Below the pieces are notes generated by a model that worked only from the letters and a program-made list of their open reading frames with translations, searched no databases and had not been told where the DNA came from. Below are positions 1-64,000 of a DNA stretch of 64,000 nt, one piece after another. The stretch covers positions 3,744,001 to 3,808,000 of the forward strand of contig OZ242029.1 in NCBI GenBank assembly GCA_965205015.1. The letters are read 5' to 3'. The position numbers were made by a program, and so were the translations under genes. Position 1 is the first letter of the stretch; each line of letters opens with the position of its first letter. The DNA comes from Candidatus Poribacteria bacterium. GTDB lineage: Bacteria; Poribacteria; WGA-4E; WGA-3G.

Positions 1-229
1 TTTCTGCTCGAAAAAGCTGCCATGTTTCACGCTTAGCCCCTTGCGTAACCACCGCGACAACATGGTTGGGCAACTGGGATTCCTCAAGTAGTTTTACCAA
101 TGCCAATGGCGTGAGGTCGGTCTTGACTGTTCGTCCATTCCATCGATACTCTGTTTCAGTCGCTCGCATTCCGAGGCTGGTCAGTAAAATATGTTCTTTA
201 CCTGACGATTCGTAGATTGCCTTCTTCAT
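1..229 (-). CDS. csx1: 5' part of probable CRISPR-associated CARF protein (TM1812/Csx1-like); runs off the window edge
   Basis: Manual translation from ATG at 229 gives MKKAIYESSGKEHILLTSLGMRATETEYRWNGRTVKTDLTPLALVKLLEESQLPNHVVAVVTQGAKRETWQLFRAE..., open to position 1. The pattern hhhS/TxLG...ETxYxxxG...T...AL...VVxVxTxxAK...W resembles the TM1812/Csx1 N-terminal CARF; next to a CRISPR array. Confidence 0.6.
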   Translation of the reverse strand, partial: MKKAIYESSGKEHILLTSLGMRATETEYRWNGRTVKTDLTPLALVKLLEESQLPNHVVAVVTQGAKRETWQLFRAE

Positions 230-431
230 AAGAATTGTTTCAATTGTTGTCTCAAACGTTCTGAGGTTTCATCCGTAATAACGTAGCACAATGTGGTTTT
301 GCTAAAGTTTGAACAGTCTTTAAGAAAGCTCAGGGGTTACCTAAGCAAACGACGTTTGAAAAATCAAGCAAACTATGGTGAGACACATTCATGACTCGTA
401 TTAGGAGCTAATACAATATCCCTGCATAGCA

Positions 432-469
432 AGCATAGCATAATTTGATTTATTAAGTCAAATCAAATT
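432..469 (-). promoter_or_regulatory. putative sigma70 promoter of the csx1-like gene with an overlapping palindromic operator
   Basis: Minus strand TTGACT (461-456), 18 nt, TGcTATGCT (-10 at 437-432); perfect inverted repeat AATTTGATTT-N8-AAATCAAATT at 442-469. Confidence 0.45.
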
Positions 470-637
470 TTCAAAAAAGTGCTTAATTGGGGCGAAGAAT
501 TCTACTGATTTTTTCCGAATTTCAGAGTGATATTTTTATCCACTGTTTGTGGGTTGGTAAAGGGGAGCTGTCAAAAGGTATGGAAATATAGGTTCGACTA
601 AACTAAAGAAGGGGATCGGAAAAGTGCTACGGGATAG

Positions 638-673
638 GTTTCCAATCCCTTCAAGCAGGAAAGCACGGGGAAG
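638..673 (-). repeat. highly degenerate terminal CRISPR repeat
   Basis: gtttccaatcccttcaagcaggaaag matches 20 of the first 26 positions of the repeat consensus; same orientation, at the trailer end. Confidence 0.6.
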
Positions 674-760
674 TAGCAGTCGGCAGTCAATTATCAGCAG
701 CCAGTTATTGGACAGAGTCCCTCTTTAACTAACAACTGATAACCGAAAACTGACAACTAT
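674..760. repeat. heptamer-armed palindromic dispersed element
   Basis: AGTTATC/AGCAGTC-like arm ... CCCTCTTTAAC + ACTGATA/ACTGACA-like arm; reverse complement of the elements at 28113 and 44430. Confidence 0.7.
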
Positions 761-3545
761 CACATTCCCTACGAACGGGAAGGTGTATCCAAAGTGGATC
801 ATCGTTGACCGGTTTCGGAGGTAAATATTGGTTTCAATTCCCTACGAGTGGGAAGGTGTATCCAAAGCGAATACATTATGCGGACTTAATAGTAAGAATT
901 AATTCGTTTCAATTCCCTACGAGTGGGAAGGTGTATCCAAAGCATTATCAGAAGTGGAGTTTATCCAGAATGATGTGTTTCAATTCCCTACGAACGGGAA
1001 GGTGTATCCAAAGCATTCAAGGATGGCGATGAGGTCCGAAGGATAGAAAGAGTTTCAATTCCCTACGAGCGGGAAGGTGTATCCAAAGTGTTGGTGTGTC
1101 GGAAAGTGTCTCTGATATGGAGATACAGTTTCAATTCCCTACGAGCGGGAAGGTGTATCCAAAGCCTAATCCTCTATTGCCACGACAACAACATCGAATT
1201 CAGTTTCAATTCCCTACGAGCGGGAAGGTGTATCCAAAGCAAAAACTTCACAACGGGGCAGTTATTGAGAATTATTTTGTTTCAATTCCCTACGAGCGGG
1301 AAGGTGTATCCAAAGCAAATACAGGATGTGGCACAGGGCAGACAACCAATGTTTCAATTCCCTACGAGCGGGAAGGTGTATCCAAAGTAAGTATCGTGGC
1401 GGACAGCAGTGGTATTACTTGTTTCAATTCCCTACGAGCGGGAAGGTGTATCCAAAGTTAAAAACGCAGACGCAGGAAGTCAATGAAAAATCCAGTTTCA
1501 ATTCCCTACGAGCGGGAAGGTGTATCCAAAGTTGCCAACAGGACATCACAGCCCTCGGTAAACACATGTTTCAATTCCCTACGAGCGGGAAGGTGTATCC
1601 AAAGGCGATGTGCTTCTCAGGTTAGCGATTGAGCCAGTGTTTCAATTCCCTACGAGCGGGAAGGTGTATCCAAAGAAACAATGAAAGCAATACCGTCATC
1701 GCGGTTGGAAAGCTGTTTCAATTCCCTACGAGCGGGAAGGTGTATCCAAAGAATAAGATTGGAGATTGCGCTGCAAGGGCATTTACGTTTCAATTCCCTA
1801 CGAGCGGGAAGGTGTATCCAAAGCTTGCTATCGACGCTACCGTCTCCATTGACATCATGTTTCAATTCCCTACGAGCGGGAAGGTGTATCCAAAGATACC
1901 GAAGTCCTAACAGTTGGCCTTGACTATCCAGTCCAGTTTCAATTCCCTACGAGCGGGAAGGTGTATCCAAAGCCGATCGACATCTCGGAGCAGATCGCAC
2001 CGCTCTTTGAGTTTCAATTCCCTACGAGCGGGAAGGTGTATCCAAAGGAGCCGTAGAAGGGTACAAAGACGCGATTGTCTACGTTTCAATTCCCTACGAG
2101 CGGGAAGGTGTATCCAAAGTCTCAAGCAAGCGGGCTCAACGGCGTGCAGATTGGAAAAAGTTTCAATTCCCTACGAGCGGGAAGGTGTATCCAAAGATAG
2201 GTTGAAGGGTGTACCTTAAAAAACCCTTATGTGTAGGAGTTTCAATTCCCTACGAGCGGGAAGGTGTATCCAAAAATGTTGGCTCACCGTGCAATGACCG
2301 ATGACACCCACTTGTTTCAATTCCCTACGAGCGGGAAGGTGTATCCAAAGATTTATATCTAATTTTTGCCGAACTCTTAGCATTTGAGTTTCAATTCCCT
2401 ACGAGCGGGAAGGTGTATCCAAAGGAATTAAAAAAAGCACCAACTCAGCCAAAATTCTTGTTTCAATTCCCTACGAGCGGGAAGGTGTATCCAAAGCACT
2501 GTCAAAGAGGTGGAGGTTTTACCTTACTATCGGTTTCAATTCCCTACGAGCGGGAAGGTGTATCCAAAGCTTTTTCATTCCTCTGTTGGAGGAAACCATG
2601 AAAAAGGGTTTCAATTCCCTACGAGCGGGAAGGTGTATCCAAAGATCTGAACATGGTGAGGAAGGGTGTTCAAGTCCTGAATGTGGGTTTCAATTCCCTA
2701 CGAGCGGGAAGGTGTATCCAAAGGGGATAAGTATCAGGATAACATCAAGAAACAGGAAATGGTTTCAATTCCCTACGAGCGGGAAGGTGTATCCAAAGGT
2801 GAACCATGATGATGAATTCGCCCTTTCGTGGGCAAACAGTTTCAATTCCCTACGAGCGGGAAGGTGTATCCAAAGACGAGATCGATGACTCTGATGACGA
2901 TGCGGATGACGCTGAGAGTTTCAATTCCCTACGAGCGGGAAGGTGTATCCAAAGATGGCAACCGACATACTAACAGGCATGAACGCAGAGTTTCAATTCC
3001 CTACGAGCGGGAAGGTGTATCCAAAGGCACTCGTCGTCGGTTCTTCATCAATAAACCAGTGCTGTGTTTCAATTCCCTACGAGCGGGAAGGTGTATCCAA
3101 AGAAGACCTTGACACAACCTTAATGGCAGTCACAGCAAGTTTCAATTCCCTACGAGCGGGAAGGTGTATCCAAAGTAGGCGTGAATTGTGCGTGTATCCG
3201 CTCGATGTTACCTGTGTTTCAATTCCCTACGAGCGGGAAGGTGTATCCAAAGATGGCATGTCTGACGACTTGCATGAGACGGATGAGTTTCAATTCCCTA
3301 CGAGCGGGAAGGTGTATCCAAAGTTTTGACAGCGAAACGCACGAGGATCGGCTTGAAGTTTCAATTCCCTACGAGCGGGAAGGTGTATCCAAAGTGAAGA
3401 TTGGGCAGCGGCACGGGAACAGTTTAGCAAGTTGAGTTTCAATTCCCTACGAGCGGGAAGGTGTATCCAAAGTTACATGTTCAGAACATTCACACATCGT
3501 TGTTCGAGGTTTCAATTCCCTACGAGCGGGAAGGTGTATCCAAAG
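758..3545 (-). CRISPR. CRISPR array, 38 repeats / 37 spacers of about 33-42 nt; repeat (minus strand) CTTTGGATACACCTTCCCGCTCGTAGGGAATTGAAAC
   Basis: 37-bp repeat counted from 758/764 to 3509-3545. TTCCC/GGGAA hairpin and ATTGAAAC 3' end on the minus strand. Variant repeats are concentrated at the 758-1013 (trailer) end; the leader lies at the 3545 side. Confidence 0.98.
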
Positions 3546-3808
3546 AGACCCTATTTTGCACCCAGTCGGGGCGTGGCTCCGGATACCCCAAAACCAAACG
3601 CGAACTGCGCGGGGCTTTTTTTGCGCAAAAATTTCTCCCTAAAATCCCACGAACCCTTATGAACATTGACCCAAACGCGATTTTTCAACAAAAAAGGTTC
3701 GGAAGCAAGGCACTATCTATGTTCTTGGGCAATTTGTGTGGCATTCCCCCCTGATAGGGGAATCGCGTTTGTTTTTATAAGTATACGCGAAATTTGTTAA
3801 AATGTCAA
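3546..3808 (-). promoter_or_regulatory. CRISPR leader with sigma70 promoter
   Basis: Minus strand TTGACA (3808-3803), 17 nt, TATACT (3785-3780), pointing into the array; non-coding with A/T tracts. Confidence 0.75.
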
Positions 3809-3835
3809 GAAAAAATTTATCCAGAGTTTTCAGAA

Positions 3836-3863
3836 GTCGGGATTCGGAGATCCCGCCTCCCAG
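3836..3863 (+). repeat. REP-like hairpin (GTCGGGATTCGGAGATCCC..CCT(A/C)CAG family)
   Basis: Similar to 4944-4970 and to the interrupted copy at 8067-8112. Confidence 0.55.
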
Positions 3864-4112
3864 AGTTCCAAACGTTCTTCACCTGTTTTGAACCCACGTT
3901 GCTACTTACAGGATTTTCGCTGTGAATCTGCATTTTTGTATCGTTTCCCGTGCGTTTTCGGACGCACAGGAAACCCAGACGCACAGTCTATGCTACAAAG
4001 ATGGCATCTCGCGTTATTTTGCTTGACACGAATTGATTTCTCATCTATTTTATTGTTAGTTTTCAGTTATCGGTGAGTGGTTGCAAAACTGGACGAGGGA
4101 GGTTATACATAG

Positions 4113-4910
4113 ATGGGAATTTTATCGAAGGATCAGCGTAAACAGTGGAGGACAGAGGGATACTTCGTTTTGAAAGGGGTGCTCTCTCCTGAAGAAGTCC
4201 AAGCGTTGAGAGCAACAGTAGACGCAATGGATGCGGCGTTTCGGAAAGGTGAGAATGTCACCGCCGATTCCCTTTTTGACAAGCGGAATGTGATGGAAGA
4301 CAACGATATTTTCGTTGATCTGATGGACCATCCCGTGACGTTTCCGATTGTGCGGGAGTTGTTGGGCGACTACATCCAGCTGAGTATGTCGGAGGTGATC
4401 GTGCGTCCGCCGAACCCGAAAGACCAAGGGTATCTGCACACGGACGGCGGTCAAGCGATGCGAACCATTCGGGTCAGCAAATCGAGTTCACCGCTACAAG
4501 TGAAAATCCATTATTTTTTAACAGATCTTGAGGATCCCGATAGTGGTAACTTCACTGTTGTGCCGGGAAGCCATAATCGGACGTTTCCAGAGACGGGTGT
4601 CAAGGATGGTCCCTATATCCCTGAAGCCGTGCAGTTATGTGTGAAAGCAGGGGATGCCGCCGTTTTTCCGCATGCGTTATGGCATGGGGTTGTCGCCAAC
4701 CGCTCGGAACAAGCCCGAAAAACGCTTATCTACTGCTACAGCCATCACTGCTTCCGTCCGTTTGACTACGAAAAAGCGTCCCCCGAACTGATGGAGCGAT
4801 GCACGCCACGTCAGCGCAGGTTAATCGGGGACATCGGGGATTGGAGACCGGGATCTTATTTTTATTCGCCGGGTGATCAGGAAAAGTTAATCAGTGGGTT
4901 GGAAGAATAG
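4113..4910 (+). CDS. phytanoyl-CoA dioxygenase (PhyH) family 2OG-Fe(II) oxygenase
   Basis: HTD...WHG facial triad, GNFTVVPGSH, AGDAAVF motifs; GGAGG RBS. Confidence 0.9.
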   Translation: MGILSKDQRKQWRTEGYFVLKGVLSPEEVQALRATVDAMDAAFRKGENVTADSLFDKRNVMEDNDIFVDLMDHPVTFPIVRELLGDYIQLSMSEVIVRPPNPKDQGYLHTDGGQAMRTIRVSKSSSPLQVKIHYFLTDLEDPDSGNFTVVPGSHNRTFPETGVKDGPYIPEAVQLCVKAGDAAVFPHALWHGVVANRSEQARKTLIYCYSHHCFRPFDYEKASPELMERCTPRQRRLIGDIGDWRPGSYFYSPGDQEKLISGLEE

Positions 4911-4911
4911 C

Positions 4912-5080
4912 ACTCAGCGATTAGCAGTCGGCTATCAGTAAGAGTCAGGAAACGGAGTTCCGTCCTACAGGAATGATGTTGGTTGTATTGAGTGGAATTG
5001 GGAACGCTAACGGGCTTAGGACGCAAACTAACAGTTTGCGCTACAAGACGGTCGGGAAACAGGGGGTAGGCCTACAGCAG
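4912..5080. repeat. cluster of REP-like elements between convergent genes
   Basis: Heptamer tract 4912-4940; GTCAGGAAACGGAGTTCCGTCCTACAG at 4944-4970; CGCAAAC-TAACA-GTTTGCG-CTAC at about 5022-5044; another CCTAC-ended unit at about 5050-5077. Confidence 0.6.
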
Positions 5081-5090
5081 AGCGAATATT

Positions 5091-5528
5091 TTAGTCGATT
5101 TCGATAACGACGTACTGTTGTTCGACGGTAACTGGAAAGGTATCGGCGACATAAGGACCTTTTTCCGCTCCGGAATTGGATGCCTCGATATTCTCGCCGC
5201 TCTCGACTTGGACCTCGTATTTTCTGACGCGTCGTTGGGCGGGACTCCACCAGGATTGTCCTGTTTTGATGTCGAATTCCCAACTGTGCCATGGGCATCG
5301 GAGAATTTCACCGTGGCGGGTATAGTTATAGGTGCCCGGCGCGGAAGACTCTAAAAATCCAGTGACCAGCCCACTGCACAAGGGACCGCCTTGGTGTGGG
5401 CAGCTATTGCGGATAGCGAAGTACTCGCCATCAATATTAAAGACACCGATGGAGCGTCCGCCGATTTCGACGATTTTGCGTTCACCGGGGGGAATTTCGT
5501 CTGGGGTTGCTACTACGTATTTAGGCAT
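5091..5528 (-). CDS. Rieske [2Fe-2S] ferredoxin
   Basis: CPHQG and CPWH Rieske ligand motifs. Confidence 0.92.
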   Translation of the reverse strand: MPKYVVATPDEIPPGERKIVEIGGRSIGVFNIDGEYFAIRNSCPHQGGPLCSGLVTGFLESSAPGTYNYTRHGEILRCPWHSWEFDIKTGQSWWSPAQRRVRKYEVQVESGENIEASNSGAEKGPYVADTFPVTVEQQYVVIEID

Positions 5529-5529
5529 T

Positions 5530-5588
5530 TAGGTATTGGTTATCAGTTGTCGGTTATCAGTAGGCGAGGTTGGGAAACCTCGCCTATC
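5530..5588. repeat. heptamer tract plus GTAG-type REP hairpin
   Basis: ggttatcagttgtcggttatca followed by GTAGGCGAGGTT-ggga-AACCTCGCCTA. Confidence 0.65.
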
Positions 5589-5608
5589 CATTTTAAAGGG
5601 AAATTGCC

Positions 5609-6685
5609 CTATAGTTTATCGAATGCGTAGAGTTCGCGGGCGTTGTCCGCTAAGATCTTGCGACGCAGTTCCGGTTTCAGGAAGCTGGGTAAAGCACGGT
5701 CAGGCGCATCGAAATCCCAATGCGGGTAATCGGTAGCGAACATGAGTTTGTCGTCCATGTCCATCTGCTCAAGCATCTGCTCGAAATACTCGCGTTTCGG
5801 TGGCTCTTCCATGGGTTGTGTGCTGAGCCAGAAATGATCTCGGATGTATTCCGAGGGTTTCCGTTTAAGGTCAGGCACTTCCACACGCAACTTCTCCCAT
5901 GTCGCATCAAGTCGCCAGATAAGCGGGGGAAGCCATGCGAATCCCCCTTCAATGAGAACAATCTTCAGCGTCGGGAAACGCTCAAACACGCCTTCCATGA
6001 CAAAACTAATGACTTGGGTATGGAAGGCTTGCGGCATACCGCCATGGTCTTCAATGTAATAGGAGGGCCATCCGGCACCTGTAATGGGACCCTGATTGCC
6101 TCCGAAGTGGATAGCGATAGGTAAGTCATACTCACAGGCGGCTTCGTACATTTTCCAGTATCTTCGATTTCCAAGCGGATCCCTCGTCCGTGCGAGGAGC
6201 AAGAGTTGAACAAACGCTGGGTTGGGACCGCAGCGGTGGACCTCCTCAGCCGCAAGATCTCCATCCTCATAAGGAGGAACAATAGAGGCGCGCAAGCGTG
6301 GGTCAACTTCCACCCAATCGGCGACCTGCCAATCGTTGACTGCCCGTGCGAGTGCATCACCAAATTCAAGATTCAGCTGTTCACCAACAGGCATAAGCGG
6401 GGTAAGCACGCCATACTCAATATCGAATGCGTCCAACAATTGCTCCTGCATGAACCCCAAATCTGCCCCCGGAGCGAGTCCTGAGGGGGGCCATGCGTCC
6501 CGTCGTGCGGCGTTCAGGAGTGCACGTGGATAATAGCCGCCGATGCGGCCGCGGAGCCCGAAAGTCTTGTAGTGCTCCTGCCATCGCTCGGATAGGTAAG
6601 GGGACAATCCGCCGGGGGGAACAGAATTGTGGATGTCGCAATCAATAACTGGGAATTTGGAACGTTTCGTCGTTGTGTTTTTCAT
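5609..6685 (-). CDS. amidohydrolase_2 family protein (probable catalytic subunit of an amidohydrolase-related dinuclear oxygenase)
   Basis: IDCDIH, AIH, YIEDH, IEGG and FATDYPHWD motifs; GGAG RBS before ATG 6685 (ORF track extends to 6700). Confidence 0.85.
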   Translation of the reverse strand: MKNTTTKRSKFPVIDCDIHNSVPPGGLSPYLSERWQEHYKTFGLRGRIGGYYPRALLNAARRDAWPPSGLAPGADLGFMQEQLLDAFDIEYGVLTPLMPVGEQLNLEFGDALARAVNDWQVADWVEVDPRLRASIVPPYEDGDLAAEEVHRCGPNPAFVQLLLLARTRDPLGNRRYWKMYEAACEYDLPIAIHFGGNQGPITGAGWPSYYIEDHGGMPQAFHTQVISFVMEGVFERFPTLKIVLIEGGFAWLPPLIWRLDATWEKLRVEVPDLKRKPSEYIRDHFWLSTQPMEEPPKREYFEQMLEQMDMDDKLMFATDYPHWDFDAPDRALPSFLKPELRRKILADNARELYAFDKL

Positions 6686-6723
6686 TGCGTTTTTCTCCAA
6701 AAGACTTAAAAAGTGAAGACAGA

Positions 6724-7794
6724 CTAAAGTTGATAAAAGGCACGTGCGTTCTCGTGTAGAATTTTACGAGCGAGTGTGCCCGGTAATTCTGTCGGGAAAG
6801 CATCGTTAGGCGTGTTGAACTGCCAATGCGGATAATCGGTTGAAAACATTAACATCTCATCGGATTCTAATTGCCCGATAATCTGAAGAAGTTGCTTCGG
6901 GGTCGGTGGTGCATCAATAGGTTGTAAAGTGAATCGAATGTGCTTGCGCATGTATTCAGAAGGTGGGCGTTTGACCCATGGGGTGTTGCTTCGCAGGCCT
7001 CGCCACTCTTTATCAATCCGCCACATAACAGCGGGAAGCCATGTAAAACCGCTTTCAATTAGCACGACACGCAGTTCCGGGAACTGATCGAAAATGCCTT
7101 CTGCAACGAGGCTAATCACCTGTGCTTGGAAGACTTGTGTCATCCCGCTATATTCCTCTATAAATGTAGAGGGCCAGCCAGTCGCAGAGGGTTGAGTGCC
7201 CGGAGCACCGCCGTAATGGATGCCAATAGCGAGGTTATTTCGGACGGCGGCTTCGTAAATCGGATGGTAAATGCGGTTCCCATAAGGGGTACGTGAACGG
7301 ACCGGGAGTATCGCTTGAACAAACCCGGGATGACTGCCAACTCTCTCAATTTCCTTCGCCGCGAGATCTGGAAGTTGGCTTGGAATCACAAGGGAAGCCC
7401 GGAGTCGGGGTTCAGGATCAAGCCAGTGTTCTATCTGCCAATCGTTTACCGCCTGTGCGATAGCCTCAGCGAGGTCAGGATTGTGGACGCTTTGCACGCG
7501 ATAGGCACAATTGAGAATACCGTATTCGAGATTCCAAGCATTAAGTAGGTGTTCACGGACATGTTCGAGATCCACATCCCACGGAGACGGTGCATCGGGA
7601 TGCGTCGTTAGCGGTGCCTGACGCGGATAATCATTTGCATCGGGACCCCTAAAGCCGGAGGTACTACAATAGTCGCACCAGAAATCAGACATGTAAGGGA
7701 AAAGCGTCTGTAAGGTTGGGACTTCGTTATGGATGTCGCAGTCGATCGCTTTGATGCCTGCTTGGACGAAATTCGGGGTATCCTTACTTTCCAT
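6724..7794 (-). CDS. amidohydrolase_2 family protein, paralog of the downstream gene
   Basis: IDCDIH, GIH, IESG and FSTDYPHWQ motifs; GAGGAG RBS. Confidence 0.85.
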   Translation of the reverse strand: MESKDTPNFVQAGIKAIDCDIHNEVPTLQTLFPYMSDFWCDYCSTSGFRGPDANDYPRQAPLTTHPDAPSPWDVDLEHVREHLLNAWNLEYGILNCAYRVQSVHNPDLAEAIAQAVNDWQIEHWLDPEPRLRASLVIPSQLPDLAAKEIERVGSHPGFVQAILPVRSRTPYGNRIYHPIYEAAVRNNLAIGIHYGGAPGTQPSATGWPSTFIEEYSGMTQVFQAQVISLVAEGIFDQFPELRVVLIESGFTWLPAVMWRIDKEWRGLRSNTPWVKRPPSEYMRKHIRFTLQPIDAPPTPKQLLQIIGQLESDEMLMFSTDYPHWQFNTPNDAFPTELPGTLARKILHENARAFYQL

Positions 7795-7822
7795 CTACGT
7801 CTCCTCGATTTGACACAAACAA

Positions 7823-7895
7823 TGGGGCGTACTGGATTTGAACCAGTGACTTCTACCGTGTGAAGGTAGCGCTCGTACCCCTGAGCTAACGCCCC
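7823..7895 (-). tRNA. tRNA-Val(CAC), CCA not encoded
   Basis: GGGGCGT/ACGCCCC acceptor stem; CTACC-TTCACAC-GGTAG anticodon arm; GGTTCAAATCC T-loop. Confidence 0.95.
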
Positions 7896-7906
7896 GCGTA
7901 GGGATA

Positions 7907-7979
7907 TGGGCCCACTAGGACTCGAACCTAGGACCAGCCGGTTATGAGCCGGCGGCTCTGACCACTGAGCTATGGGCCC
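7907..7979 (-). tRNA. tRNA with CAT anticodon, probably tRNA-Ile2 (lysidine type), CCA not encoded
   Basis: GGGCCCA/TGGGCCC acceptor stem; GCCGG-CTCATAA-CCGGC anticodon arm; GGTTCGAGTCC; lies downstream of rpoD like E. coli ileX. Confidence 0.92.
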
Positions 7980-8004
7980 CTTTTAGAACGATTTCAGTGT
8001 AAGA

Positions 8005-8033
8005 ATTATATCATATTTCGCAAAAAATATCAA
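8005..8033 (-). promoter_or_regulatory. sigma70 promoter for the tRNA pair
   Basis: TTGATA-17nt-TATAAT with extended TG. Confidence 0.7.
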
Positions 8034-8040
8034 ATTTTAA

Positions 8041-8112
8041 TAGTTATCAGCCGTCAGCAATCAGGCGTCGAGAATCGGAGTGTTTTTGCTTGGGTATTTC
8101 CCCCTCCTACAG
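8041..8112. repeat. heptamer tract plus a REP hairpin interrupted by a ~20-bp module
   Basis: GTCGAGAATCGGAGT[GTTTTTGCTTGGGTATTTC]CCCCTCCTACAG. Confidence 0.65.
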
Positions 8113-8124
8113 CAAAATTAGCCG

Positions 8125-9669
8125 TTAATTAACAAAATCTCGGAGTTTTCGGCTTCGCCTGGGGTGTCTTAACTTCCGAAGTGCTTTCGCTTCAATTTGC
8201 CGGATACGTTCCCGTGTTACTTCAAAGATATTGCCGACCTCTTCAAGCGTCCGTGGATATCCATCTTCAATCCCAAAACGGAGGGAAATTACCTTTCTTT
8301 CGCGTTCATTGAGTTCGGAAAGGACTTCCTGAATCTGCTCTTTGAGTATATTCAATTCGGCTTCTTGGACAGGGGACGGGGAATCAACATCCATAATGAA
8401 AGCCCCGAGAGGGTTCTCATCCTCTTCACCGATGGGGGTGTCTAAAGAGGCGGTTTCTGGTGCGACTGCCAAAGCTTCATTGACCTTATTGGTGGAAATC
8501 CTGAGATCAGCGGCGATCTGTTCAGCTGAAGGTTCAGTGCCTAATTCCTGTAAAAGTGAGCGTTGCACCCGCCTGATTTTGTTGATCCGTTCGTGCATGT
8601 GGACGGGAATGCGGATTGTGCGTCCTTGGTCGGCGATAGCACGTGTAATCCCTTGACGAATCCACCATGTGGCGTACGTGCTAAATTTATATCCGCGCTG
8701 ATAATCGAATTTGTCCACTGCCCGCATCAAGCCGATGTTCCCCTCTTGGATTAAATCGAGAAATTCGAGTCCCGATGCCCGGTGTCTATGTTTCTTGGCA
8801 ATGTTGATAACCAGTCGGAGGTTGGCTTCAACCATCGCCATTTTTGCGCCTTGTGCCTCGGATTCACCCTTGTCAATCTGCTGTGTGAGTGCCTTGAGTT
8901 GTTCCCTCGGGACTCCAATTTCGGTCATGTGCTGCCGGATATTACGTTGTAACCGAACGATGTTTACGTAGGCGGCTTTTACGGCATCGTTTTTAAACTG
9001 ACGATCCGTCCCGTTACTTCCGTTGAGCCATTCGTTCGGGATATCATGTGTCTGCTGAAGGTGCTGGATTTCATTTTCCCAAGTGCTGATCTGAGACTCG
9101 GCTTGCTTGACGAGATCAGAAATTTTGCTAATTTCCTCTCGATCAATCTTAAGTTCCTCAAGCGTCTTAATGAGATTGGTACGGGTTTTCGATTTCGCAG
9201 CGGTTTCCCCCCCATTTTTAGCAGTAGAAGTCGGGACAGCAGCGAGACGTTCCATCTCGAAGTTTTCAAGTACGACCAACGCTTTCTTGACCTGTTCGCG
9301 TAATTTGCGTTCCTTATTCTGTGTTGAGGAGTTCGAAACAGACTTATCAATAATATCAGAGGCACGCTTTTTAGCCGTGACGATTTTATAGAGAAGTTTC
9401 CGAACTTCAGTAATAGCGAGGGGTGTGCCGAAGGTTGCTTCATGAGCCGTCCGATGTCCTGCCTCAATCTGTTTAGCGAGTTCCACCTCTTGTTCCTTAT
9501 CAAGGAGGTCAAATTTCCCCATCTCGCGCATGTACACCTTCACGGAATCGTCGGTGTAATTTGTGCCAGTTGCAACGATTTCTCCCATTTCATCTTCGTA
9601 TCCGGGTTCATCGTTGCTCTCGGTATCCAGGTAATCAAGGGTAGGATGATCTTTGAAATCCACCATCAA
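8125..9669 (-). CDS. rpoD: primary RNA polymerase sigma factor sigma70
   Basis: [11 protein letters not shown] (region 1.2), [67 protein letters not shown]. Confidence 0.96.
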
Positions 9670-11504
9670 CTTCCTCCTTCATTTGGGGTTTCCTCGTGAG
9701 TGTCCACGATATCGCGATTATATAAGGCTCGTCTTTGGTTAGAGAGTTTCACCGATTCCTCAAGGATTTCCCTGTCATCTGTTCCCTCAGCACGTGCGTG
9801 CGAGCGAACACGCTGTTCAAGATCTCGCAAGAGGAAATGCCGTAGTTTTTTTAGGCATCCTTCCACCCGGGACTGTAGTAGCTTCGGTGGAAGTGTTCTT
9901 CGTAGAATGACACTTGAAATAAACGCGCTGAGTTTTTCGTCGGGGCATTCATTAATGAGGGTCTGGATATCTACGTTCTTATCGTCCGTACAAGATTCCC
10001 AGAGCAATTGTGCAATTCTACCAAAATGAGGTTCTGTGAAACTCTGATAGTCAAATTGAGATTTGACATAGGCAATTAACGTTGGACTTTGGATTAATGC
10101 TTCAATCAATTGACGTTCGATTTGTGCGCGGGGTGTCAATCGTTGGTTATTTGCCTTGGTTTGTCTCTGCCGACTGGGAGCGAGGGGTTCCTTGAATCCC
10201 ACATCTCGCAATTCCTGCCAAAATGCCGACGCCTCCACATGGAGTTCCCGTGCGGCATATTTGATGTATTCGCTCCGCTCTACCTGATTCTTGAGGTTTA
10301 TGAGCGTCTCAACAACCTCTTTGACAACCTGTGTTTTCACATCAACCCGATGAATGTCTTGCCGTTGGATAGCGGCTTGAATCTGAAATTCGATGAGATT
10401 TATTGCTTTGTCCGTGAGTTCTGTGAACGCGGCGGCTCCGTGTTGTCGCGTAAAGGAATCCGGATCTTCGCCTGTAGGTAACAGGGCAATGCGTACCCGC
10501 AACCCTTCTGTGAGGAGTCGGTGTAGTCCACGTTGTGCGGCTTGGAAACCTGAGACATCTCCGTCGTAGACAATGATAACTTCGGGCGCAAACCGCTTCA
10601 ATAATTTTGCATGATTTTCGCTCAGCGAGGTACCAGAGGACGCGACTACATTTTCAATCCCGGACTGAAAAAGCATCAAAACGTCCATATACCCCTCTAC
10701 AAGAAGGACATGTTGCTTTTTATAGATAGATTGGCGTGCTTTGTCGAGGTTGTAAAGGATATTACTTTTATCATATAGAACTGTCGCGGGAGAATTTAGA
10801 TACTTCGGTTGATGTTCTTCAGAGAGTGAGCGTCCCCCAAAACCAACGGGAATCCCGCGTTCATTGTAAATCGGGAAAAGGACCCTATTCCAAAATCGAT
10901 CCTGTGGACCTCGATCTTCATCCTTAATCAGTCCGGCATCAATAAGTTGCTGTATCGTAAATCCTTTATCTGTTGCGACTTTAATAAGATCGCGTCGCGC
11001 AGACTGTGCGTAGCCCAGCTGGAAGGACCGGAGCGTTTTCAATTGGACGCCTCGATGCTTGAGATACTGCATCGCTGATGCCCCCGCTCTATCAATCAGA
11101 AGTTGGTTGTGGTAGTATTCCACAGCAAACCGGTTGAGGTCTTCCAAAGTTGTGAACCGTTTTCGGCTCGCGCTCCCCTGACCCTCTCGATTCGGAAGGT
11201 CAATATTCAGCCGACTCGCTAACCACTCCAGCGTCTCCATGAAGTTTTTACCTTCATGCTTTTGCACAAAAGAGATGACATTTCCCCCCGTTTGACATCC
11301 AAAACAGTAGAACATCTGCTTTTGCGGTGAGACCGTGAAGGAGGGTGTTTTTTCATCGTGGAACGGGCAGAGTCCCTTGTAATCTCGACCGGCAGGACGC
11401 AGCGCGACACCACATTCGGAGATGACTTCAACAATATCGCTTCGGCTCTGGATCTCATCAATTGTTTCGCGTGGCACAGTGCCTCTTGCCTGCGGGGTGT
11501 TCAT
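9666..11504 (-). CDS. dnaG: DNA primase
   Basis: CPFH...CFGC zinc finger, PKYLNSP, EGYMD and DGD TOPRIM motifs. Confidence 0.97.
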
Positions 11505-11516
11505 GGTGAATCTGCC

Positions 11517-13934
11517 TTACTCTTTGAATGTGACGACGGTTACGCCCTCACCGCCTTGGCTGAGTGGGGCGAGCTGGTATTTGGTTACACGGGGATTCTC
11601 ACGCAATTCGTCATGAACGGCTTTTCGCAATGCGCCCGTCCCTTTGCCGTGAAGAATACGAACTGTCGGGAGACCTGCAAGATATGCGTCATCAAGATAC
11701 TTATCGGTCAAGTCTAACGCCTCTTTTACAAGCAACCCTCGAATATTCAGTTCACTACTGATTGTATTAGATTTACTATATTGAATATCAAGTACGGACG
11801 TTGAAAGATTTGATGTTTTTTGTTTTGGGTGTACGGCATCAATTTCGTGGTAGGCGGCTTGCATTTGCATATTCCCAACCAGAATGTGAAGGGGTGTTTT
11901 ACCGCGCGGTTTAATAGCGGTGACTTCTCCAAATCGGTTGAGTTTCTTGACTCTGACTTTATCGCCGACGTTAACTTTGAGTTTCGGTTGGTTAGATTGT
12001 TTTTTAGGGGGTTCCTTTTTCAACGATTTTTTAGCAGCCTCTATCTCTGAAAAAGCGTTTCGAATACTCTCTTTAGAGGCTTGTTGTTTGCGAATATCAG
12101 CGACAAGTTTCTCTACAGTTTTACGGGCGTTGGCGACGATGTCGCGAGCCTCCCGCTCCGCTTGGTGTTTTAAGGTATCCCGTTGGGTTTCAAGGGTTTG
12201 AAGGAGTTGTGTATGTTTCTGGGATGCGTCCTCAGCTTCTTGAATCTTATCGTGCAAGCGTGCGCGTTCTGTTTCTAATTCATCTTGTGTTTCCTGCAAA
12301 CGCACAAGGAGGTCTTCAACAGCCACGTTATTATTCCCTAAATGCGTTTGGGCTTCCTCAAGAATTTCAGAGGGGATTCCGAGTTGTGAGGCAATTTTTA
12401 TGGCATTGCTACTTCCGGGGATACCTATCTGGAGTCGGTAGGTCGGACGCAGTGTCGTCCAGTCAAACTCCATTGAAGCGTTTTCCATACTTTGTTGTGT
12501 ATGGGCGTACGCCTTAAGTGCGCCGTAGTGTGTCGTGACGATGGTATTCACCTGTCTTTCACCGAGCCAATCAAGGAGTGCCATACCGAGGGCTGTCCCT
12601 TCACTGGGATCCGTTCCAGCCCCGATCTCGTCCAACAACACAAGCGAATGTTCGGCGTGCTCGATTTTCCGAAGCATCTCCGCAATCTTGGTGATATGTG
12701 AAGAGAAAGTACTCAGACTCTGTTCTATGCCTTGGTCATCCCCAATGTCGGCAAAGACATGATCGAAGATAGCGACCTGACTCCCGTGTTCCGCTGGAAT
12801 ATGTAATCCGGATTGTGCCATGAGCGTCAATAGCCCGACTGTCTTGAGAACAACGGTTTTGCCCCCGGTATTCGGACCGGTGATAACCAGCGTATTGAAC
12901 GTTTTGCCGATATGAACGTTTGTCGGCACAACATTCGCTGGTAGCTCCGCGCTTGTATCCGAATCCGGATCTGACGGTCGCGCGTTCTGAAGATGGAACT
13001 CCAATAAGGGGTGCCGTGCTTCAATCAATTTGACGACGCCTCGGGTATTCAATTTCGGTTCAACAGCGTTTAACGCGAAACTAAAACGTGCCTTTGCGTT
13101 CAAAAAGTCGAATTCTGCTAACAGGTTGAGGGACAGTTCCAATTCGTGTAAGTTGTCGCGCACGCGATCGGTAAGGTCGAGGAGGATGCGTCGAATTTCA
13201 CGTTGTTCGGCTTCAGCGGTTTCATGGAGTGCGTTGTTCATCTGGACGATTTCCAAAGGCTCTACAAAAAAGGTAGCCCCGCTTGTGGATTGTCCCTGAA
13301 CCACGCCTCGAAAAGATGAACGTGCTTCCTGCTTTATTGGAATGACATACCGATTGTTTCGAGAGGTGATGACCTGCTCCTGAATTGCTTTCTGATGCGC
13401 CGGTGAACGCAGCGTCGCTTCGAGTTTTTGGTGTATATTTTCACGAAGTCGCGACAATTTCCGCCGGAGGGCGCGCAACTCAGGACTTGCGCGATCCAGC
13501 AACATTCCCTCAGCATCGATGCAATGATTGATCGCCTCGACTAACTCTGGGAACACCGGCAGGGCATCAACAATAGCAAAGAGGTTGGGAAACTCCTCTC
13601 GATCGCGTTTCTCAAAGGTACGGTGGATGTCTTCGGGAATTTGTGCGACCTTTCGGACATCAAGGAGTTCCTCAGCGTCTAAGAGTGCGCCGACCTTTGC
13701 AGCGTGGGTTAGCGATTTGCGGATATCCTTTAAACCGTTGAGTGGTATTCCACCGTGAACTTGATGAAAGAATTTCGTCTCACTGCACAACGTGAGTAGA
13801 TAGCGAATTTTATCGACATCAGAAGATGGCGCGAAGGTGTCAACACGCGCTGTTCCGAGTTGAGAAGCGGTGTATTTTTTCAGGAGTGCACGGATTTTGT
13901 CGTATTCTAATACTTTTTCAACATTGGATAGCAC
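11517..13934 (-). CDS. mutS2: MutS2 (ribosome-collision sensor / endonuclease with Smr domain)
   Basis: TGPNTGGKT, QSLSTFSSH, DEIGAGTDP, C-terminal Smr HGKGTGALR. Confidence 0.96.
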   Translation of the reverse strand: MLSNVEKVLEYDKIRALLKKYTASQLGTARVDTFAPSSDVDKIRYLLTLCSETKFFHQVHGGIPLNGLKDIRKSLTHAAKVGALLDAEELLDVRKVAQIPEDIHRTFEKRDREEFPNLFAIVDALPVFPELVEAINHCIDAEGMLLDRASPELRALRRKLSRLRENIHQKLEATLRSPAHQKAIQEQVITSRNNRYVIPIKQEARSSFRGVVQGQSTSGATFFVEPLEIVQMNNALHETAEAEQREIRRILLDLTDRVRDNLHELELSLNLLAEFDFLNAKARFSFALNAVEPKLNTRGVVKLIEARHPLLEFHLQNARPSDPDSDTSAELPANVVPTNVHIGKTFNTLVITGPNTGGKTVVLKTVGLLTLMAQSGLHIPAEHGSQVAIFDHVFADIGDDQGIEQSLSTFSSHITKIAEMLRKIEHAEHSLVLLDEIGAGTDPSEGTALGMALLDWLGERQVNTIVTTHYGALKAYAHTQQSMENASMEFDWTTLRPTYRLQIGIPGSSNAIKIASQLGIPSEILEEAQTHLGNNNVAVEDLLVRLQETQDELETERARLHDKIQEAEDASQKHTQLLQTLETQRDTLKHQAEREARDIVANARKTVEKLVADIRKQQASKESIRNAFSEIEAAKKSLKKEPPKKQSNQPKLKVNVGDKVRVKKLNRFGEVTAIKPRGKTPLHILVGNMQMQAAYHEIDAVHPKQKTSNLSTSVLDIQYSKSNTISSELNIRGLLVKEALDLTDKYLDDAYLAGLPTVRILHGKGTGALRKAVHDELRENPRVTKYQLAPLSQGGEGVTVVTFKE

Positions 13935-13954
13935 TTTTTAATTATTCCTTGCGG
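13935..13954 (-). repeat. CCGCAAGGWAWAATTAAAA element end serving as the RBS of mutS2
   Basis: CCGCAAGGAATAATTAAAAA directly before GTG; same motif at 53695, 58890, 63842 and 63861. Confidence 0.7.
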
Positions 13955-13989
13955 AACCTTTATGAATGAGGCGAAACCCTCTTAACCGA

Positions 13990-15012
13990 TTAATAGTTCT
14001 TACGCTTAAGGTTGCCCCACGTCGTGACTAACTTCTCTTGCGGTTCGACCGACAATATCTTGATGTCGCGCAACCAAGCAATGACAAAGACGCTACCATC
14101 GACCTCGACTATTACTTCGGTTTCGTCGGTGGCGAATTCATAAAGATAGATGGAGCCCCATCGAGAATAGGCTATATAGTCTCCTTCAGGCGACCAGTCT
14201 GCCCAATACCCGGTGGCTTTGTCGACATCGAACAACGCCTCAATTGTTTTGGTTTCGATGTCAATTGTGCAGAACGTATCGAACTCTCTGTTCCATCTGA
14301 GGAAGAGGATGCGCTGCCCATCGGGTGCCCACACAGGATAAAAATCTTTATGGAGTTCGGTCAAGAGTTCTATCTCTTTGGTTTCAACGTCTAAGAGGTA
14401 GAGGTGTTCCAACCAGCCGGGTCTGGAGAGGGAAAAGGCGATTCGCTTGCTATTTGGCGACCAGGACATTCCCCAAAAGGAGTAGGGCCATCCTTGGTGT
14501 GGCACTTGCGTCATGACTTCCATCTCACCCGTCTCGATATCCAGCACCCATATCTGATTTTCTTGCGGAAGTTGGTTTATTGTCCAACCGTTGAAGGCGA
14601 GTTTTTTGCCGTTCGGAGAAACGGAAAGAAACCGATACGTGCCAGCCGATGGGGTAATGAGTTTCTTATTCTTTGGATTTTCGGGATTAATGGAATAAAC
14701 GTTAGAGTGCCCAGCATCCCGTTGAATGAAATAGAGGAGATCTCCGTTCGGGCCCCACGCCGGATACATCCCTTTATGGTTCAAAGGGATCCCTCTTAAA
14801 TCTTTAGTGCCTTTGATTGGCGTTGTATAGAGATTCCAATCGAAGCGACCGAGATTTTCATCGAATCCGTTGACTGCATACGCGAGGTGTCCTGTCGGTG
14901 CTGCTTCACCTAACGAGGCAAAAGGAAGCAGGGTTAAAAAAAGCACTCCCAAAAGAGCGAATCCGACGGTTTTGGAAGCGAAGTAAGGTGGACGACTATA
15001 TTTATAAAACAT
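13990..15012 (-). CDS. secreted TolB-like (PD40) beta-propeller protein with C-terminal VEPQEKLVTTWGNLK motif
   Basis: Signal peptide; repeated WSP/WAPDG motifs. Confidence 0.8.
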   Translation of the reverse strand: MFYKYSRPPYFASKTVGFALLGVLFLTLLPFASLGEAAPTGHLAYAVNGFDENLGRFDWNLYTTPIKGTKDLRGIPLNHKGMYPAWGPNGDLLYFIQRDAGHSNVYSINPENPKNKKLITPSAGTYRFLSVSPNGKKLAFNGWTINQLPQENQIWVLDIETGEMEVMTQVPHQGWPYSFWGMSWSPNSKRIAFSLSRPGWLEHLYLLDVETKEIELLTELHKDFYPVWAPDGQRILFLRWNREFDTFCTIDIETKTIEALFDVDKATGYWADWSPEGDYIAYSRWGSIYLYEFATDETEVIVEVDGSVFVIAWLRDIKILSVEPQEKLVTTWGNLKRKNY

Positions 15013-15064
15013 CAGTGCTGCTCCCTAATATAAAGTAGAAAAAATGTGTTGGTAAAACCCCAAA

Positions 15065-16168
15065 TTATTGAGCAGATTCAAGGCGTTTGTAATGGAGCAT
15101 CGCGTTCTCATAGAGGCGGCGACTTAACCCCAGTTTTTCAAGATCAACGACCAGATCGTAGCTATAGAGTGCTGAACTTTCTCTGCCTTGGTCGTCGGCA
15201 CGACGGGCGTTTTGAACGTTATTTATGAGTGTGATCGCTTCTTTTTCAAAATTTCCGATCTGCTTTCGGAGTTCCGTGGACAGCCCACCCTGAATGTCTT
15301 TGTTGACTTTATAGGTGCGAATCGCGTCGGCATAGGCAACATAAGCGTCATAGTAATGCTTTTCGTTCTCCAATTTTTCAGCGTTTGAGAGGTCCAACGT
15401 TTCACTGATGGCAGCGATAACAACTTTCGCGTCTTCAATGACTTCAAGGCTTTTCTGGGCAATGCCTGCTTCAAGTGTTGTCCGGAATTCATCAATGATC
15501 TCTTTATATGCGGCACGCGCGCCATCGGTGTCCCCCAACTTTTCATAAACAATTGCCTGATTAAATTTGGCTTCGGCAAGCACGAACTTCCGAATCTCTG
15601 GTGGGAGTTCTGGTGTAGGCGGGTATACTTTTGCCTGATAGGCATCAATGGCTTTTTCGTAGTTGCCTTCCTGTTCGTAGGTGTTGCCTATTGCCTTTTG
15701 GGCGTACAGACTGTATATCTGATTTTCGGGTTGATGGTTTGTAATAATCTGTTCGAATTGTGAACGTGCTTCTGCGTAGTTGCCTTGATAGTAGAGTGAA
15801 CTTGCATATTGATACTGTGCTTTGTCAGCAAATGCGGTATTCGGATATTTCTCAAAGATCTGCTGCAGCTGCGTTTGTGCGGCTGCGAGAGACGCTTCAC
15901 TTTCCGCTAATTTATCTGCATCGAAAAGACTTTCCTCGGCGGTTCGATAGGCTTCAGTGGCTTCCCGCAGCGCGATTGTTGCTTCGGCGCGGCGGTTCTC
16001 CTGATTCTGATAATATGCCGCATAACCTGCGACGGCGATAAGGACTATTCCCACCACAATGACAATAGTTCGCAGATTCTCTTTAAGGAACTGGTAGGTT
16101 TTCAGGAGTCCTTCAATAAATTTATCTTCTTGGATTTCTTCTTTTGTCAATCGTTGGTTTCGTGCCAT
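15065..16168 (-). CDS. membrane-anchored tetratricopeptide repeat protein (YfgM-like)
   Basis: Single N-terminal TM after KEEIQEDKF; TPR-like helices. Confidence 0.8.
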   Translation of the reverse strand: MARNQRLTKEEIQEDKFIEGLLKTYQFLKENLRTIVIVVGIVLIAVAGYAAYYQNQENRRAEATIALREATEAYRTAEESLFDADKLAESEASLAAAQTQLQQIFEKYPNTAFADKAQYQYASSLYYQGNYAEARSQFEQIITNHQPENQIYSLYAQKAIGNTYEQEGNYEKAIDAYQAKVYPPTPELPPEIRKFVLAEAKFNQAIVYEKLGDTDGARAAYKEIIDEFRTTLEAGIAQKSLEVIEDAKVVIAAISETLDLSNAEKLENEKHYYDAYVAYADAIRTYKVNKDIQGGLSTELRKQIGNFEKEAITLINNVQNARRADDQGRESSALYSYDLVVDLEKLGLSRRLYENAMLHYKRLESAQ

Positions 16169-16218
16169 GGATTTCCTCAGTTTTCGGCGATTTTAAGTCA
16201 AATATTCAACAAATAAGC

Positions 16219-16252
16219 AAAAGAATCCCAGGTTTCCTTTAGGCTTGGGTTT
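16219..16252 (-). terminator. putative intrinsic terminator after tRNA-Gly
   Basis: Minus-strand CCCAAG...CCTGGG imperfect stem followed by ATTCTTTT. Confidence 0.45.
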
Positions 16253-16256
16253 CTGA

Positions 16257-16328
16257 AGCGGGTGACGGGAATTGAACCCGCGACCCTCAGCTTGGGAAGC
16301 TGACGCTCTACCGCTGAGCTACACCCGC
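16257..16328 (-). tRNA. tRNA-Gly(CCC), CCA not encoded
   Basis: GCGGGTG/CACCCGC acceptor stem; TCAGC-TTCCCAA-GCTGA anticodon arm; U discriminator. Confidence 0.96.
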
Positions 16329-16337
16329 GTTAATGGT

Positions 16338-16366
16338 ATTATATCACATCTGTTTGGCGTTGTCAA
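16338..16366 (-). promoter_or_regulatory. consensus sigma70 promoter for tRNA-Gly
   Basis: TTGACA-17nt-TATAAT with extended TG. Confidence 0.85.
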
Positions 16367-16500
16367 TGTTGTCACGTTAAAATGAAAAACGGGCGTTGGC
16401 AGGAGAGAATCACAGTTTGCAAGTTTCGCCAGATACCCGCTTTTCCATAGGTCGAGACACACGGACGGTGCTTACAGTCTCGGTTACGCTGGAGGGTCTA

Positions 16501-16965
16501 TTACAATTTATCCAGCTCGCCCAGAACTTGTTCAGCTGACAGCGTATTGTCCGGCGGTGCGGCTTCAACGTGTTTGAAGGCGACATTTCCAGACGTATCG
16601 ATAATAATGACACCTCGTGTAGTAATACCGACATCTTCGAGTGCCATACCGAACTGTTTAGAAACAGCAAGGTTCATATCTGCAAGGAGCGGGAAATCGA
16701 CACCGCCCAGTACTTCACTCCATGCCTTATGGGCAAACGTTGAATCGCGATTGATTGCGATGACTTCAGCATTTTTCGCTTGAATTGCTGACAAGCTTTC
16801 GTTGAAATCCGGCACCTGTTCAGCACAGACCGGGGAAAAAGCGAGCGGATAGAAAAGCACCACTAAATTTTTGCCTGCGTAGTCGCTCAATGAAACTTCA
16901 ACATCTTCTTGGTTAACTGCACCTGTAAGTGTGAAATCCGGTGCAGCATTTCCTACATCTGCCAT
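16501..16965 (-). CDS. peroxiredoxin (AhpE-like, 1-Cys)
   Basis: FYPLAFSPVC peroxidatic motif; AGGAGG RBS before ATG 16965. Confidence 0.88.
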   Translation of the reverse strand: MADVGNAAPDFTLTGAVNQEDVEVSLSDYAGKNLVVLFYPLAFSPVCAEQVPDFNESLSAIQAKNAEVIAINRDSTFAHKAWSEVLGGVDFPLLADMNLAVSKQFGMALEDVGITTRGVIIIDTSGNVAFKHVEAAPPDNTLSAEQVLGELDKL

Positions 16966-17024
16966 GAAATTCCTCCTATGTGCGTTTGAAAAACGCATTG
17001 AGATAATGAGGGTGTTCTTTAAAA

Positions 17025-17046
17025 AATGTTACACCAGTGTAACATT
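17025..17046. promoter_or_regulatory. palindromic operator-like site upstream of the peroxiredoxin
   Basis: AATGTTACAC-CA-GTGTAACATT, perfect 10-bp arms. Confidence 0.5.
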
Positions 17047-17204
17047 GGGGTTGTATAGGTTATCGGCACAAAACCCAATAACTGTAAGGGTTTATAGACA
17101 TTTCGGGTCGGATCTTCCACGGTAAAAAAAAATAAAAAATCAAAAAGTGTAACGTTTTGTGAACGGTTAAATTTTTATTTCGTTTCGGTAGGTGTAAGTA
17201 ATAT

Positions 17205-17252
17205 GCGGGCAGGCACAAGACCTGGGGAAACACCCAAGCAAAAACCCCCTAC
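17205..17252. repeat. REP hairpin interrupted by a ~20-bp module
   Basis: GCGGGCAGGCACAAGACCTG[GGGAAACACCCAAGCAAAAA]CCCCCTAC. Confidence 0.65.
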
Positions 17253-17315
17253 AATGTCTTTTTTGCCAGCAGTGCGGAATACGTAGTTCTCATGGACACA
17301 TTGCGTGTGTCCTAT

Positions 17316-17990
17316 TTATTTTCTTTTTAGCGCTGCCCATGATGTTGCGAGTTTTCCTCTGGGTTCAATTGCCGTAAGGGAGGCAGTCTTAGAACCGTCT
17401 ACGGTGACATCATCAAAACTGGCTTGTGTGTCCCACGTCCAGACGCCGACTTGCCCAACGGGATACGCATCATCAAAAAAGACGCCCTGTTCTATATCGT
17501 TAATAGCAACTGCGATGCGACTGCCTTCAACGACGACGCGGAGTGTGAACCACTCGTTGCGTGTAATCGTAAGTCCGATGGGTTCAATGTCGTGTTCGAT
17601 TTCATCGCGTGCTTCAAATCCGTCTTTAAAGGCGGTGCTGCGCTTGTGTCGCCACAACTCAGACTTGTTTTCTTTCGGGCAGATGAGGTACACATAGTAC
17701 TCAAATTCGTTTTGCGCTCGGAAGACGATGCCGCCCCAGTGTCCGTCATCAACACGGACCTTTGCTTGGAGTGTGTGGTCTACCCATGCTGCCCCGTCAA
17801 CCAATGCCTTCTGTGCTTCGCCCCAGCGCATTGTTTGTTTATAGACCCCTTCCTCGACTGACCAGCTGCCGTTCGCGGGTGTCCAATCGGAGGCATCGTT
17901 ATCAAATGTCCAAGTTTGCTCTTCAGCGGTCGCGAGAGGAACGGCATAGAGACTGATGCACATCAGAAGTAATGTGAGTCGACTTTTCAT
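17316..17990 (-). CDS. secreted DUF1080-like (concanavalin-fold) protein with C-terminal IEPRGKLATSWAALK motif
   Basis: Signal peptide from MKSRLT; GIVFR..YY, WFTLRVVVEG, GQVGV..FDDV pattern. Confidence 0.72.
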   Translation of the reverse strand: MKSRLTLLLMCISLYAVPLATAEEQTWTFDNDASDWTPANGSWSVEEGVYKQTMRWGEAQKALVDGAAWVDHTLQAKVRVDDGHWGGIVFRAQNEFEYYVYLICPKENKSELWRHKRSTAFKDGFEARDEIEHDIEPIGLTITRNEWFTLRVVVEGSRIAVAINDIEQGVFFDDAYPVGQVGVWTWDTQASFDDVTVDGSKTASLTAIEPRGKLATSWAALKRK

Positions 17991-18033
17991 AACGTCCGTC
18001 ACGGTCAGAGACCACCGGTAACTTAATCTAAAA

Positions 18034-18062
18034 TAGGGCGAAGCCACTTGGGTTTCGCCCTA
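18034..18062. terminator. stem-loop between the two secreted-protein genes
   Basis: TAGGGCGAAGCC-ACTTG-GGTTTCGCCCTA. Confidence 0.5.
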
Positions 18063-18073
18063 TCATCAAGCCC

Positions 18074-18841
18074 CTATTTCCGTTTAAGTTTTGCCCACTG
18101 CGTCGCGAGTTTGTCTTGCGGTCCAACATCGAGACTCTCGGGTTCCATTTCGTTAACTTCGGCTTCCGTCAACGCAACGGAGTAAATGCGGGATTCTGAA
18201 ATGTGTGCGTTGAGGTCTCCGGGGCCCGCGAGTCCGCCTGTATGCCGTTTTCCCCAAATTATTTCAGCATCGCCTGTGGGCCAGGTCTTGATCTCACCCT
18301 TTTCATAACTCCCCAGGCTCTTGCCGTTGCGGTATCCCGTAATCTTGTAAGTTCCACCCTTATCTTCGTAAGTGAAGGCTAAGTAGACCTCTTCACCTTC
18401 TTTCTTCTCGTTGTGGGCTTTTGGAAAGTCCTCAGTGCGATGGAACCAACTGCTTCCAGACATCCATTGATTCGGTTGACGTTCGGCGTAGACAATCGCG
18501 TTAAATTGGTCCTCTGTGACTTTATCTAACGTGAGTGCTGAGCCTTTCGTTGCGGCGAGGCTATCCAGCGCGACCCATGTCATCAATGTCTTCTCTTCGA
18601 TGTCGGGTCCATCGTATTCGAGGGCGTGCGCCCATTTTCCTGTCTCAACAATCAGCTGGCCGTCTTTGAGTTCGGCACCGTGGAGATCTATGTCGTCCCA
18701 GTTCCCGATCTCGTCTTTTTCGCTATCGAATAGCCACCATCCAAGCAATTTATCTGCTTGCGCGTCCTGTGCGAAGACTGCGGGTGTTGAGAGGCTCAAC
18801 ATCAGCAGGACAGCACAGATATAATAGACTTTTCCTCTCAT
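18074..18841 (-). CDS. secreted LamG-like jellyroll protein with C-terminal VGPQDKLATQWAKLK motif
   Basis: Signal peptide; WWLFD, LAFTY...YRNG, ISESRIYSVALT motifs; GAGGAG RBS. Confidence 0.75.
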   Translation of the reverse strand: MRGKVYYICAVLLMLSLSTPAVFAQDAQADKLLGWWLFDSEKDEIGNWDDIDLHGAELKDGQLIVETGKWAHALEYDGPDIEEKTLMTWVALDSLAATKGSALTLDKVTEDQFNAIVYAERQPNQWMSGSSWFHRTEDFPKAHNEKKEGEEVYLAFTYEDKGGTYKITGYRNGKSLGSYEKGEIKTWPTGDAEIIWGKRHTGGLAGPGDLNAHISESRIYSVALTEAEVNEMEPESLDVGPQDKLATQWAKLKRK

Positions 18842-19301
18842 GGTCAATTGCTCCTCTTTGGGTTCGAATTGAGGTTCAGCGCGGATAGATTCCGTCAAGA
18901 ACAGAAAACAGGTTATGCTTCCACCCGCATCGGTAAATTATATACAATTATAACACATCGTTGAGACAAAAGCAAATGCATTTACATCACGGGTCGGGGA
19001 TATTCAGTTTTCAGCAATCAGCGGATAGTTTCGGGATTTGGAGGGTAAAATTGTCTGGATCAGGATTAAAGAATTTTCAGGATTAGAGAACCGTCTTGAT
19101 TGAGGATTGGCTTTTATAGAACAGGACTTACGCACATCGGATAAAAAAGGGATAGATTTCACCGAAAAAGGCGTTCCTTCAGTTGAAATTGTAAAGCGTA
19201 TTAATTGTTTGACACTCTCCGTTAGCGTGTGTTAGACTTTAATGACGCTCTGTTGAAGGTAGAAAAACTATCACCAAGTATAGCCAGAAAGTGTATCTGA
19301 T

Positions 19302-20276
19302 ATGACACAAGCCCCGGAACATCCGGCAGCGAGCAACCGACAGCAATACGATACTGTTTCAAAAGTCCTCATTCGTCAAAATCCCGACGACTGGGTCCGA
19401 TTTAGCCTCGGTATCCCAGATGCTATAGTGGTAAAGGTGCTTGAAAGTGAGCAGCCGACGGTCACATCTAACCGGGCAGATAGTTTCATACACGTGAAGG
19501 TTCGTGGCCAGGACCTCATTGTGCATTTAGAGATGCAGACGCACGACAGCACAGACGTGCCGATGCCCCGAAGGATGGCGGGTTATGTCGGTCGGGCGAT
19601 CGAATTCTTCGGGCTTCCGGTCCACTCACACGTTATCTATCTGCATCCGAGAGCTGGCAGCAGAGATCCCGGTGAATATAGGCAAAAGGTGCCGGGGTAT
19701 GAGATTCGCGTTCAGTATAAGGTTATCCGGCTGTGCGATTTAGAAGGCGAAGTGTTTCTATCATCTGGGATGAAGGGATTAATCCCGTTCACACCGTTGA
19801 TGAAACCTCCGATAGGTATGCCTTCAAACGACTGGCTTCGGGAATGTGTTCGGGTTGCGGAGTCTGTGCCGCAGGACGTGCCTGCAAAGGCGGATTATTT
19901 ATCAGATGTAGCGATTTTGAGCGGTTTAATATTTGATTATCCAACCATTCGTGAAACGATACGGGAGGCAATCATGCACGAATCATCAGTTATCCAACAT
20001 TTCTTGCAACAAGGCATAGAACAAGGCATAGAACAAGGCATAGAACAAGGCATAGAACAAGGCATAGAACAAGGGACGCGAAAAAGTCTTATTGAGAGTA
20101 TCCTCGAAAACTTGGAAATCCGTTTCAAGGTCTCCAACTTGCCAGTCGTGCGCGCAACGCTTGGAGATGTTGAAACGTTGCAGCAGCTGCGGCAATTGCG
20201 TCGCGAATCTCTGCAAGCACCGAGCCTTGATGCGTTCCGACAGGCTTTGGTTCGAAGCGTTAGCACCGGGGACTAA
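19302..20276 (+). CDS. Rpn family recombination-promoting nuclease / PD-(D/E)XK protein
   Basis: YD..SK, RADS, HLEMQT...MPRRM..Y motifs; C-terminal (GIEQ)n repeat and helical tail. Confidence 0.88.
   Translation: MTQAPEHPAASNRQQYDTVSKVLIRQNPDDWVRFSLGIPDAIVVKVLESEQPTVTSNRADSFIHVKVRGQDLIVHLEMQTHDSTDVPMPRRMAGYVGRAIEFFGLPVHSHVIYLHPRAGSRDPGEYRQKVPGYEIRVQYKVIRLCDLEGEVFLSSGMKGLIPFTPLMKPPIGMPSNDWLRECVRVAESVPQDVPAKADYLSDVAILSGLIFDYPTIRETIREAIMHESSVIQHFLQQGIEQGIEQGIEQGIEQGIEQGTRKSLIESILENLEIRFKVSNLPVVRATLGDVETLQQLRQLRRESLQAPSLDAFRQALVRSVSTGD
20010..20075 (+). repeat. 12-bp coding tandem repeat (CAAGGCATAGAA) x5.5
   Basis: Five perfect units plus a partial one, encoding QGIE. Confidence 0.95.
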
Positions 20277-20367
20277 CGCATTTGATGCAGGTGGTTATAC
20301 ACTTAACCTAAGTCGCTACCTATCAGATTTTAACGATAAGAAAAAAATAGGTGAACAAGAATAAAAA

Positions 20368-23010
20368 ATGAAACGATTGATGCCGTTACGACTCATCGTT
20401 AGTATTGGGCTTATCGGTGCGGTTTTCTGCCAAGAAATTTTTGCCCAAGAAAACGCCGCTACTCGAAGGATGACAGCGACCCTATCCGGGAGTGTTATCT
20501 GGGAGGGGCATGACCTCTCCCACACGAGTGTCTCAGTCTACAGAGATGAGGCACTCAAAGTGTTGTATACCAGCGGGATTCCACAGCTCGGCGATGGGCG
20601 ATTCACGATTCGCGTTGAGCCGGGGCGCTACTATATCGTTGCCTACGTTGATGTAGATAAATCGGGGCAATTTGATGCGAGCGACGGTTTGGGTATCCTC
20701 GGTATCTCCGATTGGAACGACCAAGGGCAAGGGTACCAGTTAATTGCGGTAGATAACGGACAGAAGGTTCAGGGTTTAGAGATTCCGATAACGGCGCGTG
20801 CGGCACGTATTAAAGGGGAACTCAAAATTGTTTCAACTTCTCAATATGAACCGAGTCAACTCCAGCAATTCCAGACGGCTTTGCGGACCGCAACATCTGG
20901 GTGTCGCGGTTCACTCAAGTTAGGTCAAGGTCCTGTGAATCCGCAAGCCGGCCTTGGAAACCGAAAGGCATTGATTCTGGCGTATACGGATCTATCTTGG
21001 AAATATCGTGCAGGTATCGCCCCAGTGACGGATACAGGCGCGTGGGCGTTGAACCTGCTCCCAGGGAAGTATTACCTGATGGCGATTGTGGACAACAATA
21101 ACACGAACAAATTGGATACGGGTGATGACTTCGGGTTCTACGGTGTCGAAGATATGCGGAAGCGCGGCGAATTCCCTGAACCCGTGCTCATCTCACCGAA
21201 CAAGTTCACTGAAGATATTGAGATAGCGATTACGGCAACCTATCAGACACGTAGACGGACGGCGGCCGAAAATACGAGTATATTGACGGGACATGTATCG
21301 CTACCTGAAGATGCAACGGCACGTGTTGAAGTATACGCTGAACCTGCCCTCGTCACACCGGTTGCGAGCGGCGAAACAGCGGCTGGCGGTATATTCCGCA
21401 TCGCACTTCCGCCGGGGGAATACTACGTTATCGTTAATTCTGATGCAGATAAAAACGGTAGATACAGTGAAGGCGACGGCTTGGGCGGTTATGGGACAGT
21501 GGACATCACGACACAACCCCCGGCTCCGATCGTCCTTATGGAGGGCGAGAACCGAGACATCGAACTTGTGATAAGCGCGCGTTACGACACCAACGGACAC
21601 CTTCACGCGGCACCCCCCGGCATTGAAACACATATCGAACAGGGCAGGATCGCAGGACGCATAACGTGGGATGGGCATTCCGTTCAACAGGGCATTTTGA
21701 CCCTCTCTTATAGCCCCGACTTCGAGGCACCCATCGCCATGCCAATTTCTCTGAAAGGAGACGGTAATTATCAAGTGAGCGTCCTACCGGGTATCTACTA
21801 CGTTATGGCAGTGATGGATGCAAATGATGACGGAACAACGGGTATCACCGATGGGGTGGGTATCTATGGCACGCGTCGTCCTGCACGGGGTGAACCTATA
21901 GCGGTCGGTGTATTTCCCAGACAGACGACGGCACATATTGATATAGATATCCTTGCCAGTTACATCGACGAAAAGGGGAACATGGCGGAAATCGAGGACG
22001 GCGGACGTTGGGAAATCAAAAAACAGTATGGGGAACCTGAAGATATTTTTAGGCTCACTCGGAATGGACGCATGAACGAGGAGTGGAAATATTGGACAAA
22101 GGGCATCGGTTTTCTCTGGAGAGCCAACGGAGCGGGTTGGGAATTCGGTGATGAAGAGCGTTTTACGCCGAAAGATGGCATTACCGCAGCAGCGGTATCT
22201 TCAACGGGACAATTGCCGGCGCACATCTACTTTTCCTATGACGATATCATCTGGGGACTTGCCTCGGACGGAACCAATGCGCCATTGGGTGCCGGACATA
22301 ACCCATCCGTTGCGAACGATGGCACACTCATCTTTCAAGACAGGGAAGGAAACGTCATCGTCCGGAGTCGAGAGCATCTCAACGGTGCGCTGCTACTTGA
22401 CAGTCGACAGATGGCACGGGATGTGGCAATATCGCCCGATGCGGATTATGTTGCCTATGCGCGTCCTGAGTATGGAAATCGGAGTCGCGTTATCATCCGA
22501 CATATTCCGACGGAATCCGAGTTTATTGTGCCGTCAACGGCGTTACAAAGTTTTACACCGGCATGGAACAGCGACGGCACAGTGCTTGCTTACGTCACAG
22601 CGGGAACAATCGAAAATCCGGATGCCGAAAGACACGCTCGGAACATTTACGCTTTTGACCAAGTGACAAAAAGCGTAGAGCCGATTGTGGTGTCCCCTGC
22701 TGATGATACGGAACCGACATGGTCCCCCGCGAATCCGAACCAATTGGCGTTTACGAGAACAGAAGGCACCTATCCCCAGGTCTGGCTCATGACCTACTCA
22801 GATGTAGGGGAACCGACGGAGCGGCAGTTAACGCAAAAAGGTGGCTCGCATCCGGTGTGGGTGCCGCCGGAGGGACGCTGGATCCTCTACGAGAATAATG
22901 GACAACTCTGGCAGATTGATACGCAGAATCCGGAAACAACTGAAGCACCGATGATGTCCAACGGACAGGTTGTGTTTGGGCACGAACCCGCGGTTTTAGA
23001 TTTTAAATAA
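20368..23010 (+). CDS. secreted multidomain protein: four DUF2141-like beta-sandwich repeats plus C-terminal TolB-like PD40 propeller
   Basis: Signal peptide; 4x PGxYY.....DxDxxGxxxxxDGxG-like motif; ISPD, PAWNSDG, PTWSP, PVWVP. Confidence 0.72.
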   Translation: MKRLMPLRLIVSIGLIGAVFCQEIFAQENAATRRMTATLSGSVIWEGHDLSHTSVSVYRDEALKVLYTSGIPQLGDGRFTIRVEPGRYYIVAYVDVDKSGQFDASDGLGILGISDWNDQGQGYQLIAVDNGQKVQGLEIPITARAARIKGELKIVSTSQYEPSQLQQFQTALRTATSGCRGSLKLGQGPVNPQAGLGNRKALILAYTDLSWKYRAGIAPVTDTGAWALNLLPGKYYLMAIVDNNNTNKLDTGDDFGFYGVEDMRKRGEFPEPVLISPNKFTEDIEIAITATYQTRRRTAAENTSILTGHVSLPEDATARVEVYAEPALVTPVASGETAAGGIFRIALPPGEYYVIVNSDADKNGRYSEGDGLGGYGTVDITTQPPAPIVLMEGENRDIELVISARYDTNGHLHAAPPGIETHIEQGRIAGRITWDGHSVQQGILTLSYSPDFEAPIAMPISLKGDGNYQVSVLPGIYYVMAVMDANDDGTTGITDGVGIYGTRRPARGEPIAVGVFPRQTTAHIDIDILASYIDEKGNMAEIEDGGRWEIKKQYGEPEDIFRLTRNGRMNEEWKYWTKGIGFLWRANGAGWEFGDEERFTPKDGITAAAVSSTGQLPAHIYFSYDDIIWGLASDGTNAPLGAGHNPSVANDGTLIFQDREGNVIVRSREHLNGALLLDSRQMARDVAISPDADYVAYARPEYGNRSRVIIRHIPTESEFIVPSTALQSFTPAWNSDGTVLAYVTAGTIENPDAERHARNIYAFDQVTKSVEPIVVSPADDTEPTWSPANPNQLAFTRTEGTYPQVWLMTYSDVGEPTERQLTQKGGSHPVWVPPEGRWILYENNGQLWQIDTQNPETTEAPMMSNGQVVFGHEPAVLDFK

Positions 23011-23091
23011 TCGCTTCTTGACCGCTTTTCACTGGGGGAGGGGTTTGTAACCCCGATTCTCTTGGAAAAACGAATTAAAAGGGGCACGCAA

Positions 23092-24399
23092 TTGAATCGT
23101 TTAAAAATCTCTGTTTTCATATTAATATTGTGTTTGATGACGGTAAACGTGGCGGGTGCGGAATGGCTGCTGATACCGATGGAGATCGGTGCACAGACGA
23201 ACCACCTCAAGGCTTACGGGCTGACGTATTGGGCATTAGAGGTTCCGCGAGAGTACCGATGCTACTGGTGGCTGAACTATCGTGGGGGCGCGTTCGTCCT
23301 ACCCGACTCGCAAGACGTGCGGATACGCGCGGCGTTGATGGGGGTGCGCTTTGAACCGATAAACCACGCCGATTACCTCAGTATAAAGGAATCTGTTCTC
23401 GAAGGTAGCAACATGGACGAGATTCTCTTGGAGAAAGCTCCCAAAATCGCTGTGTATGCGCCATCAGAGGCATCGCCCTATCGGGATCCTTGGGACGACG
23501 CGGTCAAAATCGCCTTGGATTACGCACAGATTCCGTACGACGAAATCTGGGACAAAGAGGTCCAAAACGGCGTGTTAGAAATAGAGGGATACGACTGGCT
23601 ACATCTCCACCACGAGGACTTTACAGGTCAGCACGGCAAGTTCCACGCCGCATTTTCCACACAGGTCTGGTATCAGCAGCGGATGCTGATGTTTGAAAAA
23701 GCTGCCACAGCAGCAGGATTCCAACGGGTGGCGCGGCATAAAGGGCAGACGGCACAGATGATCTCAGACTATATCGTCAATGGTGGGTTTATTTTCGCCA
23801 TGTGTTCTGCCCCAGAAACCCTTGACATTGCTCTGGCGACACACGGTGGCGCAATCGATATCGTTGCGCCTGAATTGGATGGGACCCCGATTGATTCGGA
23901 TGCCCAGACGCGGCTCGACTTTCAGCGTACTTTGGCGTTTGAAAAATTTAGCCTTTACACGAACCCATACCGATACGAATTCTCGGACATAGACAACCCG
24001 AATCCTGATCGGGATGCCCAGAGCGGGGTCGAGGATTTCAAGCTCTTTGAGTTTGCCGCAAAGCACGACCCGATCCCAACGATGCTCACGCAGAATCACG
24101 TAAGTGTCGTGCCGGGGTATCTCGGACAGACGACATCGTTTAATATGGACAAGATTCGTGGCTCTGTCACCATCTTAGGGCAGGTGGAAGGTAGCAACTA
24201 CGCAAAATACATCCACGGCAAATTAGGGAAGGGAACCTTTACGTTCCTCGGTGGACACGATCCGGAGGATTACCGTCATCTTGTCGGTGAGGGAAAAATA
24301 CCGACGAATCTTGATCTGCACAAACATTCCCCCGGTTACAGGTTAATCCTGAATAATATCCTATTTCCGGCGGCGCGAAAGAAACCGCAGAAGACGTGA
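23092..24399 (+). CDS. secreted conserved protein with class I glutamine amidotransferase-like region (homologs often labelled asparagine synthetase B)
   Basis: LIPM..QTNHLKAYG, WDDAV, YDWLHLHHEDFTGQ, FAMCSA, GGHDPEDY, SPGYRLILNN, C-terminal AxKKxQKT; TTG start 23092 (ORF track 23062). Confidence 0.65.
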   Translation: MNRLKISVFILILCLMTVNVAGAEWLLIPMEIGAQTNHLKAYGLTYWALEVPREYRCYWWLNYRGGAFVLPDSQDVRIRAALMGVRFEPINHADYLSIKESVLEGSNMDEILLEKAPKIAVYAPSEASPYRDPWDDAVKIALDYAQIPYDEIWDKEVQNGVLEIEGYDWLHLHHEDFTGQHGKFHAAFSTQVWYQQRMLMFEKAATAAGFQRVARHKGQTAQMISDYIVNGGFIFAMCSAPETLDIALATHGGAIDIVAPELDGTPIDSDAQTRLDFQRTLAFEKFSLYTNPYRYEFSDIDNPNPDRDAQSGVEDFKLFEFAAKHDPIPTMLTQNHVSVVPGYLGQTTSFNMDKIRGSVTILGQVEGSNYAKYIHGKLGKGTFTFLGGHDPEDYRHLVGEGKIPTNLDLHKHSPGYRLILNNILFPAARKKPQKT

Positions 24400-24420
24400 G
24401 AATGGTTATCGGTAAAAAAA

Positions 24421-26514
24421 ATGAAAACAGTTCTCGCAACGTGCAACCTGAATCAATGGAGTCTTGATTTTGAAGGGAACACGGCGCGCATCATTGAATC
24501 CATAGAAATTGCGAAAGAAGGTGGTGCTCGGTATCGGTTGGGACCGGAATTGGAGATTACGGGGTACTCCTGCGAAGACCATTTTCTGGAATTGGACACA
24601 CTTCTGCACAGTTGGGAATCACTGGCATGCATCCTTAAAAGCGGACGGACAGATGACATTCTGTGTGACATTGGGATGCCTGTTATGCATAAAAACGTCC
24701 GGTATAACTGTCGGGTTTTCGTATTAGATGGCAAGCTTCTGTTAATTCGTCCGAAGATGGTCTTGGCGAGCGATGGTAATTATCGTGAACATCGTTGGTT
24801 TACAGCATGGGAACGGGGGTGGACCACTGAACCGTATACACTTCCGCGCGAGATTGCCGAACTGACCGGACAGCGGGCGGTACCCATCGGCATCGCGGCG
24901 ATTGCCACCGCGGACACATGTTTGGCATCGGAGACCTGTGAGGAACTCTTTGTGCCGATGAGTCCACACATCCACTTCGGTAATGCGGGTGTCGAAATCA
25001 TAGCGAACGGATCAGGTTCTCACCACGAGTTACGGAAATTAGACACGCGCATCGCACTCATCAGAAACGCAAGTGCCAAAAACGGTGGGGTTTATCTCTA
25101 TGCCAACCAGCAGGGCTGCGATGGGGGTAGACTCTATTTCGACGGTTGTGCGCTGATCGCCCAGAATGGCGAGATTTTAGCGCAGGGTTCCCAATTCTCG
25201 CTCAAAGACGTAGAGGTCGTCACGGCGACGGTGGACCTCCACGACGTACGGGCATATCGTGGCGCGAAGGCGAGTCGGGCTGTACAGGCGAGCAAAATGG
25301 AACCCTTGCCACAGATAGATATTGACTTTGATTTTGGACCTGCGCACGGGAATAGGGTCCTGAACGTGAATCCAAAAATCGAGCCGCATACGCACGAACC
25401 CGAGGAAGAGATCGCCTTGGGTCCCGCCTGTTGGCTCTGGGATTATCTACGCAGATCGGGTGCGGCGGGGTATTTCATCCCGCTTTCAGGGGGTGCTGAC
25501 AGTGGTGCCGTTGCAACGCTTGTCGGTTCAATGTGTCAATTGGTGGCGAAAGCGATACGCGACACGGATGCCACGGTAATTCGCGATGTCGCGCGATGGC
25601 TGGACGCCGGTGAACCTCCGGACCTTTTCACGGATCCGCGCGTGCTTGCCAATCGGCTATTGTATACGTGCTACATCGGGACAGAGAATAGTTCTCGCGA
25701 CACCCAAAAACGCGCGAGGCAGCTTGCGGAACAGATCGGTGCCTATCATCTCAACATCAATATGGATGGACTCGTCAATGCACTGCAGAAGCTCTTTACC
25801 CGTATTACGCGGAAGACCCCTCGATTTAAGGTTGAGGGTGGTAGTTATAGAGAGAATCAGGCGCTTCAGAACATACAGGCACGGTTGCGGATGGTGCTGA
25901 GTTACCTGTTCGCGCAGATGATGCCGTGGGTGCGGAATCGGGAAGGCACGCTCCTCGTACTGGGGACGGGTAATGTTGATGAGGCATTGCGAGGTTACTT
26001 GACAAAATATGATTGCAGCAGCGGGGACATCAACCCGATCGGTGGGATTAGCAAACACGACTTACGCCGATTCCTGAATTGGGCTAAAGGTAACCTCGGT
26101 TATACGGTGCTCTCGGAAATTGTTGATGCACCACCGACAGCAGAACTGGAACCGATAACCGAAACCTATACGCAAACCGATGAAGATGATATGGGGATGA
26201 CTTACGCCGAATTGAGCCGTTTCGGTCAACTCCGAAAAATGGAGCAGTGCGGTCCTGTCAGTATGTTTGAAAAATTGGTACAGGAATGGGACCATCTGCC
26301 ACCGCACGAGGTTGCCGAGAAGGTCAAACGGTTCTTTAGGTACTACTCCATCAATCGACACAAAATGACGACGCTAACACCCTCCTATCATGCTGAATCT
26401 TATTCACCAGACGACAATCGCTTTGACCTGCGGCAGTTCCTCTACAATGTCCAATGGACGTGGCAGTTCAGACGTATCGATGCCTATGTTAAGAAGTTGG
26501 AGGCGGAGGTGTGA
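24421..26514 (+). CDS. nadE: glutamine-dependent NAD+ synthetase, eukaryotic (NADSYN1/QNS1) type
   Basis: Nitrilase-like domain with E (GPELE), K (RPK), C (TCEEL) triad; LSGGADS; QNIQARLRM. Confidence 0.95.
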
Positions 26515-28112
26515 TGCAGCTGACTTCACAAAACAAAAAGGGAGAGATGGAAGGATGGAAGGATGGAAGAAAGGTGTCCCCAATTTTCCACCCTTCCACC
26601 CTTCCAATCTTTCTCTTGGCGTTCATGGTTATGCTGAGCACGGCGTTCGGGGCACCCGATGTTCCGTTGAATTTAGATGGTTGGGTGGCTGAGGCACTCG
26701 CGAAGTTGGAAACCGATGGTATCACAGGTGGGTTCCATCGACACACGGCACCGCTTTCAAGAGCAGACGTGGCAGCGGCGATACGACAGGCTGAATCGCG
26801 CATTCGCAGCGACGGTGTCGTTCTGTCAACGATAGATCGGAAACTCTTAGAAAAATTGAAACGGGAATTCGCGAAAGAACTCAGGGTTCACGACGGAGGG
26901 CGGATGCGATTCCTGCCACAACTTCGGATGATTGAAGAAAAAGCGGCTCCGGCGTTTGAATGGGGATTTCACTATACACTTGGGCAACTCGAAAAACGAG
27001 AAGCACCGCGTCTAACCCTCTACTCTGAATTTGAGGGACATAACTTTGAGAGTCCACCCCTGGACGGGAAGACAGCGGGTCAACGCCTTGAACGCTGGCG
27101 TGGAGACTACACTGGCGACTTCAAGAGAGGGTATCTCCAGGTCAATAGCGTACACCTCGATCTACTTGTCGGTAGAGATTGGCTTTTCTGGGGTGCGAGT
27201 CCATACAAAACGGTCGGCATCTCCGATCACTCGCCACCGTTTGACCAGGTCCGACTCACCAGTAGACTCGGAAAACGACTCAAGGCGACGGCTTTCACGG
27301 CACAACTCGATTCAACGTGGTACGATGATGGAGAAAAACGCTATCTCGCGAAACGTTATATCAGCGGACATCGACTCGATTACCAATTCAACGATCGCGT
27401 GGAAATCGGTGTTGCGGAGTGGATACTTTACGGTGGCGATGCCCAGACGCTTGAATGGAAATATGCAAACCCGATCACCCTCTATTATGCGCTACAATAT
27501 AATGCCAAAGCGGACGACAACGTTATGTTCGCCCTTGATGCGGCGATCCGACCGATTGATGGGGTGCGTTTGTATGGTGAATGGGTCATTGACGATATCC
27601 AATACGTTCCCGGTGCGAACGATCCACATGCAGTGGCGTGGCTTTTAGGGGCGACTTGGTATCCGCAATACTTGGGTCGGCACCTCGGAATTCACAGCGA
27701 ATACGCACGCGTCAACCGGTGGGCTTACACGCATTTGGTGCCGGATAATCAGTTCACACACTTCGGCTACGCAATCGGACATCCAATCAGCACGGATTCG
27801 GATACAGTCCGATTTTCAGCCACCTATCAATTGACTGTCTCCGTCGATGCAGAGATTGGCGCTGCGTTCACCCGGCAGGGAGAAGGCACAATCGCAGATC
27901 GGTTTTATGGGGAAGACTTCAGGGGGCTTCCCTTTCCGACGGGTGTTGTTGCAAGAACAACAGAAATTGGTGGGCGGTTCTCCTATCGTCCATTGAATGG
28001 ATGGAATGCCTCGTTCTTATACGTATGGCACTACACGCAGAATGCTGAGCATCGTAAAGGGATGACGCACCAAGAGCATCGGCTGGCGATTCAGATGGGG
28101 TATCTGTTTTAA
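26511..28112 (+). CDS. capsule assembly Wzi-family outer membrane beta-barrel
   Basis: [37 protein letters not shown]-terminal GYLF. Confidence 0.78.
26543..26614. repeat. octamer-armed palindrome within the 5' end of the wzi-like ORF
   Basis: (GATGGAAG)x3 ... (TTCCACCC)x2-3 inverted arms. Confidence 0.7.
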
Positions 28113-28198
28113 TAGTTGTCAGTTATCGGTTATCGGTTATCAGTTAAAGAGGGATCTTGTCGCACCAAACCCTCTCTTGGCTGACAACTAACAACCAT
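28113..28198. repeat. heptamer-armed palindromic dispersed element
   Basis: TAGTTGTCAGTTATCGGTTATCGGTTATCAGTTAAAGAGGG...CCCTCT..GCTGACAACTAACAACC. Confidence 0.72.
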
Positions 28199-28213
28199 TT
28201 TGGGTGAACAGAA

Positions 28214-28885
28214 ATGCGGCGTAAACGGACACTTATTCTTATTCTCGCAACACTCGCTTTAATCCTCGGCCTCGGTTTGGTTATTAGCGTTCCGTTGGAC
28301 CTGCGGTTGCTTGTGCTGACCCCGAAGATGCTCAAGTATAAGGAGTTGATTCAGCGACACGCCACGAAAGAAGCATTGGACCCTCGACTGATTTGTGCCT
28401 TGATTGTGCAGGAATCTGGGTTTGACGAAAGGGCAGAAAGCGCGGTGGGCGCGCTGGGGTTGACACAATTGATGCCGACTACGGCGAAGGAACTCGGCGT
28501 GCAAGACCCGTTTGATGCGGATCAGAACATTGCGGGTGCGACGCGTCATCTACGGACGTTGTACAATGTTTTTCGAGAAAGCCCACACGAACATCGGCAT
28601 CGGTTAGTATTGGCGAGTTATAACGGAGGGCTCGGACGGGTTCGCGATGCCCAAGCACTTGTTCGTTACCATAAGGTGGGAGATCCGCTTCTCTGGGAGC
28701 CCGTGCGTGTTACGCTCAGCCAATTGACGAAACAGCACACCTCGATGCATCACGGGGTTTGGAAAGGCGACAAACCGCCCCACGGCTATTTTGAAGGTGC
28801 CAACCAGACATTGGCACACGTAGAACGGGTGATGCACTACTACGCACGCATCCGTTTCTATGAGAGGTTGCTGTTTTTCCTCTAA
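28214..28885 (+). CDS. lytic transglycosylase (SLT domain)
   Basis: QESGF, GALGLTQLMP, LASYNGG motifs; N-terminal TM. Confidence 0.9.
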   Translation: MRRKRTLILILATLALILGLGLVISVPLDLRLLVLTPKMLKYKELIQRHATKEALDPRLICALIVQESGFDERAESAVGALGLTQLMPTTAKELGVQDPFDADQNIAGATRHLRTLYNVFRESPHEHRHRLVLASYNGGLGRVRDAQALVRYHKVGDPLLWEPVRVTLSQLTKQHTSMHHGVWKGDKPPHGYFEGANQTLAHVERVMHYYARIRFYERLLFFL

Positions 28886-28889
28886 AACG

Positions 28890-29339
28890 TCAAGCCCGAT
28901 GGAAGATTTCATCTAACTGCTTGGAACGGTAAGCAAAAATTTTTTGTATATCTGGACGCACGAAAAATTTATCAACGAGTCCACCACCCCACACCGCATA
29001 TTCGACCACATCCCCCACAACAACACCTTCCTCAGTTTCATCAAAGGTATGCGCATGTCGCCAGAGTCGATACGGACCCCGACGTTGTTCATCTAAAAAA
29101 CTGTGAGGCGGATTCCACTCGGTAATCTCGGTCTGCCAGCGGATTGGGAAGCCGTGTAGTTTCAACCGATAGTCGATACGCGTTCCAACAAACATTTCAA
29201 TCGGTGCGGGGGTTAGGATTTCTAAGTTGACCCATGGCGGCGTAATTGCAGCAAGGTTATGTGCATTGGAGAAGAATTCAAAAACTTCTGGCAGTGGCTT
29301 CTTAATTGTTCGTTGTGATTTAAAAAGGAACGTTTTCAT
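28890..29339 (-). CDS. SRPBCC family protein
   Basis: VFEFF..NL..ITPP, FLDEQRRGPY..WRHAH, IFAYR. Confidence 0.85.
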   Translation of the reverse strand: MKTFLFKSQRTIKKPLPEVFEFFSNAHNLAAITPPWVNLEILTPAPIEMFVGTRIDYRLKLHGFPIRWQTEITEWNPPHSFLDEQRRGPYRLWRHAHTFDETEEGVVVGDVVEYAVWGGGLVDKFFVRPDIQKIFAYRSKQLDEIFHRA

Positions 29340-29621
29340 TTTTTTTGCTCCTATTTTTGTATATTTACGCAAGTTGCCACTTATTTATAGACATAGCACG
29401 CCTCATGAAGATTAAGAACTTAATCGGGTAATTTTTACCGAATTTACGGAGCTGGATTCGTCTGCGTTATCTGACCCGATCAAGGAAATTTGGTCGTCCT
29501 CATCAAGAACAAAAAGGTAAGTTTGTAGCACTAAGGCCCCAAAAGTATTCGTGCCTCTGCAAGCCATTGTGATCTTGTCGTATTGCTTTCCATAAAGAGA
29601 GGAGGTTAAGTCTCAGTTTTT

Positions 29622-29939
29622 CTATTTTGTTGTGGGTTGACCTACTGGATCAAACTCAGTTTGAATGTTTATCCATGAATCCCATCTATAACTTTCCGCT
29701 ACACCAATAGCAAAATTTCTTCCGTTATCCGCAAATGTCTTTACGTTTTCTGGAGGCATATCGGCAAAATGCCTCATCCGCATTATAATAGTGTTTTCAT
29801 CACCTCCAAGTCTAAATGAATACATAGCGGGTTGATCTGGAATCGTATTTATGTAGTGAATATAAGAATTCAACATGACGACTAGCCACTCTAAACGGGA
29901 CGGTGTGTATTCTTCAAATCCGGGTGATCTTTCTGACAT
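29622..29939 (-). CDS. hypothetical protein (AT-rich)
   Basis: 105-aa ORF with AGGAG RBS. Confidence 0.55.
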   Translation of the reverse strand: MSERSPGFEEYTPSRLEWLVVMLNSYIHYINTIPDQPAMYSFRLGGDENTIIMRMRHFADMPPENVKTFADNGRNFAIGVAESYRWDSWINIQTEFDPVGQPTTK

Positions 29940-29954
29940 CGTTTATCTCCTTTG

Positions 29955-30293
29955 CTACTTTTGAACAAGTAGAGTAACAATGATGCCTATGAGTGCAATA
30001 AGACTAGTAATGCCGAGCCCCATTAATGCCATCACTTGGGTTTTTACACCCTTGAGGTCATCCTGAATGCCCTTGAGGTCATCCTTAAGATCAGCCTTGG
30101 CTTCTCTGAGGTCATCCCTGAGATCCGTTTTGACTTCCCTAATGTCTTTCTCAAGGTCTGTTTTGACTTCTTTAACTCTCTCCTCTAAGTGGGATCTTAC
30201 CTCAGATAACTCCCGACTATACTGTTGTTCTTTTTGGGTGAGATAGCCTTCAAGCCCAGCAGTTATATCCTCACCTAATCTTCTGTTTTCCAT
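29955..30293 (-). CDS. coiled-coil protein with KxDL repeats and C-terminal TM (DUF1640/Bdr-like)
   Basis: VKTDLEKDIRE/VKTDLRDDLRE/AKADLKDDLKG 11-residue repeats; hydrophobic tail; AGGAG RBS. Confidence 0.7.
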   Translation of the reverse strand: MENRRLGEDITAGLEGYLTQKEQQYSRELSEVRSHLEERVKEVKTDLEKDIREVKTDLRDDLREAKADLKDDLKGIQDDLKGVKTQVMALMGLGITSLIALIGIIVTLLVQK

Positions 30294-30381
30294 GAATTTC
30301 TCCTGTGAAGCAGCGTTTTGTGGTGATGTTCATTAGACAGTTATGAGTATACCACAAAAGGAAAAAAACAGCAAAGTGGCA

Positions 30382-30555
30382 CTATCTGTCTGTAAGTTTC
30401 CGTCCCCATGTCTGTGGTTCTGGCAGTAGCATGAGAACCTCGTCCTGTTTCTGGGGTCTGTCGACTAAATCAATGCGTTTGGAATTTTCGTTGATGAGCG
30501 TGGTCTTCTGACCAGATGCCTGCGCGAGTTGCGCCTTGAGATCAACGATAAGGAA
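30382..30555 (-). pseudogene. headless 3' fragment of a coiled-coil gene
   Basis: 57 codons FLIVDLKAQLAQ...VLMLLPEPQTWGRKLTDR* with no start; in-frame stop 5 codons upstream. Confidence 0.4.
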
Positions 30556-30557
30556 GA

Positions 30558-30917
30558 CTATTCTCTGTCAGGCTCGGAGAAAGAATCGTCAGATTCGTGT
30601 TCCAATTGTGCGAGGCGTTTGTCGAGTTCCTGCTGCTTCCGCTCCAAGTGAAGGACATATAGAATGAAGACTAACCAGATGACTAAATAGGCGGCGGCAA
30701 GATATTTGAGGCGTGTGCTTTGCGCCTTTTCCAGTTTCGGGACGGATAGTTGCACCCCCTGTGCTAAAAGGTCTTCATCCATAGGGGATTCTAATTCTGA
30801 ATTTACTTCTGTAACAACTTTGTTGACTTCATCGTCTGTTAAGGTGATCGGGACTTGGGTTGCAAAGATGAATACCCCCAAAATCACCCCAAAACTCACA
30901 AGAACCGCTATTTTCAT
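30558..30917 (-). CDS. ccmD: CcmD-family heme exporter protein with N-terminal extension
   Basis: YLAAAYLVIWLVFILYV..L.RKQ..L pattern directly after ccmC. Confidence 0.7.
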   Translation of the reverse strand: MKIAVLVSFGVILGVFIFATQVPITLTDDEVNKVVTEVNSELESPMDEDLLAQGVQLSVPKLEKAQSTRLKYLAAAYLVIWLVFILYVLHLERKQQELDKRLAQLEHESDDSFSEPDRE

Positions 30918-31594
30918 TGAGATACCTCCCCTAAATATTTCTGCCGGACGATTTCATAGCGCGCTTCTGCCTTTTTCATTCGATATCGCACGATAAGCAG
31001 TAGAACAAACAGCATAATGAGTGCGAGCAGTGCCACCATCCATGTATGCTGCATCGTCGCTTCCAGGTTCCATTTAGTGCCACGGTCTGGATGCAAGCCT
31101 CCGTGCCAGATGTCTACGGCATAATAGACGATGGGTACGTCAAGATAGGCGATGATACCGAGGACGGCGGAATAGAGTCTACGTTTATCGCCTTCCAAGG
31201 CGGAACGGAGAATAAAATAACCGACGTACATGAGCCAAAGGACGAGGGTGCTGGTGAGACGCGCCTCCCAATTCCACCATGTATTCCAGGCGTATCGCGC
31301 CCAGATTGGACCCGACAGGAGTGCGATCGTGCAAAAAACGAGACCGAGTTCCGCTGCGGCGACTGCGAGAAGATCGTCGTTGGGTTTTCGTTGGATGAGG
31401 TATTTGATACTAAAGACGCAGTTAACACCGAAAGCCACAAAAACGGTGAGTGCGGCAGAGACGTGGTAGTAGAAGATTTTTTGGACTTCAAGCATTGTGC
31501 CTTCAATGCGGGCGTATCCGAAGATGAGATAGAGCGAGATAAAGACGAGAATGGCAGTGAGAGTGCCTACAATTTTAGTGCTTAGTTGTCCCAC
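30914..31594 (-). CDS. ccmC: heme exporter protein C / cytochrome c biogenesis
   Basis: KIFYYHV, GPIWARYAWNTWWNWEARLT (WWD domain), LHP. Confidence 0.9.
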   Translation of the reverse strand: MGQLSTKIVGTLTAILVFISLYLIFGYARIEGTMLEVQKIFYYHVSAALTVFVAFGVNCVFSIKYLIQRKPNDDLLAVAAAELGLVFCTIALLSGPIWARYAWNTWWNWEARLTSTLVLWLMYVGYFILRSALEGDKRRLYSAVLGIIAYLDVPIVYYAVDIWHGGLHPDRGTKWNLEATMQHTWMVALLALIMLFVLLLIVRYRMKKAEARYEIVRQKYLGEVSQ

Positions 31595-32367
31595 AATGAA
31601 CTCCCCGTTAGAATTTCGGGTCCGTCCGAGAGGATCGCCACGGTATGCTCAAAGAGCGCGGACAGGGTGCCGTCAAGCGTTGAGACGCTCCAACCATCTT
31701 CGAGTATCTCGACATCAGGGAGTCCAACGTTCACCATCGTTTCAATGGCGAGAACCATGCCCGGTCTCAGACGTAGACCGCGTCCTGCAACCCCCATGCA
31801 GGGGATCTCTGGTGCCTCATGGAGATTCCGCCCGATGCCGTGTCCGGCAAAATCTTGGAGGACAGAAAACCCTTCGGATTCTGCACCCTCTTGTAACTTA
31901 GAAGAGATGTCGCCGATACGATTTCCCGGTTTCGCTTCGGCTATCGCATTGTAGAGAGAACTCCGAGTTACGTTAAGTAACCGTGCGGCTGTCGGTGAAA
32001 CCTCTCCGACGGGGAAGGTGTATGCGTTATCACCGTGGTAGCCGTCGATGCTGACAGCCGTGTCAATCCCGATGATGTCTCCTTCCTGTAGCACTTCCTT
32101 TGAATCTGGAATCCCGTGGATGACGATATCGTTCATCGAGACACATATTGTGGCGGGATAAGGCGCATGCTCCGGGAGTTGGTAGCCTAAAAAGGAAGAT
32201 GTGGCGTTGACTTCGGCGATTGTATCGCGCGAGATGCGTTCCAAGTCGGCAGTGGATACCCCCGGTGTGATAGCCTCGCCAATGCGCTTCAGCACCGTCG
32301 CTGCTGCTTTGCCGCTCCGCTTCATCTTCTCAATTTCGACTTTGCTCTTGATTCTAACTTTGTCCAT
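31582..32367 (-). CDS. map: type I methionine aminopeptidase
   Basis: HGIP, GYHGD, GHGIG..LHE, AIE, FEHT. Confidence 0.95.
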   Translation of the reverse strand: MDKVRIKSKVEIEKMKRSGKAAATVLKRIGEAITPGVSTADLERISRDTIAEVNATSSFLGYQLPEHAPYPATICVSMNDIVIHGIPDSKEVLQEGDIIGIDTAVSIDGYHGDNAYTFPVGEVSPTAARLLNVTRSSLYNAIAEAKPGNRIGDISSKLQEGAESEGFSVLQDFAGHGIGRNLHEAPEIPCMGVAGRGLRLRPGMVLAIETMVNVGLPDVEILEDGWSVSTLDGTLSALFEHTVAILSDGPEILTGSSLWDN

Positions 32368-33812
32368 TAGATTACCTGTCCAATTAAGGTATGTGCTGTT
32401 GTGCTGTGAACGCGAACGTTTACAATTTCACCGATGTGGCTGTCTGCTTTAGGGAATACAGTCGTCTTGAAACCGTCCGTTTTTCCGTGGTATCTATCCG
32501 CATCGCGACGGGATTCGCCTTCCACAAGCACAGTGACGGTATCACCGACTACAGCCTTGTTGATGTCGGCGGAAATGTTCTCTTGAAGTTCAATAATCTG
32601 TTTGAGACGTTCTCCCTTTACTGCTTCAGGCACATCATCGGGTAGGGCTCTGTGGGCGAGTGTTCCCTCACGCTCGGAATACTTGAACATGAACGCTGAA
32701 TCGTATCGGATATCTGTCATCATCTGATAGGTTTCCATGAACTCCTCATCGGTTTCGCCACAAAAGCCGACAATAATATCGGTTGTGAGGGAAATGTCAG
32801 GGATGCGTTCACGGAGTTTTGAGACGAGTGCCCGGTACTCTTCGGCTGTATAGGTTCGACGCATCCGCGCAAGGACCTCGGTTGAACCGGACTGTAGGGG
32901 GAGGTGCAGATGCTTACAGACGGCTGGTGAATTCGCCATTGCATCAATCATACTGTCGGTCGCGTCTGCGGGGTGTGGCGAGGTAAATCGCACGCGTTCC
33001 AAACCCTTCACTTCGCCGATAACGTAGAGAAGATCTCCGAAATCAGCCCCATTGTCTCGGTAGGAGTTGACGGTTTGTCCAAGAAGCACGACCTCTTTGA
33101 ACCCTTGGTCAACGAGTTTTTCGACATCTTCAACGAGAAGTTTTAGCGGGAGGCTGCGTTCTCTGCCGCGAACGAAAGGGACGATGCAGAAGGTACACAT
33201 CTTGTCGCATCCGCGCTGAATGGTGAGCCACGCCCGAATCCCCTCTTTTCGGATGGGCGCGATGTCGGCGTAATCCTCGTTTTTATCCAACCGTAACCCG
33301 ACAAATGGGTCGCGATCCGTCAAGGAGACATGCGATTCGACATCACGTGCCAAGGCGTCCAAAGCCGTCGGCAGATTCCGGTACGCGTCCGGGCCCATGA
33401 CGAGATCGACATAAGGGGCAGCATCCAAGAGTCGGTCGCGGAGGTGTTGTGCCATACAACCGCAGACGCCAATAATGAGTTCCGGGTGGCGACGTTTCCG
33501 GTGGTTCAGCTGCTTCAGCCGATTAATCACTTTCGTTTCGGCGTTTTCCCGGATCGCGCAAGTGTTGACGAGGACGACATCCGCATCGTCGAGGTGTGGA
33601 ACGGTCTGGTGTCCACTTTTCGTCAAAATGCCTGCCATCAGTTCGCTGTCGCTGACGTTCATCTGACACCCGTAGGTTTCGATGTAAACACGCCGGGCAT
33701 GTGCCGGTATTGCCCCAGAAGCACTTTCGTCTTGTGGGACCTGTGGCGGTGGATGTGGTGCGTCTGCGATGTCGTTTTTATTGTAGAGTGGGAAAAGCGT
33801 ATCGTTTTTCAT
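32367..33812 (-). CDS. miaB: tRNA methylthiotransferase MiaB
   Basis: TYGCQMN..DSE, GCDKMCTFC radical SAM motif, RFTSPHP, C-terminal TRAM. Confidence 0.95.
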   Translation of the reverse strand: MKNDTLFPLYNKNDIADAPHPPPQVPQDESASGAIPAHARRVYIETYGCQMNVSDSELMAGILTKSGHQTVPHLDDADVVLVNTCAIRENAETKVINRLKQLNHRKRRHPELIIGVCGCMAQHLRDRLLDAAPYVDLVMGPDAYRNLPTALDALARDVESHVSLTDRDPFVGLRLDKNEDYADIAPIRKEGIRAWLTIQRGCDKMCTFCIVPFVRGRERSLPLKLLVEDVEKLVDQGFKEVVLLGQTVNSYRDNGADFGDLLYVIGEVKGLERVRFTSPHPADATDSMIDAMANSPAVCKHLHLPLQSGSTEVLARMRRTYTAEEYRALVSKLRERIPDISLTTDIIVGFCGETDEEFMETYQMMTDIRYDSAFMFKYSEREGTLAHRALPDDVPEAVKGERLKQIIELQENISADINKAVVGDTVTVLVEGESRRDADRYHGKTDGFKTTVFPKADSHIGEIVNVRVHSTTAHTLIGQVI

Positions 33813-33859
33813 TTTTTTTACTATGGGACCTTGGGCTGCCTTCCATAAATTATATCGAC

Positions 33860-34624
33860 TTATCCAATATAATCTTGATGGTATTTCCAGACATCGATCG
33901 TGAAGAGATCGCCTATATACGCGAGAACCCGGTATCTTAGCGTGCGCGTCAATCCGACGTTCACTTTGAACGGAACTGCCTGTGCGAAGAGGTACCCGAA
34001 CGATGCGTCCTCGGCGAGGAACGTCGTTTCACCGTTTGTCGGATGCGGAAAGATAGCGACACCCACAGAACTCTGTTCAGCAGCCGTGATGCCGGAGAGC
34101 GTTCCCCATACCGACCGATTCCCATTCACTTCCGATTCGCCGATGCGTCCGTTTGCATCCGCGGCTTTACGGTACTCCATCTCGGCTGTGTGACATCCAA
34201 GCCCGATGTTACCCGCAAATTCAAGCGAAGTCGTAGGCGCGTACAACGAGACCGCGATGTCCAGCACTTGTGCTTCGGTTTGAGGTGGATGGACATCCGT
34301 GGTGCAAGTTTCTATGAGCAGCGGTTCCGACGCGTTCCAGGTCGTGACGATTGTGAATTTTTCCGAAACGCCTCCGTTCGATGGTTCTCTGGCACGGGTC
34401 AGTGTGTTCGGATCGAGTTGCTCGCCGTTGACGGTTCCCAATGTGAAGCAGATCCCTGGTGGATATTGTCCTTGGGGGTACTCCCCCTCGGTTACCACGC
34501 GTCCATCCGGTGTATAGAGCGGATGAAAATAAGGTGGCTTTTCAAGGTCGCCGTAACAGTAAGTGAGTATCGGTGCCCTGTCTTTTGTAATAGATAATTC
34601 GTTTTTATTCATTTTGTGTATCAT
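33860..34624 (-). CDS. DUF6807 / PmoA-like beta-sandwich protein
   Basis: PYFHPLYTPDG, VAIFPHPTN, LRYRV motifs. Confidence 0.6.
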   Translation of the reverse strand: MIHKMNKNELSITKDRAPILTYCYGDLEKPPYFHPLYTPDGRVVTEGEYPQGQYPPGICFTLGTVNGEQLDPNTLTRAREPSNGGVSEKFTIVTTWNASEPLLIETCTTDVHPPQTEAQVLDIAVSLYAPTTSLEFAGNIGLGCHTAEMEYRKAADANGRIGESEVNGNRSVWGTLSGITAAEQSSVGVAIFPHPTNGETTFLAEDASFGYLFAQAVPFKVNVGLTRTLRYRVLAYIGDLFTIDVWKYHQDYIG

Positions 34625-34649
34625 AAGTTCTTTTATAGAATTATACCAC

Positions 34650-34817
34650 GCATCTTCAGATAATGCAAGTGCGATTTAGCAATCAGCAATCGGTTAACTG
34701 ACAACAGGACTTGCGCAGCATCCTTTGCTGTCGAGGTTTGAAACCTCGACAGCGACGTGTGGGCATCTTCAGATAATGCAAGTGCGATTTAGCAATCAGC
34801 AATCGGTTAACTGACAA
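34650..34817. repeat. perfect 55-bp direct repeat flanking a 58-bp REP-containing insert
   Basis: 34650-34704 = 34763-34817; insert contains AGGACTTGCGCA and GCTGTCGAGGTT-tga-AACCTCGACAGC. Confidence 0.9.
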
Positions 34818-34935
34818 GTAAAAAATTGACAAACGTACAATGGACATGCTAAAATAAATGTGGATGTCCGAAGTCCATCCTGATATGCATCATCGGTAAA
34901 AATTAAAAACATCATCACCGAATAAGGAGTCATCA

Positions 34936-35811
34936 ATGTTCAACGCGAATCCTTTCCACCAGCCGGGGCAATGGTACCGAGGAAATACACATAGTCACAG
35001 CACAGAGTCCGATGGACAGTTACCCATGTCGGACCGGTTCGCTGCATACCGTGAAGCGGGTTATGATTTTCTGGTGTTGACAGACCATCGTAAAGTCAAC
35101 GATGTGAGCGCTTATAGTACATCAGATTTTTTGGCAATCTCAGGAAGCGAAGTGCATCCGTCGAATCCCTATGGTGGCTCGACGTATCACTTTGTCGCTA
35201 TTAATATTCATGAGACCCTCAATTGTGCGAAGATGCACCCGAACGCGGTGCTCGAAGAAATTAAAGCGCAGGGCGGCGAAGCCGTTTTATGTCATCCGTA
35301 TTGGTCGGGGCATACGATTACAGATTATCTACCCTTGCAGGGTTATTTCGCTATTGAAGTCTACAACGACACCTGTATGGGCATCGGCAAAGGCTTTTCC
35401 GAGCAGGCATGGGATGATCTGTTGGATAGAGGGGGACCTGTTTTGGGCATCGCCTCGGACGATGCACACGGCACCGAACACGACTGCTTCCACGGCTGGA
35501 TTATGGTAAAAGCACAAGAACTGACGATTGAGAGTATCATGGCAGCCCTTCGAACCGGGGCATTCTATTCCACGCTCGGACCCGAAATTGTGGATATGAC
35601 GTTAGCGGGTAACGAACTAACGGTTCAGTGTTCAGAGGCGCAATCAATTGTCTTCAAATCTGAGTGCAGTCGCGGTCGACGGATTCTGCCGCCAGCGGGT
35701 GAACTTTTGACTGAGGCGACATATAGCATTCCGAAAGGCGTAAAATACGTCCGAGTTGAAGTAACAGACGAAACCGGTAAGAAAGCTTGGTCGAACCCGT
35801 TCTTTTTCTAA
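34936..35811 (+). CDS. PHP-domain metallohydrolase (CehA/McbA family)
   Basis: GNTHSHSTESDG, TDH, HP, SDDAH, AWSNP. Confidence 0.85.
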   Translation: MFNANPFHQPGQWYRGNTHSHSTESDGQLPMSDRFAAYREAGYDFLVLTDHRKVNDVSAYSTSDFLAISGSEVHPSNPYGGSTYHFVAINIHETLNCAKMHPNAVLEEIKAQGGEAVLCHPYWSGHTITDYLPLQGYFAIEVYNDTCMGIGKGFSEQAWDDLLDRGGPVLGIASDDAHGTEHDCFHGWIMVKAQELTIESIMAALRTGAFYSTLGPEIVDMTLAGNELTVQCSEAQSIVFKSECSRGRRILPPAGELLTEATYSIPKGVKYVRVEVTDETGKKAWSNPFFF

Positions 35812-35838
35812 GAGCGTCTTGATGTTTTCGCGGGTGCT

Positions 35839-36870
35839 GTGATGCAAAACATTCTGGTGTGCCAGACAGGTGGCTGGATCGGGGACATGGTGCTGCTCAC
35901 CCCGGCACTGCGCGCCCTGAAGCACGCGTTCCGTGAATCTCGCCTGGAGCTTCTATTGCGTCCCCGCGTCGCAGATTTAATGGAATCGCACCCTTATGTT
36001 GATGCCTGCATCGTTGATAAAAAAACGGATGGACGCTGCCGATCGCTCATGAGGTTAGTAAGTCGGGTCCGACAGACATCTTTTGACCTTGCTGTCGTAT
36101 TGCATCCGACCTCATTCCGAAACGCTTTGCTACCGTTCCTTACGCGAATTCCAATTCGCGTTGGAACGAACGTTAGTGGACGTGGCATGCTGCTGACGAA
36201 GTCTTGTCGGGATGATACAAGCGTCCATGAGGTACATCGGTACCTACGGGTGCTGCAGCTGCTGGATATTGATACGGCGTCGGATGCTTTGGAATTTTGG
36301 CATACAGACGCTGATCGGCAGTTCATTGAAAATCTCTTGCGTGCTGCAGGTTTTTCACGTAACGATCGGCTCATCGCTGTTAACTTAGGTACAACGTGGC
36401 GGACAAAACGCTGGGACATCGCAAAATTCACCGAGGTTATTCGACGAATTACATGCCTTGTCCCAGAAACGAAAGTCGTCTTAACGGGTTCACCCACTGA
36501 GCAGACACTTACAGAAGCACTACCTGCGTCGTTACCGATCATCAATCTTGTCGGGCAGACGTCGATCCTGCAACTCGGTGCGTTATTAGAGCGGTGTGAA
36601 GTGTGTTTAACCTGTGATAGCGGTCCTATGCACATCGCCGCAGCGGTCGGTACTCCGACGGTAGCCCTCTTCGGTCCGACAGATCCGGTGCGACATCGTC
36701 CTTATGGTGTTGGACATACGGTCATTGAGAAGTCGGTCTCGTGTCGTCCGTGCTATAAGCGGTCGTGTCATCGACAAGACGCACCCCACCTATGCACGCA
36801 AGAGATCGGAATAGATGAAGTCGTAACAGCGGTTGAAACGAGACTGTATCAGAAGGCTTCTGTCGTTTAG
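35839..36870 (+). CDS. LPS heptosyltransferase II-like glycosyltransferase (GT9)
   Basis: IGDMVL, KRW, DSGPMHIAAAVGTPTVALFGPT, CRPC. Confidence 0.9.
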   Translation: MMQNILVCQTGGWIGDMVLLTPALRALKHAFRESRLELLLRPRVADLMESHPYVDACIVDKKTDGRCRSLMRLVSRVRQTSFDLAVVLHPTSFRNALLPFLTRIPIRVGTNVSGRGMLLTKSCRDDTSVHEVHRYLRVLQLLDIDTASDALEFWHTDADRQFIENLLRAAGFSRNDRLIAVNLGTTWRTKRWDIAKFTEVIRRITCLVPETKVVLTGSPTEQTLTEALPASLPIINLVGQTSILQLGALLERCEVCLTCDSGPMHIAAAVGTPTVALFGPTDPVRHRPYGVGHTVIEKSVSCRPCYKRSCHRQDAPHLCTQEIGIDEVVTAVETRLYQKASVV

Positions 36871-36898
36871 ACATAAGATTTATAGAAAAGGAGACTGA

Positions 36899-37648
36899 AT
36901 GAAGGACATCCACGCATTGGTTTTTGATTTCGGAGGCACTTTAGATGGGAATGGTATTCATTGGTTGGAGCGAACGTATCAGTTTATCCACGAACGACAT
37001 CCGGAAATTACGCGTGAGGCGTTCGACGCAGCGGATAGGGCGGCAATAACAGAGTTTGCCTTCGGAGAGGCTTCACATGAGTGGTTTCATCAAGACGGTT
37101 CGATGCTGCCGGTCGGGGCAGTTGCATCTGAGTATGCGGCGCGTTGCACACTACGAGAGACTGCTGACGCCATTGCAGTGGGAATTTATAAGCGGTTGGG
37201 ACTGAGCGAGAAAATGAAAGACGCGTACGTTGATTGGTTCTGTGAGGGTGCCGCTAAAAGTCTTGCAGAGAATCGACGCTGGCTCGAAACACTCCAGGGT
37301 AGCTATCAACTCGCTGTGATTAGTAATAACTTTGGGAATGCCCGCGGGTGGTGCGATGAATATGGACTCTCACCTTTGCTTGAGGTAATTATAGACTCTA
37401 CGGTTTTGGGGATAGCGAAGCCAGACGCTCGCATATTTGAGGCGGCTTTGTCGGAATTGGGGGTTGCGCCGCATCAAGCTGTCTACGTTGGGGATAGTTA
37501 TTCTGCGGATATGGTTGGCGGTAAGAATGCAGGTCTGTGGACAGCGTGGCTTGTTGGGGATCAGATGAAACCGTGTCCAGACGCTTCTATGGTAGATGTT
37601 CGGCTCTCCCATCTACACGAATTGACTCGTTTTCTGGAGGAAAAATAA
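36899..37648 (+). CDS. HAD family hydrolase
   Basis: DFGGTLD, ISN, KPD, VGDS..ADM motifs. Confidence 0.88.
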   Translation: MKDIHALVFDFGGTLDGNGIHWLERTYQFIHERHPEITREAFDAADRAAITEFAFGEASHEWFHQDGSMLPVGAVASEYAARCTLRETADAIAVGIYKRLGLSEKMKDAYVDWFCEGAAKSLAENRRWLETLQGSYQLAVISNNFGNARGWCDEYGLSPLLEVIIDSTVLGIAKPDARIFEAALSELGVAPHQAVYVGDSYSADMVGGKNAGLWTAWLVGDQMKPCPDASMVDVRLSHLHELTRFLEEK

Positions 37649-37661
37649 AATTTTCAGGAGG

Positions 37662-37690
37662 TAATGGGCAGACCCTCGTTCTGCCCATTA
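37662..37690. terminator. hairpin between convergent genes
   Basis: TAATGGGCAGA-7nt-TCTGCCCATTA. Confidence 0.6.
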
Positions 37691-37718
37691 GATTGTAGTG
37701 TCGGGATATCGGACGTTG

Positions 37719-38384
37719 CTACATCTCTCGATGAAGACCGATGACTTTACCGAGTATCATTATGTCCTTGACATCAAAGAGGCTCGGTTCAATCGTTGGA
37801 TTTTCCGGTTGCAACCGGACTCGGTCGCCATCGATAAAGAAGCGTTTCACTGTTGCTTCGTCTTCAACGAGTGCGACGACAATATCACCTGGATCGGCGT
37901 TTGATTGTCTTCTAACGATAACAAAATCACCTTCTAGAATTCCGACACCGATCATGCTCGATCCGATGATACGGAGTGCAAAGCACTCGTAATCGTTAAG
38001 CATGCGCGTCGGCATTGGAAGCGTTCCTTCAATATTCTGAGATGCGAGCAGCGGTTCACCTGCTGCGACACGTCCAAAGATCGGGATCTCGATGACGTCC
38101 CGTGACACTTCTGCCAAAGCCAGATTCGCGTTTTGCCCTTCCAGCCATTTGCTGGTTGCGAGCTTCGGATCTGCCTCTTTTAAAATGGAAATTGCGCGGG
38201 GTTTACCATCTTCTCGGCTAATATACTTCTTTTTCTCAAGCGCGTTGAGATGGTCATGTGCCGCCTTTTCAGAAAAGCCAAATTGCCGCCCTATCTCGCG
38301 AATCGTCGGTGGGTAGCCTTCCTTGATACGCGTCTGAATATAGTTGAAAATCTCGCGTTGTCTACCCGTCAAGCTCTTTGCCAT
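37719..38384 (-). CDS. lexA: SOS repressor LexA
   Basis: PPTIREIG HTH, VAAG cleavage site, GSSM (Ser), ATVK (Lys); GGAG RBS before ATG 38384. Confidence 0.95.
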   Translation of the reverse strand: MAKSLTGRQREIFNYIQTRIKEGYPPTIREIGRQFGFSEKAAHDHLNALEKKKYISREDGKPRAISILKEADPKLATSKWLEGQNANLALAEVSRDVIEIPIFGRVAAGEPLLASQNIEGTLPMPTRMLNDYECFALRIIGSSMIGVGILEGDFVIVRRQSNADPGDIVVALVEDEATVKRFFIDGDRVRLQPENPTIEPSLFDVKDIMILGKVIGLHREM

Positions 38385-38561
38385 GATGCTGTCTCCTATG
38401 GTAAGCATTAGTTGATATGTATATATTATCCTATATTCAGTTTTAAAATGCAAGAAAAAAATGAATTTTTTATTTTTCGTTTGAAATTGACGGGTCATTA
38501 GAGAATTGAAACCGAATGGCGTTGTTAACGTCTTAATTCAACTAAAGGAAGAATTTGGAAA

Positions 38562-39215
38562 ATGCAAAGTCTCAATTGGTTTGCACGTTTTTTCGCTAAA
38601 CGCAGCCTTGTTGTTTTGATAATTGTCTCGGTTATGGGTACTATAGGTGTAGGGTTTGCCAAAGAGGAGTCAAAGAAGGTTAAACTTGACGCCGTCGTTA
38701 AGGACTTTACGCTTAAGGATGCCGGTGGCACCTCTCATGCGCTGTATAAACTCAGTGAAGAGAAACCTGCCACAGTCGTTCTGTTCCTTGCCACGCAATG
38801 CCCGATCGCAACGGACTATGCTGAGCGAATCGTTGCCTTAGTCGGGACTTATACTGAAAAGGACGTGCAATTTGTCGGAATAAATTCAAATAAACAGGAG
38901 AAGATCGAAGAGATTACGGAGTACAGTGAGAAGCACGGTTTTGAATTTCCTGTGCTAAAGGATCCGGAGAACAAAATTGCTGATTATTTCGGAGCGAGAA
39001 GAACACCAGAAGTTTTTCTTCTCGACGCGGAACGTGTTTTGCGCTACGCAGGCGCGTTTGACAACAGTCCGAAAGACCCGACGAAACACTATCTCCGAGA
39101 CGCTTTGGAATTCGTAATCAGCGGGGAAGATATTCCAAAGTCATCGAAAAAGACAAGAGCCGTCGGATGTACGATTAAGCGAGTTCGGAAAACGGATGTA
39201 GATAGGACACCGTGA
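38562..39215 (+). CDS. exported redoxin (AhpC/TSA-like thioredoxin family)
   Basis: Signal peptide; QCP, RTPEVF, GCTIK. Confidence 0.85.
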   Translation: MQSLNWFARFFAKRSLVVLIIVSVMGTIGVGFAKEESKKVKLDAVVKDFTLKDAGGTSHALYKLSEEKPATVVLFLATQCPIATDYAERIVALVGTYTEKDVQFVGINSNKQEKIEEITEYSEKHGFEFPVLKDPENKIADYFGARRTPEVFLLDAERVLRYAGAFDNSPKDPTKHYLRDALEFVISGEDIPKSSKKTRAVGCTIKRVRKTDVDRTP

Positions 39216-39274
39216 ATTCCAACCGCAACCGTTGAATCTCTTCGTTGCGCCTCACATAGAGGACAAACAAACAA

Positions 39275-41737
39275 ATGCTTCGATTTTTTTATCACCTTTT
39301 TCAGGGAGTGTTAACACTATTTTGGCTTGCAGGGATATGCGTATTTCTGGTGATTTTCGCTGCCATCGGGTTTGCGGGTGGTATGTTGCTGGCGTGTTGG
39401 GAGGATGTCGGCGACATCGACCTATATCGACTTGAATACGATTCCGATATTGAGACGTGGCGGCAGCATCTGGAGGTTTACTCTTCAGCGTGTGAAGTGC
39501 AGGAGACAGATAAGGTCGCGTTTTTGATCGATAAATTGGAACGTTTGGAATACAAGAAGGTCTCGGAACTCATTCCAAGGTTGAGTGCCCCTGGAGAGTA
39601 TGCAGTGGCACAGGATGGAACCGTTCGTATCCATCTGCGGGATTTTGAATATCCGAATCTTGATATAAAGGCGGGACACGTTCGGATTTCAGTGAAGGAT
39701 GGGAAAATAGACGCCATCCGGAATCCGGATAATTCTATGCGTCAGAATTTCTATCTTGAACCGGAAAAAATTGGCGAGTTTGCTGACGACGAAGGTTCCA
39801 CGCGTCGCCTGATTCCGCTACTGCAAATGCCAGACAAGCTCACAGGTGCGTTCACTGCTATTGAGGATCGGCGATTTTTTGAACATTGGGGAATTGATCT
39901 GATACGTCTCACAGGTGCGTTCAAAAACAATTTGTTACACGGTGCTCGTTTGGCGGGGACCAGCACACTGACCCAACAATTGGCACGAAATATCTATCTT
40001 TTCGATCAGCGATCCGACAGAAACGTCATTCGGAAAGCGAGAGAGATACTCCTCGCTGTGAAAATTGAGAAAGCATTCTCTAAGGACGAGATTTTTGAAC
40101 GCTATCTGAACCACGTTGATTTAGGTCGATCGAGGTATGGCGGCAAAACGTATCACGGCGTTCATCAAGCGGCACTTGGATATTTCGGGAAGGAGGTTTC
40201 GGAACTTGACTATCAAGAGTGTGCCTTGCTCGCCGCACTTCCGAAAGGTCCCTACGCGTTTTCGCCCTTTTCCAACCCGGAGAGAGCCCTGCATCGGCGG
40301 AACATCGTACTCGATCAGATGTTTGAGCAGGGGTATATTCCGACTGTATCCGAATGGCGTGCCAGTCGAGGTGCGCCACTCCTCCCGCGAAATCTGTCCA
40401 GAAAAGGGACAAGAACAGCCCTGAAAGAGGCGGGACATTTTCTTGATTATGTCCATGAAGCCCTTGGTCGACTGCCTGAACTGAAACATAATTTGTATAG
40501 TGGTGGGTTGAAAGTTTACACCACGATAGATATGTCCATGCAAACCGTTGCGGAAAGAGAGGTCGCCAAGCATCTCCGCGTAATGGATAAAACATACGGA
40601 GGGCCGAATCTACCCGACTATGATACCAATAAGCGGAATCCACGCATCGATCCGATTGATGGTTACTTGCAGGCGGCACTGATTGCTTATGAACCCGAGA
40701 CAGGGCACATTAAAGCGATGGTCGGTGGTAGGGATTACAATATTACGGCGGATAAGATAAATTTTTATAATCGAGCTGTCGGCAGCGCAAGACGACAGCC
40801 CGGTTCGGCATTTAAGCCGATTATTTTTGCGGCATTGTTAGAAGAGCCCGCTATTGTGACACCCACAACCATTATTGTTGATGAGGCGTGGGGCATACTT
40901 CCGTTCCCTGGACAACCGATGTGGTATCCGCGTAATTATAGTAAATGGTTTAAGGGTAAAGTTACTGTGCGAGATGTGCTTATGAGTTCAATTAACGTGC
41001 CGACAGCGAAAGCGATGTTGGAGACCCCGATAGCCGAAAACGGCAAATGGGAAGGCTTAAATCGTGTTGTGGATTTAAGCAGAAGAATGGGCATTAAAAG
41101 CCCATTGGATCCAGTGCCGGCTCTCTCCTTAGGTTCGTCTGGTGTAACCGTCCTTGAGCTCACCTCGGCGTATGGTATTTTCGCAAACGGTGGTGTCCAG
41201 ACGAAACCGGTGCATATCCAGTACGTGCTGGACACGGCAGGAAAAATTATTTATACTTCTGATAAAAATCAAGATCAGGGGACCGGCGTCTTAGATGAAA
41301 AGGTCGCATATCAGATGACCTCGTTTATGGAGAGTGTGATTCAGAATGGAACGGGTAGGCGCGCGAAACGGATGGGACTGACCCGACCGGCAGCAGGTAA
41401 AACAGGGACTACCAATGACAACGTAGATGCTTGGTTTGTCGGTTATACCGCGGATCTTGTCGTCGGCGTTTGGGTCGGGTTCGATAAGAATCGGTTGAGT
41501 CGCCGTAACTACAATCAGGAAGGGGCGAAAGCAGCACTGCCGATCTGGGCGCAATTTATGATTGATGCCGCCCGGGGTCCAGAAAAACCGTTCCCTGTTC
41601 CGAAGGGTATTGTTTTTCGAGAGATAGATAAAAAGAGTGGGCTCCTCCGAAAAGCAGGCAAATGTCCGGAGGAGAACGTTAGTAGAGAACCCTTCATTGA
41701 AGGACAGCAACCTGAGAAACTTTGCACACTCCATTAG
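39275..41737 (+). CDS. class A bifunctional penicillin-binding protein (transglycosylase/transpeptidase) with UB2H-like region
   Basis: EDRRFFEHWG, STLTQQLARN, PGSAFK, SIN, KTGT. Confidence 0.93.
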   Translation: MLRFFYHLFQGVLTLFWLAGICVFLVIFAAIGFAGGMLLACWEDVGDIDLYRLEYDSDIETWRQHLEVYSSACEVQETDKVAFLIDKLERLEYKKVSELIPRLSAPGEYAVAQDGTVRIHLRDFEYPNLDIKAGHVRISVKDGKIDAIRNPDNSMRQNFYLEPEKIGEFADDEGSTRRLIPLLQMPDKLTGAFTAIEDRRFFEHWGIDLIRLTGAFKNNLLHGARLAGTSTLTQQLARNIYLFDQRSDRNVIRKAREILLAVKIEKAFSKDEIFERYLNHVDLGRSRYGGKTYHGVHQAALGYFGKEVSELDYQECALLAALPKGPYAFSPFSNPERALHRRNIVLDQMFEQGYIPTVSEWRASRGAPLLPRNLSRKGTRTALKEAGHFLDYVHEALGRLPELKHNLYSGGLKVYTTIDMSMQTVAEREVAKHLRVMDKTYGGPNLPDYDTNKRNPRIDPIDGYLQAALIAYEPETGHIKAMVGGRDYNITADKINFYNRAVGSARRQPGSAFKPIIFAALLEEPAIVTPTTIIVDEAWGILPFPGQPMWYPRNYSKWFKGKVTVRDVLMSSINVPTAKAMLETPIAENGKWEGLNRVVDLSRRMGIKSPLDPVPALSLGSSGVTVLELTSAYGIFANGGVQTKPVHIQYVLDTAGKIIYTSDKNQDQGTGVLDEKVAYQMTSFMESVIQNGTGRRAKRMGLTRPAAGKTGTTNDNVDAWFVGYTADLVVGVWVGFDKNRLSRRNYNQEGAKAALPIWAQFMIDAARGPEKPFPVPKGIVFREIDKKSGLLRKAGKCPEENVSREPFIEGQQPEKLCTLH

Positions 41738-41916
41738 TTAGTACCAACGGTATTCAGTCCTACCTCTCCACAAATCTCCCTACACATTTTGGGTGTCGTG
41801 TGGTATACTATATAAGACAGAAAACACAACAGAAACCCTACAAATTTCTTGTCGTCTTGATGTAAACCACCACCGCCAACCGCATATTGCAACTTGACAC
41901 GGAGCAGGGAGCCAAA

Positions 41917-43977
41917 ATGAGAGAGAATTGGGAATTGCTGACCAGGATTGACGATTCAGAAGATGATATCTCTGAACCGGATAACCCGGAATTTGAACTC
42001 ATTTCAGACTTTTCACCGCAAGGCGATCAGCCCCAAGCCATTGATAAACTCACGGAAGGGCTCCATCGTGGAGACAAAGCACAGACACTCCTCGGTGTAA
42101 CGGGGTCGGGCAAAACCTATACAATGGCGAATGTAATTCAGAACGTCCAATTGCCCACGCTCGTCATTTCACCCAATAAGACGCTCGCCGCACAACTTTA
42201 CAACGAATTCCGGACCTTTTTCCCAAATAATGCCGTCCACTATTTCGTCAGTGATTACGAGTACTATCAACCTGAAGCGTACATCCCCTCCACGGATACC
42301 TTTATCGAAAAGGATGTCCGCATTAATGAAGAGATTACCCGGATGCGGCTTGCCTCGACAGCGTCCTTGATATCGCGTCGCGATGTTATCGTGGTCGCGA
42401 GTGTTTCCTGCCTCTACGGTCTGGGTTCACCGGATGAATTTGAAAATCAGAGGGTTCAGATAGCTGTCGGCGATGTCGTTCGGCGCGATGCGCTCCTGCG
42501 CGCTTTAGTTGATATTCAATATGTCCGCAACGATATTGAGTTCTGGCAAGGTGTGTTCCGCGCTCGGGGTGATGTCGTTGAAGTCTTTCCTGCTTATAGT
42601 GAGCACGCGTATCGGGTTGAGCTTTTCGGCGACGAAATCGATCGAATTAACGAAATTGATACAACCACCGGGGAGGTGTTGGCACAACGGGATTTCTTGG
42701 AAATCTATCCTGCCAAGCATTTCATGACCGATGGTGAAATCTTCGATCAGGCATTAATCAATATTGAACTTGAACTCCAAGACCGGATTCTGACGTTTGA
42801 GAAAGAGAATAAATTGCTGGAAGCACAACGCGTTGAGCAACGGACCCGCTTTGATCTGGAGATGTTGCGGGAGGTAGGTTACTGTTCTGGCATTGAAAAC
42901 TATTCCCGCCATCTCTCAGGATTGCAACCGGGTGATCCTCCGTATTGCCTGATGCACTACTTTCCCGATGATTTTCTTCTCTTTATTGATGAGTCGCACG
43001 TAACGATTCCGCAGTTGCGAGGTATGTATCGTGGTGACCGTTCCCGAAAGGAGACGCTCGTCGAGTATGGTTTCCGTCTGCCCTCCGCCTTGGATAACCG
43101 TCCGCTCCGATTCGATGAAGTTGAAGCCCGCGTCAATCAAGTGATTTTTGTCTCTGCGACCCCTGGTGCCTATGAAATGGAGAACAGCGCGCAAGTTGTC
43201 GAACAGATTATCCGTCCTACAGGTCTCATCGACCCAGAAATTACGATACATCCGGTGAGCGGACAAATAGACCATCTCATTGGCAAGATCCAAGAACGCG
43301 TCAGGCACAAGCAACGCGTCCTCGTCACGACGCTTACCAAACGGATGGCGGAAGACTTAACGGAGTATTTGACGGAGGCGGGTATCCGTGCGGACTATAT
43401 GCATTCTGAGATTGATGTGTTCGACCGCGCCCGCATCTTACGTGAACTTCGCGAGGGGGTTTTTGATGTGTTGGTCGGTATTAACCTGCTCCGCGAAGGT
43501 CTTGATCTCCCTGAAGTCTCTCTCGTTGCGATCCTTGATGCTGATCGCCCGGGTTTCCTCCGTTCTGTTAGGTCTCTCGTCCAAACCGCTGGACGTGCTG
43601 CCCGAAACGTTGATGGTGAAGTGCTCTTGTACGGGGATGATGTCACAGAAGCCATGGGAGAAGCGATCAAGGAAACACGGCGACGCCGCGAGATTCAACT
43701 GCAGTATAACACCGATAACGACATCACACCGGCGACAATTGAGAAAGCGATTCAGGAACTGATCGCTGAATCGACTGAGGCATATAAGACCAAAAAATCT
43801 GACAAGCCCGCTATCCTCCCGGAAACCGTTGAAACGCAAGACATTGACGCACTCATTACAGACTTGACGCGACGGATGCGAAAAGCGGCGTTGGATCTTG
43901 ATTATGAAGAAGCCGCCGCCTTACGTGACCAGATTGCTGAACTGAAAGCGCAATCAGCGGAACAGCCAGCTGAATAG
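41917..43977 (+). CDS. uvrB: excinuclease ABC subunit B
   Basis: [41 protein letters not shown]-terminal UVR domain. Confidence 0.97.
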
Positions 43978-44170
43978 CGTGTAGAGTGTGTCCAATCCCT
44001 CAAAGAAGATATCGGAATTTAACACTTGTATCTTGAAATGTAATCTGCTAAAATGCAGTCGTTGATTGTAACTCTAAAACCTGTAATTTTGATCCCTTGA
44101 AGATTAATAATTTTGGTCTTTTGTTGATAAAAATATTAATCTTCCTGAGAAACAGAGAAAGGATTTTGCA

Positions 44171-44428
44171 ATGTTTGTTTGTGTAGCTTGCGGCTATTTG
44201 TGGAAGGAAGCGGATAGCCCACCAGATGAGTGTCCTGCATGCACAGCACCAAAGGAAAAATACATCCCTTACGATGACAGGGCAGAACGTTGGGTCAAGC
44301 GCGCTGTGGCGGCACATGTTATGTACCCGGACGAAGAAGGCGCAGATCTTCGCGCAGAGAACTCGGCACTCTCGTCTCACGTCAGATTTGCCCTTGTTGG
44401 GTTACTCGGTGATCTTGAAAAAGGATAA
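44171..44428 (+). CDS. small rubredoxin-like domain protein
   Basis: CVACGY...PDECPAC; AAGGA RBS. Confidence 0.72.
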   Translation: MFVCVACGYLWKEADSPPDECPACTAPKEKYIPYDDRAERWVKRAVAAHVMYPDEEGADLRAENSALSSHVRFALVGLLGDLEKG

Positions 44429-44429
44429 A

Positions 44430-44580
44430 TAGTTGTCAGCGGTCAGTCATCGGTTATCAGTTAAAGAGGGGACTTGTAACAATTCACTTTGCCTTGGAGA
44501 AATCTCAGCAAACGTTTGTTGTGACGGGAATCCTCTTCGCTGATGGCTGACGACTGATAACTGATAACTGATAACTAATA
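44430..44580. repeat. heptamer-armed palindromic dispersed element (long form)
   Basis: AGTTGTCAGCGGTCAGTCATCGGTTATCAGTTAAAGAGGG ... CCTCTT-CGCTGATGGCTGACG(ACTGATA)3. Confidence 0.75.
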
Positions 44581-44644
44581 TAGAAAGGAAGCGGCATTGC
44601 CCCATACCGGGTGCTCTACAGGATAGAGTGCCGCAAAATGAAGG

Positions 44645-46162
44645 ATGAAACAGATACGTTATCTGCTGGTTCTATGCCTCATTGCCTTGCACGGGATAGC
44701 ATCAGCACAGGACCTCTCAGACCGGGTGGTGGAGCACATCTTTCCCAACGGTCTGAAGTTGTTGATGATTAAACGCGATACCTCCCCGACCATCGCTCCC
44801 TACATCCTCTTTAAAGCCGGTTCAGTCGATGAATCAGATGATACCCGCGGTATCGCACACATGCTTGAACACATGTTGTTCAAAGGCACAAAAACCATCG
44901 GCACAAAAAACTATGAAAAGGAAAAGGTCGTGCTCGCTGAAATCGATCGCATCGGCGATGCCCTTGACATGGAACGCGCAAAAGGTTCCAGAGCGGATAC
45001 GGACAAAATAGCCGAATTGGAAGAAGCACTTAAAGCGCAGCAGGCGCTCGCCAAGGAGTGGATCGTTACCGGCGAATATACCGAAATCTACACGCAGCAC
45101 GGGAGTACCGGATTCAACGCTGGCACTTCTGTTGACTATACGATTTACACGGTGGAATTGCCATCTAATAAATTAGAGTTGTGGGCGATGCTTGAGTCTG
45201 ATCGGCTTAAGAACGCTGTCTTACGCGAATTTTATGTTGAACGCGAGGCTGTCAAAGAGGAACGGCGAATGCGTGTTGACACCCAACCGGGCGGTAAACT
45301 GTATGAACAGTTTATGGCTGCCGCTTTCACTGCGCACCCTTACGGCATACCGATTATCGGATGGCCCTCGGATATTGCGATGCTAAATCGACGCAAGGCG
45401 GAAGAATTTTTCCGGGTCCATTATGCCCCAAATAACTCTGTTATGGCTATCATCGGGAATATAGACATAGATGAGACCATCGCGCTCATTGAAAAGCATT
45501 TCGGTGATATCCCCTCGCAGCCGCTCCCGCCTGAAGTCACAACCCAAGAACTGCCGCAGGAGGGTGAACGTCGGGTCGAAGTCGAATTTGATGCCGAACC
45601 GCAACTCATGATTGGGTACCATAAACCGACACTCCCACACTTTGACGATTATGTGTTGGATTTTATCAGTGCGATCCTTTCCGATGGGCGGACCTCTCGG
45701 TTTTACAAAAACATCGTTGAGAAGGGGCTCGCCCTCTCTGCCGATTCATTGAATGGATACCCGGGGGCGCGCTACAACAATCTTTTTGTGATAGATGGCG
45801 CACCGCGGTCTCCACACACAACCGCCGATCTTGAAGCAGCGGTTTACGCTGAACTCGAAAGGCTCAAAACCGAACCCGTCGCAGAAAAAGAATTTAAACG
45901 CATCCTCAAACAGGTAGATGCCAGTTTTATCCGGGGCCTCAGCTCGAACGCTGGAATGGCAAGACAACTCACCTTCTATGAAGGGATTGCTGGCGATTGG
46001 CGTTATATCCTACAATGGCGGGAAAACATATATAAAGTTACGCCAGAGGACATCATGAGAGTCGCAAAAACCTATTTCACGAAAAGCAACCGCACCGTCG
46101 GCACACTCATTAAGAAAGAGGCAGTAGTACCCGCCGGTGAAGATACGGAGGGCGGCGAATAA
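44645..46162 (+). CDS. M16 zinc peptidase, catalytic subunit (exported)
   Basis: HMLEH (HxxEH), VKEERRMR, HPY; signal peptide. Confidence 0.92.
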   Translation: MKQIRYLLVLCLIALHGIASAQDLSDRVVEHIFPNGLKLLMIKRDTSPTIAPYILFKAGSVDESDDTRGIAHMLEHMLFKGTKTIGTKNYEKEKVVLAEIDRIGDALDMERAKGSRADTDKIAELEEALKAQQALAKEWIVTGEYTEIYTQHGSTGFNAGTSVDYTIYTVELPSNKLELWAMLESDRLKNAVLREFYVEREAVKEERRMRVDTQPGGKLYEQFMAAAFTAHPYGIPIIGWPSDIAMLNRRKAEEFFRVHYAPNNSVMAIIGNIDIDETIALIEKHFGDIPSQPLPPEVTTQELPQEGERRVEVEFDAEPQLMIGYHKPTLPHFDDYVLDFISAILSDGRTSRFYKNIVEKGLALSADSLNGYPGARYNNLFVIDGAPRSPHTTADLEAAVYAELERLKTEPVAEKEFKRILKQVDASFIRGLSSNAGMARQLTFYEGIAGDWRYILQWRENIYKVTPEDIMRVAKTYFTKSNRTVGTLIKKEAVVPAGEDTEGGE

Positions 46163-48309
46163 TGAAGAACCGAACCTTTACTGGACTTGTCTTTGCGACA
46201 CTGGTCGCCTGTCTCATTGTGTGGGGTATCCCATCTACATTTGCCAGGCCCCACGAAGAACTGACCTTTGAACCGATTGAGTTTAAACCGCCCGTTCCAG
46301 AGAAGCGAACGCTTTCAAACGGAATGACGCTCTACCTCATTGAGGACAATGAGTTACCCTTGTTTAACATCAACGGTTTGATTAAAACGGGTGACATCTA
46401 CGATCCAGCGGATAAGGTCGGCTTGTCAGCCATATTTTCCTCTGTTATGCGAACCGGCGGCACGGTGTCGCGTGAACCGGATGCGCTGAACGAGGAACTC
46501 GAGTCTATGGCGGCATCGGTTGAAGTCGGTATGTCGCGTGAATATGGAACGGTTAACCTTTCAACGCTTGCGGAAGACATCGAAAAAGGGTTGGAAATCT
46601 TTGCCGATGTCCTCAGGAATCCTGCGTTTCGCGAAGATAAATTGGAACTCCGTAAGCAGCAGTCGGTCGAACGTATCCGCCGACGCAACGATAATCCTAT
46701 CCAGCTCGCATGGCGTAACTTTTCCGCACTGCTCTATGGAACCGACCATCCGTTCGGGTGGTATACCGAAATTGAGGGTATAGAGAGCATCACCGTTGAC
46801 GATCTGAAAGCGTTTCACGCGAAATATTATCATCCGAACAACATGATGCTCGCAATTACCGGCGATTTTGATACGGAGACTCTGATTGCGCAACTGGAAA
46901 AAGTGTTTGAAGGCTGGGAATCCGCGAATATTACATTCCCTGATGTTCCGACCGTGGATCCCACTCCGGCAGCGTCGGTTAATTATATCTTCAAAGACCT
47001 CCCGCAGTCGGTGATGCTCATCGGGCACTTCGGCATCAAGCGCACTCCCGATTTCCCAGATTTCTTCGCGCTCCGTGTGATGAACGATATTCTCGGTGAA
47101 GGCGGTTTCACCTCTCGTCTGATGAAGGAAGTGCGTGAGAAACACGGTCTCGCCTACATGGTCGGCAGCATCATGCAAACGAGTTACTATACGAATCCAG
47201 GGGAATGGTTCGCGTATTCGCAGACCCGGACCGAAAAGACGGCAGAGGCGATCTCGCTTATTGTTGATGTCGTCAAAGGTCTCCGAGATACACCTGTCCC
47301 GGAAGCCGAACTACAACGCACCAAGGATTCGCTCATCAATTCGTTTGTCTTTGGGTTTGAGAGCAGTTCGCAAATTGCCTTCCAACAGATGATGCTGGCG
47401 TATCGCGGTTATGCACCCGACTTCCTCGAAACCTATACCGATAATATCGCGAAGGTCACGGCGGCGGATGTGCAGGCGGTCGCACAAAAGTATCTCCATC
47501 CGGACGCGCTCACGATTGTCACTGTCGGCAATAAAACCAATTTCGATCGATCGCTTGATGAGTTCGGAGAGGTTAACGAGATTGAGATAAAGCAACCGGA
47601 ACCACCCCCTGCAGAACCGATGCCTGAGGCGAGTGAAGGCGACATGGCGAAAGCCAAGGAGATCGTCGCGATGGCAGTTGATGCATACGGCGGACTTGAG
47701 AAATTGCAAGCGGTGAAAAACATTGTCTCGGAAGCAAGTGTTTCAGTGGACTCGCCGATGGGACCAATGCAGGCAGAGGCGAAGTCATACTATCTTTACC
47801 CTGACAAATTGAGACAAGATTTAAAGTTGCCTCAAATGGAGATAAGTCAGATCTACGACGGTTCAGCTGCATTTGCTGTAACACCGATGGGTGTTCAACC
47901 GCTTCCACCTGAAGCTGCTAACGCCTTTAGAAATACAATTGCCCGGGAACCTGTATGGCTTCTAACGCATCTCGTGAAAAACGATGTCCAAGTCCAGTAT
48001 GCTGGAAGTGAGGATGTCCAGGACAAGCCTGCACACATCTTGCTCGTTCCTGAGCCTTCTGGGGAAGTATTGCGACTGTTCATTAGTGAGGAGACACACT
48101 ATATTGTAAAGCTCACATATCGTGAGGCTGTCCAAGGCGTAGTAGCAAACCAGGAAACGTTCTTGGGTGATTATCGCGATGTTGATGGCATTAAAATAGC
48201 GCATCATGTTCTTCAAAATGTAGATGGTCAACTCTTTTCTGAAGTTTCAGTAACAGGTGTCACCTTGAACGCAGAACTTGACGAATCACTGTTTCAGGAG
48301 CCAAAATGA
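46162..48309 (+). CDS. M16 peptidase non-catalytic subunit fused to a C-terminal lipoprotein-sorting/LolA-like domain
   Basis: No HxxEH; SRL...VREKHGLAY; Pro-rich linker then AYGG...DYRDVDG domain. Confidence 0.82.
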   Translation: MKNRTFTGLVFATLVACLIVWGIPSTFARPHEELTFEPIEFKPPVPEKRTLSNGMTLYLIEDNELPLFNINGLIKTGDIYDPADKVGLSAIFSSVMRTGGTVSREPDALNEELESMAASVEVGMSREYGTVNLSTLAEDIEKGLEIFADVLRNPAFREDKLELRKQQSVERIRRRNDNPIQLAWRNFSALLYGTDHPFGWYTEIEGIESITVDDLKAFHAKYYHPNNMMLAITGDFDTETLIAQLEKVFEGWESANITFPDVPTVDPTPAASVNYIFKDLPQSVMLIGHFGIKRTPDFPDFFALRVMNDILGEGGFTSRLMKEVREKHGLAYMVGSIMQTSYYTNPGEWFAYSQTRTEKTAEAISLIVDVVKGLRDTPVPEAELQRTKDSLINSFVFGFESSSQIAFQQMMLAYRGYAPDFLETYTDNIAKVTAADVQAVAQKYLHPDALTIVTVGNKTNFDRSLDEFGEVNEIEIKQPEPPPAEPMPEASEGDMAKAKEIVAMAVDAYGGLEKLQAVKNIVSEASVSVDSPMGPMQAEAKSYYLYPDKLRQDLKLPQMEISQIYDGSAAFAVTPMGVQPLPPEAANAFRNTIAREPVWLLTHLVKNDVQVQYAGSEDVQDKPAHILLVPEPSGEVLRLFISEETHYIVKLTYREAVQGVVANQETFLGDYRDVDGIKIAHHVLQNVDGQLFSEVSVTGVTLNAELDESLFQEPK

Positions 48310-49085
48310 AAACGCTCAATTTACGCGTTCGCTATTTTCAGGATAGCACACCGGCAGATGTGCCGTGCCGTGAAACCGCCTTCATCCGCCGTGAGTTTGA
48401 CATGCCGTTGCCTGTTGAGGAAACCGCTTTAGTCCTCGTCGATCTGTGGAACGTGCATTTCATCGAAAGCTGGATAGAACGGGCGACACGGGTAACGAAG
48501 GAGTGCGTCGTGCCTGTGATAGATGCTGCGCGAGACGCAGGTTTGACAATTGTTCATGCCCCGTCTCCGTCAGTAGCGGCACAATATCCGCAACTCGAAC
48601 GGCACAAACCGCCTGAACCGTCTGTCCCTTCAGCGTGGCCCCCCTCTGATTTCCGAAGTCGTGAGGGGGACTACGCTGTTTACCGCGGTCCCCGTAGTCA
48701 ACCCCCGAGTATCGACATCCACTGGAACAAACTCGCATCGCAGCTTGCTGTCTCCCCAGCGATTGATGTGAAGCCGGAAGATTTTGTTATCGCCACCGGG
48801 CAGCAGTTGCATGAACTCTTGGAGGAGCGGCGGATCTTACATCTGCTTTTCGCGGGTTTCGCAACGAATTGGTGTGTATTGGGCAGGGATTACGGTATCC
48901 GTTCGATGGCGCGGTATGGCTATAACATCGTGTTACTCCGCGATGCCACAACCGGCGTGGAGTTTCCCGATACTTATGATAACCTGTTCACAACAGAGAT
49001 CGCGATTCGGGAGGTAGAACAACAGTACGGATTTAGCACATCGAACGTCGATTTTTTTGATGCGATTGAGAAACTTCCAGCATAG
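48306..49085 (+). CDS. isochorismatase-family cysteine hydrolase
   Basis: ALVLVDLW, GFATNWCV, LLRDATT. Confidence 0.82.
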   Translation: MKTLNLRVRYFQDSTPADVPCRETAFIRREFDMPLPVEETALVLVDLWNVHFIESWIERATRVTKECVVPVIDAARDAGLTIVHAPSPSVAAQYPQLERHKPPEPSVPSAWPPSDFRSREGDYAVYRGPRSQPPSIDIHWNKLASQLAVSPAIDVKPEDFVIATGQQLHELLEERRILHLLFAGFATNWCVLGRDYGIRSMARYGYNIVLLRDATTGVEFPDTYDNLFTTEIAIREVEQQYGFSTSNVDFFDAIEKLPA

Positions 49086-49242
49086 AGTTCTACCAATGGA
49101 CTCCTGTTTTTCACTGTCAGGCGAGGTCTCCGTGCCCCGCCTCTTTTCTTGCAAAAGTTATGTTCCTAATCTCATGTTGGATTGTCTTAACACGTTTGAT
49201 CACGTTAGCGCACGGAAGCACGAAATCAAGAAAAAATAAAGA

Positions 49243-51480
49243 ATGGAGTCTGCTGACATGCTGCGGCGTATGAATGATATTCTTTGCTTAGAATTTCTCT
49301 CCGGTTCTCATTCAATTGCTGTTTCACCTGATGGTAACGAGCTGGCTGTTGTTGTGCAGAGTTATCGTAGACATCAAGCTGAAAGGGGCATATCTGAGCG
49401 TTTTCTACCATCGGGGTTGCCTGTTTCGTTTGAAGGAAGTGAAATTTGGCTTGTCAATGTTAAAAACGGAGAATCACGAAATCTCACACCGAATTGGGGG
49501 ACAAGTTACAAACCTGCATGGTCACCTGATGGAGAGAAATTGGCTTTTTATTCGGATAAACACGGGAAGGCACAGTTGTGGATATGGGAAGGTGGTGAAA
49601 ATGAGCCGGGGCTCGCGAGTGATATCACAATCCGACCGTTTTCGAGGACCGGTCCGCCGCCGCTTTGGACCCCGGATGGAACACATATTGTTGTTAAACT
49701 ACAACCTGAGACAATCATCAGTGAAGAAACACCTCCAGACAGAGAAGCCTCATCTGTGAAAGTCTTTACGAGTCGAGTTGCTGAGGAAATACCTGCAAAC
49801 AAAGAGCGTTCCGAAGGTGGATCTGAACTATGGTGGCCCTCGTGGGGACATTGGTTTCGCTCAGATGTAGGGGTGATAACGGTCGCAACGGGTGAAGTTA
49901 GGATGTTAGCACAAGGATTCCATCCATTTGGTCTTCGTATTTCACCGGATGGCAAAACTGTCGGAGTTATGAACTTTCGGGGATTTGAGAACTTAGAAAA
50001 TGCTCAAGGCGTGAACGAGTTTTATCTTTATCCTTTGGATGGCACTCCGCCACAGTTGATTGCGGATTCACTGAAGTTCCATGGACTTTTGTTTAGTTGG
50101 TCTCCAGATGGTCGCTATATTGCTTATACAACAGAGGGATATCCACTCTCAACCCAAGCCTCGAAATCGGAACTTTTTCTCATTTCGACATCCGACGGTA
50201 GCCAAGTGAACCTCACGCAGGAGACCGATATTGAACTGGCAAATAGTTCACATCCCCCTTTATGGAGTTCCGATAGCCGACATCTATTCTGTGTTGCCCA
50301 CGGACATCTCTGGCGAATTGCTATCGCGAATCAGACCATTGAAAAGTTAACAGATGGATTTGACCGACATGTTATTCGGCTTGTTCGACGATCTGAAGCA
50401 GATACCGTCTGGTCCCCAAACCATGCTGAATCGGTATATATTCAGACATCGAAAGGTGCGGAGCATGGGTTTTATCGCATCAACTTGGAAACGTTGGCAA
50501 GCACACGGTTGGTTGAAGAAACGCGGGTGTATAATAGACGTGGAAATATGGATGTCGCGCCTCAGACGGGTGATATTTTCTACAGCGTTGAGGACTTAAA
50601 TCATCCCGTAGATGTGTGGGTGGCGGATACAGATTTCCAAAATCCGCGACAGCGCACCCGCCTGAATCCAAGCATTGAAACAGAGCCACTCGGCACTTCT
50701 CGGCTTATCACCTGGCGAACACCTTCTGGAAAAAATCTCACAGGTGCCTTGTTGTTACCCGAAGATTATGTTGAAGGACAGAGGTATCCACTGATCACGG
50801 AAGTTTATGGCGGTTCGTTTCTATCACGTCAGAGTAACGATTTCGGCACAGATGGTACAGGACATAATTTTCTGCTCACAAAGCAAGGTTACGTTGTCTT
50901 TCTTCCAGATATGCCTATGGAAACAAATTCTCCTGTCCAAGAGTTGACGGAGTTGACGCTTTCTGGTATAGATGCAGTGATTGACATGGGGATTGCCGAT
51001 GCGAAGCGTTTAGGCGTCATGGGACAGAGTTACGGCGGGTACTGCGTCAATGCCCTGATTACACAGACATCTCGGTTTGCCGCTGCTGTTGCTTCCGCAC
51101 CGATCAGCAATTTAATTAGTTTCTATGGACATTTAACAGAAGGCGGCGATAGTCCCTGGATCACTTGGACAGAGAAGAGTCAAGGCAGAATGGAAGGGTC
51201 GCTTTGGGAGTTCCGGGAGCGATATATCGAAAACTCCCCTATCTTTTTCCTTGACAAGGTGGAAACTCCCTTATTGTTGATTGTTGGGGCATTAGACAAC
51301 GATGCTGTCCCGCAGGCAGGGGAAATGTTCTCAGGCTTACGTAGGCTTGGAAAACAGGCGGTTTTGGTGCGCTACGAGAATGAAGGACATAAGCCGCAAC
51401 AAGGACGTTATCCGAATGTGGTTGACTATTGGCAACGGGTGCTCACTTGGTTTGATGAGCATTTCTCGGAATCGGTGTAG
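49243..51480 (+). CDS. S9 family prolyl oligopeptidase / acylaminoacyl peptidase
   Basis: PD40-like propeller; GQSYGG nucleophile, GALD, EGH triad. Confidence 0.92.
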   Translation: MESADMLRRMNDILCLEFLSGSHSIAVSPDGNELAVVVQSYRRHQAERGISERFLPSGLPVSFEGSEIWLVNVKNGESRNLTPNWGTSYKPAWSPDGEKLAFYSDKHGKAQLWIWEGGENEPGLASDITIRPFSRTGPPPLWTPDGTHIVVKLQPETIISEETPPDREASSVKVFTSRVAEEIPANKERSEGGSELWWPSWGHWFRSDVGVITVATGEVRMLAQGFHPFGLRISPDGKTVGVMNFRGFENLENAQGVNEFYLYPLDGTPPQLIADSLKFHGLLFSWSPDGRYIAYTTEGYPLSTQASKSELFLISTSDGSQVNLTQETDIELANSSHPPLWSSDSRHLFCVAHGHLWRIAIANQTIEKLTDGFDRHVIRLVRRSEADTVWSPNHAESVYIQTSKGAEHGFYRINLETLASTRLVEETRVYNRRGNMDVAPQTGDIFYSVEDLNHPVDVWVADTDFQNPRQRTRLNPSIETEPLGTSRLITWRTPSGKNLTGALLLPEDYVEGQRYPLITEVYGGSFLSRQSNDFGTDGTGHNFLLTKQGYVVFLPDMPMETNSPVQELTELTLSGIDAVIDMGIADAKRLGVMGQSYGGYCVNALITQTSRFAAAVASAPISNLISFYGHLTEGGDSPWITWTEKSQGRMEGSLWEFRERYIENSPIFFLDKVETPLLLIVGALDNDAVPQAGEMFSGLRRLGKQAVLVRYENEGHKPQQGRYPNVVDYWQRVLTWFDEHFSESV

Positions 51481-51487
51481 ATTCCTC

Positions 51488-51736
51488 TTAGGCAGGCGAA
51501 GCGAACGCGTCTTTGAACTTTTGGAACAACCGTGTTTGGTAAGTCCCTTCGCCTTCTGCTTTTTCTTCCCGCAATCGTTGACTCTTTTCCTTCGCGGGTT
51601 TTAACGCTTCCGCTTCCTCTGCATCTAACTCTGCAAAGATGGCTAAAAGTTCTGCTTGCTCTCGTTCTGTCAAAGTCCCTTCTGCCTCACGGAGTCGCAG
51701 TTGCTCTAATCTATACTGCCTGTTTGTGCCTTTCAT
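51488..51736 (-). CDS. hypothetical protein, possibly truncated
   Basis: AGGAG RBS; charged helical 82 aa. Confidence 0.45.
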   Translation of the reverse strand: MKGTNRQYRLEQLRLREAEGTLTEREQAELLAIFAELDAEEAEALKPAKEKSQRLREEKAEGEGTYQTRLFQKFKDAFASPA

Positions 51737-51804
51737 GATTATGTTCTCCTACGGTTTAGCCATCTAACTCTACATTAGGTTTTCAACGTTTTATATTTCC
51801 CTGT

Positions 51805-53694
51805 TCAATCGGCAGCAACACCTTCCAACGGTGGAAGTTCCGGGTAGTTCCCACGGGCGTGTCGCCACGCGAGGATCCCTTCAACGATCATCCAGATCTG
51901 TAAAGCCTCAACGGCGATACCGAATCCGAAGAGCAAGTATTTGCCCTTGAAAAGCCAACCTTCAGGATTGAACATCTGATGTAGCATTGCCCACGCGGGC
52001 ATGATGAGCATGACGATCATCGGGAGGAGTGCGAACCAAATCGGTTTGTTGCGGCGCAGGAGATAGAAGACAATGACCATGAAGGCTAATCCGGCTAAGA
52101 GCTGGTTCGTCGCACCGAAGAGGGGCCAGAGTGTCAAGCCGCCGCTGCCGGGACCACTGGGTCCTTGTAGCAGGGCAACTGCGGCAGCGAGTACTAACGC
52201 AAACGCAGTCGCTATGTAACGGTTCGTCAATGGCTTGAACTTCACCGTTTGTGCCAGTTCGTGGATAACGTAGCGTTGGAGACGTGTCGCTGTGTCTAAG
52301 GTTGTGGCGGCGAAACTCGCAACGAGGACCGCCATAATCGCAATGCCCATCTTGAGCGGAATACCGAGGGAGGCGAGGAAATTTCCACCCCCGTCCACAA
52401 ACGCGCTCACCTTCGCCTTGAGTCCGTGGCTTGCCCAGCCGCTGACAACCGTCGTTGTCCCATCAGGATTTGCTTCCGTTTGGATAGCATAGCGCGCTTT
52501 CCACGCGTCCTGATTCGTAACAGGGGTTGCGCTGTCCGCTTTGACAATCGGTTGGAATTTATAGTTTGCACCGGTCCCCGTCCGGTTGAAAATTCCCATA
52601 CCGATGCCAGCACAACAGGCAAGAATAACGATAACAGCAAGTCCACCCTCGAGTAGCATCGCGCCGTATCCGACGTATTGCGCGTCGCCTTCGGAGGCGA
52701 CCTGTTTACTGGAAGTCCCGGAACTTACCATACAGTGGAAACCACTGACCGCACCGCACGCAATTGTAATAAAGAGGAAGGGCCAAATCGGTGGGGCATC
52801 GGGTGGGATGTCTGAGGCAATAGCCGGCGCGGAGGCTGTCAGATCCGCTCTGCCTGTGAAGCCTGCGACGGCAAGTCCAAGCACTAAGAGGAGGAGTGCC
52901 AATACGAGTTCATGGCTGTTGATGAAATCACGCGGTTGCAGAAGCGTCCAGACCGGCAACACTGAAGCGATAAAGCAGTAGACGAAAAGCACCAACGTCC
53001 AGATCACCACGACGTTTAGGTAAGTCTTTCCGAGCAGCGGAATACCGAACCATTGTGCCAAGTCAATCGGTAGGAGATACGCACCAACTGCCATCCCGAT
53101 GTACATGATACCGAGTGCGACAATGGAGGGGATGAGAATATTGCCCCCCCTACGGTAAATCCAGATACCAATGGCGACTGCGAGCGGGATTTCCACCCAA
53201 ACAGACAGAACGGATTCAGGATAGTAGGAGAAAATCAGGGCGATGACCAAGCCGAAGATCGCAAGGACAATGGTCAGCCCCATAAAGAGGACGAACAGAA
53301 AGAGAAATTTCGCGCGGGGACCGATCATCCGTCCTGCAACTTCGCCGACGCTTTGCCCACGATTGCGGAGGGATACAACAAGCGCGCCGAAGTCATGCAC
53401 AGCCCCGATGAAAATCGATCCGAGGACAACCCAAAGCAACGCCGGTAGCCATCCCCAGAAAACGGCAATGGCGGGTCCTACGATCGGACCTGTACCCGCG
53501 ATACTCGTGAAATGGTGCCCAAAGATGACCTCTTTTTTCGTTGGAACGTAATCGACATCATCTCGCAGCTCTTGGCTCGGCACCGTCGCTTGAGAATCTA
53601 ATCCGAAAATCTTTCTCGCTAACCATTTGCCATAGGTATGGTAAGCAACGATGAAACCGATAAAGCTCAAGATCGCAATAATAAGCGTGTTCAT
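51805..53694 (-). CDS. cstA: carbon starvation protein A (peptide/pyruvate transporter)
   Basis: GHHFTSIAGTGPIVGP, LLQPRD, ITIACGAVSGFH, TTLDTATR, WPLFGATNQLLA. Confidence 0.95.
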   Translation of the reverse strand: MNTLIIAILSFIGFIVAYHTYGKWLARKIFGLDSQATVPSQELRDDVDYVPTKKEVIFGHHFTSIAGTGPIVGPAIAVFWGWLPALLWVVLGSIFIGAVHDFGALVVSLRNRGQSVGEVAGRMIGPRAKFLFLFVLFMGLTIVLAIFGLVIALIFSYYPESVLSVWVEIPLAVAIGIWIYRRGGNILIPSIVALGIMYIGMAVGAYLLPIDLAQWFGIPLLGKTYLNVVVIWTLVLFVYCFIASVLPVWTLLQPRDFINSHELVLALLLLVLGLAVAGFTGRADLTASAPAIASDIPPDAPPIWPFLFITIACGAVSGFHCMVSSGTSSKQVASEGDAQYVGYGAMLLEGGLAVIVILACCAGIGMGIFNRTGTGANYKFQPIVKADSATPVTNQDAWKARYAIQTEANPDGTTTVVSGWASHGLKAKVSAFVDGGGNFLASLGIPLKMGIAIMAVLVASFAATTLDTATRLQRYVIHELAQTVKFKPLTNRYIATAFALVLAAAVALLQGPSGPGSGGLTLWPLFGATNQLLAGLAFMVIVFYLLRRNKPIWFALLPMIVMLIMPAWAMLHQMFNPEGWLFKGKYLLFGFGIAVEALQIWMIVEGILAWRHARGNYPELPPLEGVAAD

Positions 53695-53790
53695 TTTTTA
53701 ATTTTACCTTGCGGTTAAACAACGTGCGTTTCGACTTTGACGTGCGTTGCTTATATCCGCCCTCCGCTACGCTTACGGGCTATGGGTTTC
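53695..53790 (-). repeat. dispersed element ending in CCGCAAGGTAAAATTAAAAA at the cstA start
   Basis: Shares ACTTTGACGTGCGTTGCTYATATCCGCC (27/28) and the terminal motif with 58890-58955. Confidence 0.75.
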
Positions 53791-53865
53791 GTTTTTTAAT
53801 TAGGGTTTACGCACGACCTCTTAAAGTCCCCCGAGTAAGTAGGATTTAGGGTAATGAAATTCGGC

Positions 53866-55035
53866 TTACCTGACTCCCATTAAAACCTCAAACGTGAGTT
53901 GATCCAATTTCTCGTATCCGAGTCCTTTTTGTGCGAGGGTATCGGGTTCAAAATCTATCTTTCTCAGTTTTCCGACACTCTCGGCGTTGTAATGTGCCAT
54001 GAGTGATTCGAGTTCAGGATCGCGTGCTTGTATTTCAGCGAGAATCCCTTGAATTTCCGCGTCTTCGTTGAAACGGTGTGCTTTCTCTTTCAGAATCAGA
54101 TAACTCCGCATGCATCCTGCAGCAAAGTCCCAGACCCCTTGTTCGTCTTCAGTTCTGTAGGCGTGTGCGTCAAAGTGCCGCGAGCCGTCCCAGTTCATAT
54201 CTTCAAGGAATTTGACGAGGAAGAAGGCACTTTTAATGTTTTCAGAACCGAAGCGTAGGTCTTGGTCGAAACGACTCATCTTCTGGTCGTTGAGGTCAAT
54301 GTGGAAGAGTTTACCGGCTTCGTAGGCTTGTGCGACACCGTGAATAAAACTCAAACCTGCCATGGTTTCATGGGCAAATTCGGGGTTCACACCGACCATT
54401 TCTGGGTGGTCGAGCGTTTCAATAAAGTGGAGCATGTGCCCTGTTGTGGGAAGATAGATGTCGCCGCGGGGTTCATTCGGCTTTGCTTCAAGCGCGAACC
54501 GGAGGTCGTAACCTTGGTCTTTCACGTAGTGCGTGAAGTAGTTCATCGCCTCACGATTCCACTTGACGGTATCGGGTCCGTTTTTAGAGGCATCGACTTC
54601 TGCGCCTTCACGACCGCCCCAAAACACATAAATGGTCGCGCCGAGTTCAACACCGAGATCAATGGCGTTCAAGGTTTTTTGGATTGCAAAGGCTCGCACC
54701 TTGGGATCGTTAGCGGTAAATGCGCCGTCTTTAAAGATTGGATGGTAGAAGAGATTTGTTGTTGCCATCGGCACCTTCATACCGTGATCGGCGAGTGCCT
54801 GCTTGAATTCGCTAACAATTTTATCGCGTTCGACAGCTGAAGCCTCAAAGGGGACCAAGTCGTTATCGTGTAAATTAACGCCGTACGCGCCAAGTTCGCT
54901 TAATTTCTGGACTGTGTATGTGGGTTTCAAGGGGGGCCTGACAACATCACCAAATGGATCGCGCCCCGGATTCCCGACCGTCCATAATCCAAAGGTGAAC
55001 TTATGTTCAGGCTTAGGCTGATACAGTTCTGACAT
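53866..55035 (-). CDS. xylA: xylose isomerase (class I, short type)
   Basis: [53 protein letters not shown]. Confidence 0.95.
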
Positions 55036-55266
55036 TCATTTACTCCTATCATTTGTAATTTTGGCGAAGCTTATAAGCCAACAATCAGATTATACCATAT
55101 TTGGCGGATTTGTTGCAAATTTTTATTCTCGTACGATTTCGCTTGTGTTTCTGTATAAGGCATGTCCCATTGGAAGAAATTGCTCAGGGTAGGGCGCGAT
55201 TATCCCAAACGAGAAAGGATAGACATTGACATAACAACCTGTCGACTCAGCGTTGTAGTTGCACTT

Positions 55267-55896
55267 TCATAGAATACGTTGACCCGTCACATTATACGCC
55301 TCGATTTTCGTGGTGGCGACGTTGCCATTCGGATACTGGTCCGCGAACATCGTCCAGATCATCGTATCCCGTGGTGCTCGACCTTCCCGAAGCAGGCGGC
55401 GAGATAGTGTCGCTTCGTGAAAGAAGCCGATCTTTTCTGCGACTCTCACGCTCGCTATGTTCTCCGGATCGCAATGGATCTCCACGCGACTGACTTTATT
55501 AATCTTAAAGGCAACCTGGGTTAGTGCAGCCGCCGTTTCTGTCGCCAATCCCTTATTCGTGTATGTATGATGGATCCAGTAACCGATTTCTAATGCTGCT
55601 TTGCCGATTCGCGGGTGCAATCCCGTGCCGCCGAGTACCCGGGTTTCGTCCAAATTAAAAATCCCGTAAGTGAAGTCCTGTCCCAAGTCAAACTTACCGC
55701 GGAACTGACGGATGGACTCGATTTTTGTCTGCAAGTCTGTCGGTTCATCCATTGCCCACGGCATCTGTGGGCGGAGATGCTCTAAATTCTCATCAACTGA
55801 TGCTTTGAGTAGAGAGGCATCCTCAGGCTGCCAGCACCGGATCACCAGTCGCTGTGTATGAATACGGTAAGCAGGACCGACTGTGTTGAAAATCAA
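55267..55896 (-). CDS. RimJ/RimL-type GNAT acetyltransferase
   Basis: TQRLVIR, LEIGYWI, GLATE, NIASVRVAEKIGF. Confidence 0.9.
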   Translation of the reverse strand: MIFNTVGPAYRIHTQRLVIRCWQPEDASLLKASVDENLEHLRPQMPWAMDEPTDLQTKIESIRQFRGKFDLGQDFTYGIFNLDETRVLGGTGLHPRIGKAALEIGYWIHHTYTNKGLATETAAALTQVAFKINKVSRVEIHCDPENIASVRVAEKIGFFHEATLSRRLLREGRAPRDTMIWTMFADQYPNGNVATTKIEAYNVTGQRIL

Positions 55897-56080
55897 TTAG
55901 ATGCTCCTTTTCCACGTAGAAACCAGAAATTGTTGTCCTTTTAGAGGATTTCCATTCCTACGAATTCAGAAAGTGATTTGTGTTATGAGGTGATAGAGAA
56001 CTGAATCTTCCGAAGATTGGCCTACACTTTAAAACCCTACATTAGCGCATTAGACGGAAGATGCTTATATAGGCAGTGCC

Positions 56081-57409
56081 TTAGATTTCAAGGTGCGCGG
56101 AAATTTGTTGCAGGACCTTCTCATAGTCTGCTTCCAATTCCAGTGGCGCATTTAGATAGCGAGGCGGGGGTTCCCCAGGCGTGACATCGTGATACGCCAC
56201 CTTGAAATCCGGGAATTTGAGTCCATTTGCAGTAGAGATAACGATAACCCTGTCATCTGGAAGTATCTGTTTACGTTCGACCATTTTTATCAGGACAGCG
56301 AGTGCTACCCCCGTGTGTGGACAATTGAACAGTCCTGTTCGATCCGCTCTCGCAGCGGCATCCGCCAATTCTGTTTCTGTCGCTTGATCGACGATACCAT
56401 CGAACCGTTTAAGGACACGGATTGCCCGATGGATTGAGACAGGATTGCCGATTTGAATCGCTGTGGCTTGTGTGGCTTGTGCGGTGATAGCATGAAACTC
56501 TGTGAATCCCGTTTGATAACTTCGATACAGCGGATTCGCGCGTTCTGCTTGGGCACAAGCAATGCGCGGAAGTTTGTCAATGATACCGAGTTCGAGCATC
56601 ATTAAAAAGCCGAGTCCGAGTGCGGAAACATTGCCGAGGTTCCCGCCCGGGATAATTATCCAATCCGGCACTTCCCAATCGAACTGCTGTATGATCTCAA
56701 TACTAATGGTTTTTTGCCCTTCGATTCGGAGGGAGTTGATGGAATTGGCGAGGTAAAAGTCCTTCCGGTCGGCAAGTTTTTGGACAATTGCCATGCATCC
56801 GTCGAAATCGGTTTCCAGCGAAAGCGTCAATGCCCCATTGGCGATGGGTTGAATGAGCTGCTCCCGTGTAACTTTCTCTTTTGGCAAGAGAATAATTGCG
56901 GGAATCCCTGCTGCAGAGGCATACGCGGCTAAGGCAGCGGAAGTATCGCCAGTGGACGCGCACATGACGGCGCGAATGTTTCCAGAACCAGCCATGATCT
57001 GCTTAACCATTGAAACGAGGACAGTCATTCCGAGGTCTTTAAAAGAACCTGTATGACTGTTGCCGCACTGTTTAATCCACAGGTCGTTTACGCCGAGTTG
57101 TTCACCGAACCGTTCTGCCCAGAACAGATTGGTGCCACCTTCATACATAGAAATGATGTTATGGTCATCAATGATCGGACAGACGAGTTCCTTTTTCCCC
57201 CAGACCCCGCTACCATACGGGTATTGTGTACGCATGTAGCGCTGTTCAAAGAGGGTTTTCCATTCAGTAGCACGCCGCTGTTTTAACAGGTCCATATCGT
57301 GCCGGACCTCTAACAGCCCGCCGCAGTTTTTGCACCGATAGATAACTTCTGTAAGCGGATAGGTTTCATCGCATCCTTCGCTGCACTGGAACCATGCGTC
57401 GTAGTTCAT
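56081..57409 (-). CDS. thrC: threonine synthase
   Basis: HTGSFKD PLP lysine, [22 protein letters not shown]; N-terminal Cys pairs. Confidence 0.93.
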
Positions 57410-58047
57410 TGCTCGGCGTTCTCCTCCATAGCGGCTGGAAGGGTGTTTTGGGCAGGTTCGTTTCCGTTTGATGTATTCAGGAGTTCGTCTATTTCTTCAA
57501 GTGAGGGCAACTCAGAGACATCTTTCAATCCGAATTGTAGGAGGAACTCATCTGTGGTTGAAAAGAGTAAGGAGCGTCCATCTTTTCTTCCAGCGATACG
57601 CACCAACCCTTTCTCTACCAGGGAATTGAGCACACTGTCACTGTTCACCCCGCGAAGCGCAGCGACATCCGTCCGCGTAATGGGTTGCTTGTAAGCAACA
57701 ATTGCGAGTGTTTCAAGTGCTGACGGGGATAGTTTGACCCGGACCTGACGCGTATAAAACTTCTGAATCCATTCTGAGTACTCTGGATGTGTGCAGATTT
57801 GGTAACCATTCGCTATTTCAACAAGGCGAAAACTTCGTCCCATTTCTTGATAGTCTTGACGCAATTCGTCGAGTTCTGTTCGGATTGCGCGTTTGTCTAA
57901 CGCCGGCAGCACGGTTTGAAACTGTTCCACCGAGATCGGTTCGCTCGCGGCGAACAGAATCGCTTCCAAAATTAATTTGGGTTTTTGCGGTGGAATCGCG
58001 TCCGGCATCTCTATCGAATCGACAGCGGTAACATATTCAGAATCCAT
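57406..58047 (-). CDS. scpB: SMC-Scp complex subunit ScpB
   Basis: [34 protein letters not shown]. Confidence 0.95.
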
Positions 58048-58058
58048 AAACCAAATTC

Positions 58059-58889
58059 CTAATTGTTTCGTTCTTGTGAACGCGTATTTTCAACGGTCGG
58101 AGGTGGCGGTATCTCTCGATCAGACCCCTCATCCGCCTGTTTAACGATATAGATACTCTCAAAATGATCGGTTTGAACGGTAACGATTTTTCCTATCCGA
58201 ATGAGTTCTAAAATGGCGAGGAATGTTACAATTCGGTCTGTCTTGGTCGAGTCCAAGGGGAACAGGTCATCGAATAGCAATTGGTCTGAACTCTCCAACT
58301 GCAGGTCAATAAAAGCGATTTTGTCCTCAACGGTTATTGTTTCCTCTTCAAATGTTTCGTATGCTTCTTCGACCTCTATCTCCGCAGCTCGATCGTTCAC
58401 CCCCTTAAAAGCGGTAAGGAGGTCGAACAGCGTCGCTCTGATCTCAAACTCACGTGCTCCGTCTAAATCCTCGTGTATCTTTGGGCTTCTGCTATAGCTT
58501 AATGTCCAACGTTCGGCATACCCTTCCAAAACTTGGACGGCCTCTTTGAACTGTTTGTACTCCAAGAGCTGCTTAACGAGTTGCTCTTGATCACCGATCG
58601 TGTATTCAGCATCTGGTGTGAGTTGTGGGAGGATACTTTGCGATTTGATGTGCAGAAGTGTTGCCGCCATCACCAAGAATTCGGATGCCACATCCAAATC
58701 TAACTGCTCCATTAGATTCACATATTCGAGGTATCGGTCGGTGATGTGTGCAATCTGAATATCATAAATATCCATCTCCTCCTTCTGAATCAGATGGAGG
58801 AGCAGATCGAGCGGTCCCTCGAAACCCTCTAATTTCAGGGAGTATATTGGGGCTGTAGCGGCGGGTGTTGGAGGGGTTTCAGTTAGCAA
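58059..58889 (-). CDS. scpA: segregation and condensation protein ScpA
   Basis: FEGPLDLLLHLI, EFLVMAATLLHIKS, TFLAILEL; probable TTG start at 58889 (ORF track 58970 runs into a repeat). Confidence 0.93.
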   Translation of the reverse strand: MLTETPPTPAATAPIYSLKLEGFEGPLDLLLHLIQKEEMDIYDIQIAHITDRYLEYVNLMEQLDLDVASEFLVMAATLLHIKSQSILPQLTPDAEYTIGDQEQLVKQLLEYKQFKEAVQVLEGYAERWTLSYSRSPKIHEDLDGAREFEIRATLFDLLTAFKGVNDRAAEIEVEEAYETFEEETITVEDKIAFIDLQLESSDQLLFDDLFPLDSTKTDRIVTFLAILELIRIGKIVTVQTDHFESIYIVKQADEGSDREIPPPPTVENTRSQERNN

Positions 58890-59030
58890 TTTTAATTTTT
58901 CCTTGCGGAGGAGTACCGTGTGTTTGAACTTTGACGTGCGTTGCTCATATCCGCCTGCGTGTTTTTGCAAACGCTAAAATCCAATGCGAAGAAAGTATTT
59001 CTGCGTATTGTTGCAGGCTACGCGTTTGGA
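58890..59030 (-). repeat. dispersed element ending in CCGCAAGGAAAAATTAAAA at the scpA start, with an internal insert
   Basis: Homologous to 53695-53790; the internal segment carries GTGTTTTTGC and TATTTCTGCG words of the micro-module family. Confidence 0.65.
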
Positions 59031-59086
59031 GCTAAGGAATAGCCCTTAACCGACTACTAATTTAATTGCCATCTTCTAATTTTTCT

Positions 59087-59770
59087 TTATCGTATACCCA
59101 CAATTTGCGCGATCAGATTTAAAGTTTCAAAACTGATATTGCTCAAGAATCCGAACACATAGTTCGGTATCCCGAAGATACCGGGTAGAAAAATGAGGCA
59201 CATCAGAATCGGCATACCATAGGGACTCAGTTTCTCGAATTGGTGTGCTGCACCCGAGGGTAGCAAACCTCTCACGACACTGAAACCGTCTAACGGAAAA
59301 AGTGGGAGCATGTTAAACGCTGCGAGGAAAACACTTATCAGTGCTGTCCGAATTAATTGCCTGTTAATCTCAGCGTGAAGTGCAGATTCAGCAGGATTGA
59401 AAGCGGTAAATTCAAGTAATAGCCGAATTGCTCCCAGAATCACGAAAGTGAGGATGATATTCATGAATGGACCGGCAGCGGCGATAAGCATTAGGTCCCT
59501 TCTCGGATTTTTCAGGTTGAACGGGTTGACCGGCACCGGCTTTGCCCATCCGAAGAAACCGCCGCCGAAAAGCGTGCCGAGCAACGGAAGTATCAATGTG
59601 CCGATAATGTCAATATGTACGCCCGGATTCAACGACATCCGTCCAAGATCGCGCGCTGTCGGATCCCCTAACATGTCCGCTGATTTGGCGTGTCCCCATT
59701 CATGAAAGGTTAACAGAATAATGAACTGTGTAACCACAAGGATTGCTTCATAAGGGTCGAAATTAGGCAT
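59087..59770 (-). CDS. site-2 protease (M50 family)
   Basis: HEWGH, GWAKPVP, AGP..N, FNMLPLFPLDG. Confidence 0.93.
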   Translation of the reverse strand: MPNFDPYEAILVVTQFIILLTFHEWGHAKSADMLGDPTARDLGRMSLNPGVHIDIIGTLILPLLGTLFGGGFFGWAKPVPVNPFNLKNPRRDLMLIAAAGPFMNIILTFVILGAIRLLLEFTAFNPAESALHAEINRQLIRTALISVFLAAFNMLPLFPLDGFSVVRGLLPSGAAHQFEKLSPYGMPILMCLIFLPGIFGIPNYVFGFLSNISFETLNLIAQIVGIR

Positions 59771-59805
59771 CGTTTATTTGCCACCGCTTTGTAAGTCAAA
59801 TCTTG

Positions 59806-61245
59806 CTATACAAAGGTCCGCAATCGGGCATAAGCCTCCTCTTTTTTGGTAATCTCTCCGTCCAATTGTGCCGCAAACAATTTCCAAAGTCGGGTTTCAA
59901 AAGTCTTGTTCGGTTTTTCGCCAACCGCTATCAAGTCTTTTCCTGTGATGAAGGGTTCCATCTTCCGCAGAACAAAAAGGTAGTTTTTTATTTTTTCGCG
60001 TTTCCACTTCGGCAAGGTCGTGTCCACATAGCCGAGTGCTAATGCCTCAATCGGATACGGTTTCAGCAATTGATAAATCTCGCTCGGTCTCACTGTCTCC
60101 TGCAACGGTGCAAGTGTTTGTTCCAACTGTTTGTAAGCGGTGAGCGGTGTCTCTACCCGATAAAGATTTCCATCTCCACATACGTAAGTTGCCATGTTCT
60201 TTGGATCAACAATCCGCCATTTCCCACTTTGTGGGTCAACGGAGGCATCCTCCGATAATGAGATTCCGAGTTTCGCAAAGGCATCGTGTGTCACCTTTTC
60301 AAGCGAAACTTGCTGTTGCGAGGCTTGGACCCGGCTGATGAGACGTTGAAGTTGATGTTCCAATACCAATCTGAAACTGAGTGCCTCAATCTGATATATC
60401 GGCGTGCGGGTTCCCAAAAATGCCATCCAGCGCACCCGTTGCGGCTGAAACGCTTCGTCTTTAAGGGACGTTGATACCCAGTTTGTTGCTTGTTCCGCTT
60501 TCTTAAAATCACACGCAAACCTCGTCGATATATTCCATCCCTGAGAGATGGTTTTCCATACGTCGAGTCGGGCAAGGTGTGCTACGATCTCCGGTGCGTT
60601 CTTTTCACTCAGTATTCTATCAATCTCATTGCGTATCCGTTCACCACTGAGTTGTGCTAAGACTGGAAGTGCTTCTCGCATCAGAATGATATCGGTTTCA
60701 GGAATAGAAAACCCGTAGCGTCCGGCATATCGAAAAGCGCGAAAGATGCGCGTCGGATCATCCGTGAAACTGTGCTTATGTAGGACGCGAATTGTCCGGG
60801 TCTTGAGGTCATCCAAACCCCCGGTTTTATCAACGATCTCACCAAAAGTATGTGTGTCTAAGCACATTGCCAAGGCATTAATCGAAAAGTCGCGTCTTCG
60901 TAAATCGTCCGTGATGGTCCCTTGTGATACTGTAGGTAACGTCCCTGCCCCTTGATAAGTTTCACGACGGGCGGTAACGAAATCCACTTTAGGAAGGTTA
61001 ACATCGGCAGGCGTGACGGTTGCAGTGCCAAATTGCGGGTGTGTTTCCAGCGTGCCGTTCCACCGTTCACACATCGTGTTCGCAACTCGGATCGCATCTC
61101 CTTCTACAACGATATCGATATCGAGACTCGGTCGTTTAAGCAGGAGATCCCGGACGAATCCACCGACGAGGTAAGTCCCCTTTCCACCTACCTCACCAAT
61201 TTCATGTAACAGCTCCAAGATCGGTTCAGGAATGTTAGGTATCAT
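59806..61245 (-). CDS. class II tRNA nucleotidyltransferase (CCA- or A-adding)
   Basis: VGGFVRDLLL..DIDI, ARRETY, DLRRRDFSINA, DDPTRIFRA, ERIRNE. Confidence 0.9.
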   Translation of the reverse strand: MIPNIPEPILELLHEIGEVGGKGTYLVGGFVRDLLLKRPSLDIDIVVEGDAIRVANTMCERWNGTLETHPQFGTATVTPADVNLPKVDFVTARRETYQGAGTLPTVSQGTITDDLRRRDFSINALAMCLDTHTFGEIVDKTGGLDDLKTRTIRVLHKHSFTDDPTRIFRAFRYAGRYGFSIPETDIILMREALPVLAQLSGERIRNEIDRILSEKNAPEIVAHLARLDVWKTISQGWNISTRFACDFKKAEQATNWVSTSLKDEAFQPQRVRWMAFLGTRTPIYQIEALSFRLVLEHQLQRLISRVQASQQQVSLEKVTHDAFAKLGISLSEDASVDPQSGKWRIVDPKNMATYVCGDGNLYRVETPLTAYKQLEQTLAPLQETVRPSEIYQLLKPYPIEALALGYVDTTLPKWKREKIKNYLFVLRKMEPFITGKDLIAVGEKPNKTFETRLWKLFAAQLDGEITKKEEAYARLRTFV

Positions 61246-61283
61246 TTTTCTTCGGAAGGAGTAAACCTGTGTCTATAGGGTTC

Positions 61284-61964
61284 CTATACGAAGGCAAAGA
61301 CGCGCGTGGGTGCTCCAGAACTGCGCGCCAACTTTAGCGGAGCAATCACGACATAGAAATGCGTCGGCAATTGGCTTAAATTGCACAAATCCTCAACATG
61401 CGGGATCCCCGCACCGAGGAAAACGAGATGCGCTGGCGGTAAACCGTCGTGCAACGGTGGATGTCCTGCCACCGAGTCGATACTGCATGCATCTGTCCCG
61501 ATGACCTTAATGCCCTTTTCGACGAGGAATTCGGCGGCATCTTCACTGAAACCGATCCACTCTCGGTTGAAGTTGTCCTGATAGACGAACCTGTCCATCC
61601 CTGTCCGCATAAAGACGATGCTGCCTTCTGGAATATCACCATTTTCGGCGATCCACGCTTTAACATCCGCTGCGGTCACAGCGTCATTCGGTTTCTTAAT
61701 CGCGGAGAAGTCCATCAACACGGCGTGTCCGGTCAGTTTCTCTTTTGGGATTTCGGCGATAGTTGCGCCACCCGGGTACATTAAGCAGGGGGCATCCATG
61801 TGTGTAGAGTAGTGTCCGGACGTGTCGATGCGGCTTTCAAAATAGCCATCCTTTTCCAGCGTCGCTTGGTCATAAATTTTGGCGGGATCAATCGGCAGCT
61901 CGCATGGACTCTTTTCATCGACCACATAAGACAGATCCAGCACGTTTTGAAAGTCAAGATGCAT
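61284..61964 (-). CDS. cyclase family protein (kynurenine formamidase-like)
   Basis: HYSTHMDAP, RTG, GTDACSID, H..L, VEDL.NL. Confidence 0.88.
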   Translation of the reverse strand: MHLDFQNVLDLSYVVDEKSPCELPIDPAKIYDQATLEKDGYFESRIDTSGHYSTHMDAPCLMYPGGATIAEIPKEKLTGHAVLMDFSAIKKPNDAVTAADVKAWIAENGDIPEGSIVFMRTGMDRFVYQDNFNREWIGFSEDAAEFLVEKGIKVIGTDACSIDSVAGHPPLHDGLPPAHLVFLGAGIPHVEDLCNLSQLPTHFYVVIAPLKLARSSGAPTRVFAFV

Positions 61965-62152
61965 TTTATATTATTTCTCCTTCCCACAAACATATCGCCT
62001 CTATAAGGCTTATATGTAGTATAGCATATCTCCTTGGGATATTCAAGTTAAATCACATAGACGAACCGGCGTTCGGTTTTAGTAATCGTAAAAAAGTGCA
62101 TCCTACTTTGTGTATAAGATGAATAGACTATTTCATATTCCATGGAGGAGGT

Positions 62153-63040
62153 ATGCGCCATAAAATCATTTACAGACATTGGGAGCCCGGTGACGATGAT
62201 GCTATTTTAGAGTTGTTGATGCCTGTTTTTAAACAGATCCGTGAGGATTATTATCGTAGGAAATTTGACAATTCTCGCCTTGAACCTGAAGCAATACACT
62301 TAGCATTGGTAAATGAACGAGTAATAGGACATGTATGGGGAGAACCCGTTTCGATTTTTATTGAAGACAAGATTCAAGAATTCGGGATGGTATCCCTCGC
62401 CTGTGTCGCTCCGGATATGCATCGCCAAGGGATTGCGACCTGTCTGATGCGTGGACTTCATGCGTATTTCCTAAGAAAAGGGTATCGCGGCAGCATTCTA
62501 TATACAGACAGTGAAATCGCGGAACAATTGTACCAAAAAGTTGGATATCAAGAGATTACAAGAGAAATACGAACACAAGTCTCTCCACGTCGAAGGGCAT
62601 CTTCATTTAAATGGAGAGAGGTGAGTCTCGAAGATTTAGATACCTTACATCAATTGACTGGAAAATGGGCAAAGCAGAATTTCTTTGTCTTATGGGACGG
62701 TCAAAGTAGGAGCGTACATCAGTTCAATATGAAGCAGTACAGGATTTTACATCGTGACAACAGCATTGTCGGCTATGCGAAATGGAATGAACCTTCAGAA
62801 CATCAACCGCAAGGATTAATTCGCGATCCTATTGCGCCAGATGTGGGTCCTATGACAGTTATCGAATCCGTACAATCGGAGGTTTCTACATCGCGAGTGT
62901 GGCAAACTTTCAAAGGTAGCAGATATGAAAGTTCTCTACGTTCCTTGGGCTGTCCATTTGAACAAACAACACAAGTTGATATGTTTTTAGTTTTCGGTCA
63001 GGAAATTGATTTGACAGGATACCACCGAACCGCGTATTGA
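62153..63040 (+). CDS. GNAT family N-acetyltransferase
   Basis: VAPDMHRQGIA acetyl-CoA motif, LYQKVGY; GGAGGAGG RBS. Confidence 0.82.
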   Translation: MRHKIIYRHWEPGDDDAILELLMPVFKQIREDYYRRKFDNSRLEPEAIHLALVNERVIGHVWGEPVSIFIEDKIQEFGMVSLACVAPDMHRQGIATCLMRGLHAYFLRKGYRGSILYTDSEIAEQLYQKVGYQEITREIRTQVSPRRRASSFKWREVSLEDLDTLHQLTGKWAKQNFFVLWDGQSRSVHQFNMKQYRILHRDNSIVGYAKWNEPSEHQPQGLIRDPIAPDVGPMTVIESVQSEVSTSRVWQTFKGSRYESSLRSLGCPFEQTTQVDMFLVFGQEIDLTGYHRTAY

Positions 63041-63073
63041 CAGTTGAAGGTGTGGATTTATCAAAGTCTGCGA

Positions 63074-63841
63074 TTAGGCATCCTTAAAGTAGTCCAATAC
63101 AGTACTATGCAAGATCCCGTTCGTTGCTACGAGTGAATTCGTATCTGTTGTGATGGCTTGTCCCTGTATATCCGTCACTTTTCCACCTGCTTCCCTCACG
63201 ATAACAGTAATCGCCGCGATGTCCCAAATACTGATTGCCGCTTCAACGACGGCATCCGCTCTCGCAGACGCCACGAGATGATACATGTAGAAATCACCGA
63301 ACCCTCTGGTGCGTGCGGCGTCGTTGATAAAATCGTAAATCCCGGGAAAAGTGCCTTTTTCTACGAACCACTTCAGTCCGCCGTGGCAGACCATTGCGTC
63401 TTCGGGGTGTGTCACGCTGGAAACGGTTATCGGTTCGCCGTTCAAGAAAGCACCGCTTCCGGCTTCAGCATAGAGGATCTCATTCAAAAGTGGTGCATTG
63501 GAAACCCCAAGGATGAGTTCCTCACCTTTCATCAGGGCAATCTGTGTGCCGAAGATCGGGATTTTACGGATGTAATTTTTGGTGGCATCAATTGGATCGA
63601 TAATCCAGAGGTATGGTGAATCCCCTTCTTCAATACCATACTCTTCCCCTAAAAATCCGTGGTCTGGAAATGCCTGTTTGATAGTCTCACGGATCGCTTT
63701 TTCCGCGCCTCTATCGGCGAGCGTGACCGGCGTTTCATCGGCTTTCAGCTCAACCTTCATTGCGTCGCCGGTGTAGTAAGCGGTGATGATTTCTTCAGCG
63801 TTTTTCGCCGCTTCCAACGCGACGGTTAAAAATTGACTCAT
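63074..63841 (-). CDS. inositol monophosphatase family protein, HisN-like histidinol-phosphatase
   Basis: KADETPVT.AD..AE, GEE, WIIDPIDAT, RGFGDFY, WDIAA. Confidence 0.88.
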   Translation of the reverse strand: MSQFLTVALEAAKNAEEIITAYYTGDAMKVELKADETPVTLADRGAEKAIRETIKQAFPDHGFLGEEYGIEEGDSPYLWIIDPIDATKNYIRKIPIFGTQIALMKGEELILGVSNAPLLNEILYAEAGSGAFLNGEPITVSSVTHPEDAMVCHGGLKWFVEKGTFPGIYDFINDAARTRGFGDFYMYHLVASARADAVVEAAISIWDIAAITVIVREAGGKVTDIQGQAITTDTNSLVATNGILHSTVLDYFKDA

Positions 63842-63880
63842 TTTAATTATTCCTTTCGGGTTTTTAATTTTTCCTTGCGG
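63842..63880 (-). repeat. tandem pair of the CCG(C/A)AAGGAAWAATTAAA motif before the start codon
   Basis: CCGCAAGGAAAAATTAAAAA-C-CCGAAAGGAATAATTAAA-ATG. Confidence 0.75.
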
Positions 63881-63915
63881 TTTGGTCAGGTAAATTTGAT
63901 AACTGAAGTGCCTTT

Positions 63916-64000
63916 ACGTAGATCTAGGGGAAATCCGCAGAAATACCCAAGCAATACGTAGAAATCCGCAGAAATACCCAAGCAAAGACACCAAGCAAAA
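63916..64000. repeat. tandem copies of the GAAATACCCAAGCAA micro-module
   Basis: GAAATCCGCAGAAATACCCAAGCAA at 63930-63954 and 63961-63985, plus a partial CCAAGCAAAA. Confidence 0.8.

Follow-up and report, generated by a model that had tools for sequence, protein, structure and literature searches.

A stretch of 64,000 nucleotides from a Candidatus Poribacteria genome (contig OZ242029.1; hereafter the window) carries a nadE gene whose product is an intact protein of the eukaryotic NADSYN1/Qns1 subfamily of NAD+ synthetases. The account that we favor, with a probability of roughly 0.55 for the whole of it, is that the gene encodes a working NADSYN1/Qns1-type synthetase, was anciently transferred between domains, and displaced the native NadE, with eukaryote to bacterium as the likeliest direction. 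Within this account, displacement of the native nadE by a gene anciently transferred between domains is well supported, the antiquity being a deduction, and the direction from eukaryote to bacterium is most likely on arguments that fall short of proof.

The nadE gene and its product

The open reading frame is uninterrupted, in keeping with a preliminary description made from the sequence of the window, which had called the gene intronless and had quoted four peptide segments, all of which are found in the translation. The gene, its domains and its diagnostic residues are listed below, with residue roles drawn from work on the human enzyme (Chuenchor et al. 2020, PMC6946656, here and throughout as available in part).

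24421..26514, + strand: nadE, predicted eukaryote-type (NADSYN1/Qns1-like) two-domain glutamine-dependent NAD+ synthetase, 697 aa plus stop (ORF, Pfam, 6ofb_A and NadE models)
24433..25260, + strand: N-terminal nitrilase-superfamily glutaminase domain (CN_hydrolase), residues 5-280 (PF00795, 134 bits, 5.9e-39)
24547..24549, + strand: Glu43, catalytic acid/base, equivalent to human Glu45 (PMC6946656; column invariant in 55/55 aligned rows)
24754..24756, + strand: Lys112, catalytic lysine, equivalent to human Lys114 (PMC6946656 and alignment)
24781..24789, + strand: Tyr121-Arg122-Glu123, the "YRE loop" (PMC6946656 and alignment)
24937..24942, + strand: Cys173 nucleophile and Glu174, equivalent to human Cys175 and Glu176 (PMC6946656 and alignment)
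25021..25023, + strand: His201, eukaryote-type tunnel-constriction residue, equivalent to human His203 (PMC6946656 and alignment)
25432..26229, + strand: C-terminal NAD synthase domain (PP-loop ATP pyrophosphatase), residues 338-603 (PF02540, 97.9 bits, 6.5e-28)
25486..25503, + strand: PP-loop SGGADS, residues 356-361 (S, G, G, D and S invariant in 55/55 aligned rows)

The catalytic set C173, E43, K112 and E123 aligns with C175, E45, K114 and E125 of the human enzyme, Glu123 corresponding to the second catalytic glutamate. By analogy with the family, the N-terminal nitrilase-type domain would hydrolyse glutamine via Cys173, Glu43 and Lys112 (with Glu123), an internal tunnel would lead the ammonia to the PP-loop domain at the C-terminus, and that domain would adenylate nicotinic acid adenine dinucleotide (NaAD) and then amidate it to NAD+. 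The predicted activity is the glutamine-dependent one, EC 6.3.5.1.

Two residues bear on the type of the enzyme, as a Tyr in the YRE loop and a His at tunnel constriction 1 are described as conserved in eukaryotes, with Phe and Pro in their places in prokaryotes (PMC6946656). Tyr121 aligns with human Tyr123, and this position is Tyr in 20/20 bacterial eukaryote-type copies and Phe in 10/10 native bacterial NadE sequences. Position 201 is likewise His in 20/20 of the bacterial eukaryote-type copies and either Pro (5) or Asn (5) in the ten native enzymes. The pair is an imperfect marker within eukaryotes themselves, since among 11 animals one has Phe and four have Tyr for His.

Scores against structures and family models place the whole protein in the same way. 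The top match among solved structures is 6ofb_A, the human enzyme (PMC6946656), at 920 bits (E 5.9e-276), in a colinear, full-length alignment of residues 2-694 with 5-696 that contains four small gaps. The second-ranked structure, 3ilv_A, aligns over both domains at 227 bits; still lower, at 85-89 bits, are 3dla and 6ofc, chains of the M. tuberculosis type. The equivalog models for bacterial two-domain NadE are missed about threefold (NF002730, PRK02628: 153.2, cut-off 473; NF010588, PRK13981: 128.8, cut-off 479). Models for the single-domain ammonia-dependent enzymes are missed as well (NF010587, PRK13980: 78.7, cut-off 255; NF001979, PRK00768: 61.7, cut-off 250), and the window protein, unlike those enzymes, possesses a glutaminase domain. 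It does pass the domain-level synthetase model TIGR00552, with 95.3 against a cut-off of 63.65. Because of these scores, the label "eukaryote-type" given in the preliminary description can now be used as a measurement rather than an impression. The comparison with Bacteroidota proposed there was carried through in one respect, by way of the single chain 3ilv_A and its 227 bits against 920 for 6ofb_A.

Distribution and displacement of the native enzyme

Across the Poribacteria phylum, the eukaryote-type gene is present in 157 of 175 genomes at E <= 1e-221; 16 genomes have weak matches only, and two have none. Five of the 16 weak-match genomes were examined by PF02540, and all five contain a canonical bacterial NadE; the ORFs classified from three of them (G006, G009 and G013) score 742-750 bits with PRK13981 (cut-off 479) and 327-335 bits with PRK13980 (cut-off 255). 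Sole-copy status was examined in the closed chromosomes of four relatives (G001-G004), where the only strong PF02540 match is in each case the eukaryote-type gene. Two of the weaker matches, one from G001 and one from G004, were classified and both are LarE, and no other NadE was found in these four chromosomes. The same four genomes all have NadD and NadC above cut-off, together with a full-length NadA-like protein at 234-238 bits, slightly below the cut-off of 262.9. The eukaryote-type enzyme would then be the cell's sole NadE, completing a bacterial NadA-like/NadC/NadD route to NaAD.

Outside the phylum, the gene turned up in one of the 401 Chloroflexota genomes sampled, and in trees the Chloroflexi copies are nested within the diversity of those from Poribacteria. 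Among the best 80 of 120 related loci, record titles assign 73 to Poribacteria, four to "uncultured bacterium" and three to Chloroflexota, and other bacterial phyla could carry the gene. Many of these 80 loci are on closed chromosomes, some of 5-7 Mb, and the order of genes around nadE is kept in 57-60 of the 80, even where NadE identity falls to 67-74%. Together with the count of 157 genomes, this answers the question in the preliminary description of whether the gene is conserved across its lineage.

The distribution suggests a single gain in one Poribacteria subclade, the kinship of the 16 gene-less genomes being left out of account. The ancestor of most present-day Poribacteria would have acquired the gene by ancient inter-domain transfer, and the acquired gene would have displaced the native bacterial NadE (xenologous replacement). 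Later on, it would have been inherited largely in one conserved chromosomal neighborhood and passed on to a few Chloroflexi.

Placement of the bacterial clade in trees

All bacterial copies of the eukaryote-type gene form one clade, with SH-aLRT support of 95-99, and 100/98 in the careful tree. A position inside a broad bacterial NadE clade, named in the preliminary description as a result that would refute it, is not what the trees show; a stem of ~8.8 substitutions per site (100/100) parts native bacterial NadE from eukaryotes and the bacterial eukaryote-type clade together. Identity to native bacterial NadE is 23% for the bacterial eukaryote-type copies and 22-23% for eukaryotes, and the score with NF002730 is 153 bits for the window protein and 156 for Branchiostoma. 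Because they are no nearer native NadE than eukaryotes are, the bacterial copies share the whole of the long "eukaryotic" stem.

In the careful rooted tree, the bacterial clade is the sister of Opisthokonta (98/95), with Metazoa (100/100) and Fungi+Metazoa (100/98) both excluding the bacterial copies. In the ingroup-only tree, the clade attaches precisely to the deepest internal branch, the one that divides Opisthokonta from all other groups. This branch is one of the commonly proposed positions of the eukaryotic root, and for that reason "sister of all sampled eukaryotes" fits the attachment as well as "nested" does. Rooting with the outgroup proved untrustworthy as a way to choose. The stem leading to the outgroup measures about 8-10 substitutions per site, and the root is drawn to eukaryotes with long branches or an odd composition, to red algae in some trees and to a ciliate in others.

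Branch lengths and identities give a picture of slow evolution. The bacterial clade has a stem of 0.07-0.12 and a crown depth of 0.26-0.61, and its copies share none of the metazoan stem of 0.26-0.27. Their mean identity is 71% among themselves, 58% to Metazoa and 59% to Rhodophyta, with Metazoa and Rhodophyta at 53% to one another.

The sampling behind these trees sets their resolution. Eukaryotes are poorly sampled, with no named Amoebozoa, Discoba, Metamonada, sponges or choanoflagellates, and the names of the "green", "yeast-like" and "third" groups, which consist of metagenome contigs, were given solely from the domains of their neighbors and from tree position. Organism names were obtained for 9 of the 30 representatives looked up in clusters. 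One densely sampled tree was confined to representatives of 640-830 aa (62 of 150), the tree of metagenome ORFs leaves out ORFs below 640 aa and L183, which has no intact ORF, and the cleaned-set trees are without the long branches Blepharisma, Lankesteria, Durotheca and Pyropia. One further sequence, L163, lay at the base of the bacterial clade in one tree; its neighbors are without Pfam matches, and it was omitted from later trees.

Several more specific relationships were considered and set aside. An affinity with red algae appeared in two densely sampled trees (FastTree 86; SH-aLRT 83) and was absent from five others; that the best matches of a red-algal query outside its own group are bacterial follows from the short bacterial branch. 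A green-algal donor was suggested by a metagenome group of green-like picoeukaryotes that is 65-67% identical to the bacterial clade, but this group forms a clade with a land plant that excludes the bacteria (96-98), and its higher identity is due to short branches. P0242, P0247, P0270, P0178 and others were rejected as bacterial intermediates, as their scores with bacterial models are no better than those of true eukaryotes, and P0242 prefers 6ofb (302 bits) over 3ilv (88 bits). The P0124 cluster was rejected as a second prokaryotic lineage, the long contigs inspected being all eukaryotic; a metagenome scan for this cluster found no contig of the cluster itself, the best match having 56% identity.

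Direction of transfer

The two histories offered in the preliminary description, transfer from a eukaryote to a bacterium and a bacterial sister or donor of the eukaryotic clade, are exactly those left standing by the trees and the approximately unbiased (AU) tests. In favor of the first, the enzyme type was found in every eukaryotic group sampled and in bacteria in one clade only, and the bacterial copies are no nearer native NadE than eukaryotes and are nested with Opisthokonta at 98/95 in the careful tree; one dataset, moreover, marginally rejects eukaryote monophyly (p-AU 0.039). The donor would have been a deep-branching or unsampled eukaryote near the split between opisthokonts (Amorphea) and the red, green and other groups.

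Against this explanation, the root cannot be placed, and a tree with eukaryote monophyly forced is equal or better in two of the three datasets. For the 55-row set, the constrained tree gains 0.85 lnL over the free tree (p-AU 0.53), and for the cleaned 56-row set it gains 17.4 lnL over the quick free tree (p-AU 0.83), which by our own arithmetic puts it ~0.2 lnL units below the careful ML tree. The marginal rejection in the remaining dataset vanished upon removal of four long-branch rows.

These results bear on the second history, in which bacteria were the source of the "eukaryotic" form and every eukaryotic NADSYN1 has its true sister in the Poribacteria/Chloroflexi clade, the latter descending from, or having obtained its gene from, the lineage that supplied the eukaryote ancestor. 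Such a history is possible, though we doubt it, and that a bacterial sister lineage of eukaryotic NADSYN1 as a whole has survived in the Poribacteria and Chloroflexi enzymes seems rather unlikely. Beyond the monophyly tests, it would account for the attachment to the deepest internal branch, for the short stem, and for a clade that is about equidistant from the eukaryotic groups and nearer to each than those are to one another. That the eukaryotic enzyme came from bacteria is also accepted in principle, as De Ingeniis et al. (2012, PMC3376133, available in part) concluded that a bacterial two-domain branch gave rise to the eukaryotic one. However, slow-evolving sequences may be drawn rootward as an artefact, and the bacterial copies show less diversity than those of eukaryotes and are monophyletic, not paraphyletic around eukaryotes, and not intermediate towards other bacterial NadE. 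Their occurrence in bacteria is limited to the majority clade of one phylum and sporadic Chloroflexi, and the five checked genomes of that phylum with an ordinary NadE mean that Poribacteria must even here have acquired the gene, from an unseen bacterial lineage.

Transfer from the host was also put forward in the preliminary description, and found no specific support. It would have the gene taken from a sponge or another animal after Poribacteria became sponge symbionts, which we regard as quite improbable; a modern sponge host is not a likely donor. The organism does occur in sponge metagenomes (run X4, so labelled, contains 0.96 of the sampled words), and among the 50%-identity representatives the highest-ranking match is of animal type (P0121, 59%). 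A grouping of Bacteria with Metazoa is, moreover, unrejected by AU tests in trees without sponge sequences (p 0.49 and 0.50), the second value, itself uninformative, coming from the cleaned set, where the baseline was a poor one, namely the quick tree ~17.6 lnL below the careful optimum. A sponge donor would nonetheless be expected to place the bacteria inside Metazoa, a group that excludes them, as does Fungi+Metazoa, and whose long stem they do not share. Identity to animals is not above that to red algae or to the green-like picoeukaryotes, and a crown that is deep relative to the stem (0.12), full amelioration, and a gene order conserved across copies that have so far diverged all speak for an old event.

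Genomic context

The gene is at home in its surroundings. Its GC content is 0.523 and its GC3 0.568, compared with 0.502+-0.022 and 0.520+-0.046 across the window's 23 ORFs of at least 300 aa, and its RSCU correlates at 0.646 with that of the pooled ORFs (mean 0.639), with 11 of 22 other ORFs lower. Contigs from two different studies span both nadE junctions with zero mismatches and give no sign of the chimeric join named in the preliminary description. Since codon usage matches, gene order is conserved in dozens of assemblies and contigs of two studies bridge the junctions, contamination is excluded, as the preliminary description had expected from a composition like that of the neighbors. 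That host DNA, which occurs in sponge samples, was mis-binned or mis-assembled into this contig of metagenome-type source is refuted in practice by these observations, by the closed 5-7 Mb chromosomes among the independent assemblies that have the same neighborhood, by the uninterrupted reading frame, and by the gene's place as sole NadE of four closed genomes that make NaAD.

The genes around nadE are bacterial and include those for a Wzi-like protein, an SLT lytic transglycosylase and CcmC-type cytochrome c assembly. The immediate flanks of nadE are as follows.

23062..24399, + strand: conserved 445-aa gene immediately 5' of nadE, no Pfam match
26511..28112, + strand: downstream ORF for a Wzi-like outer-membrane protein (PF14052 on residues 197-520)
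26538..26617, + strand: repeat-built hairpin just past the nadE stop (dG -55.9 kcal/mol, z -5.0)

The 445-aa gene lies upstream of nadE in 57 of the 80 loci, with 70-97% identity, and its atlas neighbors belong to clusters that are unnamed or auto-named "asparagine synthetase B". The Wzi-like gene lies downstream in 60 of the 80. The hairpin was equalled in stability by 0 of 200 shuffles and is built of GGAAGG-type repeats (5 matches, 0.55 expected), and runs X2 and X4 show a depth spike and loose ends at this position. It is probably a terminator or a REP-like multi-copy element.

This arrangement qualifies an operon reading that the preliminary description had drawn from the overlap of the nadE stop with the next start. 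The overlap exists at the level of ORFs, where the TGA at 26512-26514 can be combined with a GTG at 26511 or an ATG at 26514, but true coupling of the two genes is doubtful given the hairpin and its repeats. In other loci, likeness to the Wzi-like protein begins only tens of bases past the end of nadE, and for these two reasons the true start of the downstream gene is probably later than 26511.

In the metatranscriptome libraries X17 and X19, contigs with 90-95% likeness, which come from relatives, cover 23/30 and 20/30 bins, respectively. They are no more than a hint of expression, with carry-over of DNA as a possible source.

Significance

NAD synthetase is essential for housekeeping, and enzymes of this kind are rarely swapped across domains. 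In this candidate phylum of sponge symbionts, most genomes have the eukaryotic form in place of the bacterial one, and it has been retained very long. Public records call the gene simply "NAD(+) synthase", and our literature search found no paper describing a eukaryote-type nadE in Poribacteria; the full NADS trees of PMC3376133, which lay outside that search, might show bacterial sequences among the eukaryotic ones. Beside the case in PMC7883664 (available in part), this would be the second reported cofactor-pathway enzyme of Poribacteria that is typical of another domain.

Whatever the direction of transfer, the bacterial clade meets the eukaryote tree at the deepest sampled split and evolves slowly. 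This makes it worth adding to studies of how eukaryotic NADSYN1 evolved early on, and perhaps of where it came from. If the sister relationship were true, these would be the first close bacterial relatives (57-67% identity, rather than ~23%) of a eukaryotic "signature" core enzyme, descended or received from the bacterial supplier of the NAD synthetase of LECA, and would give a handle on the bacteria that contributed to eukaryogenesis. The window enzyme, being bacterial and easy to express, may also serve in place of the eukaryotic one, whose ammonia tunnel differs from that of the M. tuberculosis enzyme, the latter being essential in M. tuberculosis and not in humans (PMC6946656).

Comparison with known systems

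Human NADSYN1 (hsNadE, 6OFB) is described as an octamer, as is the M. tuberculosis enzyme, and as discriminating poorly between glutamine and ammonia (PMC6946656). It is like the window enzyme in its two-domain architecture, colinear over the full length, and has in common with it the C-E-K(+E) glutaminase residues, the YRE loop, the PP-loop and the equivalents of Tyr123 and His203. Unlike the human gene, that of the window sits in a bacterial chromosome among bacterial envelope genes, and its product has about 58% mean identity to animal sequences.

Yeast Qns1, reportedly the subject of a study by Bieganowski et al. in 2003, is presumably of the same subfamily as the window enzyme. Fungal rows of this type fall within the same eukaryote-type clade in trees, and are more divergent from the window protein, which has 49% mean identity to the one named ascomycete among them.

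Bacterial two-domain NadE (the M. tuberculosis type, 3DLA/3SYT/6OFC, and the PRK13981 type) shares the reaction, the order of domains, the catalytic residues and the PP-loop, but it has ~23% identity to the window enzyme, and Phe with Pro or Asn in place of Tyr and His at the tunnel constriction. Bacterial-type NadE is found in the checked genomes of the Poribacteria phylum that are without the eukaryote type, and in other Chloroflexota. The closest solved bacterial relative is the NadE of Cytophaga hutchinsonii (3ILV; organism from PMC3376133), which at 227 bits is far more distant than any eukaryotic sequence.

Finally, Poribacteria are reported to have archaeal-type phosphopantothenate enzymes (PMC7883664, in the text available), which are likewise cofactor enzymes typical of another domain. 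That case differs in the pathway, which is that of coenzyme A, and in the donor domain, which is Archaea.

Architecture and type of the enzyme

The nadE gene of the window encodes a protein whose order of domains is that of a glutamine-dependent NAD+ synthetase, and all peptide segments quoted in the preliminary description are present in its translation. Residues were compared in a 55-row alignment that included 20 bacterial eukaryote-type copies and, as outgroup, 10 native NadE proteins of the ordinary bacterial forms.

Features of nadE and its immediate surroundings
23062-24399, +, gene of a 445-aa protein directly upstream of nadE, with no Pfam family and a hydrophobic N-terminal segment
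24421-26514, +, nadE, uninterrupted ORF of 697 aa
nadE product, residues 5-280, N-terminal CN_hydrolase domain (Pfam)
nadE product, residues 338-603, C-terminal NAD_synthase domain (Pfam)
nadE product, C173, E43, K112 and E123, catalytic residues (alignment)
nadE product, residues 356-361, PP-loop SGGADS (alignment)
nadE product, Y121 and H201, eukaryote-type tunnel residues (alignment)
26538-26617, hairpin directly 3' of the nadE stop, dG -55.9 kcal/mol, z -5.0

Among all solved structures, the top match is 6ofb_A (920 bits; window residues 2-694 against 5-696, with four small gaps), the human enzyme (PMC6946656), whereas the best bacterial chain, 3ilv_A from Cytophaga hutchinsonii (PMC3376133), reaches 227 bits and M. 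tuberculosis-type chains 85-89 bits. The NCBI equivalog models for bacterial NadE all lie far out of reach (153 bits against a cut-off of 473, and 129 against 479), and the label "eukaryote-type" is therefore a measurement. In the human enzyme, the catalytic residues are described as Cys175, Glu45, Lys114 and a second glutamate, Glu125, and the first tunnel constriction as Tyr123 and His203, conserved in eukaryotes, with Phe and Pro in prokaryotes (PMC6946656). Tyr and His occupy these positions in all 20 bacterial eukaryote-type copies; native NadE has Phe in 10 of 10 sequences and Pro (5) or Asn (5) at the His position.

Bacterial ownership of the locus

Scanning prokaryotes at one genome per species gave 120 relatives. 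Of the best 80, 73 carry Candidatus or uncultured Poribacteria titles (66-95% identity, many of them closed chromosomes of 4.6-7 Mb), 4 are titled "uncultured bacterium" and 3 are Chloroflexota (66-69%). Next to nadE the window has bacterial genes, for a Wzi-like protein, an SLT lytic transglycosylase and CcmC. In GC, GC3 and codon usage, nadE does not stand out from the ORFs of the window, in keeping with the compositional likeness to its neighbours seen in the preliminary description. The order 880-aa protein, 445-aa protein, nadE, Wzi-like, SLT is conserved: among the best 80 of 120 loci the neighbours recur 56, 57, 60 and 47 times, respectively, even where NadE is just 67-74% identical, with the 445-aa gene adjoining nadE upstream; none of the three Chloroflexota loci keeps this order. 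Both nadE junctions are bridged by zero-mismatch contigs from two DNA runs of different studies, one labelled sponge metagenome (24204-25710 and 26232-26762 in run X4; 24204-24527 and 26308-27199 in run X2). Contamination, called unlikely in the preliminary description, or a chimeric join is thus excluded as the source of nadE by bacterial neighbours, typical codon usage, recurrent gene order and junction-crossing contigs.

The preliminary description also had the nadE stop overlapping the next start, which is probably an ORF-calling artefact, the interval 26538-26617 being occupied by the hairpin, composed of GGAAGGATGGAAGG-type (GGAAGG) repeats and their complement. Read depth peaks there (in run X2, ~1575 against ~465), and the sequencing runs contain several contigs that stop or diverge at this point, which suggests a multi-copy REP-like element or a terminator. 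The 445-aa protein is conserved at 70-97%, above the other neighbours. In the ESM Atlas its closest clusters (0.97) come from bacteria and lack a Pfam family, two of the top three being auto-named "asparagine synthetase B", and weaker neighbours (~0.8) carry BPL_N/GATase-like domains. Elsewhere in the window, a 324-aa ORF (19302-20276, +) without a Pfam match at E <= 0.01 contains, near residue 240, a perfect (GIEQ)x5 repeat.

Distribution and role in the cell

In the phylum to which the closed chromosome G001 belongs, the eukaryote-type gene is present in 157 of 175 genomes (E <= 1e-221), mostly as full-length copies of 66-95% identity. Sixteen genomes have weak matches alone (E 1e-4 to 1e-17) and two have no match. 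All five weak-match genomes examined carry canonical NAD synthases (PF02540), and the ORFs classified from three of them (G006, G009 and G013) pass the two-domain model PRK13981 (742-750 bits, cut-off 479) and the single-domain model PRK13980 (327-335 bits, cut-off 255). The phylum thus holds ordinary bacterial forms, which the eukaryote type replaces in the majority of genomes. Among 401 genomes sampled from the phylum that includes the Anaerolineae genome, that genome alone has the gene; other members have a native NadE of 580-790 aa that scores only 58-97 bits against the window protein.

In each of four closed Poribacteria chromosomes (G001-G004), the eukaryote-type gene is the single strong NAD_synthase match. 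Two of the weaker matches, one each in G001 and G004, were classified, both as LarE, and the weak match classified from the Anaerolineae genome proved to be an asparagine synthase. NadD and NadC exceed their cut-offs in all four, and a full-length quinolinate synthase match, probably a divergent NadA, stays under the TIGR00550 cut-off in all four (234-238 against 262.9 bits). The four thus produce NaAD and require a NadE, for which the eukaryote-type enzyme, with a predicted activity, is the only candidate.

Relatives and phylogeny

The best match to the window NadE among 1.84 billion 50%-identity representatives has only 59% identity, and the named members of matched clusters are eukaryotes without exception: red algae (Chondrus, Pyropia, Gracilaria, Galdieria, Cyanidioschyzon and Rhodosorus), many animals, one ascomycete, one ciliate, one gregarine and one lupin. 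Eighty further loci came from a scan of metagenomes. The long contigs inspected are eukaryotic by their neighbours (JmjC, WW, ARID, Lipin, TFIIH-Ssl1, Spt5, GNT-I and PDI domains), and three intron-poor groups can be provisionally labelled "green-like" (with the lupin), "yeast-like" (with the ascomycete) and a "third" protist group; other loci fall in the bacterial clade, such as L133, which has bacterial context. Mean identity of bacterial eukaryote-type copies is 58% to Metazoa, 59% to Rhodophyta and 23% to native NadE, against 53% between Metazoa and Rhodophyta. The bacterial clade is thus nearer each eukaryotic group than these are to one another, indicating a short bacterial branch.

Some gene models among the eukaryotic relatives are unusual. 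In the 1088-aa eukprot protein of Galdieria phlegrea (P0384), PF00347 and PF01467 (CTP_transf_like, the fold of NMN/NaMN adenylyltransferases) precede the NAD synthetase domains, which points either to gene models joined in error or to successive NAD-pathway steps fused in one protein. Many invertebrate NADSYN1 models run far beyond ~700 aa (800-1250 aa, one with PF00641, zf-RanBP) and may represent C-terminal extensions or merged models.

Bacterial eukaryote-type copies form a single clade in every tree (SH-aLRT 95-99; 100/98 in the careful IQ-TREE search), and a stem of 8-10 substitutions per site parts native NadE from all else. Because of this stem the root lands on long or compositionally odd eukaryotes, red algae in three trees, the careful one among them, and the ciliate in two. 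The careful tree (56 rows, LG+C20+F+G4 PMSF, lnL -41380.4) recovers Bacteria + Opisthokonta (98/95) and Fungi + Metazoa (100/98). In the outgroup-free tree all groups are monophyletic, and the bacterial clade joins the internal branch between Opisthokonta (98) and red + green + third (89). AU tests constrained all eukaryotes to monophyly, with the bacterial clade as their sister. The constrained tree was 0.85 lnL better than the free tree with 55 rows (p-AU 0.53), 7.18 worse with 60 rows including long-branch taxa (p-AU 0.039), and 17.4 better than the quick tree with 56 rows lacking long branches (p-AU 0.83), this last lying, by arithmetic, ~0.2 lnL units under the careful tree. Bacteria + Metazoa was likewise not rejected (p 0.49, and p 0.50 in a second test whose baseline was a poor optimum). 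What is robust is the unrooted attachment, on the deepest sampled split of the eukaryote tree.

Probable direction, donor and age of the transfer

There is good support for a transfer between domains in which the native NadE was then displaced. Of the two histories first proposed, movement from a eukaryote into bacteria is favoured, with a probability of roughly 0.55-0.6, because all eukaryotic groups sampled have this type, against a single clade of bacteria (among the best 80 of 120 prokaryotic relatives), because ordinary NadE is found in other genomes of the phylum, and because the long "eukaryotic" stem is shared in full by the bacterial copies, which are no nearer to other bacterial NadE. 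The alternative, in which eukaryotic NADSYN1 has its sister or donor lineage in these bacteria, also fits the unrooted attachment and is judged less likely.

Under transfer from a eukaryote, the gene would have come from a deep or unsampled lineage and not from the sponge host, since Metazoa and Opisthokonta exclude the bacterial clade, whose identity to animals does not exceed that to algae. An old event is indicated, assuming rough rate constancy, because in the outgroup-free tree the bacterial stem is 0.12 and crown depth 0.26-0.61, against ~0.7-1.3 for eukaryotic paths from the same junction (subtracted from path lengths), and because nadE is fully ameliorated and its gene order conserved. 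Chloroflexota copies are nested in Poribacteria diversity in all trees, which suggests that a few Chloroflexi later received the gene from Poribacteria-like donors.

First to branch among bacterial copies are those of the in-phylum genomes G063 and G066-G068. These belong, with G064, to the L099/L136 group (693-696 aa, in-phylum by genome grouping), which includes at least one low-GC locus (L136, 0.40 against ~0.50 for the window) and, as the oldest holders of the eukaryote-type gene, is worth a look. On a 5.9-kb metagenome contig, L163, a eukaryote-type NadE match (2543-4803, perhaps interrupted, with ORFs at 2179-2649 and 2845-4959) sits on a long branch that leaves the bacterial clade at its very base (FastTree), with 64% identity to locus L051 and 60% to the window. 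A Pfam search of its neighbours gave no matches, and it could be a key intermediate lineage, bacterial or eukaryotic.

Comparison with known NAD synthetases

No description of this case was found in literature on Poribacteria NAD synthase or nadE and on horizontal transfer of NADSYN1. The main-text passages of De Ingeniis et al. 2012 (PMC3376133), whose full trees are supplementary figures, make no mention of bacteria inside the eukaryotic branch, and report that this branch arose from a bacterial two-domain branch, with 97% bootstrap.
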